In this document: positions 1 through 64,000 of the stretch, one piece after another
Position numbering within the stretch: position 1 is the stretch's first letter
Layout: each line of letters opens with the position of its first letter
Source of the DNA: Gracilinanus agilis
Lineage: Eukaryota
Direction: 5' to 3'
Assembly (NCBI RefSeq): GCF_016433145.1
Contig: NC_058133.1
Location: 348,421,388 to 348,485,387 of the forward strand
DNA: 64,000 nucleotides
Program-made: the position numbers and the translations under genes
The notes under the pieces: generated by a model
Told to the model about the DNA's origin: nothing
Databases searched by the model: none
The model's input: the letters and a program-made list of their open reading frames with translations, nothing else

Positions 1-275
1 AGGAAGGACTGCAGGAGAGGAAACATATAAGAAAAACAACTGCTTGAACGCATGGGTCGGGGTGGACATGACTGAGGGTGTAGACTTGAAACTACCACAC
101 CAATGCAACTACCAACAATTTGGAAATTGGTCTTGATCAAGGACACATGACAAAACTAGTGGAAATGTGCATCGGCCATGGGTGGGGGAAGTGCGGGGAG
201 TGAAGGGGAAAGGTGGAGCATGAATCACGTAACCATGTTAAAAATGAATATTAATAAATGTTAAAAAAAAAAAAC
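1..275 (+). mobile_element. L1 3' end with A-tail
   Basis: G-rich 3' UTR tract, 'catgaatcacgtaaccatg' motif shared with the other L1 ends here, poly-A. Confidence 0.7.
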
Positions 276-657
276 TTAGGCAAATGGCTTCGTAACATTT
301 ACTTGAACAAAAGCAGTCCCCACTTCAAGGAAACCCAAACAGTATAAAAATGTCCTGAAGTCTACTATATAAAATGGTTACTGCTCATTCCAAATAGTTG
401 AAGCTTACCCTGAAATGCAGGCTTATTCATACTAGCCATACGAGGGCAGTAATGTTGACCTGGGAAACCCTGAATATGAACTTCCAGAGGAACGGGACGA
501 ACTGATGGTCTGAAGTTGAACAACCCCATCTAGAGTAAATGTTAGAAAAATGTTATTCTTTCAATATTGAAATAATCAATTTCCTGATGCTACTTCTATA
601 TCAAATCATCCAAGAACCAAAATTGTTAAATTTCATATTTGTAGATATTTCACATAC

Positions 658-803
658 CTGATTAATATTGAGCCAGTCAGCAAGGTCTCTGGCATTAGCT
701 AACGCAGTAGACAATCCAACTACTCTAACAGGTTTTTCCGTGTGAGAAGAAATGAAGTTAGTTCGAGACACAATAACCTCTAGGACTGGGCCTCTTTCAT
801 CCC
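658..803 (-). CDS. ASCC3: ASCC3 exon (146 nt): (G)[13 protein letters not shown]...[20 protein letters not shown]; motif III
   Basis: Acceptor TCCTAG|GGG, donor CAG|GTATGT; phase 1-0. Confidence 0.96.
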
Positions 804-3800
804 CTAGGAAATAAGAAGAATGTTCATTAATCATTTAATAAGCTCTGACCCTGATAGTTGTAGGCATGAAAGTGTAAGTCAGGATTTCTAAATCAGTTTT
901 ATATAAAATGGCACTTACCTAGCAGATGGATCTCATCTATAATGAGAATGGCAACTTTTTTAACATAGCTCCTGTTCTGCCAACTTCTGCTGATTCCATC
1001 CCACTTTTCTGGTGTAGTGACAATTAGGTCAGCTTGGGCAATGGATTTCATATCAGGAGTCACATCTCCTGTTAGCTCAATAACTCTGGAGAAAAATAAA
1101 AATGATTTTTAAAAATTTAAAACACAAAAAACACAGGAGGGGGGGAAGTGCATCAAGTGATAACATTCTTTTTTTGTTTGTTTGTGTGTTTTTTTTTAAT
1201 ATTTTTAAACCCTTAACTTCTGTGTATTAGTTCCTTGGTGGAAGAGTGGTAAGGGTAGGCAATGGGGGTCAAGTGACTTGCCCTGGGTCACACAGCTGGG
1301 AAGTGTCTGAGGCCAGATTTGAACCTAGGACCTCCCGTCTCTAGGCCTGGCTCTCAATCCACTGAGCTACCCAGCTGCCCCAAGTGATACATTCTTTATA
1401 AGCTGTCTGAAGAGTGTGAAATTAGTTTTGAAAAGATATGAAAGATAGCTATTTTATAACTAGGAACAAAGTTTTCTCAATTACTTAGTGGAGCTGTCAA
1501 ACTAAAACATAATGTAATTTTTGTTTTTTGATAGAATTTCTTTTTAGTCTGTCAATACCATACAATTACAAAGTCTTTAAATTGCTGTATAAAGTGTATT
1601 ATTTTCTGAAATGGAGTTGATTAACTTATTCTCACAGCTTCCATTTTACTTAGGTAACTATTTGGATAATTGGCTCATAGTTTTCTGTCTTCTAGTTGGC
1701 TATTTGTAGTCCCATAATATCTCTTCTATAAATGGAATGATCTATTATCCTTTCAACATGACCATTGTTTTCTGCATATCTAAGTTTCCTGCAGCTAATC
1801 TGTTTCCTTTAATGATCTGTAGAAAAAAAATCTCATTTGCCATGAGATCAAATAACAAGACACTGCAGATTATTCTTTATGCTATGTGCTGAGAATCTCT
1901 TTTTGCTCTATCCCCATTATAGGTATAGCCCAACTTTCCAATACACAGTATCAAAAGTTGGAATTGAATACAATTCAACATATAAGCTATTTTTTTCTTT
2001 CCAAAGATAAAAATGTTTTGAAGAAAGGTAGGAGAAGGAAAAGGAGCTGTAGACAATATAGAATACCTAGGGGTATACTTACTAAAACAAACCCAGCTAC
2101 TATATGAACACAATCTGCAACCATATCCCAAGGGCTATAAAACTATGTATATCTTTTGAACCAGCAATAGCACTACTTTGTCTGTATCTCAAAGAGATCA
2201 GAGATTGGGGAAAAGGACATACTTGCACAAAAATATTTTTAGCAGTTCTGAGGGCAGCTGAGTGGCCCAATGTATTGAGAGCCAGGCCTAGAGATAGAAG
2301 GTTCTGGGTTCAAATTTGGTCTCAGACACTTCCTAGTTGTGTGACCCTGGGCAAGTCACTTAACTCCCATTGCCTAGCCCTTACCATTCTTCTGCTTTGG
2401 AACCAATACAGAGTATTGATTCCAAGATGGAAAATAAGGGTTTAAAAATTCATATCTAAATTCATCCATGAATTTATTTATTGATTTATTTGTTCATGTG
2501 CTTGCTTGTTTATTTATTTATTTAGCAGCTCTTTCCATATGGCAAAGAACTGGAAACTTATAGGGTACCCATCAATTGGAGAATGGATGAACAAGTTGTG
2601 ATTTATAATGGAATAGTATTACACCCTAAGAAATAACAAAGACAAAATTGTGATATGGAATTATGAAGGTGACTTAGAAGGCTTGTAATTCAATGTGTTG
2701 AGGATATTTGGGAGGACTGGAGAAGTTTAAAACTCTGAGGTGAAGGGTTAAATTTGGTTGGGGGAGAAAGCAGGGAAAAAGATTCAAGGAAACAGACTTG
2801 AGGAAAAAAGCTAGAGCTAAAAGATGACTTAATCTGAAATAAGAGAATTCAGAGAGGATTTGAAGAAGAAAATGAAAAGCATAAGAAGTAGTAGCAAGAG
2901 AAGGACTTGAGCTAGAGGAGAAAAGAAGAGAAAGGAAAACAATAGAAGAAAAACTTTGGAGAAAATAAATTCTCACTCTTTACATGACAATGAAATACAT
3001 AAAGAACCTCAGAAAAATCAACCAAAAAATAAAAGAAACAATTAAACTTTAGCAAAGTTACAGGATACAAAATAAACATATAAATCATCAGCATTTCTAT
3101 TTACCAACAACAAAGTTCAACAACAATTTATTGAAAAGGAAATTCCACTTAAAATAACTGTAGACAATATAAAATATCTAAGACTACATACCAAGACAAA
3201 TCTAGCAACTATATGAACACAATTACAAAACACTTTTCACACAAATAAAGTCAGACCTAAACAATTGGAAAAATATTAATTGCTTATGAATAGACTGACC
3301 AATTTAGTAAAAATGACAATCTTACCAAAATTAATCTATCTATTCAGTGTCACACCAGACTAACCAAAAATTATTTCCCAGAACTAGAAAAAATATAGCA
3401 AAATTGGAATACTATTGCACCCTAAAAATGATTAAGGTCAAGAATATTAAGGGAACTAATGAAAAAAATATAAAGGAAGGAGGCTTAAAGTGTACCAAAT
3501 TTCAGACTAAATGACAAAGTGGTAATCCTCAAAATAATTTGGTACAGACTAAGAATAGAGTAATATTTCAATGGAACAGGTAAGGAAATCAACACATAGT
3601 AATTAATGACTATAGTAAACTAGTGCTCGAAAGCCCTGAAATCCAAGCTGTTGGGGGAAAAACTTACTATTTATCAAAAACTACTAGGAAAAATCGGAAA
3701 ACATGGCAGAAACTAAGCATGGATCAGTATCTCACATCATACTTTAAGATAAAGTGAAAATGGATACCTGATCTAGAATAGTGATTCCACAAACAAATTA

Positions 3801-6326
3801 GGGGCACATGGAAAAGTCTACCTATCAGATGTGTAGATAAAGGAAAAATTTATGACCAAATAAGACACAGAGAACATAAAAATTAATTTTGATTACATCA
3901 AATTTAAAAAGTTTTTGCACAGACAAAATCAATGTTATCAAGATTAGAGGAGAAACAACAAATTGGAGAAAAATTTTTACAGCAAGTATCTCTGACAAAG
4001 ATCTTATTTCTCAACTATATAGAGAACTGAGTCAAATTTCTAATAATACAAAGCATTGCATAATTGAGAAATGGTCAAAGGATATGAACAGGCAGTTCTC
4101 AAAAGAAGAAATTAAAACCAACCAAAGACATAGGAAAAAAATGCTCCAAATCACTAATGATTAAAGAAATATAAATTAAAACAACTCTGAGATACCAGCT
4201 TACACTTACCAGATGGGCTAACATGACCAAAAAAGGAAAATGATAAATATTGGAGGGGAATTGGAAAAACAGGACATAAATAAACTACTGGTAGGAACTA
4301 TAAATTGATACAATCATTTTGGAAGGCAATCTGAACCACATCCAAAAGGACATAAAACTACGCAAACTCTTTGAACTATCAATACCAGTACTGGGTATAT
4401 ATCTCAAAGAAATCAGAAATAAGGGAAAAGGACCTCCTTGCACAAAAATATTGTCAGCAGCTCTTTCTAGTGGCAAAGAACTGTAAGCTGATGGAGTATC
4501 CACGAATTGAGGAATGGATGAACAAGTTGTGATGATATATGGTTGTAATGGAATACTGCTATACCCCAAGACCTTGTTGGCAAAGCCATGGAATGCATTC
4601 ACAGCCTGCACTCAGGGAGCTGCTCTATTTCTCCTCTTCCCAGGACCAGAGGGCATTTTTTTGCATGCCCCACCCCTCTGTTCAGCTGCCCAAAGCAAGC
4701 ACTTTCTCCCTTAACTCTCAGATATTACCAGGGCTCACAGACAGTTTAAATTTGTCCTCTGGGCACTTGAACTAGGAAAAGGCTCTCCAATCCTGCCCTA
4801 AGAAATGAGGAACAGATGAGTCCAATAAAACCTGGAAAGACTTATATGAACTGATGCAAAGTAAAGTGAGCAGAACTAGGAGAACATTTATATACAGAAA
4901 AAGAAATACTGTAAATTGATCAACAGTGAAAGACTAAACTGTTATCAGCAAAACAAAGTCCAAAAATAACCCCAAGGGACTCATGACAAAAAAATGCTAT
5001 CCAAAGCCAAAGAAGGAACTGTTGAAATCTGATTGTAGATCAAAGCATGCCATCTTTCACTTTATTTCCTTCATGAGTTTTTTATTATATGTATGATATG
5101 TGTCTTTTGTCACAGCATGGGGAATGTGGAAATATGTATGGCATGAAATCACTGGTATTACTTATAAACAGACTACTTATTGCCTCAAAGGAGGTTGGGG
5201 TGGGGGGGGGGTCAAGATTCTGAATCACAAAATGTCAGAAAACAATTGCCAAAAAATTGTTTCTATATGTAATTGAAAAACAAAATAAATGAAGATTATA
5301 AGCAATTATAAAAAAACCCTAAAGGAAAAATAGTTGTGACAAAACATGCAAAATAAATTGGTAAGAGAAGATGAAATTTCAGCAAGAGAAGAGAAAGGTG
5401 GACTTGTTGATTAATATCTCAAAAGCAGTTTACCATAGCTATCCTGTTAAAGACACTAACAAGAAGAAGAACTGTGTATCTCATTTCCATTAAGTTTAGA
5501 GAGCCCAGAATGAGTTGTATATCTGTTCTGGTCATATGACTGCTATCTTAAGTTAAGAGTTCAGACTTTTTTCCTTCTAGAAGAGAAGGCAAAGGAGCAC
5601 AAAAAGAGCACCACACTACAGCTTATCTGTGACAATGAAATATTACTTAAACATACAAAAGAGCCTGTATGAAAACAAGAAAAGAAAGGATTTGAAGAGG
5701 CAGAGGTAAATTCTGACATGTTAGTAAGATGGAAGGTAGAAGAATGTCACACAGAAGAGGGACCATTGATTCTTCTAGATAATAGCCCCAAAGAGGTTTT
5801 TCTTTAAGAGGAAGCCACTAGAGGATATGAGGAAGAAGCAGCTGTTTGAACTTCAAGGAATGTTAAATAATATGGAGCCAGAAGATCCTCTAGTAAAGAT
5901 TAGAGGAAGAATAGAAAAGCAGGGATGATTTGTGATTTCCTGAATTTTTTTTAACAAAAAAATTTCTGCTGACATGATATCAGCAGAGAGATCTGATATC
6001 TTCTTCAGGAAGGTTTCCAAAATGTGACACAAAACCTCTATGGACTTGCCAAAATTGATGGTCAGACTACTCAAACCTGGGGCTGCAATGGACACAAATG
6101 ATGCAATGAGAAATAAACCACAAAGCACTGACAAGTATTACAAATTTGGGGGCAAGAAACTTTATGGCTACAAATAGCATTTTATCATTGCTGAAGTGTA
6201 AAAACCACTAAGTTTCTCCCCAAAACCAGTCCTATGTGTCTTCTCTATCTCACTTGGTGAATTCATCAGCTCCCATTAATTCAATCATCACCATCATGCA
6301 GATGTTCCTCAGAAGTGTGTGTGTGT

Positions 6327-6357
<31 letters not shown>

Positions 6358-7440
6358 TGTTTGCTTCTTGTTGGGTCAGTCACACATCTCCAACTACCTA
6401 AAAATTCTAACTTACGGAAAGAGAATTTTCTAGTAGGTATATCAAACTCAACAAGTTTAAAACAGAATTCATTATCTTCATATATACATACCCTTTCCCA
6501 ACCTCTTTTTCGTCTACATTAGCTTATTACTGCAGAGGGAACTACCATTCTCCTAGTTACCCAAGTTGACAATCTTGATACCAAACTCTTACCATACATA
6601 TCTAATATACTACCAAACTCAATCATTGCTACTTTCATAGTCTCTCCTTCTCCACATAGTCTTAAACCCTAGTTTAGGCACTTAGCAATTTTCATTTTAT
6701 AACTGATTTATCTGTCCTAAGTTTCTCCGTACTCCAATCTGTCCTCCATTTGGCTGGCAAGGTGATTTTTTTCCTACAGTGAAGAACTGACCGAGTCAAA
6801 GTTCCAGTAACTTCCCATTACTCTCAGGATCAAATATGGATTCCTTTGTTTGGCATTTATAGGTTTTTCACAACCTAGTTCCTCCCTTCCCAGTCATCAT
6901 AGTTAGCATTTTTCCCATCTGACTATACTGGCCTCCTTGCTATTTTTTTTTCACATGCAACACTTCATCTCCCATAGTTGTACCTCTACACTGGCTGTTC
7001 TTTATGCCTGGATTCTCTCCTCTCTCACTTCCACATCTTTAAGTTTCCCTGATATCTTTAAGACTCAGCTAAAATTTCACTTTTTGAAAGAGGTCTTTCC
7101 TGTTTTCTCTAGCTGCTAAAGTCTTCCCACTTTATATTACCATCATCTATTTTGAACATATAATACACAAAGGAGTTATTTATATGTTCTCTTCCCCAAT
7201 AGTATGATTATTCACGTAAGGCAAAGACTATTGTTTGTTTTTCTTTGTATCCTCAGTGCTTAGCCTGGAATAGAGTAAGCACTAAATTAATGCTGTAGCT
7301 GATATTACTCATCAAGGGAGGAAACTTCCTATATAAATTAATCAAGCCAGATATAAAAGAGTATCTAAAACGAAGGAAAATCTGGGACACCCAGGAATTC
7401 AAAGACAAAAATCTTTTTCAAAAGGACTAATAAATAAATC

Positions 7441-7479
<39 letters not shown>

Positions 7480-10400
7480 GTGGGACTTTGAATCTGGAAG
7501 TGAATGAAATAATTAAAAGAAACGGACTAAGTTAAGGGAAGAGTAATACTGAATATTAAGAAATACGAGAAAATTCAAGAAAGGAAGGCAGAATTATGAT
7601 GGAGAATATTTGGGTAAAAATGACTAGGAATAGAGATGACATTATCCATGGAATGTATAATCCACCTTAACAAAAGGAAGAAAAGATGAGATGTTTGGAA
7701 AACACATCACAAGTCTGTTGCAGAACCATGATATAATAATGATGGATAATTTCAATTACTCATAGAGCTTTTGGAAACCTCTTTGCCAAAATCAAGATGG
7801 TTAATAATTAAATTATGTATCTAAATGTTTGTTTCATCTTTCAAAATATGGAGCAACCAATAAGGTGGAATCCTATTATGTATTTGATTCTTACCCACGG
7901 GAAGAAATTGACTAAAGAAATAATAAAAATCTTGTGAGAAAGTGGCTACTCCATTTCGGAATTTGTCAGAGAGTCAATAAAAGACAGACATCCTAGATCT
8001 GAGGAAACAATTTCAGAAAGTTCAGAGAAAGGAAAAATAGGAGTATTTCCAAAAGGAAAGGGAAATTCTTAAACATTAATCCTGAAAACAAACAAAAAAA
8101 CTAATTTCCAATGAGGAGCTAAAAAACGAAAGCCCAATATAGAGGCAGAAAAAGCTTATCAACCAAATTAGATTAAGGCCAATTCCTTTTTTTTAACTTT
8201 TTAAATTTTATTTAATTGATTAATTAAGAAAATTTTTCCATGGTTACATGATACATGTTCTTTCCCTCTCCTCCTCCCAACCCCCTCCCGTAGCCAATGC
8301 GCAATTCCATTGGGTTTTAATTGTGTCATTGATCAAGACCTATTCCCATATTATTAATATTTGCACTAGGGTGATCTTTTAGAGTCTACATCCCCAATTA
8401 TATCCCCATTGACCCATGTGATCAAGCAGTTGTTTTTCTTCTGTGTTTCTACTCTCACAGTTCTTCCTCTGAATGTGGATAGCGTTCTTTCTCATCAGTT
8501 CCTCAGAATTGTCTTGGATCATTGCATTGCTGCTAGTAGAGAAGTCTATTACATTCAATTGTGCCAAAGTGTATCCGTCTCTGTGTTATAGACTCTAAAC
8601 AATCACTCTAATGCAAATATTAATAAAACGGAAATAGGTCTTGATCAATGACATGTAAAACCCAATGGAATTGCTCATTGGCTACGGGGGGGAAGGTATG
8701 AATAGGGGAGGAAAAGAACATGAATCATGTAACCATGGAAAAATATCCTAAATTAATTCATTAAACAAACACTTTTTTTAAAGTTATGTCAAGAAAAAGA
8801 AGATGCCTGAAGAAGGGATAGGACTATTGCCTGGATGGTAATATCTGAAAAAGTGAGAATATGGAAAACTAAATCATTCTTATTTTGATTTTGTTTTGTC
8901 ATAGAACAAAATGGATATTAGAGATTTGATATCCTAAATCACAAAGGAAAGAAGAGAACACTTACATGTCCTTTAAAAAAAGCAAACTAAACTAAATTTT
9001 AGCCTTCTGTCTTAGAATAGAAACTAAATATTGATTCTAAGGAAGAAGAGGGATAAGGGCAAGGTTAACTGGGGTTAAGTGACTTGCCTATAGGTCATAC
9101 AGAAAGTGTCTGAGGTCACATTTGAACCCAAGTTCTCCTGCCTCCAAGCCTGGTGTTCTATCTACTGTGCTACCTAGTTTTCCCCTACTTAGCTATTCTA
9201 AATGAATTCAGAGTCCCAATCTTTTCTTGTATCTTCAAGTACTGAATGGACTACTCAATGTGAATGATGAGTAAATGATATCTTAAAGATGAGTAAAGGG
9301 GAAAGGTGCTGTAGGACTGGAGGATAAATGTTCTGAACTTTCAAAAAGGAAAAGATAGTATGCAAACCAAAGATCAATGAGTTGGAATTTCATTCTTGCC
9401 CATAGTTTAGTACATTTTATTAAAGAGATGGCTAATAAATCCCTGGAAAAAGAAAAAGTTATTTAAAAAAGCAAGCACGTGGGGCAGCTGGGTATCTCAG
9501 TGGATTGAGAGTCAGACCTAGAGACGGGAGGTCCTAGGTTCAAATCCGGCCTCAGACACTTCCCAGCTATATGACCCTGGACAAGTCCCTTGACCCCCAC
9601 TGCCCACCCTTACCACTCTTCCACCTAGGAACCAATACACGGAAGTTAAAGGTTTAAAAAAAAAAAAAGCAAGCACTGATTCAGTAAGAACAGATCATAT
9701 CAGACTAACTTTTTTCCTTTATTTGACAGAGTAACTATACTGGTAGTTTAGGAAAAACTAGTCTATCCTCTACTGCCTCGCTCCCATGCCTAACTCACAG
9801 ATATAAATACAGTTTACCTATATTTGAAAAGTCTGAGAGTATTTATATGGAAAATACAGGAGAAATGGTAGATAGTATAAAAAATGGTTTAAAAATTATG
9901 GCAATAGCCAGTTTTAATAATTAATGATTCTAAGCTAACATGTAAAGAGGCCGCCAGGGAAGTGCTCTTGTGATCTATGCCGTCAAACATTTTTTATCAA
10001 TGATTCTACTAAAGCAGTAGTTCCCAAACTTTTTTGGCCTACCGCCCCCTTTCCAGAAAAAAATATTACTTAGCCCTCTGGAAATTAATTTTTTTTAATT
10101 TTTATAGCAATTAATAGGAAAGATAAATGCACCTGTGGCCATCACCGCACCCCTGGATTGCTGCAGCACCCACCAGGGGGCGGTAGCACCCACTTTGGGA
10201 ATTACTGTATTAAAGGTACAAATGATATGGTAGCAAATTTTCACATGAAAATAAGCTAGGAAGTACAGCTAACTATGGTATAAAACTATGGTATAACTAT
10301 AACTAATATGGCATGAGTCAGAAACCAAAGATTTTAATTGTCTGAATTGAATGAGATGAAATTTAATAGGGAAAAATGTTAAGAGTGTTCTTTGTTCAAA

Positions 10401-13400
10401 AAGTTAATTTTACAATCAGGTGATGGGAAATATATGATTAGACAAGTTAATCTAAAAAGATTTGGAGGTTTTACTGGATAGAAAGCTCAAAATGATTAAA
10501 CCCACCCTAAATTCTAATGTTTCTCTCTATAGCTATCTACCCCTTCCATGGTGCTCTCTGGATTGCTTGTTCCATAGGTAATAAATTTACTTTCATCTTA
10601 AAGGGCCACTTCTTTATATGAGGCAGGTAAAGGAAAGGATAAAGACAAAAAACTTCTGAGCTTTGTTAGATGAATGCAGAGAGTATGAGGGAGTTCTTGA
10701 AGAATGTCAATTTTTTCAGTAAAATGAAAAGGGTATAAAATCATAGTTTTGCATCAATAAGGGCCCAGTTGTTATGCACATGAATTAATAGTGGACTGAT
10801 CATCATAGTTTCATGATTTTCTACAGCTTTATTAAGTAGCATGTGAATAGATGTGAAGGAAGCAGATGATAGGAGTAATCTAGTGCCGAGAATTGACGAT
10901 AGAGCAAAATCTTTGCTAAAATAAAGGGATAAGGAACTAGACAGAAGAGTAAAGTACAGAATTAAACTAATTCTCTGAGAAGTAATGATGGTGAAGGAAG
11001 TAATGTGTAACCAGTGCAGGGATGACAGATTGCCTGGGGAAAAAAAGTGAGGCATGATACAGATTTTATTTTACTTTTCCAGGACCAATAAAGAATGACA
11101 ATATTTAGACTAATAGGATGATCACTTAGAGAAGAATCTTTGGATCATGGTTTCTCGGGAAATAAAGAAAAATATAAGATAGTCCTCATCCTTGTGTAGT
11201 TTCTGCTGTCATACTAACAGAGCATTTAGGGGATGGAGAAGAAAAGTACAAGGAATTACTTAAAGAAATATAGTTTTTAGGTTATGTATAAATGTAGTCT
11301 ATTTATTTAGTGGCCCACAAGAGGAACAAAATCATATTAATTTTAATATTCAATATAAAAGAAACCAGAACATAAAAGGAAATTGCAAAAGGATCATAGA
11401 ATAATTCTTTCATTCTTCCCTAACTGATTCTCTATCATATTCCCTGCTGGCTATTTCAAACCTTCTTTTCTGTCATCAAGCCCCCACATTACTTGCTCTG
11501 CATTTCTTCCTCACCTTCTTAGCAGATAATGTCACCTCATACTTTACTAATAAGAGGTCATTTATCTCTCATATGTCTCCAAATCCCTTAAGATCAATTG
11601 ACATCAAGGGCCCTAACCTTTTTTTTTATTCTAACCTGATGAAGAAATTACCTTTCTCTCCAACAAGGCCATATCTTTTTTATTTTTTTTCTTTCTCTAA
11701 ACCCTTAACTTCTATGTATTGGCTCCTAGGTGGAAAAGTGGTAAGGGTGGGCAATGGGGGTCAAGTGACCTGCCTGGGATCACACAGCTGGGAAGTGTCT
11801 GAGACCGGATTTGAACCTAGGAACCTCCTGTCTCTAGGCCTGACTCTCAATCCACTGAGCTACCCAGCTGCCTCCCAAGGCCATATCTTGATCCTGGCTC
11901 TTCAGTCTCCTTCATCAGATTACCCCTTTAATTAATCTCTATCTACTGATTCCTTCCCCAATGATTTTAGACATGCCTAAAGTTTCTTCCACCTCCTAAG
12001 CTATATGTTTTTCCTCTTAACTCTTAAACACAGTGCTTATACTTTCTCTCTTATTCAATTTCTAATTTTTGAAATCTGGTCGTTTTTCTTCAAAATTATT
12101 AAAAATTTATAAATTACCATTACCTGTTGGGTTTTTTCTCAATCTTCATCCTTCTGAATTTATTGTAGCATCTGACATTGTTGACCAACCTCTTTGGAAT
12201 GCTCTAATCTCTCTAGTTTTTCAAAAAATGACTCACTTGCTTCTCTTTTCTAACTATTCCTTTTCAGTTTCCTTTTGTTTGATCGATTTTCATATCATGA
12301 CCCCTAAAAGTTGGTGACCCTCAGGCTCTTTCCTGGGCACTGATCTCTTGTCTCTTTAAACATAGTGATTTCATTATCTCCAATGGATTTTAATATCATT
12401 TCTACAAGGATAGCTACTGAAGTTCTTTATATCTCTAGTATCTCTCTGAAGTTTTAGTCACTTCATGGTCTATCTCATCATGGTTCCTATGCTCTGCTTA
12501 TCATCCTCATCTTCTCTCCAATGCAATTATAGAAATACCCCTGCCTCTTCTCATACTAATTAGCAAACTTTTACCTTGTTGTACAGTTGTTTTTCAGTCA
12601 TGTCCAACTCTTTGTGACCGCATTTGGGGTTTTCTTGGCAAAGCTATTAGAGTGGTTTGTCATTTCCTTCTCTAATTCTTTTCAAATATGAGGAAATTGA
12701 GACAAACAGAGTTAAGTGACTTGCATAGTGTCACAGAGCTACTGAGTATCTGAGGTTAGATTTGAGAAGATGAGTCTTCCTGTCGCCAGGCCTGGTGCTC
12801 TGTCCATTTCATCACTTAGGTACCCTATACTTTTGCCTTTTCTAGGACTAGGACTCTATGATAAACTGCAACATATTGCAACTCGGGTATGTTGTGAGGA
12901 AGATTAGTTACATATAGTTTATATGGACCTAGCAGGAAGAGCTGGAACATTCCAAGATGGAATGAAGGAGCAGGATATTGTTTGTGCTCTGAGAGAGATT
13001 CCATTGGTGGTTGGCACAAACTGTTGCTTGCCCTGGGAGATCTCAGAGTTAAGGACACTCTGCATCCAGATTCCCTGGGATCCTGAGTGGTGGTGGCTTT
13101 CAGCAAGTGGGCAAGACCTGCAGAGCTGCACCAAGTGGAGGAGGGGTTTGGGATCTGGTGGACAGCATCTCAAGCACACTCTCTCTATTTGGGTACCTTG
13201 GATTACCTTGGCTCTTGGCATCCTGTGATCATCTTTGGATTACCGTGAGAACCCTCAAAGCCACCCTCAGGCCCTTTAGCTGAGCTGGTCAAACGTGGCT
13301 GGAACCAGGTTTGAAGCAGCCTTCCTAGTGACTCTAGAACTGCTCCTTTGAGCCCTGCCTGGCCTAGGTCAATTAGAGTTAGAGTAGACCTGTCCTCCCA

Positions 13401-16400
13401 TTGCCCCTGTGATTTGCCCTTTAGAGTTTTAAGTGTAGAATCCCCTATCCCACCTTTATTAGTAAATCATAATTAAAGCTGTTAAAACCCTTTACCTTGC
13501 CTGCTGGTTCCAAAGACCCTGGCCTAGGGTGAGCAGAGTGACAGTTGGAGCTAACTGCCATTCTTGGTCTCCCTATGCTGGCTGGTTCTGTCTCCTTCAA
13601 CCCAGTGTGTGTACCCACAAACCATTAGGACACATTTACATCCCTGGTGCCCCACTCTTTTTACAGGTACTACCTAATCTCTTTCAGTCTCTTTCCCTAC
13701 TTTGTTTTATAGGAGAGGAGAGAAAACACAAGAGCTAAAGCATAAATATTTTTCCTTTATTTTTGTATGATAGGGTATATAATCTATTTTGGAATAATTT
13801 TCTTGTCACTTTTTTATATCAGTTAGTACTATTTTTTCTTCATAAAAATGAGAATATTGATCAGTTAAAATAGTTCTGAATATACCTGTATTATTACAGT
13901 AATCCTGAAGATGTTCTTTCTCCAAATTCTGTTATTTGCTATATTTCTTGTACCATTAAAAATATTTTGCATCTTGAGATAAACGAATGACTTACCTTTT
14001 ACCAAGTTTTTCTTCTATTCTAACTTTCCAATCATCCATTCTTTCACGTACTAGAGCTTTCAGTGGTGCAATATAGACAGCCTGAACAAAACACAAAGAC
14101 TCATGCAAATCAAATCAAATAAACTTAATATCTCCATAAACGATTTAGAATGTATCTTTCATGTCAAGGCATATAAATATATCTCAACTACAATGACAGT
14201 AAATAAAGTGTTCAAATTGTATCAAATGAGAATGATTTTAACTAAGATAATTACTAATATACAAAAGACATTTTCTTTTGGATATTTTTAATAAAAAAAA
14301 CACTTTAAAGTTAGTTAGTACTACTATTGCTACTGCTGCTGCTGCTATTACTATTATTACTGCTACTAGTACTAACCACTTCTTGTCACAGAACATTTAT
14401 TAAACACCTAATATATATTTTTATTTTGTACTTTAGTGCATTTTGCTACAAAATCTCAGCAACAAAAATAAAATTAATTTTTCCAAAATGTACCTACTGC
14501 TGAATACTGGGGATACAAAATAACATACAAAACAGTTCCTACTCTCAAGGAATTCATAGTCTAAAGGCAATATGCAAACAATTATATACCAACAAGATAT
14601 ATACAGAATAAAGTGGGAGTAACTTCAAAGGGAAGGCACTAATACTAAGGAGGCCCAGAAAAGTCTTCTTGAAGGTACAAGAACTGAAGCAAATCAGGGA
14701 AGCTAGAAAACAGATGAATGGGGAAGGCATTGCAAGAATTTTCTAAATGTTCAAATGTAAAATCAGATAGTCTTAGTTTAAATTCTAAAATGCTTCATAT
14801 TTTTGAAGAAAGCTGAGAACAAAAGCAACACTTCTTTTTAATCTAATACTCATGAAGCATAATTCAAATATAAAGAGATGCACAGGATGCTAAACTCTCT
14901 GCATATTCTTTGCATGGTAAAAAATTGAGAATAATGTCCAAATTTGCTGTCTATGATGGAGTTTCTTCTAGCATAAAGTGACTGGAACAGAATACTTTGA
15001 ATTTCCTGTGTAGTGCTGATAAAAGTTGGGAATGTGGAGTGTGTACTTGGAAGAAGTATTTGGAGATTCACCTATATCACTATAGTTTTTCCTGCTACTA
15101 AATATATTAATAAGATGAAATGTCTTATGCTTTCTGTCAATATAAGTCCTTATAAATTCTGCTGGTCCATGTTTATTCAAACAGCCTAAGAGATTTTCTC
15201 TTACTATTAAGCTAAATTCAAACCAAATAGCTTAAAAGCTATTTAAAGTTCTATACATTTAAAGGATTATCTATGTATATGTTTTTGTTACCTGAAAAAA
15301 AGTTGTACATCAAAAACTCACTGTAGATGGGGCAGCTGGGTAGCTTGGTGGATTGAGAGCCAGGCCTAGAGACGGGAGGTCCTAGGTTCAAATCCGGCCT
15401 CAGACACTTCCCAGCTGTGTGACCCTGGGCAGGTCACTTGACCCCCATTGCCCACCCTTACCACTCTTCCACCTAGGAGCCAATGCACAGAAGTTAAGGG
15501 TTTAAAAAGAAAAAACTCACTGTAGCAAGGAAATGGCAATAGGTTTTCAAAGACTATGCCAACAGCAAATAACATATGGCATATTTTGCAAAGCTGGAAA
15601 ACTTTAGATTATTGACCCAAAGAGAGATCCCTTCTGTAGAAAGGCCAAAATGAGAACATACTCTTTACTATTAGATTTGCCATTTAGTGATGAATCTCTC
15701 GGACATAGAAAATAATGAAGCAAAGAAAATGAACCCTACAGGTCTTTGTGGTCCTGTTTCTTTTTTACAATGACTGTGATAGTAGAAAAGATCTGTTAAA
15801 AGATTTTAACTTGGGGGCAGCTGGGAAGCTCATTGGATTGAGTGCCAAGCCTAGAGAGGGGAGATTCTAGGTTCAAATCTAGCCTCAGACACTTCCCAGC
15901 TGTGTGACCCTGGGCAAGTCACTTGACCTCTATTGCCTAGTCCTTACCACTCTTCTACCTTGGAACCAATACACAATATTGATTCCAAGATGGAAGGTAA
16001 GGATTTAAAAAAAAAACAACAAAACTCCTAGTATTTAGAACATCTATAAATATCACTTTAAATATGTTTTTGATCCAATAACCCAATTGCTTTAATAACC
16101 AACAATAATAATATATTATTTTGTATTGACGTATGTCTAAACAATTTATATGACTTTCTCTCTCTATAGAATGTAATTTCATTGAGAATGACACCTGATT
16201 TCATTCATTTCTTTATTTATGTGCTGAGTTTCTGTATTCTAGAACTAGAAAAGTAGCTAGCACCTAGTAGGCATTTCATAAATGCTTGCTGAAAGATTGA
16301 AACTACTGGAAGAAGTGAATATAACCATCTTCATTATGGTTGAAACCAAAAGATATTTGAATGACAATATCACTTGCAACTGAACAACAGGATGATTTGT

Positions 16401-19400
16401 CGATCTAGCAAGAGAAACAAAGTGTTGGTAGTTGGTTTTATAGTGTGTTGTAAGGCAAAAAGTATCATTACTTCTAAGGGAATTACAACTCCTCTTGGCT
16501 AGCAACTCTAGATCTTGCCAGGCAGAAGAATGAAAACTAAAGGCAACAATAGTTTAGAAAATAAACTTATTTGCAAAATATTATGAAGGAAGATGGTAGA
16601 AGCAGAATTTCTTCATAAAACAATAAAGCTCTCTTAAGAGGAAAAATATTCTATCTAAAGCTTAGTGTGAAACCAAAGAAGTCAGATCACTCCAAGAACA
16701 TTTATAGATGAAATGGAAATTAAGGAAGAAAAAAATAAGAGTGGATCTTGCCAACATTTCCATAGTAATCTATTTTTATTACTAATAACAGCAAATCTAC
16801 CACATTTGCACTCTACTATCTGAGTAGAATATGGATTATATGAAAAGGAAAGGGCTTTTAAGAAAATGAAGTTAGATAAAGAAGCTTTAGTCATACAAAG
16901 TCCATATAGAAGCAATCTATGCTACAGAATTAAGGGGTTCATTTTTCAAGATATGTAAAAGAGCAGAAGACATCAAAATGACAAGAAGAAATTGTGGCTG
17001 GTATTCTTTCATCTTAAAAAAATGTTGATTAAGCTAACTTGAATGATCATCTGATTATTAGTATCAAGAGATGCATAAAATAGGGAAATATATGCTCTCT
17101 AATGGTAGTAGGCAGTGTTATCACCTGTACAAAGTTTAAAAAGAAAAGTTAAGTCCCAGGAGATAGTGAGATCTTCTAAAGAATACTTTTATTCTTAAGA
17201 TTTAGTGTTGAATGAATGAAGCAAGCCCCAGGAACACTGCAAGGGCTCCTTAGGGAGATTCGCTACTACTCAAAAGAGATTGGTCTGACAATATTTATGG
17301 GAAAAATCAAATAGATGAAAAATGTTCACTGTACAGACTTTTGTATACACTTGGATGGGGAGCCCATTGAGAACGTAAGTTGTGAAGAGGCCCTACAGAG
17401 GAGAAATGAAATTGATGCAAAACTGTTCAAGAGAAATTAGTGCTCTGGAATCTGGATTGTACTTAGGAGATACAAAGTACTTTCTAAGATCCTAAACTAC
17501 TCTCTGACATAAGAAATTACCTTTTTAACATAAACAAGGATACTACCAGTGAAAACTTAATGTAAAAAGTTACTTACAAGATATGATTTTCTAAATGCAA
17601 GCCTAGAAAAGGAGGTGGATTACCCAAGCAGTCAGAATGAGGGTTAGTGAGGGACTACATATATGAACAAGTATGAAATGTTAAAATTCCTAGAGAAAAG
17701 AGGCCTTAAATGGACTGAATTGGAAGAGAAGGAACTGAAGTAGTCATATCTCTGAAAAATACTTTTGATAATGTTATCATTTAATTCCCCCCAAATTTTT
17801 CTTACATTATGTACTGATTTCCTTGTATATTGGAGGATCAGTAAACTGATTCACTGATCTTTTCAAATTAAGTTTTTGAATTTATTTATTTCTCTATTCT
17901 CAGTTAAGGAAAAAGAAAGCTCCTGAGTATTTCTGAACAAACCTTTGATGAGGGATACTTGTTAAAGACTCTGAAGATGGCTAATTCAGCAGCTACAGTC
18001 TTTCCTGAGCCAGTGGGTGCTCCAAGTAGTACATTACAATCTGTGTGATACAATGTGTGAAATATCTGTGTCTGTACAGGATTGAAGTGGGTGAAGTTGT
18101 ATAAGGATTCATATTTTCGGCATCCCAAAGCTGTGACAGGTAATGGTTGCAGATCCAGTAATTCTGAAATAAGGTAAGCAGTCATCAAAGTAGGGAAAAG
18201 TAATGCTAGTTTACTTTTTCTTACAATAAAGCACAGTATAGCAAACATTATTTTCTGCATACTTATAAACATCTCCCATCCCCAAATGGGGTTACTATTT
18301 CTGAAAATCCATACTTTAAAGGTCAATATTCTGGTGATAAGCCACCATATTTATAGTTAAGTTAATTCTTGGTCAGGTAATATGTCACCAGTACCATACT
18401 CAAAGACTTTTCAGCTTGCCAAAAAGCATTAGAATATTCTATATTCGTTTTTTTTTTAAACCAGAAGCTGAAGGAGAGTTTATTAATTTCATGTGACATA
18501 AAAGACTTGATAAACTAATATATCTATTTACCATAATACTAGAAAACAGAATGTCCAATATTAACAACAAACACAAAACATTTTCATTATATGTAAATTC
18601 TCCTATATGATGAATTATATTATTTTAAAATATTGCTTTTTTTTTATCATGATGTTCAAATATACAAAGAGAGTATAAAAAAATAAAAAAATTAAGGCAA
18701 TACATGTAAAAATCTAAAGAGATACCTTTACTCTAGAGTCTCTAATATATTTTGGAAACTAAGGTAGTATTCCATTATCCACAACTGCTCAGTGTTTGAT
18801 CTGACAATTTCCTGTTTATAGTCATTTTGGAGATGTACTAAAACCTGGGAGAACCTGAATGAACCTATTTATGGAAATCTGATATTTGCTTTAGGGACAG
18901 CCCTTAATTCCAGACAACTGAGAAAATTACAATTTGGCAAAATATAGGGACTAGAAGGGATTTTCAAGTAAAACAATTATATAGGCAGATATTAAAAAAA
19001 AAAAAAAAAGGAATGCCACCCCTTTCCAGTTTGGTACAGTGTTGGGAAAGCTGAGCACTGAAACAAAACAGGGAATCCATGGAATGCCACAGAAATTGGA
19101 TCTTCATTTTGGGGCTTCATAACCTAGAGACCATTCACAAAATGATAATGTGTTCCCCAAATAAAATAAAAATGATATAATAACTGCTATAATATTACTG
19201 TCCTTATTACAATGGATAACAGGGAATTGAAAGCTCATTTTAAAATTAGATGATTTATGTTTTGCATTGGCAAAAGTTTCTTTAAAATTATGTAATATGA
19301 GAATTTAATATTTTTTAAAGAAAGCCTAACATGAAAGTATGTTGGTAAAAGCTTGTATTAGCCACAGTTGGGAAAGCTAAGGATAGGAGTTCTATGTAGC

Positions 19401-22400
19401 AACAGAACCAAATCTGATTGAGTCTGCACTAAGTTTGGCACACAAGGTTGCTTCAGGTGTGGTGAACTTGGGAACTGGAGGTTAAAGCTTTTATGCTAAT
19501 CAATATTGTAATAAGGTTTGTTATTGTCTGTGGTACTTATAAGCTTGATAGGATAAGGAGACCATGCCTCAAAAAAAGTAAACATACAAAAAATTGAAGT
19601 TCAAAATACAAATTTAACAGATTTTAATTAACATTATATATATATATATATACATATATTCCAATCACGAGCTTACATCTATTCATAATTCTTCCTATTG
19701 GTTTATTAGTACCACTAAATTTAGAGGGCTTAACTTCAGAAAAGATGGTTTGTTTTCCAGATTTGTATCCAATAGGATACACATAGGTGCAGATATAATG
19801 TTAGGTAAAATATTTTATATTAATTTTTTCAGTATCCATTATTAACCAAGTGATGTTTATTTCATTTAATTAAAAGTCTGTGATCAATTTTCTGTATAAT
19901 AAGGACTATACAGGCATTTCCAGTTAACAGAGTAGATAGGTTTTAATTTTTTAATATATTTTTTGAAGGGAGGAAGTCAGGAAGGTATAGACTTAAATAA
20001 GAACCAGGGGACTTGATGAAGTTTCTGGGGGTGGGGTAAGGCAAAATACGAACTGACAAGTATTCTACTCTAATGTAAAGTAAAAGATGCCTACTAAAAA
20101 TATTTGAAAGAAACTAGAAAGAAACTCTAACATTAATTACAACTTGTTTCAGGAAGTTCAAGCTGGAAGGGACCTTAGAGGTCACTGAGTTCAGTACCAT
20201 TTTACAGATGATGCTTAGAACAGTTAAAAGATTTTTGCCTAGGGATATTCAGTTATTAAGTGTCTTGGGTGAAATTTGAACCCAGGTTTCCTGACTTCAA
20301 GTCCTATTCAGTGTTGTGTTGTGTAATATTGGAGTAATAAAGGATGTTATTAAGGAGGATACTATGGTAATATACTTTGCTGGATGATCACAAAGTATTC
20401 ACAGTCTCCCTCCTTAGGGCTCAGTGCACAAACTGGTCTGGAAATCTTTCTTGTAAAAACTTATAATTTTTATTTATATATTAAAGTTTTAAGGATATAT
20501 AAAAGGATTCCCTAACACTAAAGAATCTAAATCACTCCACCCGAATTTTGCTGCAAGATGAAGTCTTCAAATCTCAGGAATTCACCCAAGCTACAATATA
20601 ACTCCTTAATTCTTACTAGAAATCCCAAACTATATGCTATACTAACTAAATCCTTATTTATCTATTAATTAAAGTTATCTCCAGAGTTATATTTATATTG
20701 AGCAAAATGGCTGATCTCAATACAGCTGAGTTTGACTCTAGGAAAGAGGTTCCCAAACTTTTTTGGTCTACCGCCCCCTTTCCAGAAAAAATATTACTTA
20801 GCGGGGGCAGCTGGGTAGCTCAGTGGATTGAGAGCCAGGCCTAGAGACAGGAGGTCCTAGGTTCAAATCCGGCCTCAGACACTTCCCAGCTGTGTGACCC
20901 TGGGCAAGTCACTTGACCCCCATTGCCTACCCTTACCACTCTTCCACCTATAAGTCAATACACAGAAGAAGTTAAGGGTTTAAAATAAAAAAAAAAAAAT
21001 AAATAAATAAAATATTACTTAGCCCCCTGGAAATTAATTTTTTAAAAATTTTAATAGCAATTAATAGAAAGATAAATGCACCTGTGGCCATCACCGCCCC
21101 GCCTAGATCACTGCATCATCCACCAGGGGGCGGTAATGCCCACTTTGGGAATCACTGCTCTAGGGGTTTCCCTCAGTCAGAGGTGGACGTGGTCTTCTGG
21201 ACTTTCTCCTCTCACAAAAACAGTTCTAACAGCAGCAGATCTGACAAGTTCTTCTTCCTGATGTATTTCCACAGTGAGGAAAGTGAAAAACCCTCAAGAT
21301 GGTTTAAGAATTCTTTCTTTCCTATCACCAGCAGAGCTATATCCAGAGAGCAAAAGCTGAGTTGGCCAGTCTCCTCAGAAGTCAAGAGTCCAACTGCTCC
21401 CAGAACTCTGCCTGCCCTTCTTCTTCAAAGTTCCAAGCTCATGCAAAGAACTCTTTCTTGCCTCAGTCACTCTGCAGTCTCTGGGACAACCTCATAAAAT
21501 TCCTTATTTTATCAAACCTAATCAATATATTTCTAATTTCCTTACTATATTTGTAAGGAATTCTAACCCTTATTGATTATTGCTATTGGTATGGATATTA
21601 CCAATAGTTGTCGCTGGTGTGGACAAACTCTTGAGGTTGACCACTGAGGAAAATGGCTGCTCTAATAGTTAAAAGAAAACTCCTACTTAGGCCAGTTATA
21701 TAAAACTATATATTATAACTATAAATAACTACAAAAAGGGAAAGCAAAAGGAAAGTAAATACTGATAAGGGATTCCCTATTAACTAATAAATCTATATAA
21801 ATTTCTCACCAACCTTTCCCTCATGGGAATGCTTCGCTATTACCAAATGGCAATCCTCCATATACTACACTATCTACCTAAAATATAATTTCTAACTTAC
21901 TAAACCTCTGTCCAAAATTTATAAACTCAACTTATAAAAGATTTCCCAAGGGGGGCAGCTGGTTAGCTCAGTGGATTGAGAGTCAGGCCTAGAGATGGGA
22001 GGTCCTAGGTTCAAATCTGGCCTCAGACACTTCCCAGCTGTGTGACCCTGGGCAAGTCACTTGACCCCCATTGCCCACCCTTCCACCAAGGAGCCAATAC
22101 ACAGAAGTTAAGGGTTTAAATTTAAAAAATAAAATAAAATAAAAGATTTCCCAAACTTCCTTTCCCTTCGGCCAAAGATCAACTCTCTTAATTTGAGACA
22201 CAAGCTGTTTCTGCCAACAGCTGTTCTCTGGTAGCCCCCAAAGGAGGTCTGAGGAGCTACTCAGTAGCTCTCCTGCTCTATGCTCCAAACAGCTTCCTAA
22301 TTCTTTCAGATTCAAGATGTTGCAGTCTTCAAGGTGGATCAGCAGGAAAGCCAGGAACCACCAACCTCCAGTCTCTCTCTCAGAAGAAGTGGGGCATCGG

Positions 22401-23914
22401 CTCCTCAACTAACGCCCTCAAGACACACTCCAAAAATTCTATATCCCTGACCTCATCAAGGTTCCATGTCCAATCTTAAAGTACCCTAGGAAATCTCAAC
22501 TCTCTTTTATAAACCTTACATCTGACTACACTCCATTCTTAACGAAGCTAATTACTCCTACATTACAATTATCATTACAGTTGTGAACTATTTATGAAGG
22601 TAAAAAAAACAAAACAACAAACTGACAGTGGAAAGATAAGCAGGTACTGAAAAATAGCAGGAGTATTTGATGCTGTACACATAATGAATTAACCTTTCAT
22701 GTAAAAACATTTATTTCATTTGCTTAATTAAAATAAAATGCATAAGAAATTAATATTAATAACCACAGGAATTGTTCATGTTAACTAATATGTAATAAAA
22801 AAGCAGATATTACCTCATCTACCTCTCTCTCGGTCATTTAACTTACTGCCAGGAGTAGAAAGACTTGCCACCATGAAGAGTGTTCTTTTTCCTTTCCCCT
22901 TTCCCTTTATTAAGTCCACCTAGAGCTCACCCTTGCTTGAATGATTACCTGGTCTGAATAAAACTAAAGTTAACAACTCTGTTCTCTCTGTGGAAATGAA
23001 AGACTATCTCTTGTTCACCGAACTTTAGGGTCCTCAAACACCTCTCCACCAGCCATACCTGGGGTACTGTTATCTGTCTGGATGATGACTTAACTGAAGG
23101 CTTCCTGAATCTTGCTGTTTCCCTTTCTGATCACTCTTAGGACTGTTAGACCATTCCATCTGCATTGCAACTGAACTTTCTTTTATTGGACTGTAAGAGA
23201 GTCTCCTTTAGACTCTTTAACCATTATTGTTTCTATCGCTTCATGCTTAAGACAGTGTTTGACAGACAATAAGCACTTAATAAACACTTAGTAATTCACT
23301 CATTAATTCACTTTTATGATAGGTTTCATGGGATTAAGGACACTTCAAGGTTAGACAAGATCTCAGATACACAAAAATGAAAGATTTTTCTACAACAGAA
23401 ATTTAAAAATGTTTTGTGACCACCAAGTCAAATTACTATATTTAAGTTCTATAAATTATAAACAAATAGAAGTTTTTAGATATTACGGTAATATGGGAAA
23501 ATGATATTTAAAAATATGACTATATACTAATTTATAATTTATATATAATAAAATTAAACTAAATTAATTGAAGAAATAGTTTTTTAAAACTATTAATTCA
23601 AATTATGGTAACATTACCTGTGTGAGGAGGATGTCTCTCTGGTAAAATCAAATGTTGAAAGTTGATGATACATACAGCCTCTGCGCCTAACCATCTGTCA
23701 GAAACAGCCCGAATGTAATACTGAGATGGTAAAGGTTCAAAAATAGGGATTGTAAATACCAGCAACTGAGATTCTTTAGCAATGACCTAATATGAGGAAA
23801 AAAATCTATGATTAGTTTGGATTTTCCAGTATCTTAAAAGTAGTAGGTTACTCTAAAAACCAGGTAAGTAAAAACATTCTCTCTCTCTCTCTCATTTTCA
23901 TTCTCTCTCTTTCT

Positions 23915-23982
<68 letters not shown>

Positions 23983-25525
23983 TGATTTGGGGCAAACTAC
24001 ACACACAAGATGTATTGGGGCAAACTAAGTGGTATTTTGAGGTTCAGTGTTGCTGAAAGTCACAGAATGTTCTTTCCCTGAAAATTCCTAATCAAAAAAA
24101 GTATAAAGTGTATTCTAATTTAATGAAGATATTATCCATAAATAAATCAGTGTGTCTCTTCAATGCAAATTTCTAATCTGCAAAATGAGGAATTGGAATG
24201 AATAATCTCTAAAGCCCCCTTAAGCTCTAAAATGTATGGCTCTCTTTCCAGTTGGTCAATCACAATAAAACTCTTAAACTATATAGACACATTCTGACTT
24301 TCTGAATTAATCAGATTAAACATCATAATAAAAATGCCTGTGTTATTCCATCATGATTAGACAAATGATGATTTATATTTTAAATTTCAACTATATAATA
24401 AAAGGGAGGAGAAAAAGGTATAAAGATAGAAAATGCAATGTATCAATCAATGTATCAAGTTCCTTCTTCCTGTGCTAGTCTATAAATTACATGTCTAATA
24501 TGTGAATGGTTCTAGACTTTTACCTGCTTTTTTTGAATGAGAAAATACTCTGAATGATAAATATGATCATTTGTGGGATCTTCTACCTGTAACAAATAAA
24601 ATTAATATAGAAGGATATAATTAAAGATATTAGGGTTTTATTGTAAGGCATATTGATAATTTAAAAAAACCATGTGCCTGCTAAGATCTAATTCAAATGC
24701 CCCACCATGCTTTCCCCCTGGTTGCTTCATAGGATAGAGAACTTCCCAATCAAGTTCTGAGTCTTTATACCTCTGTCTATGTAATCACACTTCCTGCCAC
24801 CTGTATTACACAAGAGGAATCATGGGAAATGTAGTTTTCAAGTCCTCTAAACGTCCACAGGAAGTTTATATCATGGATCTCAATATTAAGACCCCCAAAT
24901 TTCCAATATCACATTCCTCCCTGAAGAGTGGCGAGAGACTGATCTCCCAAAGGATCACAGGGGGGAATGTAAAAATTGGAAGACCTTGTACCCCCTGAAA
25001 CTACATTACCCAAATTCCCTTTCACCATACCCATAATTCCTTAAGCTTTTTCTTATTGGACACTGGTTTTCGCGGGCGGTATTAAAATTTGGTTTGAGTA
25101 GTCACAGGGTTCTTCTTGGGACCAGAGGCTACGTGGTGAAGGGTGAGTTGGGACTCTTTCCTCACATTTCTCTAGCTTTCTAATTTTATATTAATAAATC
25201 CTTATAAATATCATACTTTGCAGGCACTGAATATTAATTTTAAAACTTACATACCCAAATCCACCAGGGTTCTCCAACTGTACCATGCACCTAGAGAAAA
25301 ATAAGGTCACTAAACAAAATATATATGTTATGGTAGACATACATAGGGATGGTTTAAGTATATAGTAAATTTTAAAAGGGAGGAAAAAAATCCCATTAAA
25401 TTTAGAAATCACATTGACTATTAAAAATGGTTTAAGTTTTAAAAATCAAGATCATTAATGTCCAAAATGTTTTGAGCACACTTTCAAGATATATATATCT
25501 TGAATATGTATATGTATTTATTTAC

Positions 25526-25580
<55 letters not shown>

Positions 25581-28500
25581 NNNNNNNNNNNNNNNNNNNN
25601 NNNNNNNNNNNNNNNNNNNNNNNNNNNNNNNNNNNNNNNNNNNNNNNNNNNNNNNNNNNNNNNNNNNNNNNNNNNNNNNNNNNNNNNNNNNNNNNNNNNN
25701 NNNNNNNNNNNNNNNNNNNNNNNNNNNNNNNNNNNNNNNNNNNNNNNNNNNNNNNNNNNNNNNNNNNNNNNNNNNNNNNNNNNNNNNNNNNNNNNNNNNN
25801 NNNNNNNNNNNNNNNNNNNNNNNNNNNNNNNNNNNNNNNNNNNNNNNNNNNNNNNNNNNNNNNNNNNNNNNNNNNNNNNNNNNNNNNNNNNNNNNNNNNN
25901 NNNNNNNNNNNNNNNNNNNNNNNNNNNNNNNNNNNNNNNNATATATACCACTGTATATGTATTATAAAGCAGGCACAAAATTGAAACAAAAGGATAAAGA
26001 TTAAATAAATATTTTTAAAATGCTTACTTATAAATGGTGCAAAAAATCTTTTTGTTCTCATTAAAAATAATTAAGTCAGTCAATAAACATCTGCCAAGCA
26101 ACTACCATTTGCCAGGACACTTTGTTAAGTCTTAGAAATAAAAAAAAAATGCAAAAGATAGTACCTGCCTTTTAGGTGTTCCCATTCCCATAAAAAACTT
26201 GGAGAATATATTGGGCTCATACATAAAACATTATGCTAGTAAATTATTTATATACTTTGATTAATGTAGCTATCCAACTGAATTTTCTTTTTTAAAAAGA
26301 TGCTTTTCTTTTCTTTTCTTTTTTTTTTTTTTACTGAAATGCAAAGCAACAGGAGTTTTTGTTTGATTTCAGTCAATAAGGAGCCACCAGAGTCTATTGA
26401 TCTGGTGCATAGGAATTAGTATGGGAGGGAGAGCTAGGTTTTCCCAACAACACCTGTGGCAGATACTATAGTGGGTTTTCAGATTGTGGTTCAGCCCATA
26501 ACTACACTGAGGGGAGGATTTCCAGTTCAGAATATAAGGAAGGGTCAGAGTAAGAAAATGATAGATCCTAATAGGAGAGTTTTGGTTGATGACAATCCAC
26601 CTGATTGGTTATAGCAGGAAGTTAGAAGCAACTCATTTTTCCATCGGAGGATTTCAAAATCTAGAGCTTTCACTCTGGAGATCATTGATCAAAATCAGAG
26701 GTACTAAAATACATGGCCTATGGCCTGTACCAACAATACTACCAAGTGTAGCCTGAATAAGATTAGCAAGTAATTGAGAATTATTTGACAAAATAAATAA
26801 AAATATAAAAGAAAACAAATAATAATATGTGGTTTTCTAAGTTAATATGTAGCTATTAGAATATCTTTATATATAAATATGTATATATAAAAGTATTTAT
26901 ATAAATTTAGCAGTTGTTTTTATTGTTCTTTGGGTTGTTTTGAATCATGTCCAACTCTCTGTGCCTCTATTTGAGGTTTTCTTTGCAAAAATACTGGAGT
27001 GGTTTACCATTTCCTTGGCCATCTCATTTTACAGTGGAGGAGACTGAGGCAAACAGGGTTAAATGACTTGCTATGGGTTACACAGCTAGTAAGTGTCTGA
27101 AGCCAGAATTTAGCTCAGGTCTTCCTGACTCCTGGTCTGCCACTGCTCCATCTAGCTAGTTTAGTAGTATTTGTTACTATCTGAGTTTGACATCACTGAT
27201 CTAGGTGACTTGTTCAAAATGACAAGTTAATAAACTTATGCTATCTGAAGAAATATTCATGAAAATAATTTTGGATGTGGGGTAAAGATACAAAAAAATG
27301 AAGACACTTCCACACACAATAAAAACTATATTATAGCAACTTAAATAAGCAGGTTACCTCCTACTGCTTTAAATTCAACCTTAACTCCATTTACATGCAG
27401 AAATAGGGGATGGAGAAAGGAGATTAATGTCATCTAAGTTGATATTTATTTAGCATTTTATATTTGCAGAAAAATTTTGAATGATTTTTATTGAATTCTT
27501 TACATGAACTCAGAGGCAGAATTAATATAATTTTACATGTTTTTACAGATGAGTAAACCAAAGCATAAAAAAGTTAAGCAATTTCCTGAGTCCCAAGTTA
27601 ATGGCCAAACTTGATTAATATTCAAGTTCAGATGTGAAGATTGGAAATGTTTCTGTTTTTAAATATTTCATAATAGACATATGCCTACTATTATCCTAAA
27701 TATTTGAATAAAAGTTTTGTTTTTCTAGAATTTCCATGTAGGATTTGATTAGGAAACTGGAGGTTACTCAACTTATAAAAAAGTGGCAATAAATTTTAAA
27801 ATGGTTATTATAGTTGTGTTATGCTTAATATACTAAATAAAAAACAAAAGAAAATCTGTATTATATAGGTAGGATATATGGGCAAATATAATATGTGTGG
27901 TAGTCTATAAAAACAATGAGATGTTTTTGTTAAGAAAATAAGAACTGAACATTTGTGTTGCATCAATCCTTCCCCCCAAACATAAGATGAATGTTTAAAA
28001 GCTTGTATATAAACCAGACTTATTTCAATACTTTTGACGTATAAAATAATTATAATCTTAATAAGAGAGAAACACTATCATTTAAGAAAATATGGAAATC
28101 ATCTACACTTTTGAAGAACTATGTGACTTGAAGTAATGAAGGAGGAGCAAAGGAATGAAACAAGCACTTGGGAACTATGAACTCAGGGGCTATGAACATT
28201 TCATAAATTGTATAGGTCATGTGTGTGGAATAAAAGTAATGTATAGTATTCATCTCTATTGTAAAAATATGGTATAATCAAAAGAAGAAAAAATGAAAAG
28301 CTCTTCTGAGTCCTTTATTTCTCTTTAAATGGCCTTTTTGAGACTCTGCATCTTAGGTCAATTCTTTGCATCTAGTGCCACCATGAGGAAGATGGACTAG
28401 AGTAGACACAGGACATTACAAAAATTCCTTTTAAAATCTACCTAGAAAGGGTCCAAGATCAAACCTGTGACATATGAACTGAATCACAGATGGGTAAAAT

Positions 28501-31500
28501 TCTTAGGTCAATATCAAATTTAGGCAAAATTCTTGAGTTAATATTAAATTTATACTGGTTTCCTGAAAGTATAATAATTTGTGACCATGTAACAAATCAG
28601 TCAGATTGATTACAACTGGTTACAAACTATCCCTTCTTTTGATTTCCTAGTAAATGGAATAAGAATTTTGATATATAATGTTAAGCTTAAATGCCAGCTA
28701 TCCCTACAGCTAAGTACTTATCTCATTGAGCCTTATATGTTCACATCATAACTTAGGTTGTTACTGTGAATATGACAAGAATTTTTTGAAAGTTAAAAGT
28801 GCTTTCTGGTCTTACCTGATCATTCCACTTGAAGTCAGGACAGATGTTCAGTCTTACTCTGAGTACAGTACGTGTAATGGGCTGGATGGCTGCTTCCAGT
28901 GTAATGGAAGGAATTTGATGGACACACTGCTTGACCTTTAGTCCAATATTCACATGATGCAGCATGTGACCTAAGAGGAAAAGAGTAAGAGAATGAAAAG
29001 TGCATTTACCGGAAAAAAAACAACAATATAATCTGACCTGTGAATAGAATTTTAGAAAAGGCAGTTTTATTGCTTGTTTTCTAGTTTGCTATATAAAATG
29101 TCTGACATTCTCGACCTGGCATGTTCCAGTATTGTATTTTGAAACAGCTAACTTGTATTATTAGCAAGGCTCAACTCTGTAAATAGGTATTGTTATGTTC
29201 AAACTCTGAGTCTCACCTTGATTGACAAGGGAGACAGTTGGAAGACATCTGAATGTTCTCAGATGCCCTGAGGACAGGAGCAAAGGCAGTTGGCCTGAGG
29301 ATATAAATACTCTAACAGTCATCTGGGAGGGGTCTTTGGTCCTGGAGGCTGGGGGACTTTGGGTCTTTGAGCTTTGACCATTGATCCTCTCTGAATCTCC
29401 CTAGATATTTAGGCATTTGAGTCATCATTAGCTATTAGTTTATCTGGGTCTGGGAGGTGAAGGGAGGAAGGGAGGTATAAGAAGAAGAGGGTGGATTTCC
29501 TAAGGAATTTCTTCCTAAAGGCTGTACAGGCTGACATCACAAATTGATACCAAGAAAGCTGAGAGAGGTCATCGAGATCTGTACCAACTGAGCAGATTGC
29601 CCTCTGGTTTGGCAGCCACTTTGATTAAATAAAGGAGTTATACGGTCAGACCTGGGTTAAGGAAAATTACTTTTTGTAATAGTGTGTAGTAGTGAACATC
29701 CTTAGGAGACATTGGGAGACCAATTAAAGTGACTATAGTGATGATTTTGGCAAGAAGTAATGAGGGCCTGAGTTTTCAGATGAAGAAAACAAAACTTATC
29801 AATAATCATATGAAAAAGTGTTCTAAATCCCTTCTAATTAGAGAAATGCAAACCTAAACAACTCTGAGGTACCACCTAACTGATTGGCCAATATAAAAAT
29901 AAAGGAAAATAATAAATATTGGAGGGGATATGGCAAAATTGGGATATTAATGCATTGCTGGTGGAGTTGTGAATTGATCCAACCATTCTGGAAGACCATT
30001 TGGAATTATGCCCAAAGGGCTTTAAAAGAATGCCTGCCCTTTGAACCAGCAATCCTAGGCTTGTACCTCAAAGATATTATAATGAAAAATGTTTGTACAA
30101 AAATATTCATAGCCATGTTTTTAGTGGTGGCAAAAAACTGGAAAATGAGGGGGTGTCCCTCTATTGGGTAATGGCTAAACAAATTATGGTATATGATGGT
30201 AATGGAATACTACTGTGTGATAAGAAATGATAAACTGCTTGATTTCCTTACGAGCTAGAAAGACCTGATGTGGAGTGAAATGAGCAGAACCAGGAGAACA
30301 TTGTACACAGAGACTGAAAAATTGTGGGATGATCATATGCAATCAACTTTGCTACTGATAGCAATGCAATGATCCAGGACAATCCCAAGGGACTTATGAG
30401 AAAGAATGCTATCCACATTGAGAGAAAGAACTGTGGGAGTAGAAATGCAGAAGGAAAACAACATTTCATTTTTTACTTGTTTATATGGGTACTGGATGTG
30501 GAGTTCTGGTTTTTAAAAGAGTATTACAAAAAATGAATAATATGGAAATAGGTATTGAGTGATAATACAAGTATAACCCAGTGGAATTGCCTGTCATATC
30601 TGGGAGGGGTGAGAAAAAGAGGGAGGGAAAGAACATGAATCATGTAACCATGGAAAAATACTTAAATAAAAAGAAGTAGTAATAATGAGGGTCTGAATAA
30701 GAGTACACTAATGTTATAAACCTGAAGAATGGTGGTGCCTTTGATAAGAATATGGAAATTTGGAAAGGGAAAGAATCAAGATGATTACTTCTGTTGGGAG
30801 ATATTGAATAAAAGATGTCTCTGAGACATTGAACTTAAAATATTCAAAAGGCAATTGATAATGTAAGATAAAAGCTCAGGAGAGGGATTGGAATTGGATA
30901 TATAGATATGGGGATCATCAGGCTAGAAATACTTTAAAGTTCTCTACTTCATTCAATATCTATTTTCCCATCCCATAGGATTATACTTAGTTTTTCTGGG
31001 TAAGTTATTCTTGGATGTGAGCTTAGATCTTTTGCTTCTGGAATATCATATTACAAGCTTTCCGCTCCTTGACAGTGGAGGGTGTGATGCTGATTGTGAC
31101 TCCCTGGAACTTGAATTGTTATTTTCTGGCTGCTTGAAGTATTTTTCTTTGTTTTGACTGGGAACTCCTTGACCTGGATTTTGGCTATACTACTTCTGTT
31201 TTCATTTTGGGGTTTCCTTGAGGATAAATGATAAATGAATTCTTTCAATTTTTATGTTATCCTCTGGTTCTAAAATATCTGGTAAGTATTCCTTTTTGAT
31301 GCTTGAAATGTGATATTTAAGCTTTTTTTTGGTCATGATGTTGGTGCTCTTTAATTTAATTTAATTTAATTTAATTTTCAGTCTGTTTTATAGGTTATTT
31401 TTGCTCAGACCTTATATTTTCTTCTATTTTTTCCCTCCAGACTTTGGACTTTGTTTTAATATTTCTTGTAAAGACTGAAAAGGAGTGGTTTCAAGGGACC

Positions 31501-34500
31501 AGGTAAAGGAATTGGCTTTAGCAATGAAGGACCACCTCATGTACAGAGACTAGGGGAAAGGAGTGGAGATTGATGTCAAGGGGTTTTGAGATTAAGACCA
31601 AGGGAAAAGATGGAGCTCATGTTGAATGGTTTTATATCAGTTAAACAGGAGATAAACATAAGGTCCTCCTGAGAGGTAAGTGCTAGAGAGGGTGCTAGAG
31701 GTGTAGGAAGTTTGAGAAAAAGAATAGAAGGTCTAGAAAAAACCTTTTCTGAGGTTTAAGAGAAGGAATTGGTTAGGGAAGAATAAAAGGACTGCTTTAA
31801 TATTCCTAAATTCTAATGGCTAAAAAAAATCATTGCCCTTTAGTGATTACTCTCTTTGAACTCAGTTGTACATAATCACTTCTTGTGCTCATATCTGAAG
31901 GCTTTCCCTTTGTTAAGCTTGTCAGAGCCTGTGTCCTCCTGATAATCTTTGAAAACTCAGAATCCTTTATACCACAATGAGACATCAAAATAGGACTTTA
32001 GTGAAGGGTAACAGTGTCTTAAATTTGTATAGCTTTTTAACATATATTACATTTGATCCTCATACTAATCTAATCTATGAGGTATGCTATATAAGTCCTA
32101 ATCCTTGTATTTTATTAAAAAAAAAAAAAAGAACTGAGGTTCAGAAAAATTAAGTGGTCTTCCAAAAGTGAAAATAAAAAAAGCTTTAATATAGTCGAAT
32201 CATGACACAAAATCAGATTTTCCAAATTAAAGTCTAGTGATCTTTTTCCTATACTTTGTTGTTAGTACAAAGGTAAAGTATCAGTTTCTACAAAAGGACA
32301 CTAGATTTCACAATCAAAATGATAAGTTTATATGAAAAACAATGTTATTTTTTAAATAGACAAAAGATTTTATTTTCAAACCCTAATGTTTTAAAAACAA
32401 CTTCCATTCTTTCTTACCTATTTCATCTTTCCTCATGTCTTTCAGCTTATCTACAGTGAGTTTCTTTTCTTCTAATTTTGTAAGGACAGATGGTGGTAAC
32501 ACTGAGAACTGTCTCAAAGGGCTAGCCCAACCCCACAATCGCTTGTCAATGACTTTGCTGAGGTTCAGAAGCCGGTAAGTCATGGCAGGCCACCGTTTTC
32601 TGAGAGCAACTTCAAAAAGAGCACGCACAATTCTAGCTGCATTCTGTAGAATAAAAGAAGAGGAGATAGAAAGGGAAGAAAAGATAATATGTTAAAAGTT
32701 TCTTTGTAAATGTCAATTAGTTAACAAACATTTTTAAAATGCTTACTACATGCTAGGCACTGTGGTGGGGATAGAAGGAAAAGGAAAATTGTTCCTACCC
32801 TTATGGAGCTCAAATTCTAAGAGGAGTGTAAGGGAAGAGAGAACAACATGTTAATAATGGATGGTCATTAAGGTATATATACGAAATCTGCACAGAGTAA
32901 TAAGAAATCAGGTATAGTAGAAAAAGTATTAAATGTATTATTCAAATATAATTTCAAAAAATTTTCAAGAAAATGAGATTGGGTTAACTTTTAAGAATAC
33001 TTTTAGGCATCTAATTTTTCCTTTAAAGTCCAATGCAAGATTTTCTTAATGAAACTGCTCTTTTTTGTAAGAAATTAGAATAAAAAGAATTTGTTGCAAC
33101 AAATGAGAAACATATTTAAGCCAGTATTTGGAAGAAAAATATAATACCCTTGTGCTAAACAGTATACATTGTTAAGTTCTAAGCTAAAGGTGATTGTCTT
33201 CAAACCACATAGGGAAGGAGAAAGGAGATCTGGAGAAGGTTGTATTCCTGGGTGGGGTAAACTTCAAAGGTAGCAAGTCAGGTTGTTGAGGACAGGTAGT
33301 GAGTGAAGCAAGATTCTGAAATTAGCAGCTGAATGTGTTAATAATTTCTACTATTCTGATTGAAAGAGCATCTAGCAGTAGAGGATGGCAATGTATTTTT
33401 GCAGCAGCCAAAAAGACTGATGTTATCTTGAGCTATTATTCTAGGAGCTGAGGGCTCCACTGTTTCACCTTCATCAGACCTCTTTTGGGATATCACATTC
33501 AGTTTTTGGCACCACAGTTTTAAAAAGGACATTGATAAGCTGGATGGTGCACAGAGAAGAGCAATCAAGGTGAAGGGCCTTAAGTTTATGTCAAATGAGG
33601 ATTGGTTGAAAGAAATGGGAATGATTAGGCTGTAGAAAAGAAGATTGGTGTTGGAGTGGGGCAGAGGGAGGTATGAAAAGAAACAGCTATCCTTAAAGTA
33701 TTTAAAGAGCTTTTGAATATAAAAGAGGATTAATTTTTTTTTCTGTTTGATTCCAGAAGGTTCAATGGTTGGAACTTGCAAAGAGGAAAATATACACGAA
33801 ATGTCAGGAAAAACTCTCTACAATGAGAGCTGTTGAGAATGAGAACAGGTTGTCATGAGAGGTAGTTCTTTGGAGATCTTCAAGCAAAGTTTAAAAGACC
33901 ACTTGCCAAGCAAGTTTCTGCCTTTCAGACTATGTGATTCTGGGAAAGTTCAGGTTTCAGTGTTGTTATAAGGAAGAGAGGATTTGAACATGTGAGATGG
34001 GTCAGTATGGATATGCAGATGCAGGAAAAGATTCTAGAATGTGGGAGTAAGGCTGTTAATTGAGGTTTGATAGTCTTTCTCTGGTTTAACCTGTAGGTAC
34101 TGGCTGCTTTTCCTTAGTGGCTGAGTCTACCCTGATTTCCCATCCTACCTGCTGCCTTGCCGTTATTTATTGAGTTTCCTAGTGATCCTGAACCATCTGG
34201 CATCTGGGTTCTTTTTGGCTCCAGGACCTCTCCCTGGGCCCTGTTAAGTTTGCCACAGACCACTACCTTTATTGCCATCAAAGGGGAGGGGGACGGTGTT
34301 TAGTGCAGGCTTATCTAGACTAGACTGGGATCTTCCAGGCAGTGGTTTGCCCATCACTGCCTTAAACAATTCCCTAATCACTGTAATGATCTGGCCTGGG
34401 GGGGAATAGTTTTCCCATCACTGTTCTAGATCATCATTTTATAAGTGAAATACAAGGAGAAAAAGGTGCTTCCTAGTTTTATATCCTATGTAAAACCCAA

Positions 34501-37500
34501 ACAAAAGGTAGGTTCTCTGTATGAAGTAAAGCCCATCAGATATTCATGAGAATGCTACTGTATACTAAATTCTAGAATGTTGAAAGGGCTTTTCAATGAG
34601 ATTCACAACCAGTCAGAAGAAGTTCTTCAACAAATATATACAGCAAAAATCAAGAGATGAAAAATGAATATCTACTATCAAGTCTCTTATATGTACTTGG
34701 ATGAATAGTGTATTGAATTTACCATCATTATATGGATATTAGATAAACATTATTGATAAATCATGAGCTGGGCCCAGAATCAAATAAGAGAAATAGTATG
34801 GACTTTGTGCAGGGAATCTTTTTAAAGCCACGAATGATGTTATAACTATGAAGTATAGAACATCATAATCTCTAAAAAGCAATGTAGAAAAGCATGATAG
34901 ATATATAAGTAGGACACAACCTATTACTGGCAATGATTTTTATGCAAAAAGTGGCATAGCAGGCAACAGACATGGAATGTAATGATCATAAAAGGAGGTG
35001 GGTGGGTCAGTTGTAATATAAGGCTGAAGTATAACAGAAAGGTCTACTTGGGTACTCTGAGTAATGCACAAGGAATTTCAAAATCCTAGAAGGCTTCTAG
35101 AGTCATACATAGTTCTTCATATAGGAGTTGTTGGAGTTCATAAATAAGAACCAAATATGATGAGAAGGTATGGGATTCTGAGTGGCAGTCTATACTGATA
35201 GAGAGGTACTGATATTGAGATCATTTATCTACTGAAATACTGAACAGACTTTTTGGTTCATATTTATATTTCAACAGTAATGTTGTTAGTCCTAGTTTTG
35301 AGAGGACCAGTGACATCGCAGTGTGATTTCTTTTTTTTTTTTTAATTTTATAGGCAATGGGGGTCAAGTGACTTACCCAAGGTCACACAGCTGAGAAGTG
35401 TCTGAGACCGGATTTGAACCTAGGACCTCTCATCTCTAGGCCTGACTCTCAATTCACTGAGCCACCCAGCTGCCCCCACGGCATGATTTCTTGACCTGCA
35501 CAAAGTTGTCAAGTCTCTATCTCTCTTTCAGTCATCAAATCTCAGAGGTAAGACAAAAGTTAGGATGAATGGTGATGGCCCAGGATGCAATGGATGACCT
35601 TGATGCCTTCAAAGCTGAATTCATGGTTATGAGAATAAATTATTTTCATCCATCCATTTCTCCAGAGGAAGCCTTCACATGCATGTGGTAGAAATCCACC
35701 TAACTCACTAATGGATTTGAGGCCTGTTAGCCTCAATCTGGTTTAACCCACTTACCAAGATAATTTTATAAAGGTAGGGCAGTTGTGCCTACAACAGCTT
35801 CTTGGAGCCATAGGTAACAGTTGGGTGAAAAGTAGATAGCAAAGGTTTGGCAAGCACTCACAACAGAGGTGCTAGTTCTCCTTGAACACTATGTATCATT
35901 TATTTCATATTTGTTATTTCAATAATATGAGTAACCCTGAAGAAATTTCCTATACCAATATGATCTGCAACTGCCATGTAACTTTTAGTTTTCAAAGATT
36001 AGAAACTAATTCCAAATGGTGACAGTTAGTACCATAAAGTACTTAACTTTATGGAGGACTACCATGTCTACAACATTATGCATTCTATGTCCTTTGGTGC
36101 TACTGCCAGTAGTATAATATTAGAACGAAGTAGACTACAGATTCACTAAAACAGTGACTCTCATTAACACATTGTAATTGTCAGATCAAAGCTAGGTATT
36201 CTCAGAGTCTCTTAATCAAATAAGACTTGTTAATACAATCAATATTGCTTTATATAAAATTCTGTAATAATAGTTATTTCCCAGACTTCTTAGCCAAACA
36301 ATCAACTTTCAAGATGAAAGTAACTATGGTCAAAAAATAAATATAAAATAATACTAATTTGAGAAAAATAATGAAAAAGAGGAAGTTAGAAATAAGGATT
36401 GTTGCCAAGTACACGAGTGCTTTTTAAGTGCATACTATTCTCTGATATCTCACTGGAGAACCACATGCCACCCAAATCAGTGAAAAATGGGATAAGTTAA
36501 AATTTCTCACCATACCTGTTTCCATTTTTTATATGTCATGAAATCATCACCTGGATATTATTTTTATTACATTATAGAATGTTTTCAATTAGTATACAAA
36601 TGCACCTACATAACATTTATAAACTTTTCATTCTTTTTATATTAAAAGTTATTTCAAATTATTGCTTAGTGTTCATTTTAATGTGTAATATAACTTTCCA
36701 TAGAAACATATCTTCCATAGATTACATCTTTATACAACAAAACCATATACTTCTTCCTACTTTCATCTCATAACATAATAAAATTAAATGAAAAAATCTG
36801 CATGTGTAGTTATGATTGTCTTCAGTTTCATTAAGTTAATTCATTAAGTTGTTACTAACCAATAAAATGTAATGGAAAAGGATGATCTTAACAGAGAAGA
36901 TAGAGTCTTAAAAGAAAGTTTGTTAAGTTGGAAAAGTTCATTTAAAGGAGTGAATCTTTGTTTTCTTTCATTTAAATGGAAAAGAGCACTGTAAAAAAAA
37001 TGATATATATTACCCTCATGAAAAGTAGACCCAAACTGAATTGAACAAAGACATCATTTTTTTAAAATGATTATAAACTCATTGAGGTTTATGTCTGAGG
37101 GAACACTTGCTGATTGGCCCCCAATATTCAAATCTACAAGGTCAATGTTTGTCAAGAGTTTGAATATAATCACATTTGAAATGTGTTTGTACATTGCATT
37201 TTTATCAAACTTATGTCATAAAGAGGAATGCATAAATTAAGTTACACATATACACGTCTATGGGAAAAGTGTCCAGCTTTCTAAGATATTTTGCAATCTA
37301 AAATCCTATCAGATCCTTGCATTCTGCAAATAAGTAAAACAAAATGATAATTACATTAGGTTGTTTTATTATTTTATTAAGTAAAAAGCATAGTCATTAG
37401 AAATATTTTAAACTAATAATTCCCACCTCTTGATTTCTGCTTAAACTTCTGAAAACAAAAAGGTTAATTTAAAGCACTTAAAAAAATAAGCTAAATGAAA

Positions 37501-38854
37501 TGTACCTTCTTCAGTTATTAACTTTCTTATAGTAGAGATCACAATACTCCTAATACTGAATAAGTTAATTAGGTAGGAAACATTGAGAATGAATGAAAAA
37601 GAAAAAAGAAAAAATGTCTTACCTGTGCAACATATGCAGAATCTGATATGAGGGAGAAACTATCCATTTCTCCTCGGCTTATATACGTTTGAAGAAGGAT
37701 ATTTATTTTTCCATAACTATTTTCTACACCTCCAGGAGCAGAGAGTTCACAGAAATTATTCAATAAAACATCTAACTCCTCTATTTCCTCTTCTCTGACC
37801 TATAGAGGAAAAACTATTTAAGTATAACCAAGGGCTGGTTTTTAAGAAAAATGTCACTCCAAATTTAAATCCACATTTATTCATTTTTAGGGGAGAAAAT
37901 GCCCATTTAGCTATAAATACATTAGGTTCCTATTTTAATACTAAATAAGACACCCTCCCACACACTATAGCTAATGTTATTTGAAATGGTCTTATTACTC
38001 ATAAAATTACATTATTATTCATCACCAATATTAAGGTTGCCATTGACATACAGAAATTTGATATGCCACAAAAATTGAATCTTCTGACCTCAACATTCTT
38101 CAACTGATGACATTTCATTTTTTAGTTGACCGGAGTAAAACCTCTGTAATCTAGATTGGGGCAATCTTGAATTAACATTGAATGCATGCATTCATTATAG
38201 TCATATATTTTTCACATTGCATAATACATTCATAGCTTAAGACTGAAGTACTATGATTTATGGCATTAGAGTTTTCACTGTTAATAAGATTAATAATACA
38301 AGTAAAGAAAAAAATATTTCTGAGGTTTGAATAACATAACATTTTACATTATCTTTTAATAACCTTGTTATTATAAAACAAAACATTCATTTGCATTCTT
38401 TGTGATTTCCTTATGATTTCTTTCAATGCAGAATCTATAAGGAGGAGATATTTGAATGTTAGTATAGGAACAACATATGATGTGACAAGGCATGATGTTA
38501 CAAGTCACATTGGAGTGATATAATTTTGGTAGATTGTAGCAATTTCCAAGATTCTGAAAATCAATGCTATTCAGCTCATATTTTCCTGGAATAAGAATTT
38601 TATAAACTGAAAGCTATGGAATTTTGTAAGATAGGATTTACATACTTACATATCATATACTCTACCTACAAATAATCTTACCTTAATTTGCTCAAATTCT
38701 TCAGCTTTAGATACTATAGCAAGGATATCGCCTTCTGTTTTATGAGCATCAAAGAGTTCATTGAAAGTCTACCAAAGCAAGTTAACTATTTAGTTATCAA
38801 AGTCATATACAGTAATTACAATTATTAAATATCAGTAAGAATTTTAGTAGACTG

Positions 38855-38907
<53 letters not shown>

Positions 38908-41900
38908 CCCTCCCACCCACCACGAGGTTAGAATGTGGAACACTTTATTCCCTAAATCACAATTCTGAAAATATCACCTGGTTTCTTTAAATAAGACCAA
39001 AATCCACTTCTAAAACATATTAACTAAGAGATCTCCAAAAGCACAAAAATTTATTTAAGTTTTCTAATAAAGCCACTCTAAGATCGCTAAGAATTTACAT
39101 CATGAAAATGAGGGTCCTGTTCTCCTTCGATATGTGCATATGTAAAAAACACTATTAGCCCAAAACTTGCCAACTTACATATCCCATTAAATTCAAAACA
39201 GAACAAATAGGAATATGTAGCTTGTCTAATATTGCCAAAAGTTCTGAAAATTTTACTAAGGATATATAGGAGAATTATAAGCAGATGAAAAAATATATAT
39301 GAGGAATAGGCAACGACAAGGGCAGAAATTAGAGGGGATCTGGAAGCAACATTAATAATACATTTTTACAACTGTGTAATAATAGTGATAATAATAAGTG
39401 ATAACAGCAATGCACTTAAAGGTTTGCATATCACACCTTCACACAATGATTTGAATGACACTATAGGTATTTTGTCCTCATGATATCGATGAAGATGCTG
39501 TGGCACAGAGAGGTCAAAAGAATGACTATACCTATAGAGCTGCTAAGTTTTACAGGAAGAATAAGAAGTTCCTAACTTCAAATGCTTTTGGTTATTTTTA
39601 CTATACCACACTGCCTTTCTATTATGATTTATGGTTTAAAAAGTACTCAAACATTTAATTCATTCTCATAAGTCCAATAGTCAATAGATGGGCAACATAA
39701 AGTAACTGAAAATGTTGGAAAGTGATTGAGTTGGTTGACAGAAATAGTGATTAAGCAATTAGCAGTCAGCTATAAACTATAGGGTAAGACTAATAAGAAA
39801 ATATAATATGATGGTATCATAAAAAGATGCAAGCACAACTCAAAGTTACCTACTGATTCCCAAAAGATTGAAAGAAAACTGGCAAATACATTAGGGTGTC
39901 CTCTGAAATATAGAACGCATAATGAAAATAGGCCCATCTAATTGTGATGCAAATGTACAGAGATATATTCATTGTGTTTGGCCTTTTGATTTGGCAATAA
40001 GCACTAGGACATTCCTGGGACCATCGAAGTGCCTAGTACTGGCCAGGGTGGCACATGTAAGTCTCTAATCAATTCATCAAATAATCAATAAGCATTTATT
40101 AAGAAACTACAATGCTTATTGGGAGTTGTGAACTGATTCTGAAGGGCATTTTGAAACTATGCCCAAAAGAATATATAAAAGCATAGATATCTTCTAATCC
40201 TGTAATATCAGTATTAGGTCTTTATAGCAGAGATCATAATAAAGGGGAAAGGACCTAGTTGTACAAAAAAATTTTTTTGGTGGCAAAGAATTGGAAATGG
40301 AGAAGATATCCATCAATTGAGGAATGGTTGAACAAACTATAGTATATGCTGGTGATGGAATATTATTGTGCTATAAGAAATGATAAAAAAGATTATTTAT
40401 GAAAAAGTTGGAGAAATCTACATGAACTGATGCAGAATAAAATAAACAGAACTGGGAGAACTTCTCAGAGTTTCCACCTGTGCAAAAGTCCCTTCACACC
40501 AATGGATATCAATAGAGTGGTGCAGTGAATAAAAAAAGTTGACCTTGAAGTCAGAGGAATTTGTATTAAGTTTTGTCTTAGCACAAAGGGGCTCTGTGTT
40601 CTACCATTTAGGGCTTCAGGCAACATTTCAAGCCTTAAAATTAAACAGCAGTGATCTCATTTGTCAGAATAAGTTTTCTCTTTGGGAGTTTCCTATAACA
40701 AAGTAATCATAGGCCTAGTACAAAAAAAAAAAATTTCTGAAGAATGTTTATTTCATTTTTTTTTTGTTAAAGAGGGAGAGTAGGAATAGGAAAAAGGCCA
40801 GGTTATTAATAAATGTATCACTAAAATTTATTTTATTATATTCAGAGTATTACCTCAATGGTGTTGTATTTGATATAGTAATGGCTGGCAGTCCTGCCCA
40901 AATCTGTTGAAGAAAAATATCCAGTCCGTTCTTCAAAACGAATCATGCGAGCTTTGTCTAGCTTTCGTCCAACTTCAATGACTAACTGTTCTCGATGTTT
41001 CTCTAATGTTGGATCCATCTATGAAGAACACAGAGAGCTGTTGGTGAAATGTCATTTTTATTGGACTCCTTTTTTTTAAACATTTAGGTAATTAAAATAT
41101 CTACCTAATTTTGTTACTGACATCTTAGTAAAGTAGGAGATACCATTCCTTACTATTATTTAAGAAATATAAGCTTTATAATAGTTATATGTATATAATC
41201 AATGAAATAAATTACAGCTGATATATAAAAAAGAACTGTTCGCTCAAAGAAATTGTTCATTTTTATATTATGACTATGCCTATAATAATCCTTTAAAATA
41301 TAAAATTAGAATTTGGCAAATTCCTGGTTGATCTGTGACACTGGACAGTTTTCAAATTCTTTGAATTTTGATATATTTAAACATGGTATCTTACACACAG
41401 TAACTTAGTGTTTGTCAAATTGAATAAAAAATAATTCACATTTTTTTCTCTAACATTTAACCAAGTAGAATTTTAAAAATTGTAACATTATTCATGTTTC
41501 ATTAGGAAAAATGATCGTTTGTGCTACCTTATAGTATCTAGACTATACAGTGATTAATCTAAGGCATAAGAAAATGATTTTAATAAGAAATGTCCTGAAG
41601 TATGACAATGAATTCTTTCATCATTTCCCCCAATTGCTAAAAGATACATTTAACTACAAAAACACTTTAAAGTTTGAGAAGCACTTAACAAACACTAACT
41701 CATTTGATCTTCTCAATAACTCTGTGAGGCAGGTGTGATAGTGCTATTTTATAGATGAAGAAATTAAGGCATTGGGAGGTTAAATATCTTACCTAGGATC
41801 ACAGAACTATTAGGCATCTGAGGCTAGATTTGAATTCAGATATTGCTGGCATCAGATTCTATGCTCTCTTCTAGGCCAATAATGATGAACCTTTTAGAGA

Positions 41901-44900
41901 CTGAGAGTCCACAGTTTATGTGAGCTGCCAGCCTTACCCCAGACAGGGGAAGCAAGAAGCTCTCCCATTGGGCTGAGGGACAGAAGGGCAGGGCATGTGA
42001 GGAATGTTCTCAGGCATGTGTGGAGAGGGGGAGGAGAGCAGCCAGAGGTTCACCAACATGGCTCCATACTCTAATAATCAAAATAATAATAGCACTTACA
42101 TAACACTGTCAGGTTCACAAAGAACTTTACAAATATTATCTCATTTGATCCCCACAACAAGGTTGGGAAGGAGATGCTGTTGCTGTCTTTACTTTGCAGA
42201 TAAGGATACTAAAGCAGGAAAATTCAGTATTCAGCCCAGGGTTAAGTGTCTGAGACAAGCAGTAATGAGATCTTGCATAAATCCTGCATTTCAAAGCCTT
42301 CCTAACTCCAGGTTCAAAGCTCTATCCCATGGCATTCCTTTGTTGCCTTAATTAACTAAGGACTAAGCAGTGGGGAATTATTAGTACTTTGAATTGATTT
42401 AAGTCTTCTATTCTTGAAAACTGTGGAATTTAGGAACAGATTTTAAAACAAAATCTGTATTACATGGTGAATGAGCCTAGTGTAATGGAAAGAAAGCTAG
42501 TGGGAAGATCTGAATTCAAGTCTAGTCTCTGACACACAAAGGCTGTGTTTCCTGGCAAGTTGTTAAACTTTTCCAGTGCCCCAGACAGTTTTAAAATGAT
42601 GAATTACAGATCAGGTACATAATTTTCAGTGGCTGAGAGTTTGCTCACTTACATTTCCTTAAACTGATGAAATCAAAGATCTTGGGGTTGGGGTTTGGGG
42701 GGTGGAGGGAGAGAGACAAAGACGGAAAGAAAAAGAGGCAAACAGAAAGAACAAAAACAGTGAGAAAGAGAAAGAGAGTATATACAGAGAGATAAAGAAA
42801 AGAGATGTTAAGACAGAGGAGAGAGTAAAAGAGAAGGGGAACTGAAGAAGAGGAGAGAGAAAGAGACAGACACACACAAGGACTACAGAAAATGGAGACT
42901 GGTAGTAATATGTGATAAATTGGCCTATTAACTGTAAACTGAGTTAAAATAAGGGAAGATATTCAGTATCTTGGGTTCATGAAGTAAAACACTTAGAAAT
43001 CTATATTACTAAAGCAACAAATAAGAGTAAAATTGCTTAAACTGAATTATCTAGCATGAACTTCATAACTAACAGAAACTTCATGTTTAGTAGAATAAAA
43101 TACATACACTGATATAATGAGATAGCTATATATCATTACCTAAGAGAGTTCTAAATTATAGTAAAAAGATCCTATGTATTTTGGGAGGAAGGACAAGAAA
43201 GTAAAATAAAGAAAATTATATCCCTTAAAAATAGTAAAATACGTAGAAATGACTTACCACTTCGCTCTTCATTTCCTATCTACCTTATGATTTAAGTATT
43301 TGCTTTCTGGATTTCTTTCCATGAAGCTTCTCAGAATATATTCATTGGGGTAAATACATTTGTAAACATAATATTTCCTTACTTTAAAATATTCATATGT
43401 AGTTTTATAGGATATAACATATTTCACAAAAAAATATAGTTACATACTTACTAAGGTGTAAGGTACTATGTGACACATTGGAGAAACAAAGAAGGGGAAA
43501 AACAGTCTCACCTTCAAGAAGTTACATTTGACGATGCAAAATAGCATATAAATAAGCAGCAAGATACAGGTATACTCCCTCACCACCCCCAACACACACA
43601 AATTAGATGAAGGTGATCTTAGAATAGAAGGCACTAATAGCCGGTATTTGGGGAGACTGGAAAAATTTCCTGCAGGATTTGAATTCAAGCTGAGCCTTGA
43701 AAGAAACCTGTGGAAAAAAGAGTTGGAGATGGGAAGGCAGAGCATTTCGGGACTGGAGGCCAAGCAGTGCAAAGTCAGAGATGAGTAGATGGAGTTTCTT
43801 GTGAGGAACAATAGTGCTCCAGTGTAACTAGAATGTATAATACATAAAATGTATGGAAATATTTTTAAAAGACTGGAACCAGTAAGGACCAGTTTAGGAA
43901 GGGATTTTAAGCCATATAGAGAACATTATATTTGATTCTAGAGGTAACATGGAACCAATGTATATTACTGAGTATGTTGCGGGGGAGGGGCATGGAGAAG
44001 GGGAACGGATGGAAAGGGGGGGTGGCCAAAGTGGAGAGGTGAAGGAGTAGAAAAAATGGCTAATAGGAAAACAGCCATAGTAGCCAATGCAACAGTAGAC
44101 CCATGTTGGCTAGCCTATGGCAAGTGATGATGTATGATTATACAGCAGGAGATAGACCAAAGCTGGATAAGCAGATTTGGGAGGCCTCTGCATAGAGGCA
44201 ATAACTGAAATCTTTGGAGCTGATGATATTGTCAAGTATAATAATGTAATTAGGGGAAAAGGGAAGTATTAGATTGTTAGCTCCTTGAGGGCAGGGGCTA
44301 TTTTTGTACCTTTCTTAGTATTCCTAGCATTTATTGTAGAGTTTGGCATAAGGTAGACATTTAAATGTATATTGGCTGACTGATTCAGGACAATCTTGGG
44401 GACACTTACAGTTAGCAAACAAGACTTGAAGAACTAACAAAAGAGAAATTGTACAGAAAAAAGAACCAGTGGGGGAATAGTGTTATGAAATCCTAAAGTA
44501 GAATGAATATCCAGAAGGAAAAGGCAATTAACAGTGTCAACTGTTACAGAGAAGTCAGGAAGGATCAACATTGAAAAAGAGCCATATCTAGAAATTATGA
44601 GATCACTGCTAACATAAGTAAAGGAGGCAACAAATTAAACTTGAAAGATCATTGAACCTGGAATTAGAAAAAATAGATTTGAGCTCTGCCTCTTTCTCTG
44701 TGACTTTGGTCAAGTTCCTATCTCCCTACACCTCAATTTACATGTAACTTGAGGAAAGTCAAATTAATCTTTAAGATGTTCTACCTACTACCTAATGTCT
44801 ATAAAATGAGAGATCCATTTGAAATTTACTATAGGTTTCAAACAATGAATGGTGATACCAATATTATCAAGAATAATTAAAAATTACAGAAGTCTATTGG

Positions 44901-47900
44901 ATCTAATTTGCAGTCTTTTAAACTGGTTGTTTTTCTCTCATCTGCATCTCAATTTTATTATGTACAAATTTACCTCATGAGAATGCTGCAAAGTACAATG
45001 AATAGAAAAATGACTGAAGAATTTGTTTGCAATGTAAAAATAAACATAGTGAAAAAATGTAGCTAAATGCAATTTTTTTTAAAGTGCCATTAAAGAAAAT
45101 TAGATGAATTGTATTCAAAGCATTCCCAGTGTCTGATAAGTTGAGTCTCCATCATCAATAGCTGGAAAATGACCATAAAATAGTTCTTTAGTAGAAAGAA
45201 ATTGGATTTTAATCTATAGAGTATTTTAAAATATGGCTTTAAAGAAAAAATAAACTTTCTTTTTTTCTTTGTAAACCATGTAGACAACACAACTCAAAAA
45301 TGAAGCACAAAAAGTTGATTCACATTCTATTACACATATACAAACATGACTTGATCTCAAGCCTAAAATTCTTAGTAAATAAAAGCTCATTATTTGCTAT
45401 ATATTAATTATGTTCTGGGTGTTAGGAAAGGATTTGAAAGGAGGAATATATTATATATAGCATAACTCTATTATTTTTAGTTTTGATAGGTTTTCTCTTC
45501 TAATTCCAGAAACTAAACAGTAGAATTTTAAGTGGAGAAAATAAAAGCAAGATAGTCATTTACTAATTACTATTACACTTATTTATTGGTATAATGGTGT
45601 AAAAGTTTTGAGAAAGTGAAAGACAACATGCAATAAAATTAATTTTCCTTTTAATTTTTGATTTAAGATGAGAAATCTTTCTTTTACCTACGTACATAGC
45701 TGTTAGATGAAGTAGCAATAGTAAATATTTAGCCCCATATCAAGAACAGATTATAGAACCAGAAAGTAGATCTGATTTTTTTAAAAAGCATTTTATACCT
45801 GATAGGCTTTGTGACTGATGCCATACACTAATGGGTTTGCTCTCATCCGTACATAAAGATAAGTGTAACTTATCCACTTCACTGCTTCTTCCACATTAGT
45901 AACTGTTCCCAGAGCAATCTGAAAATTCAAAGAAGACAAAAATTAAATATATATGAAAACATAAATTTAAGATTATTTACTCATAAGAAAAGGGTTTTAA
46001 TCTATACTTTTGAGAGAAAGCAAAAAAGTTAAGGGCATTTCACTTAATATTTAAAAGAAAGTTCGACTCGGTTAAAAAAGGCAATATTGAGTATGTTTGT
46101 TTCTAATTGAAAAGATAGTGACTATGGAGTCTGAGGACTTGGGTTAAAATACCAACTCAACTCTGCTGCTTCTTAACTATACTGTCCATGGGCAAGTCAC
46201 TTAATCTATAGCACAATAGTTTTCTCATCTATTAAATGAGGGTGTAGGGCTAGATGATCTATTATCTGACTTTCAATTCTAAATCTTTGACCCTTTATTT
46301 GGTTAATACTATTTTTCAAGTTGAGTTTCATTTCTAAAGAATATAAGGATGATTTTAGCACTTAGTCATTGTTAAAATACTTTTTACTTGAAAATGAATT
46401 TTAAAAATTAAAAAGTTTGAAACTTGTAAATTAACTTCTCTAAAATAAACTAAGTTTAGACTTCTTTACTATATCCATATATTATAAACATGTATATATA
46501 CATATACACATCAGATTATATCACTATTTCCTTTTTGAGATTCACATATACATCATCTTTTACAATATTATGTAAAAACTCTAAAACAAATCCAAAACAC
46601 ATTGAAACTGTCAACATTTCTCTAGATGGTATTTTATAAGTATGGTCACATAAAATAGTTTTTATTTAAATACTTCTCTTCACTAAATGTATTGTGTATA
46701 TTTATCAGAAAAAATAGGCCTTTTAAAAATGAAAAATGTTAAATTTCATGTTTTTTAATTGTCATTCTGAAGCAGAATTTAGTTTTTAGTTTCAATTTAT
46801 TATAATAGTTTTAAGCCATTCATTTATACTTTATATATTTTTGTAAATTCATGAAAACCTTTTTGGGCCTGGATTTGTGATTTCATAGGTGTCGATATAT
46901 TCTTTACTGATTCATATAATTAATTGTTTCACAAGTTACTCTTAGAGATTTGCTTGGGTTGGACTTGAACCCAAATCTTTTTGATTCCAAAGCCATCTCT
47001 AAATCCTCTATAAAAAAATAAATAAAATAAAATAAATCCTCTATGCATACTGCTGCTTCATAAAATTTCATGAGATAACATTAAAAAAGTAACTTACATA
47101 ATCTTAAGCTTATGAATTCAGACAACCCCAAAATAAGTAGAAATGCATTTTAAACAATATAAAATTATTAGAAAACAGAAAAACTATAGTAATAAAATAA
47201 TTATAATACCAACAATAGCACACAAAGACAACAGACATACAAGTAGTCAGTTTTCTTTTACCTGGAGTTTTCCATTTCATTGTTTAAAAAAAATGCAACA
47301 ACATACAATGTATATAATGTTTTTATTCAATATTTATCCTCACAACCTAAAAAAGAGTTTATGTCTAAAATGGGCAATTACAATTTAAAAAAAAATCACA
47401 GGTGGAAAAAGCTCACTTTCCAGTGTCTCATAGCTTTTTACAACTCCTTAGAATCACAAAAAGATCTTACAAAGTAAATCACTGCCATATGAATAAAGGA
47501 GTTACATAATAAAAAAATGTATTAAAATACTTTCACTACTATTGATCAGTAAAAGGGAGAAAGAAAAAGCAGGAAAAATAAGGGAANNNNNNNNNNNNNN
47601 NNNNNNNNNNNNNNNNNNNNNNNNNNNNNNNNNNNNNNNNNNNNNNNNNNNNNNNNNNNNNNNNNNNNNNNNNNNNNNNNNNNNNNNNNNNNNNNNNNNN
47701 NNNNNNNNNNNNNNNNNNNNNNNNNNNNNNNNNNNNNNNNNNNNNNNNNNNNNNNNNNNNNNNNNNNNNNNNNNNNNNNNNNNNNNNNNNNNNNNNNNNN
47801 NNNNNNNNNNNNNNNNNNNNNNNNNNNNNNNNNNNNNNNNNNNNNNNNNNNNNNNNNNNNNNNNNNNNNNNNNNNNNNNNNNNNNNNNNNNNNNNNNNNN

Positions 47901-50900
47901 NNNNNNNNNNNNNNNNNNNNNNNNNNNNNNNNNNNNNNNNNNNNNNNNNNNNNNNNNNNNNNNNNNNNNNNNNNNNNNNNNNNNNNNNNNNNNNNNNNNN
48001 NNNNNNNNNNNNNNNNNNNNNNNNNNNNNNNNNNNNNNNNNNNNNNNNNNNNNNNNNNNNNNNNNNNNNNNNNNNTATATATATATATATATATATATAA
48101 TATAAACAAATGTATATACATATGCACACACTTTAATCTACTGCAAATAATGTGATTTCAAAACCACAAACAGGAATTCTTATTTGTATCAAATTTGACA
48201 AAACAGAAGGACAATTTATAATTTTATTATTTTACGGATTTTCTTACAGTATGGGGTACTAAATCCTAAAAAGGATTACAACAAGAGAAACTATACAATT
48301 TCCTTCCCCAGAGATCTTAAATAGGACATCCATTTGTCTGGACAGCCTTAAAGGAATTCAGTTTGAAGGCAAGGTAAAAGACCAACTCTTTCTTAAGTTC
48401 TTCTCCAAATTTTTAATTGAAAGCTGTAAAGATGCTTCTACATCACAGAATATATTAAGGCATTTAAAAATAATAAACCATTCTGAAAGCAGATAATTTT
48501 ATAAAAGACCAAAAAAATTGCCCTGATCTTATTATCAAATAAAATAAACCTTAGGAATTTTTATAAACACAGGCCTGAGCAATAGTGATAAAAGAACAAA
48601 GGAGGATGGACCACAAAAGTTGCAGAGCTATGAGAAAGACGACTTCCGGATATTTACAATAAAAGAAATGTATCTACTCAAGAATAAAATTATTGCAATG
48701 GAATTTTTAGATACTGATCCTTGCCTGCCACCTAGTGACAAAAATAAAAAACTACTTTTTAGTTGAAGGGAACAATTATTTAAGAACTATCTGATGAAAT
48801 CTAAATTATTTCATACTTTCTATAATGAAACTTGGGGAAAGTGATTATTTTTATCTTATTACACAAAGGAAGATTATCAATTGATCTTATGCAAAATCAA
48901 ATATGGTACACCATAGCTCAGATTAATTTTAAAATACATTGAAAGAAAATTTGGTTTAAATTTTTTTTAACCATCATAATTTATCTAGTATTCTTTTATC
49001 TACTATAAAAATTATCCCCTGGGCTAACTTTATTTCTAAGCTTCATAAATACAATAACAGGAGAAGTCAGAAGGTACCAAAAATGATTAGCCTTGTAAAA
49101 GATAATTTCTAAAAGTGTTTTTTCCCCTCTTAAGGGTTTGACTCTTGAAAAAATAACATGGCTCCTGTTGATTTTTTCTTAAAAATTAGGCAGGAGTAAT
49201 ACTGCCTTCAATTATGTCTTATTGTTAACACACTTCTAAAAGCCTGGAAGAAGTTTATCTGTCTTTTCCTCTAAAACACAGTCTCAGATAGTCCCATCAA
49301 AGGAAGGAAAAAATTTAGTGAAAGGCTAACCATCGATTCCACTTAATGCTATCTATCCTCCAGCCTCCCAGCTGAGAGAGCTGAGACTAAATTTGCCTTC
49401 TCTAGATCAGTTCTATTAAATATATGCAAAATTTCTCCAACAGCCTTTTCCCTCATTTTCAGGAATGTGAAGTCACAACACCTAACAGTGACATTAACAT
49501 TAGAAATCTAAGGAAATCTACTGTCTAAGATTTATATAACAATTTTTTGTTAAAAATCTTATTTCCAGTGCTCTAATTTTTTGTTGCTTAGCTTCTGGTT
49601 TTATGATTATTTCCTGAAAACACAATCAGAATCAAAAATAAAAACTATAAAAGTTATGACACATCTTTGTATGCAGAGAGGACACCAAATGTTAAACAAT
49701 GATGATTTTCCCCTAAAGACTTTGTGTTGACTAAACAACTATATGTGATAGCAGTGTAGTTGAATTAAAAAATGAATAGTTGGAAAATCTTGAACCCTTG
49801 CCCAAAATTCCTCTCTGTATTACCCACAATTCTTTTTTCTTTCTGTTTACGTGCATCTTTTGTGTGATTGTATATAAGTTTTGGGTAATGCCCCTCTATC
49901 TCTTTCTTCCACATGAAGTGAGTGGGGAACATTCCCTGTGTTCTCTAGTTAAATATTAATAAATTTTTATAAATATCATACTTTGGAGATATTGAATATT
50001 AATTTTAAAATCCACATTAAGAAATGCCCTATATTAAACTTGTCTAAGATACCTTTGTTTTCAAAGAAACATTCAACTTTTTGAAATTATATTACACTTT
50101 TTCCTCTTTGATTTGAGAAAAGTATTCATTGAATCTGTATTGAACTATTCCTGGAAAATATATAAATTACAGTAAAGGATGAAGATAATATTTACATATA
50201 GTATTACAGGTGACTTTTCATAATTATTTTTATTTCCAGGCACAGAGTTTTGTGGTTTTGTGCACTAAACAGCCAAATTCTGTTATTTTAAGTATACTCA
50301 AATTTGCATCTTAGAAAAATCTGAAAAATATAAAATCATGTAATGTCAACAATTTTTCCTTGTTCTATGAGAATATGGCAGGAAAAAATGAAAAAAAGGA
50401 CATATATACATATATATGTAACATAAAGTATGTGTAGACATATGTATACATATGTATATAAATACACACACAAATACTTTAATCTATTGTAAATAATGTG
50501 ATTTCAAAACCACAAACAGGAATTTCAAATTCAAAAACAAATTCAAAGAATCCTGCATCAAAGTCTCAATTGTTTATTTATTCCAGTAAATCCATTTCAG
50601 GTTGAATTTTAACATCTTTGACGTCTCTCTCAATTCTAATTCTAGCCATCAAGCTTTGGTAAATATGTTATAGGATACTACAACCTTGCAGCTCCCCATT
50701 ATATTTTGAGCCATTGGAAATTTGATAATCACATACAATATCATATAAATAGCAGCATAGGCCTGTTTCCTTCTACTTCGAAAAAAATTAAGGATGACAT
50801 TAACATCTGGATAGGCTATTTTTCACATAGATTTAATGGTCAACTGAATTGGGAGTTGTTTCTCTCTTCTTGTTCTGGTAGACTTTTGGAGAAGTTTAAT

Positions 50901-52338
50901 AATATAGTTTTTTTCACTATTTTCCTATTTTCCCCAATTAAAATCTTAAATTATCTCTGTATACCTTAAAAAGCATGATCAAGGCAGATACATTTTCTTG
51001 CCTTATTTTTTCTATGAGTCTCAGACATTTCCCAGCTGTGTAACCCTGAGCAAGTCTCTTAACCTCAATTGCCTCACCTACTCTTCTACCTTGGAACTGA
51101 TATTTAGTATGGACACTAAAAAAGAAGATAATAGAATAGATAGACAGATAGATATTGAAAATAAAAGTATCAGTTGACAAGAAACAGAATAAAATGCATC
51201 ACTAATTTATTTGACTGAATTTTGATAAAATTTATGCTAAAGAAATATTATGTATCAAATAGTTTTACATATTCACATTAAACTCAAGAATTTATTTCTT
51301 TTTTCCTATTGAATGAGAATATTGGGAAAGTTTACTGAAAGCCAAGGAGAGGATGGAGTCAGAAAGCAGTTTAGAAGTCCCACAGTGCACCAGGCAATTA
51401 TTTCTTTGTAATTTATGGTAGTGTTTACTTACCAGTTGTAAGTTATTATATTTAATTAGATTTTCATGATTTTTTTGTACAGTGTTATTCATGATTCCAA
51501 CAAAAATATGATGCCAATTTTAAGAAAACCTGAATAGATAAGCAATGGTTTTCTTATTTGTTTTGCTTGACCTCTTCCCAAAAGTATCCAGGTTTTTCAC
51601 GTAGCTAGTTTTTAAGATAACTGACAAGTTGTCATTAATTGTATCTTACCTCTGCATTCAGATTATCTGCAAGACTTTCCAAAAATTGGCTTTCAATTGG
51701 ATTCTGTTGAGTAAGTAGAGTCAGGTAATGGCTGAGTTTATCATGAGTTGTTATGATTATGCCTTCCCCAAATTTATCAAATTGTGGCCTTCCAGCTCGA
51801 CCAAATATCTGCATGACATCTAAAATTCCAAGGTCAACAAAGGAACCTCTTTTTGCAGCATATATTTGTGTTCCCTGGTTAAAGAAAAGTTAATAAAAAT
51901 TAACATAAACACATACAAATATAATCCTGATGAGATGAATGCTGAAATTAGACAAATATGGTAAGATTTCAAAAGTGTACTTTACCTAATCCTATCATAA
52001 TCGATGATACAGTTAAATTTTCATAACATATTAGACTTTGAATAGAGAAAACTATTTAATCAGACCACCTAAAAATACAATATTTTTCAGCATGAATGGT
52101 CTTATAGGTTTATTTTAATATCTATGTAAGAAAGATAAGCTTTTACCTTAATGATAACAGCATGAGCAGGGAGATTGACACCCCATGCTAATGTAGCTGT
52201 ACAAACTAGGACTTTGATATGTCCATGAGAAAACAAGTTTTCAACCAAACTTCTATCCTGTCGAAGCATTCCAGCATGATGAATACTAAAGCCATCTGGG
52301 AACATTTCTCGCAACTGCTTATTTCTTGACTTTTGCAC
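658..52338 (-). CDS. ASCC3: ASCC3 (activating signal cointegrator 1 complex subunit 3 helicase), internal part of the gene; 15 exons, 2235 nt, 745 codons; gene continues beyond both window ends
   Basis: Manually joined exons give one uninterrupted frame with all GT-AG junctions phase-compatible. Motifs include [31 protein letters not shown], Sec63 region, [42 protein letters not shown]. The peptide closely matches human ASCC3 as I recall it, about residues 763-1507 (recall, not a database hit). Confidence 0.97.
919..1085 (-). CDS. ASCC3: ASCC3 exon (167 nt): (R)VIELTGD...TTPEKWDG...IIDEIHLL(G); motif Ib and Walker B
   Basis: Acceptor CTCCAG|AGT, donor TAG|GTAAGT; phase 2-1. Confidence 0.96.
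1172..1380 (-). mobile_element. SINE1_Mdo-type tRNA-derived SINE
   Basis: Reverse complement of the GGGGCAGCTGGGTAGCTCAGTGG... head; TSD caagtgata(a)cattcttt. Confidence 0.88.
1880..2640 (+). mobile_element. Degenerate L1 ORF2 C-terminal fragments (SINE-interrupted)
   Basis: Similar to the L1 copies at 4300-4560 and 29800-30250. Confidence 0.6.
2251..2447 (+). mobile_element. SINE1-type SINE (older) inserted in an L1 fragment
   Basis: GGGCAGCTG head, B-box GGTTCAAAT, A-rich tail. Confidence 0.8.
2960..5300 (+). mobile_element. Degenerate 5'-truncated L1 (ORF2 3' part and 3' UTR), with a small insertion at about 4570-4800
   Basis: Translations such as '[41 protein letters not shown]' are typical L1 ORF2; many stops and frameshifts. 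Confidence 0.85.
5550..6130. mobile_element. RTE-like LINE fragment
   Basis: Recognised by eye only; degenerate. Confidence 0.3.
6314..6352. repeat. (GT)n(CA)n microsatellite
   Basis: Direct observation. Confidence 0.95.
6520..7300 (+). mobile_element. L2 LINE 3' remnant
   Basis: Pyrimidine-rich L2-type sequence ending with 'agtgcttagc...gtaagcact...aatgct'. Confidence 0.55.
7442..7479. repeat. (TTA)n microsatellite
   Basis: Direct observation. Confidence 0.95.
8188..8586 (-). mobile_element. L1 3' end, minus strand
   Basis: Reverse complement of the L1 3' UTR seen at 30300-30670. Confidence 0.75.
8587..8775 (+). mobile_element. L1 3' end, plus strand, abutting the previous copy
   Basis: Same terminal motifs in the opposite orientation. 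Confidence 0.75.
8995..9190 (-). mobile_element. Older SINE1/CORE-type SINE
   Basis: Diverged match to the SINE1 body on the minus strand. Confidence 0.65.
9481..9662 (+). mobile_element. SINE1_Mdo-type SINE
   Basis: Full head and tail; TSD aaaaaagcaagcac. Confidence 0.9.
10015..10207. mobile_element. hAT/Charlie-type MITE (193 bp)
   Basis: TIRs CAGTAGTTCCCAAA / TTTGGGAATTACTG; 8-bp TSD tactaaag / tattaaag. Confidence 0.85.
11400..12570 (+). mobile_element. L2 remnant (SINE-interrupted)
   Basis: L2-type pyrimidine-rich RT region. Confidence 0.45.
11678..11874 (-). mobile_element. SINE1_Mdo-type SINE
   Basis: Full length; TSD caaggccatatctt. Confidence 0.9.
12575..12820 (-). mobile_element. 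Mar1/MIR-type CORE SINE
   Basis: 'cagtcatgtccaactctttgtgacc..tttggggttttcttggcaaag' plus CORE 'gaggaaattgagacaaacagagttaagtgacttg'. Confidence 0.65.
12890..13665 (+). mobile_element. Solo LTR (776 bp)
   Basis: TG...CA termini with 4-bp TSD ggta (12886-12889, 13666-13669); GC-richer than its flanks; ATTAAA near 13472. Confidence 0.7.
13996..14081 (-). CDS. ASCC3: ASCC3 exon (86 nt): [18 protein letters not shown]...EEKLGK(R); motif Ia
   Basis: Acceptor GTTCAG|GCT, donor AAG|GTAAGT; phase 0-2. Confidence 0.96.
15329..15510 (+). mobile_element. SINE1_Mdo-type SINE
   Basis: Full length; TSD aaaaactcactgtag. Confidence 0.9.
15812..16010 (+). mobile_element. SINE1-type SINE
   Basis: GGGGGCAGCTGG head, body, poly-A tail. 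Confidence 0.85.
17943..18163 (-). CDS. ASCC3: ASCC3 exon (221 nt): (E)LLDLQPLP...FNPVQ...GAPTGSGKT...KYPSSK; Q motif and Walker A of the C-terminal cassette
   Basis: Acceptor TTTCAG|AAT, donor AAG|GTTTGT; phase 1-0. Confidence 0.96.
20744..21157. mobile_element. Second copy of the same hAT MITE, interrupted by a SINE1
   Basis: Aligns along its length with 10015-10207; 8-bp TSD ctctagga / ctctaggg (Charlie-like TCTAG target). Confidence 0.85.
20803..21008 (+). mobile_element. SINE1_Mdo-type SINE nested in the hAT MITE
   Basis: TSD aaaatattacttagc. Confidence 0.9.
21950..22140 (+). mobile_element. SINE1_Mdo-type SINE nested in the LTR-like element
   Basis: TSD aaaagatttcccaa. Confidence 0.9.
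23618..23786 (-). CDS. ASCC3: ASCC3 exon (169 nt): [10 protein letters not shown]...SDRWLG...ERHPPHT(E)
   Basis: Acceptor TATTAG|GTC, donor CAG|GTAATG; phase 0-1. Confidence 0.96.
23878..23980. repeat. (CT)n-(CA)n compound microsatellite
   Basis: Direct observation. Confidence 0.95.
24524..24586 (-). CDS. ASCC3: ASCC3 63-nt exon: [21 protein letters not shown] (3' part of the LTR-interrupted exon)
   Basis: Acceptor TTTTATTTGTTACAG|GTA, donor CAG|GTAAAA; 21 codons. Confidence 0.92.
24587..25254 (-). other. 668-nt GT-AG intron made of the LTR plus one TSD copy
   Basis: GTATGT...TTTTATTTGTTACAG; candidate branch point CTTTAAT with its A about 34 nt upstream of the acceptor; removal rejoins TGG|GTA in frame. 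Confidence 0.88.
24588..25251 (+). mobile_element. ERV-type solo LTR (664 bp) inserted into the ASCC3 coding sequence
   Basis: TGTAA...TTACA inverted termini; perfect 4-bp TSD tacc (24584-24587, 25252-25255); AATAAA at 25193-25198; 3' end resembles the element ending at 50016. Confidence 0.88.
25255..25290 (-). CDS. ASCC3: ASCC3 36-nt exon: [12 protein letters not shown] (5' part of the LTR-interrupted exon)
   Basis: Acceptor TTTTCTCTAG|GTG, donor TGG|GTATGT; 12 codons; not in the ORF track. Confidence 0.92.
25531..25946. repeat. (TA)n running into a 360-N assembly gap (25581-25940)
   Basis: Direct observation. Confidence 0.97.
26910..27160 (-). mobile_element. Mar1/MIR-type CORE SINE
   Basis: Same architecture as 12575-12820. 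Confidence 0.65.
28816..28970 (-). CDS. ASCC3: ASCC3 exon (155 nt): (G)HMLHHVNIG...[10 protein letters not shown]...DFKWNDQ
   Basis: Acceptor TCTTAG|GTC, donor CAG|GTAAGA; phase 1-0. Confidence 0.96.
29190..29440 (+). mobile_element. Possible LTR fragment
   Basis: TATAAAT box followed by an LTR-like GC-richer tract; boundaries unclear. Confidence 0.3.
29790..30670 (+). mobile_element. 5'-truncated L1 (ORF2 C-terminus and 3' UTR)
   Basis: '[42 protein letters not shown]' is typical of the L1 ORF2 C-terminal region. Confidence 0.85.
32418..32643 (-). CDS. ASCC3: ASCC3 exon (226 nt): [11 protein letters not shown]...PLRQF...RKDEI(G)
   Basis: Acceptor CTACAG|AAT, donor TAG|GTAAGA; phase 0-1. 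Confidence 0.96.
33400..33920 (+). mobile_element. CR1/L3 3' region
   Basis: 'ggcaccacagttt..aaggacattgataagctgga...cagagaagagcaa' typical of the CR1/L3 3' end. Confidence 0.55.
35330..35478 (-). mobile_element. SINE1-type SINE (internally shortened)
   Basis: Head and body match; poly-T tail on the plus strand. Confidence 0.8.
35490..35900. mobile_element. RTE-related repeat fragment
   Basis: Recognised by eye only. Confidence 0.35.
37623..37799 (-). CDS. ASCC3: ASCC3 exon (177 nt): [10 protein letters not shown]...[12 protein letters not shown]...SAYVAQ
   Basis: Acceptor CTATAG|GTC, donor CAG|GTAAGA; 59 codons. Confidence 0.96.
38682..38768 (-). CDS. ASCC3: ASCC3 exon (87 nt): [10 protein letters not shown]...AEEFEQIK; Sec63 region
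   Basis: Acceptor TGGTAG|ACT, donor AAG|GTAAGA; 29 codons. Confidence 0.94.
38857..38906. repeat. (AC)n microsatellite
   Basis: Direct observation. Confidence 0.95.
40100..40460 (+). mobile_element. L1 ORF2 3' fragment
   Basis: Similar to 29950-30300. Confidence 0.7.
40854..41018 (-). CDS. ASCC3: ASCC3 exon (165 nt): [10 protein letters not shown]...[18 protein letters not shown]
   Basis: Acceptor TCATAG|ATG, donor GAG|GTAATA; 55 codons. Confidence 0.95.
41877..42061. mobile_element. Degenerate hAT MITE of a second family
   Basis: 16-bp imperfect TIRs caataatgatgaacct / aggttcaccaacatgg; TCTAG immediately upstream; TSD poorly preserved. Confidence 0.55.
43430..44600 (-). mobile_element. 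L2 remnant(s)
   Basis: Purine-rich L2-like sequence; approximate limits. Confidence 0.45.
45799..45918 (-). CDS. ASCC3: ASCC3 exon (120 nt): [15 protein letters not shown]...SHKAYQ; winged-helix region
   Basis: Acceptor TTTCAG|ATT, donor CAG|GTATAA; 40 codons. Confidence 0.95.
47587..48104. repeat. 489-N assembly gap (47587-48075) followed by (TA)n
   Basis: Direct observation. Confidence 0.97.
49700..50016 (+). mobile_element. LTR related to the 24588-25251 element (5' boundary uncertain)
   Basis: Shared 3' end 'attaataaat..ttataaatatcatactttg....a.tgaatattaattttaaaa...aca'; patchy similarity further upstream. Confidence 0.6.
51001..51115 (-). mobile_element. 5'-truncated SINE1-type SINE
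   Basis: Body match tctcagacatttcccagctgtgtaaccctg. Confidence 0.7.
51650..51874 (-). CDS. ASCC3: ASCC3 exon (225 nt): [10 protein letters not shown]...[12 protein letters not shown]...LADNLNAE; motif VI
   Basis: Acceptor AACCAG|GGA, donor GAG|GTAAGA; 75 codons. Confidence 0.96.
52147..52338 (-). CDS. ASCC3: ASCC3 exon (192 nt): [11 protein letters not shown]...HHAG...[18 protein letters not shown]; N-terminal cassette RecA2
   Basis: Acceptor TCACAG|GTG, donor AAG|GTAAAA; phase 0-0. Confidence 0.96.
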
Positions 52339-53229
52339 CTGTGATAAGAAAACATCAGAATTTGTTGTTAAAACTTGTTTTCATCATTTAGCATCTCTGT
52401 TGAAATGTTACATTTTCTCCCACTAAAAGTCTCTTGAACAATTTAGTGTCAGTTTTTCAAATTATAATCAAGCTAATAACGAAGGTCTTATAAAACTGGT
52501 TAGCCTATGAAAGAACTTTAATAACTGTGCCAACTGGAAAATCTTAGAGAGGGAGATAAAAAATGAAATAGGTAAGGAGCTGAACATACAATATACAGTA
52601 AGAATTTCTGGCATTTTGATGCTTATATTCCATAAACTGACACCAGTGAAAAGACAAAAACAATTTTCTTGAGCTGACAAACTAGAGAAACACCCACCAA
52701 AAGCCCAGCAAAATAAAAATCAATATGACAATGAAATATGTAAACAATATTCCAAAAGAAAAAGCGAGGCTATGTAAGGGAAAGTAATTATGATTAGGTG
52801 ACCCCTGGAAGCTGCAAGAAAGATAGCTAGATGGTAAATATGAAGCTCACTGGGCAAGTGTGAGGGACAGCCATGGAATGTCTGAATAACAGGGAAATAA
52901 GTGGTACCTGAAGAGAAAAAGCTGACTGTACAGGCAAAATTTCATTATAATGAACTTCATAGGGCAGCCATATATGCCTTTTAGTTGAATTTTGCTGTAA
53001 TGCATGTATTGCTAGAAATCATACTCCTAGTCTTCAGGCGGTGGAGGCAAAAGAGAGCTGATTCCCAACCTCCCTGTAGTGAGACAATAAGTGAAAAGAA
53101 GCCTGAACCCAGTAGGGAAGAAGAGATGTGTCATGTGCTCCAATCATCTCTATTATTCTTATATCTGAATTCCTAGACTTTCTTTCGGGAGTAACTTTTT
53201 TTTTTTTTAATCCTAGTGATCTGAGAACA

Positions 53230-55200
53230 CAAATGTGAAGTTAACAAGTATTTATTAAGTACCTACTATGTGATAGGCACTATGCTAAGCATTGGACAGA
53301 CAAAGAAAGGAAAACCAACAGTCCTTGCTCTCAAGGAGCTCACAGTCTAATAGGGAGAGACAACATGCAAATAACTAAGTAAAAACTATATCTACTCTCT
53401 GTCTTTCTCTATATTAGTAAATAAAAACACATAAGATAAATAAAAGATAATCTCAGAGGGAAGGCACTAAGATTAAGAAAATCTGGGAAAGGCTTCTTGC
53501 AAAAAGTGGTTAGATAATAGAGTGGCTAGAGTGCTGGGCCTGGAGTGAGGAAGACCCGATTTCAAATCTGTCTTCAGACACACACTGGCCATAAGACATT
53601 GTGCAAATCATTTGACCTCTGCTTACCTCATTTTACTCAACTGTAAAATGAGGATAACAATAGCACTTGTCTCCCAGTAAGAAATCATTTGTGAAGCACT
53701 TATCACAATTCCTGGCACATAGTAGGGTCTATATAAATGCTGCTATCCAACATCATTACCATCATCATCTTCTTCATCAAAGGTGGAACTGTAGCTGGGA
53801 CTTGAGGGAGGCTAGAGGACCCAAAAGGTGGAAGTGACAGGAAAAAATATCTAGGCTTGGGGGACAGCCAAGAAAACTACATGGAGTCAGGAAATGAAGT
53901 ACTTTGTGCAAGCATCAGCAAGAAGGCCAGGGTCTAGATCTCGAAGTACACAAGTACACGTTGGGGAATAAGGTGTAAGAAAACTTGGAGATAACTGGGG
54001 AGATAAATTATGATGGTTGTAAAAGGCAAGCAGAGGATTTTATATTTGATTTCTGAGTTAGCAGGAAGCCATTGGATTACACTGAAGGGGGAAGAGAAGT
54101 TGGTGATAGTGACATGGTCAGTACTATGCTTCAGGAAGATTGTTTTTGTCACTGACTGGAGGATAGAGTGGAGTGGAGCCTACTTAGGCTAGGAGACCAA
54201 TCAGAAAATCACTTCAAGTCTTCACATGAGGTGATAAGGGCCTTAAAACGGTGCCAGAGAAGGGGAGTATATATCAAATATTGCAAAAGAAGCATCAATA
54301 GGATTTATCAATTCATAGGATAGGGAGATGAGAGAGAGGGAGAAGTTAAGGGTGCCATAGATTATGAGCCTGGGTAACTGGGAAGATGATAGTACCCTCA
54401 ATAGTAAAAGGACAATTAGAAAGAGGAGAGGGTTTGAGGGTAGCAAGTTCAGTTTGGACATATTGGCCTTAAAATATCTGAAAGACATCCAATTCAATAT
54501 ATTCAAAAGGTAATTAGAAGGGCAGCTTGATGGATAGTCAGGCTTGGGAGGTTCTAGGTTCAAATATGGCTCATACACTTCCTAGTTGTATGACTCTGGG
54601 CAAGTCACTTAACTGAAACTGCCTAGCCCTTCCTGCTCTTCTGTCTTAGAACCAATACTTAGCATTGATATTAAGATAAAAGGTAAGGATTATTTTTTTA
54701 AAAGGCATTTGGAGATGCAAGACTGGAGACTGATAGAGGTTGGAGCTGGATACACAGATGGGCGCTTATTAGAACAACAAATGAAATAGTATAGAGGGGG
54801 GAAAGAGAAGAGGACCCAGGAGGGGATAAAAGGGACATCTACATGACCTGTTTGAAGGTCTAGAAAGGAGACAGAGGAGCAGTCAGAAGGAGAACTGGGA
54901 GAAAGCAGTGTAAAATGAAAGCCTAGGAAGGACAGAATATCCAGAAGAGATTAATCAGCAGTGCCAAAGGCTTCAGAGGTTAAGAAGAATAAGGATTGAG
55001 AAGAATCCATTAGATCTGGTAATCAAGAGAACAATGGTAAGTAAGTTGGGAGAAAGAAGTTTCAATAGAGTGAAGCTGGAAACCATTCTGCAGAGTTAAG
55101 AGAATGAGAGGTAATAGGCATTGAATTCAAGTTGTTTAGGTATGAAAGAGAAGAGTGTTATAATGAATGATAGCAAGTGGGAATGGATAGATCAAATAAA
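53230..55200 (-). mobile_element. L2 remnant with nested MIR (about 53500-53750) and SINE1
   Basis: L2 3' end 'tttattaagtacctactatgtg..aggcactatgctaagc'; MIR core. Confidence 0.55.
54518..54700 (+). mobile_element. Older SINE1-type SINE inside an L2
   Basis: Diverged head, B-box and body. Confidence 0.7.
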
Positions 55201-57569
55201 GGGCTTTTTTTTTTTTTGAGGATGAAGAGTATGTTTGAGATGAAGATATGTGCAAATGTCACAAACTGAATATTTGCCTTAGGGATTTGTTCATTGATAG
55301 GAACCAAATATAGGTACAATATATGCCTATTAAACGTAGAGAACTTACTTTAAATAATGATAGTACCATTATTATTGGTTATCCACTAGACCTCAGACCT
55401 ACTGTCATAGTAAGCCATCTAAGATAGTCTATAACAATGTTTTTCCACTAAGATAGGACTTTTATAGGTACTAAAAGAATCATTTAAAAATCCATCTATC
55501 CCTCTTTGATATTAGCAAATATAAAGGCTTTACTGGAATACATTACAGTTATTCTAGATAAAGACAGAAACAACTGTCAAAACTTGATAATACAGGAGGT
55601 TATTCTGAATAATAGAAACTCTATTCTAGAGATTTTAATTTTGTCTATGAATAATTATTTCACAGAAAAAAATGACCCATACAAATTGGACTTTATCAAG
55701 ATTCAAGTATTGAATAGGTGAGTAGAACAAAACCCAGGGAAATTTGGACCAGCAGGGGGAAAAAAGTTAACCTCTGACCTGCTCCTCTTTCACTGCAAAT
55801 TATCCAGAGTATCTCTGAAAACATTATCTGAAAATTTGTAACATTAAAAGGACCTATAAAATTGTTCAAAAATCCTAAAAGTATTCATAGAGGAAAAACA
55901 GAGTTTCTACTTCTAAAAATTAAATTAGATAGGGACTCAATGAAAATTTAGTAGAAAATTATTCTGATTAGAATATCTTAAAAATGCAATTTGCAACATT
56001 GATCTCCTTTTAATAAACAGACAATGAGAAATCAAGGTTTATTCCTTGAATAGAGAACTATTTAAAATATTAAAGAAAATTTGTTATAAATTTTCCCACA
56101 AAATTATATTGGAACTTCAGGTTATTTTAATTTATATTTACCCAGCAAGCTAGAAAGAGACTTTAAATATAGAACGGACTTTGATCACCCAAAAGAGCAT
56201 GACTAAATTTAGAAAGACTCATCACCAGTCAGCCTGGATAGTGACAGATTCTTGGGTTATAATACTAAGTTATAGTAAAACAAAGGTTTTTAATATAGAT
56301 CTGGTGATACAATGTCTTCCATTTGTCTTGAGTCTAGAGAAGTTTTCACAAAACAGAAAGTCAATGAGCAGGAGGTAAAGGAGTTAGCTTGAACCTAGAA
56401 CGGTCAATTTATAAATTTTTAGTGTGACCATTTAAACCTCAGAATTCAGCAAGCACTAAGCAAGTTTGATTCTGCTGACTGTATAGATTTAAGAAAGCAA
56501 TAGAGAAAGTGTTAATACAAATTAAATTTAAAAGAATCTCTAGGGGGGTCAAATATCCCTGTCAAAAAGATTTTTGTTTTTCTTTTCTTAGAGGAAGAAT
56601 GATTTAAGCAACATATTAAAGAATTAAGACAAAGGATTATTTTGAAATACATTTATTGGCTTTTGGAAAGTGATCAGATGAATCAGAGAAAAGATAGCCA
56701 AAACATCAACGTAGACCAAATCTAATGAACTGAAATTCAGTACAAATAAATTCAAAGTGTTAAATGTTTTAGAATATTAGATGATGTGTGGAAATTATCA
56801 GTTTTAGAATATTAGATGATGTGTGGAAAGATAGGTAATTTTGTAAGCAGGGGAGGAGACACTTTGGGGTTTGCTGGAGTGCAGGAAGTTCAGAATGAGT
56901 TAATAGTGTAACAGCAGTTCTAAACACTAATGCTATCCTAGAGTACACTGAAAGATGGCAGGAGGAAGAGCAAGAGAGAAAATGTTGGGAGAGAGAAGAA
57001 GAAAGGGGGGCAAGGCAGAGATTTAGAGCTAGTAGTGATCCTTCTCAGCATCCTTAGTGTCTATCAAGTACAATGTCCTCTTTTTTACCAAGGAAAGTGA
57101 GAAGTAAAATAACTTGCCCAGGGTCACACAGCTAATACCTATCTGAGGCAGGACTTGAGCCTAGAGTTTTCTTGACTCCCAGTAAGATATTCAAACCACT
57201 ATACTTTAAATTGCAATGACAACCAATGTGATAATGAAAGTTAGATTTGGCCTTTGAGCCAGAGAATCTTGACTTTTGGCCTACAGTGTAATTTGGTGAT
57301 AAGATTTTATGAAGATGAAAGGTATATGTGGCATGCTCATCAAATCTGAAGATGACATAAAGCTGGCATGCACAGATAACATGTATGGTAGAATAAGTAT
57401 CCAAAAATATTTCTTCCCTTATAATATAAAAATATTTATGTTGATATTATTAGTTTTGACATTACTTTCATTCTCAACTATATCACTCCTTATACTCAGG
57501 GAGTCAATCTCCATAACGCAACATTTTAAAAGGGGGAAAATTAAGGCTCACCAAAATTAACTAACTGAC

Positions 57570-60420
57570 TCTGCCCCAAGCCTGACATAGGGATTCACAA
57601 ACTCTTATCTAAATTATTGCAATAACCGGTTGCTTTTAAAAGTCTGTAACAATCTGGTCTCTTCCTATCTTTCCAGTTCTCTTATACTTTACTATCTTCC
57701 TTACCTCCATGAAATGGGTAATCCAGTAGCATCCATCTCCTTGTTAGTCCTCACATAACACACTCATCTCTGGACTGTAGGTATTTTCATTAGCTGCCCT
57801 CCCTGCCTATAACATTCTCCCTCATCGCTTACACCTTCAGGCTTCCCTGGCTTTAAGTTCCAGTTACCTTCTTAACCTTAGTGTCTCCTCTTTGTGATTA
57901 TCTCCAATTCATCCTATATAGTTATTGTTTTTATATGGTTCTTTGCAATGATTTCCTTGAGAGGAAGGAATGATTTGTTTTGTTTTGCTTTTTATCTTGA
58001 GTACTTAGCATAGGGCTTGGCATATAGTAAGTACTTAATAAAGATTTACTGGTTTGACTAGAGTAATGTTTTAACAAGGTCTGATAGTATATGAAATGAT
58101 CCTCATTTATAGTTCCCCACCTCTGCAAAGAAGGAAGAGAAGAACATTCTGCAACCTCTTCTTTAGGAACAAATTCAAACATAATAATTATATATAATAT
58201 TGATCCAAAAAATCTTAATTTAAAATCTCATACATAGGTTCAAAATATCAACCCCAATCAATTAATAAAGATTTATTAAATTACTACTATGTATCACTAA
58301 TGGGAATACACCACTTCCTTCACCTTGCCTCCTTTCCCTGCCTTAAGTAGATCTAGAACCTCTCTGGGATGGCTGGGAAGGAAGGTAGGAGACTCTACCC
58401 TATATGCCTTCTCCCTTGCCTGGGGCTACTGGAAGTTATGAAATGGAAGTAGAAATTCCATTCTTTCCTTTTTTGATGAGATGGAAATCCATCAATCCTT
58501 ACCATATGATCTGTCTTTATTTCCCAAGATTCTCCAGGCCTTATCATATGCCTTATCTCAACTCCCTAGAATTGTCATCTTAATGATTTAAGTACTTAAG
58601 GACCTCTTGGTCTTGCCATGCACCTCATCATTGTACTCTTGCCTTTCCTATTCTGCAAAGGAACTTTCTTTTATATGTTTTCTTCATCAATTAGAGTAGG
58701 AATTCCTTGAGAGCAAAGTCTAGTTTTTTTTTCATTTTATATCTCCAATGATTAACAGAGCACTTGGTACAGTATATATTCTTGATAATGATTTTTTATT
58801 CATTTGTTCACTCATTCACCACGTTAGGTGCTGAGATAACAAAGACAAAAAAGAAAATAGTTCATGCCTGCAAAAGGAGCTTACAATCTAGATTGGAAGG
58901 AAAAAACTTGTACAAAGACAATTACAAGAAAATAAATTGGTGATTGGGGTATATGTATGAAGCACTAGTAGCCAGGAAGATGAGGAAAGACTTCATGCAG
59001 AAAGTGCTTAAGCAGAGACTTAAAAGGAAATTAGAACTTGCCTTCCTTCTTTAGCAGAAGATTTTTTATACATTTAAGTACACATAAAACAAATTAAATA
59101 AATATAACTTATTTGGGGAGAAGGAATATATTAATCACTAGAAGATTCAGAAAAGCTTAATGGAGGTGATACTGGAACTAAGCTTGAAGAAAAAGAAATA
59201 CTTATAAGAGATAGCTACGAGGAGTACATGCACTCCAGACACGGCAGTGTGAAGGCAAAGGGCAATGAAGTGCCACATAAAGGGGATAGCTGAGGACTCC
59301 TGATAAGGGCAAAAAGGGCACAAAGTGAATATGCACTTCATAAAAGTAGCTTGAAACAGAGGAGTTAATATTTGATCCTAGCAGTAATAGAGGACCATTG
59401 ATGTTTACTAAGAAAGTGCCATGAACTGACCTGAGCTTTATTTGAATCACTTTGGCAGCTATGTAAAGGAAGGACTGGAGCAGTGAGAGATTTGAGGCAG
59501 GGAGAATAAATAGGAGGCTTACTGCAATACAGGCAAGATATAATGCAGGTATGAAATAGGACAATGGCTATGTTCATTAACAGAAAGGCACAAATACAAG
59601 AGATATTGTGGAGGTACAAATGATAAAATTTGGTAAGTAAGTGATACATAAGAGTGAAGAGTTAATAATGATGATAAAAGTTAGGACGTATATAGCCCAG
59701 TAAGATTGACATATGCATGTGTATATGTATGTATGTACGTATGTATGTGCATGTATATGTGCATGTATATATGATGTGTGCATATATTTATGTATATATG
59801 TACATATATATGTAACTCTTAATAAGCTATATAAATGGGGGAGGATCATTTGATCCTCACAACAACTTTGTGAGGTAGGTGCAATTATTCTCATTTTATA
59901 AATGAGGAAACTAAGGCACTTACAACTTAAGTTACTTGACCAGGGTCACATAGCTAGTAAGTGTTTGAGGTAAGACTCAAACTGTGTTTTTAAAGAATCT
60001 AAAGTCCAATGCTCTTTATACACTGGATCACCTAGCTTTCACTGAGAATCAGAACCTTGATTACTGTAAAGATGGTGGTGCCCTTGACAGAAATGTAGAA
60101 GTTTGTAAAGTGTGATGTATTTCATACATGATATATCTGAGATGTCTACATGTCATTCAGCTCAAGACAGTTGCTGATAGTATACTATAGTTTTATGGCT
60201 AGACACACAGAGTTAGAAGTCATCTGCACAGAGATGAAGACTATGCCCCCATGAAAACAAAAGAGAAAAGGTGGAAAGAAGAGGCCTCAAGACAAAGCCT
60301 TGGGAATATACACAGTTAAGGAGCATAAAATGAAAGCCAAGCTAACAGAAGAATCTGAGGAGTTATCAATCAGGTAGGTAATGCAAAGGAAATTAAAACC
60401 TAGAGAAGAACAAGAGGTAT
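57570..60420. mobile_element. Cluster of L2 and MIR remnants
   Basis: L2 ends in both orientations; MIR core at about 59830-60030; approximate limits. Confidence 0.45.
59710..59815. repeat. Degenerate (TATG)/(TA) low-complexity tract
   Basis: Direct observation. Confidence 0.85.
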
Positions 60421-62389
60421 TTTTAGAAAATAGATTGTCTGAAAAAGATACAAGGAATCTTGTGTCCTGCAAGCTCAATGAGACAACAGACTAATAAGGC
60501 AGTCAAAAAAGCAAGTAAGATCTTAGGCTGTATTAAAATAGACAGAAATGATGAGCAATAGTCCTACCCACCATACTCTGCCATATGTGATCTATAAGAT
60601 CACATGTGGAAAGTGGTATGTTCATTTGTGGGTATTAATTACATTTTTGGAAGGATATATGGGGAAAGCCACCTTCTATTAGGCTACTGAAATACTGGAA
60701 GAAAATAATACAATTAAGACAATGAATTAAGTATTCAATAGCATTTAACTAGTGCTATTTATTTCTCTGCATTCAAAAGCTTCTTAGTCTATGTTTCATA
60801 TTAATCAAAATGCTACAATCAATAGTTTCTTCTAATGCTTTTAGGTTGTTAGATATATGCCTATTAAAAGCTCTATTAAAAAGCTATTAAAAATCTATTA
60901 AAAGCTCTGAAATATGGGTATGCTAGTGCACTTCACTACTCCCATTTCATCTTCATTCAACTCATTTGCTCTAGCAAACAAGAAACCTCACATGCCACTC
61001 CTCTGTTGTATTTACTTACTTCCATTTGTGGTTTTATTCTTAATTATAGCTATCTTTAGTTGTAGTTCTGAGCAGAAAATATATAAAAAATCCTAGGTTA
61101 AAAAGAGTAATGTTACCTAAATATCAAGTCATATCTGCTATGACATTTCTACATCCAGGAACCCAAATTCTGTTGCTGGGTTCCTTTGAATCTAGGTTCT
61201 ATGCTCCCAAATCACTCCATATCTAGCTTCTGATTCCAACATGTTTTAAGCACTGTGCTAAGTGGCAGGGATACAGAAAGAAAACTAAGCAGCTCTGGGT
61301 GTCAAGGAATATTATAATTGGAGGAGACAATATATAAAAGAGTGTCCATGTTCATATTCAATTCATAGCACATGAAAAGGCCAGGGAGTATATTAGGTCC
61401 AGTAGGGAGAATAGCAGGGTCAATAGCAAGGGCTTGAATACCCTGGGGAGCAACAACAAAGCAAATGGTTCCCAACCAAAAGACTGTAGTCTTCAAATAT
61501 GACATTGCATTTTCTGGGATCCCAAGGGAAAAACTAGCTATTTCCAATGCCTGAAATTCTCTGCCTCAAGTTTTTCCTTTCCTTGTCTTCCCACTCCCTA
61601 ATTTGTCCTTCTCTTTCACGTTATTATTTTTGAATTCTTACTTTCCATTTTAGTATCAATTCTAGAATCAAATCAAATCAATCAAATCAAACCCAGATCC
61701 CTCCAACTCCAGGTCTGATGCTTTATATCCACTGTGCTCTCTAGATGGCTCTCAAATTTTCTTTATTTAGTGCATATATTTTGTATGTACCTGGTTATTC
61801 ATATTATTCATATCCTACTGGATATTGCTTGAGGACAAGATTTAAAAAAATTTTTTTGGATCCCTAGTTTTCAACACAGTACCTGGTACATATAAGACAT
61901 AAACAAAATCCTTCTTGACTTATTGAATCTTTACTACTTGTTACATTTCCTGGGACAGAGTAAATTCTTAACAAATGCTTGTTGATTGTCTGGTTGAATA
62001 TGATTCCAGGAGAGGTTAAACCCAGGTCTTCCAGGCTCTAAGGTCAGTTTTCCATACACTGTACTGTGTTGTCATAATCCAGTGAAAAGACTAGATTTTA
62101 ATATTGTTTAAAATAAAACTTGTGGTATAATCAATTGTACCACTACAAATCAAGAAGCTTAGACTCTGTGGATTAAATGTCATTAAGAATGAAATTTCAG
62201 AATAATCACTTCAATTAAATGCATTTTTATTGAGTGATAACTATATATAAGACCCTTTGGAAGATGGCTGTTATCTATTTGTTCTTGTCATGTTTCTCTA
62301 TGTTGCCCTTTGGCTCACTTGCAGTTTGATTCTTTGGAAAACAGATTTAAGGTTGGAAAGGAACTTGAAAATCACATAATCTTGCAAAC

Positions 62390-63230
62390 TTAACATAACC
62401 CTATGAAAGAATGCTCCAACTCACTAACAATAAAAGAAAAGCAAATCAAAGCAAACTGAAGATATTTACTTCTTACCTTGAAATTGGTATGGATAACAAA
62501 AAACATAAACAGTCAATATAAGAACTGTGGGAAGATGAGCCCACTAGTGCACTGTTGATGGAGCTATGAACTTCTATAGTTCATCTGGAAAGCAATTTAG
62601 AATAATGCAAATAAAATGGCTAAAATGTACATATAGACTCTTTGAACTAGAAATCCACTAATAAGCTTATAGTCCAAGGAGGTCATTGATAAGAAAATAT
62701 TATGCTCTGCAGTACCTTTTATGATTGAAAAGAATTGGGAACAAAACAGATGTCCAACAATAGGGGAATGGCTAAACAAATTGTGGTCCATGAAAGTAAT
62801 GCAATATTGCTGAGTTGTAAGAAATGATGAAATGTGATGAATCCAGAGAAGCAGGAGAAGATGTATGTGAAGTACAGTGAAGTACAAAGTGGCGAGAAAA
62901 CAATAAACACAGTTACTACAACAGTGTAAGCGGAAATCACCAAAAAAAAAAAAAAAAAGGAAAAATGTTTAAAAATAGCTTAGAAAAAAGGTATGAGAAG
63001 ACACACTCCACCCTTTTGGAGATGTAAGAGGTCCATATAAGTTGTACACTGCACACTTTTTCAATGTACTGATTAGTTATGCTGATTTTCCCCCTATTCT
63101 TTAAAAACTACAACTTGTTATATGAGATCTCTGTCTTGGAGGGGGAGGGGGCAAGGATACTGGAGAAAATTATGGTAATGTAAAAGGAAACAAGAGTTAT
63201 CAATATGAACTTACTTTAAAACAAAAAAAA
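62390..63230 (+). mobile_element. Old L1 3' fragment
   Basis: Diverged ORF2 C-terminus and 3' UTR. Confidence 0.65.
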
Positions 63231-63291
63231 TTATTATAATCTAACACCACTATTCATAGGATCAAAGATCCAAATCTAAAAGGAACTTAAA

Positions 63292-63702
63292 TGGTAATAC
63301 ATCCCGCTTCCTTTGTGGGAAGTGTCTGAGAAAGTATATAAAGAAGAGAGAGCATGAATTTTGGCACCTTTTTCCTGCAACGAGGGAGAGCACTCTTTTT
63401 GGAGAACGGAGGAGAGTGCCTTTCCACACACAACCCCCGCCCCGGAGAGAACCTTTTGCCCCTGAGAGCTTTGGTCCCAGCTAACTGCTGGAGATTCAAA
63501 CTCCTAGCTTTCCCAAACCTTTCTTTCCTAACCTAAATAAGCCCAGTTTAAATATCTCTAAAGTGTCGCCTGATTTTTGTTCTGCTCCGAAGGGTTCGGG
63601 TTAATTTCCCTACCAGGAGTGGGGGCTACCCTGGCTTCCTTCCCTACCTTCCTTTTCCCTTCCTTTCTCCCATTATCCTTCCTCCCTTTTTCAACACAAC
63701 AG
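63292..63702 (+). mobile_element. Probable LTR fragment
   Basis: TATATAAA at about 63335; CpG-rich relative to flanks; ends in ...CAACA; no TSD resolved. Confidence 0.4.
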
Positions 63703-63775
63703 CAGGAATAGGGGAATACTAGTATTAAAAATAGTATTCTCCATGCAAATTTCTTATGGAGCCTGTGTGTGTGTC

Positions 63776-63839
63776 TGGATGGATAGATGGACCGATGGAT
63801 GGATGGATGGATGGATGGATGGATGGATGGATAGATAGA
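63776..63839. repeat. (GGAT)n/(AGAT)n tetranucleotide repeat
   Basis: Direct observation. Confidence 0.93.
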
Positions 63840-64000
63840 TATTGAATTTATGAGAGAATAATAGTATATTGTTTTATAAGTATGAAGGTTAAATCCTGTC
63901 AACCAGATAATGTCAAAGAATAATGAAGGAATAAAAATATATCTATGTGATATGGTCTATAGTCACTAGAAAAATGCTAGAATAATGCCTTCTCAGACTG

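Follow-up and report, generated by a model that had tools for sequence, protein, structure and literature searches.

The question raised by this locus is whether retroviral DNA has made a new, exactly removed intron in a coding exon of a conserved mammalian gene. The window, that is, the whole stretch of 64,000 nucleotides of Gracilinanus agilis DNA that was analysed, carries on its minus strand 16 exons of ASCC3, a ribosome-quality-control helicase gene (PMC11880988), as determined by exon mapping and translation. The 16 exons encode 785 codons without a stop, and the translation matches protein P0002 (Gracilinanus agilis ASCC3 according to its source) at 100% over 785 residues; P0002 may derive from annotation of the same DNA, so its unbroken W-V-E-D-P is not independent. 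ASCC3 has one copy in the assembly, and the flank of the insert site was unique in the genome search. Over the 785 residues, the protein differs from that of Monodelphis at 1 position, Sarcophilus at 6, Sminthopsis at 6 and Macrotis (bilby) at 10. One exon, of 99 nt, is split by an insert into 36 and 63 nt, and we propose, with a probability of about 0.87, that the spliceosome likely excises the fusion of endogenous retrovirus (ERV) 3' ends in this exon exactly, as an intron of 668 nt.

The 5' half of the exon (36 nt, 25255..25290) and the 3' half (63 nt, 24524..24586), both placed on the minus strand by exon mapping, flank an insert of 664 bp (25251-24588, read on the gene strand), which begins TGTAA and finishes TTACA. 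Copy 1 of the target duplication (GGTA, 25252..25255, minus strand) is the source of the GT donor, and copy 2 (GGTA, 24584..24587, minus strand) gives the first G that completes the CAG acceptor. The candidate new intron between them (24587..25254, minus strand, GTATGT...TACAG, GT...AG, phase 0) consists of LTR-derived sequence plus 4 duplicated exon bases, 668 nt in all, with no remnant of a host intron. Unspliced, the frame read from the 5' exon half meets a stop 4 codons into the insert, while removal of the intron on paper gives W-W-I-W-V-E-D-P and restores the conserved protein exactly. A sequence-only reading of the same DNA had described the 664-bp insert with its TG...CA ends and a GGTA on either side, splice sites made of the duplication and the LTR ends, and the return of W-V-E-D-P on deletion of the element, all of which we found in the gene-strand sequence. 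It had also given a terminal inverted repeat, TGTAA/TTACA, which is present, but at 5 bp it was measured too short: the inverted match covers 17 of 21 positions, because both ends are U5 ends of related LTRs.

The earlier identification as a solo LTR does not hold, as the insert contains two different LTRs in opposite orientation, together with two purine tracts and two internal-region ends. It consists of two joined ERV 3' ends whose U5 ends both face outward, and each brings its polypurine tract along with a short internal piece. Insert positions 1-284 are an LTR of family A (284 bp, 24968..25251, plus strand), antisense to the gene with its U5 end toward the donor, followed by the family A polypurine tract and internal-region end (24948..24967, plus strand); a 13-nt palindromic microhomology marks the A/B join (24935..24947); then come the family B internal-region end and polypurine tract (24914..24934, minus strand) and, at insert positions 339-664, the family B LTR (326 bp, 24588..24913, minus strand), sense to the gene. 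A DNA transposon with terminal inverted repeats, or a MITE, was also rejected, since the halves belong to separate LTR families and the inverted ends are related U5 ends. TATA-like motifs lie at window positions 24764-24771 (minus strand) and in LTR A (plus strand), and because those of both LTRs point away from the fusion, the candidate intron could act as a divergent promoter within ASCC3.

The two families were characterized in the genome of the same species. A search with the whole insert gave 5361 first-look candidates, and the 40 best other scored matches cover the 3' half only, starting at insert position 301-343 with 87-93% identity; when the 5' half was used as query, the matches belonged to a separate family and were 76-88% identical (best ~40 scored). 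As about 40 of the 1353-5361 candidates were scored in each search, a near-identical young parent could be missed. Duplications of 4 bp were seen at 8 of 14 LTR-only B loci and, as a lower bound set by crude end finding, at least 2 of 13 LTR-only A loci, and also around one A provirus and one B provirus. Elements flanked by paired B LTRs measure about 4.2, 4.8 and 11.4 kb; in them a primer-binding-site (PBS)-like tract follows the first LTR, and a purine tract precedes the second. Paired A LTRs, about 9 kb apart, enclose gag/pol fragments on the strand opposite to the gene-strand match. The A proviruses L068 and L069 have Pfam matches to Gag_p30, RVT_1, RNase_H, Integrase_H2C2 and MLVIN_C, and the PBS-like tract of family A lies beyond the LTR end that faces the donor in the ASCC3 insert. 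These PBS-like tracts, purine tracts and gag/pol matches fix the orientations of both LTRs. The PBS-like tracts resemble tRNA-Arg, a possible primer tRNA.

Since its paired LTRs enclose gamma-type gag and pol, family A is, judged by these matches, a gamma-like class I ERV. No pol was seen in family B, whose internal region is about 4 kb and is 67-83% like that of A in short stretches, and B looks like a non-autonomous relative of A. The 4-bp duplication, a PBS after the 5' LTR and a purine tract before the 3' LTR were all found, as is usual for class I ERVs. Thus the earlier attribution to a class I ERV is upheld by the LTR families and by the gamma-type gag/pol of the A proviruses, the integrase-type 4-bp target duplication by the GGTA here and by other A and B loci, and the search for further genomic copies, whose lack would have counted against that attribution, returned many LTR copies of both halves.

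Several other loci of these families deserve mention in their own right. Two very short two-LTR elements, one of family B (L004:1038-1861, 824 bp, 4-bp duplication) and one of family A (L032:681-1810, about 1.1 kb), resemble miniature deleted proviruses. At G000:C1:504013200-504013767 and G000:C50624:2041-2608, two family A LTRs form an inverted pair in which the U5 ends point towards each other across about 25 bp, a geometry opposite to that of the ASCC3 insert. One locus (L040) with an antisense A and a B-like LTR 700 bp on was considered as a second fusion and rejected, as its flanks do not match. Non-exhaustive pattern searches for GGTR-flanked copies gave one extra match each, at L081 and L084, neither of which was recognized as exonic. 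At the right end of the family B LTR of L084, a G is followed by 13 nt ending in CAG and then GTAAGT, a layout like a tiny cassette exon that may be due to chance.

None of the 40 other scored matches spans the A/B junction, and on sequence grounds the ASCC3 insert is a one-off fusion of two different gamma-like ERV 3' ends. The 13-nt junction motif occurs in all 11 A copies and in 14 of the 15 B copies that keep internal sequence; it is a palindrome whose 2-nt centre is flipped between the families, so that B sense equals A antisense there. In both families the palindrome lies about 20 nt upstream of the purine tract (own-genome loci L036 and L002), and it may be a pause or structural signal in reverse transcription. 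We lean towards the fusion having arisen before integration, a one-step integration being simplest because a clean duplication lies on both sides of the unit. In such a scheme, A and B RNAs would be co-packaged and synthesis of two nascent minus-strand cDNAs would halt for a time at the palindrome, which lies just upstream of the polypurine tract; their complementary 3' ends would then prime on each other to give a short duplex with two U5 ends, which integrase would insert in one step at GGTA. Retroviral integrases carry out concerted integration in vitro with U5-only substrates, and the MLV duplication is 4 bp (PMC3790719).

There are less probable alternatives that still carry weight: an antisense A element may have been there first, with B later taking the place of its right part by microhomology repair or gene conversion, or else the assembly may lack an existing composite master. 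The A half is about 6% from its family and the B half about 3%, which slightly favours replacement, but this gap may be explained by fewer close A copies, and a replacement must end exactly at the terminal CA of B beside the duplication with only about 5 nt of homology. As for the master, a second composite was not found among the roughly 40 best scored matches per search.

The age of the insert and the state of ASCC3 bear on whether the gene works with the insert in place. Compared with the nearest copies among the ~40 best scored per search, the insert differs by 5.9% in its B half and 10% in its A half, and three-way estimates place about 3% (B) and 6% (A) on its own branches. At a neutral rate of 2-4 x 10^-9 per site per year, branches of about 3-6% suggest that the insert is some 8-30 million years old. 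When the coding sequence was allowed to decay neutrally in simulation, about 17, 33 and 49 residue changes accrued at 1, 2 and 3%, with probabilities of 0.12, 0.019 and 0.0015 that neither a stop nor a frameshift arises (at an assumed indel rate). With 785 codons intact and a single difference from Monodelphis against the 33-49 or so expected at 2-3%, selection appears to have continued to act on ASCC3, provided that its insert is not much younger than the divergence suggests; a young parent beyond the ~40 best candidates scored per search would weaken both the age and the selection argument. The exact splicing claimed by the sequence-only reading gains support from this apparent purifying selection, although of an indirect kind: precise removal is likely because ASCC3 is single-copy, intact and conserved despite the divergence of the insert.

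The same observations make it very unlikely that we are looking at a null or weak allele, recent or rare, whose working counterpart, with an unbroken exon, is absent from the assembly. A haploid assembly hides a second allele, the close-copy searches scored only their best 40 or so candidates, and contigs of runs X3 and X4 hold LTR-family sequence with neither a spliced junction nor cover of the 36-nt exon; these contigs, like those of X2 and X11, were compared over 24588-25500, a range that excludes the 3' exon half, and none of the runs is recorded as RNA. In run X2 (organism B), ends of the A and B LTRs are present and the 36-nt exon has some coverage, and none of the pieces listed bridges exon and element; at best this hints weakly at an empty site. 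X11 has two short chance-like pieces. Against a null allele stand the 5.9% and 10% distances with their private branches, the 785 undecayed codons, the flank found only once and the prior chance of exact spliceability. For a TG...CA element with a 4-bp duplication, exact GT...AG removal needs a GGTN target, which is available at 22 of 2352 coding positions of the window (~1%), so that such a fit is unlikely for a random null allele. We suggest instead that the allele survived since this rare fit kept ASCC3 working.

The splice signals are comparable with those of the native introns of the gene. The candidate donor, TGG|GTATGTAA, pairs with the U1 of this genome at 7 of 11 positions with a duplex energy of -8.1 kcal/mol, while the 15 native ASCC3 donors range from -6.0 to -11.6 kcal/mol, 4 of them weaker than the candidate (duplex energy is a crude donor score). 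The acceptor has 12 pyrimidines in 18 positions (native range 10-17), and no other AG lies within 93 nt of it, the longest such zone of 16 and in accordance with the AG-free tract reported before. The U5 end of LTR B provides this tract, the branch-like motifs and the terminal CA of the candidate intron; as the last 85 nt are AG-free in 23 of 29 B copies, the acceptor signals came with the LTR. The branch candidate proposed earlier, at about -34, is not the only one: there are several branch-like motifs (A at -58, -44, -35, -16 and -11). We predict that the spliceosome would use G|GTATGT, made of the duplication and the LTR start, as donor, and the first AG, made of the LTR-end CA and the G of the duplication, as acceptor.

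The earlier list of splice sites was right for donor and acceptor but missed two elements within the intron, a competing donor GTAAGT that starts 4 nt into it (25245..25250, minus strand) and the AATAAA signal that LTR B carries, some 50 nt ahead of the acceptor (24637..24642, minus strand). Together with exonic AGs at +4 and +7 after the acceptor, these sites could feed a gene that tolerates mostly imprecise splicing, premature polyadenylation or skipping of the 36-nt or 63-nt half (both multiples of 3, hence in-frame), a situation we regard as most improbable. The +4 donor, a perfect GTAAGT, pairs with U1 at 8 of 11 positions, yet its duplex is weaker (-5.4). Moreover, of five alternative site pairs, three shift the frame, one gives an in-frame stop and one turns E-D into Y; where a long AG-free tract precedes, the acceptor is normally the first AG to follow it; and both exon halves are identical in protein to those of dasyurids, as expected if both are translated. 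A minor leak to alternative sites is plausibly compatible with the exact intron.

An assembly artefact, in which repeat fragments were joined into the exon, is highly improbable: the A/B junction is unique, spanned by none of the 40 scored matches, and N stretches lie nearby in the assembly, but mis-joins are not expected to leave exact LTR termini, a perfect duplication of 4 bp, a join at a motif common to the two families and divergence from every scored copy, and one run, which may be the source sample, contains 0.81 of the words of the window. The next exon of ASCC3 should lie just past window position 1, in a region that reads as about 14.7 kb of N (L079 whole; L080:5258-10000), and our exon check ends at position 409. 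P0002 lacks 41 residues relative to Monodelphis at this N stretch, and three further N-terminal stretches, probably a gap in the model rather than a loss in the gene. Distant matches to the ASCC3 Sec63 exon occur elsewhere in the genome (37% at L071, probably a paralogous helicase, and 35% at L072), one of them about 0.77 Mb away on the same contig as ASCC3.

To read the ancestral state, 41 residues of a bird protein were searched against proteins of 22-72 residues, which gave three candidates, all genomic ORFs. Each runs from non-ASCC3 residues through the whole 33-residue exon, with W-V-E-D-P unbroken, into non-ASCC3 residues again, as expected if it is genomic read-through of one unbroken exon with intron-like flanks, and the single unbroken 99-nt exon predicted earlier for the ancestor agrees with all three. 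Judged from the residues alone, two are of bird/lizard type and one is of eutherian type. Among 120 ASCC3 homologues, the motif pattern is missing in 31, of which a minority was inspected individually. As both outgroup types are unbroken and all 668 nt are LTR plus 4 duplicated bases, the simple reading is that the interruption represents an intron gain. That the LTRs filled or replaced an older intron already present at this codon boundary can hardly be credited, given three unbroken outgroup-type ORFs and no host remnant in the 668 nt, even with marsupial genomic DNA lying outside this bird/reptile-like and eutherian-like comparison.

We consider it rather probable that this is a mammalian intron from retroviral integration, in which an aberrant two-U5 DNA entered GGTA in a conserved exon and would have been a constitutive intron at once. 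If so, a general rule would follow, in which a class I ERV LTR (TGT...CA, 4-bp duplication) landing on a coding GGTR yields G|GTRTGT...CAG, and ERV-made introns would then be findable across mammals by a simple screen. The gain in ASCC3, datable and with a legible mechanism, would demonstrate that exact introns can arise from ERVs in mammals, and it would offer a natural test of how a new intron fares with a rival donor, a poly(A) signal of its own and a 36-nt exon that is itself new. In addition, the insert could serve as a presence/absence marker for opossum phylogeny, and the two-U5 fusion would be the fossil of an unusual reverse-transcription product.

Among known systems, introners are the closest. 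In the introner survey of Gozashti et al. 2025, LTR elements are about 12% of the classified families, Panicum virgatum has introns formed by solo LTRs, vertebrates are cited as apparently lacking recent gains of introns, and the supplement (files 13-14 excepted) has 0 families for Gracilinanus agilis, Monodelphis and Sarcophilus (PMC12130899). Both introners and the ASCC3 insert are exonic transposable elements spliced out through encoded or co-opted splice sites (splicing being predicted here), and, in sequence, the insert has like them splice sites through which an exonic element can be cut out exactly. Introners form families of related introns, whereas the ASCC3 insert is a single event, in a mammal, and none of the 40 other scored matches in our non-exhaustive search repeats the fusion; solo-LTR introners have one LTR where this insert is an inverted fusion of two. 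The transposon-insertion model of Yenerall and Zhou 2012 likewise has the target duplication supply the splice sites and leaves the coding sequence unchanged, and its table includes Oryza, Drosophila, Oikopleura and Zea and no mammals (PMC3443670). Duplication-supplied splice sites and an unchanged coding sequence are common to the model and to ASCC3, but the target of the model is AGGT and that of ASCC3 is GGTA, so that the acceptor needs the LTR's own CA.

In vertebrates, new introns of transposon-like origin occur in slc26a2 of notothenioids; in the accessible text of that paper they are not reported as ERVs, and the term 'target site' is absent from its main text (PMC12357937). This case resembles ASCC3 in being a recent gain of introns from transposable elements in a conserved vertebrate coding gene, the one in a teleost and the other in a mammal. 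Conserved mammalian genes have been described as showing intron loss and no apparent gain, with many gains in retrogenes or poorly conserved regions (PMC3488318). The RNF113B retrogene gained an intron by intronization of exon sequence (PMC3002245), and a 2025 survey, which was not designed to detect origins from transposable elements, lists 342 intron gains in the human lineage, with intronization of exon sequence in three cases (PMC12124190). As far as the accessible text of these sources goes, none of the RNF113B or human-lineage gains is shown to be an ERV with a target duplication, unlike the ASCC3 insert. In the open-access literature, as distinct from subscription papers, we found no mammalian coding exon in which an ERV had made an intron, nor anything on the ASCC3 locus. 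The SRY intron of dasyurids is reportedly a marsupial insertion (O'Neill 1998). RNF113B, the human-lineage gains and SRY are like ASCC3 in being new introns in mammals, that of SRY in a marsupial. With MLV and gamma-like ERVs the insert shares the 4-bp duplication, but normal proviruses have one U3 and one U5 end and LTRs in direct repeat, whereas the ASCC3 integrant has two U5 ends from two families. Set beside these systems, ASCC3 likely represents a single, probably functional, ERV-made intron in a conserved mammalian gene, formed through a two-U5 fusion.

Follow-up and report, generated by a model that had tools for sequence, protein, structure and literature searches.

A chimeric insert of two retroviral LTRs as a probable newly gained intron in the ASCC3 gene of Gracilinanus agilis

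Introduction

In the accessible text of a recent introner survey, LTR elements account for about 12% of the classified introners (Gozashti et al., 2025, PMC12130899). In switchgrass (Panicum virgatum), both full elements and solo LTRs of Copia are described there as functional introns, and the Copia introner families of Panicum virgatum and Papaver bracteatum, with duplications of 4-5 bp, are scored as "co-opt both" (PMC12130899). That text sets the threshold for an introner family at at least four similar introns in non-paralogous genes, and it gives zero families for G. agilis and zero for both Monodelphis assemblies (PMC12130899). Splice sites derived from target duplications have been reviewed for DNA-transposon introners, including the Micromonas IE elements, and the accessible part of the same review mentions singular transposon- or retrotransposon-derived introns from many eukaryotes (PMC11282704). 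For mammals, the accessible passages of one study state that genome-wide comparisons found no intron gains, and that introns were gained in domesticated genes, with the intron source not identified (PMC3257199). As far as its accessible text goes, a further mammalian paper concerns intron losses only (PMC7605268).

Here we analyzed a window of 64,000 nucleotides from the 3.7-Gb genome of G. agilis, which is assembled in few very large contigs. A chimeric retroviral insert interrupts a coding exon of ASCC3 in this window, and we consider it likely that the spliceosome removes the insert exactly and that it represents a newly gained intron. Like an introner, this intron is made of a transposable element and would use splice sites that were carried or co-opted; as a singleton, it falls below the threshold of at least four introns and would be missed by family-based introner surveys.

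Results

As determined by protein comparison, ASCC3 is represented in the window by 15 exon pieces on the minus strand. The top protein match of the window exons is ASCC3 of G. agilis (XP_044531332.1), to which the exons near the insert are 100% identical, barring alignment overhang into introns. In minus-strand order, an exon is followed by GGTA, a 664-bp insert with the ends TG..CA, a second GGTA, and again exon. The features of the locus are as follows, in minus-strand order except for the predicted intron, which is given last:

25255..25290, minus strand: first (5') half of the interrupted ASCC3 exon, 12 codons in 36 nt, 100% identical to XP_044531332.1 residues 1033-1044, with an AG acceptor upstream
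25252..25255, minus strand: upstream GGTA copy (from the sequence); its G is the last exon base and its GTA the intron start
24588..25251, no strand assigned: chimeric insert of retroviral origin, 664 bp, bounded by TG..CA (LTR family matches and terminal sequence)
24968..25251, plus strand: family A 3' LTR, 284 bp, antisense to ASCC3, giving donor positions +4 to +6 (TGT) (family matches)
24959..24967, plus strand: polypurine-tract-like purine run directly before LTR A (sequence; at the same place in family copies)
24935..24947, no strand assigned: near-palindromic 13-nt motif, switch from family A (reverse) to family B (forward) (family comparison)
24914..24922, minus strand: polypurine-tract-like purine run directly before LTR B (sequence and family copies)
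24588..24913, minus strand: family B 3' LTR, 326 bp, sense to ASCC3, giving branch-like motifs, T-rich tract, and acceptor CA (family matches)
24764..24769, minus strand: TATAAA within LTR B (motif in the sequence only)
24637..24642, minus strand: AATAAA within LTR B, ~50 nt before the acceptor, kept in 45 of 49 family copies (likewise a sequence motif)
24584..24587, minus strand: downstream GGTA copy (from the sequence); its first G completes the acceptor AG
24524..24586, minus strand: second (3') half of the interrupted ASCC3 exon, 21 codons in 63 nt, 100% identical to XP_044531332.1 residues 1045-1065, with a GT donor downstream
24587..25254, minus strand: predicted new intron, 668 nt, GT..AG, phase 0 (sequence and read-through of XP_044531332.1)

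An earlier sequence-only reading had singled out the span 24584-25255 as an LTR that landed on a GGTN target and became an intron. This span corresponds exactly to the insert (24588-25251) plus both GGTA copies (25252-25255 and 24584-24587), but the insert is not a single LTR: two different LTRs of 284 and 326 bp lie back to back in it. A solo LTR was thus rejected, given the opposite orientation of the two LTRs and the 54 bp of internal sequence between them, and an origin by LTR-LTR recombination of one provirus was rejected as well. The sequence between the LTRs comprises the purine run of A, the 13-nt near-palindrome, and the purine run of B; the internal 3' ends of families A and B can be aligned, and both contain the 13-nt motif, in opposite sense. 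When a 101-nt query over the A/B switch was searched in the genome, both sides were matched only at the ASCC3 locus (best 40 of 911 candidates). The observation is not a chance fit, since each half of the insert is the end of an LTR family with many copies. Judged from these matches, the insert is a pair of 3' LTRs facing outwards within one target duplication, and the duplication implies that its flanks were once contiguous.

Removal of the intron joins the 36 nt and 63 nt to a 99-nt exon in phase 0, which corresponds to residues 1033-1066 of XP_044531332.1 with 100% identity. This protein reads straight through the insert junction with the frame exactly restored; it is a RefSeq prediction that was probably made from the same or very similar DNA and is not independent proof. 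If the insert is retained, a stop codon follows five codons in. Both half-exons are in phase 0 and multiples of 3 in length, so that new in-frame skipping isoforms are possible. Three stretches of the Monodelphis protein (residues 83-115, 122-274, and most of 1556-1602) are missing from XP_044531332.1, and the DNA that adjoins the window on its left consists of N. The genome search gave one ASCC3 locus, one of 3 matches among 7 candidates, and none of these 7 candidates is a compensating ASCC3 retrocopy. The other two matches are paralogous and are taken by us to be SNRNP200-like: an intron-bearing gene (L138) and a broken intronless copy (L137, G000:C4:349213500-349223000), which lies at a distance of ~0.77 Mb. 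At the site homologous to the ASCC3 insert, an intron is lacking in the SNRNP200-like paralogue.

All but four of the 668 intron bases (664) belong to the insert, and the remainder is one copy of the duplication. On the minus strand, the donor reads G|GTATGT at 25255/25254 and the acceptor CAG|G at 24587/24586. In the proposed mechanism, the donor would be composed of G|GTA from the duplication and TGT from LTR A, and the acceptor of the T-rich end and CA of LTR B together with the G of the second duplication. The acceptor side has an 89-nt AG-free zone with four YTNAY branch-like motifs, a pyrimidine share of 0.69, and a T-rich tract, and thus the predicted intron carries the U2-type marks of GT donor, AG acceptor, pyrimidine tract, and branch motif. 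By eye, donor and acceptor are as good as the native ASCC3 sites. A second donor-like site is found inside the intron at 25033. Both splice signals are ordinary for families A and B, so the insert would have been spliceable on arrival. No extra conservation in the intron's 3' end was seen relative to family B copies, and as the acceptor features are typical of these copies, no later tuning would be needed. The AATAAA and TATAAA of LTR B on the sense strand could cut ASCC3 transcripts short or initiate transcription of the second helicase cassette. Among contigs of four sequencing runs that were compared with the insert and the 5' half-exon, we detected repeat copies and none that bridged the junction; as some records had been filtered out, the gaps in coverage at the half-exon in X2 and over the LTR B body in X3, X5, and X16 are uninformative.

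Protein comparison bears on whether ASCC3 has remained functional. Downstream of the insert, G. agilis has 6 lineage-specific amino-acid changes in 938 columns, in comparison to 7 in Monodelphis, and 4 of the 6 are at a gap edge in the model; upstream, there are 6 in G. agilis versus 1 in Monodelphis, with 5 of the 6 at a gap edge. Neutral decay over the age of the insert predicts ~78 changes downstream and ~9 stops in the gene, assuming a divergence of 3.7%, which is half of the difference implied by the 92.6% identity of the B half with its 15 nearest copies. The observed changes are far below this expectation, and full-length ASCC3 protein is therefore very likely still made. In the split exon itself, 33 of 33 residues are the same as in the Australian marsupials Sarcophilus, Sminthopsis, and Macrotis, and the stretch is nearly invariant among eight aligned vertebrate proteins. 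Zero changes in 33 codons would have a probability of about 0.06 under neutrality, which is modest support for inclusion of the half-exons. As ASCC3 is a single-copy gene under purifying selection, exact splicing is likely.

Besides exact splicing, the frame can be kept only by skipping of the half-exons. The insert could be tolerated chiefly because transcripts leave out one or both of them, or exactly spliced mRNA could be a minor isoform beside products that end at the poly(A) signal of the LTR. The divisibility of 36 and 63 nt by 3, the shortness of 36 nt for an internal exon, the AATAAA and TATAAA on the sense strand of the intron, and the fact that no contig of the four runs spanned the junction would all suit this explanation. 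We nevertheless regard it as unlikely, as the 33 residues are unchanged relative to three marsupials in a nearly invariant stretch and as the quality of donor and acceptor is comparable to that of native ASCC3 sites. Less probable still is that the insert broke ASCC3, leaving a null allele or pseudogene, or that it is an assembly artefact, with an annotation that merely bridged it by a convenient GT-AG pair. Gene predictors are known to bridge insertions, and segments are missing from XP_044531332.1, but a broken gene is at odds with the absence of excess protein change and of a second ASCC3 copy, and a distance of 7-12% between the two halves and the family copies nearest to them marks the insert as old. 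The exact duplication and the intact ends are also unlike products of misassembly, and sequencing run X1 contains 0.89 of the words of the region, though X1 may be the source sample. We therefore retain exact splicing of the chimeric insert as the preferred reading.

In a first look at the genome, 5381 candidates were found for the B half (downstream 326 bp) and 1870 for the A half (upstream 284 bp). An exact flanking duplication of 4 bp was present in 19 of 50 family B copies with a full-length LTR match and absent from 31; in family A, 3 of 24 copies with a full-length match had a duplication of 4 bp, 2 had one of 3 bp, and 19 had none. Family B copies have a TGG motif after the LTR, which we take to be primer-binding-like, and a purine run before it. 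As both lie in host orientation, LTR B is sense to ASCC3. For LTR A, these LTR-side features and the gag/pol fragments of long A elements lie on the opposite strand, and LTR A is therefore antisense. The long family A elements L134 and L135 carry gamma-like Gag_p30, RVP, RVT_1, RNase H, integrase, and MLVIN_C domains (Pfam matches of L135: Gag_p30, 3e-14; RVT_1, 3e-15; MLVIN_C, 2e-11). On these domains, family A is classed as a gamma-like ERV1 family. None of five open stretches of family B matched Pfam, and the class call for family B is based on the 4-bp duplication and on the internal 3' end that can be aligned to A. Both integration marks of ERV1 / gamma-like elements, TG..CA ends and a 4-bp duplication, are present at the ASCC3 insert.

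Several other arrangements of these families were seen. L032 (about 690-1820) is an element of ~1.1 kb with two family A LTRs and ~0.55 kb between them, likely a non-autonomous form. At L058/L059 and L040, A and B copies lie <1 kb apart in mixed orientation, and L058 and L059 look like one sequence on two contigs. In six unlinked SINE-like copies (L073, L077, L081, L085, L091, and L092, around 1460-1660), the 3' end runs into ~20-50 nt of an antisense family B LTR end, which is followed by an A-rich tail in five of the six; this is seemingly a SINE subfamily that took the LTR end along.

The B half is 92.6% identical to its 15 nearest fetched copies, which are 92.0% identical among themselves, and the A half is 87.5% identical to its nearest fetched copies, which show 87.8% among themselves. 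By these identities, the insert appears to be about as old as typical members of families A and B. At a neutral substitution rate of 2-3 per billion per site per year, the age of the insert would be roughly of the order of 10-20 million years.

Most likely, the chimera formed before integration. Minus-strand copies of A and B RNA may have paired at the near-palindrome, each extending the other, and the paired strands would yield DNA with two integrase-ready ends. That two nascent minus strands paired at the shared near-palindrome to give such a two-ended DNA is what we infer, with about even odds. Formation after integration, with one family nested in the other and subsequent deletions, has an appreciable though less than even probability and would leave the intron reading unchanged. 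Nested and neighbouring A/B copies do exist (L040, L058/L059), no other two-ended insert was found, and identity to the respective family is lower for the A half (87.5%) than for the B half (92.6%). Such a history, however, demands the precise loss of one element's end up to the duplication of the other, while both outer ends are intact LTR ends next to a single common duplication, and A and B match the motif at the switch in opposite orientation. The identities of LTR pairs within elements also overlap (A, 86-92%, 2 elements; B, 90-95%, 2 elements), so that both families may have been active together, which speaks against sequential nesting. In a pattern search for other two-ended inserts, palindromes of 120-150 bp made up of A or B ends gave 0 hits. 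One candidate, L139, has two B LTRs 800 bp apart and was rejected, as these have no shared duplication. Formation before integration remains our preferred explanation.

The sequence-only reading had also stated a general rule, namely, that any LTR insertion with a duplication starting with GGT becomes an intron, in both orientations and also as a full provirus. Enumeration of all targets with TGT..ACA LTR ends bears out its geometry: TG..CA ends and a GGT-starting duplication always give GT..AG, with removal of the element plus one duplication at any length or phase, and the ASCC3 locus fits. The end geometry also holds for a full provirus, the enumeration concerning the ends only, and further working offsets exist beyond GGT-starting targets. 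The step from this geometry to an intron at any GGTN landing goes too far, as GT and AG are insufficient and both donor and acceptor need extra conditions. The donor consensus has a purine at +3 and G at +5. With 4-bp targets, GGTA and GGTG alone provide these (2 of 256); with 5-bp duplications, none of the 16 GGT-starting targets does, whereas AGGTR does (2 of 1024), and 6-bp targets with a good donor are NAGGTR or GGTRNG (16 of 4096). With a duplication that ends in GTR, donor positions +4 to +6 are filled by TGT of the LTR, and this gives an advantage to ERV1 elements with their 4-bp duplications.

The presumed equivalence of both LTR orientations fails at the acceptor, the usability of which depends on the LTR end that faces downstream. 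Oriented as at ASCC3, none of 23 family A copies contains a branch-like motif; when flipped, all 23 do, but a competing AG lies within 15 nt in 13 of them. Family B in sense orientation has an AG-free zone with a median of 88 nt and a branch-like motif in 48 of 49 copies (36 of 49 when flipped). A plain solo A LTR at the ASCC3 site would probably splice poorly, and the chimera would have paired the donor-completing end of A with the good acceptor end of B. The rule is thus a special case of known introner geometry that needs two extra conditions and predicts few cases, and "self-cleaning", as the intron had been called, means removal by the host spliceosome and not self-splicing.

The ends of family B had 3124 exact genome matches in comparison to 486 control matches, and 24 of them were followed by GGT. 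Four exact junction patterns from two families only gave 58 loci (24, 15, 4, and 15), counts that are a lower bound. An exact GGTN duplication on both sides was present at 20 of these 58 loci, which represent 16 distinct elements including the ASCC3 insert. The 38 loci left out comprised 6 without an LTR match, the rest being truncated, 3' LTRs of longer elements, or bearing altered duplications. Among the 15 other elements, 5 have a GGTA or GGTG duplication and 6 a repeat-matching flank. The 26 stop-free flank peptides, from 12 of these 15 elements, gave 0 matches above Pfam cut-offs. As only ~0.07 coding flanks are expected, this comparison had almost no power, and the negative result neither supports nor refutes the rule. 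The best sub-threshold match was weak (DUF6681, E 0.042), and both ASCC3 exons used as controls matched Sec63. The ASCC3 intron is the one coding case found among the 16 distinct exact-GGTN elements, and the at least four similar introns of the introner definition are not reached.

By a rough neutral estimate, 100,000 insertions would yield 0.5-1.1 usable cases and 300,000 would yield 1.6-3.2, with an assumed CDS share of 0.9%, assumed insertion numbers, and GGTR at 5 of 2097 positions in 13 ASCC3 exons. By this rough estimate, a mammalian genome would hold about zero to a few such introns. The predicted searchable class of ERV-derived introns therefore survives in its geometry and with one apparent case, while in mammals it is estimated to be tiny. 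GGTN landings could alternatively be a substantial source of introns, with tens per ERV-rich genome. The existence of one apparent case and the 3124 exact end matches of family B alone versus 486 in the control are compatible with this, and published pipelines that, in their accessible description, need at least four similar introns would miss singletons (PMC12130899). We consider such abundance quite unlikely in view of the 0.5-1.1 usable cases per 100,000 insertions, of the 0 of 15 other exact GGTN copies with a Pfam-supported coding flank, and of genome-wide mammalian comparisons described, in the accessible text, as without gains (PMC3257199).

Discussion

What is new here is the locus, a two-LTR insert as a probable intron in an old mammalian gene; the general principle adds little beyond the introner literature. 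In the accessible text of the survey, the explicit rule of GGTR plus TGT was not found (PMC12130899). Our literature search, which covered few subscription journals, brought up neither an account of this intron in ASCC3 nor a mammalian case of exact intron gain from an ERV. According to the accessible parts of the sources, introns are lost from old genes of mammals and not gained (PMC3257199, PMC12130899), and the ASCC3 case would be a direct counter-example. Its source element, its insertion scar, and both splice sites can be explained, and it would offer a natural minigene for the tolerance of a new intron on arrival. The narrowed rule (GGTR, AGGTR, or NAGGTR/GGTRNG, plus a usable LTR end) offers a genome-wide test at little cost and accounts for why such gains, though they occur, are rare. 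We suggest tentatively, as a possibility that is open to considerable doubt, that this is a clean, source-identified ERV intron gain in an ancient mammalian gene via an integration product with two 3' LTRs, and the first member of a small class, with several cases in an ERV1-rich genome, which escapes family-based searches and which a duplication ending in GTR plus TGT of the LTR predicts.

In the AGGT tandem-duplication (proto-splice-site) model, a duplicated G|GT context gives both intron ends. The ASCC3 intron shares this origin of both ends from a duplicated G|GT context, but its duplication has 4 bp and was made by an integrase, and the terminal CA of the LTR provides the acceptor A. As in the intron gains of domesticated genes and retrogenes, a new intron has probably appeared in a mammalian gene; those genes, however, are young, and their introns came from existing sequence that was intronized or have a source that is not identified, whereas ASCC3 is ancient and single-copy, and both source and scar of its insert can be identified. 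Introners of the Micromonas IE type resemble the ASCC3 intron in that the duplication gives a splice site and excision restores the mRNA exactly; in the accessible text, they are MITE-like with inverted repeats and usually carry one site (PMC11282704), whereas duplication and LTR end each contribute to both sites in ASCC3. The Copia LTR introners of plants are exonic LTR elements that are spliced out with both splice sites co-opted, as is predicted for the ASCC3 insert; unlike these, the ASCC3 intron is of vertebrate ERV1 type, lies in a mammal, occurs as a single copy, and is a chimera of two LTRs.
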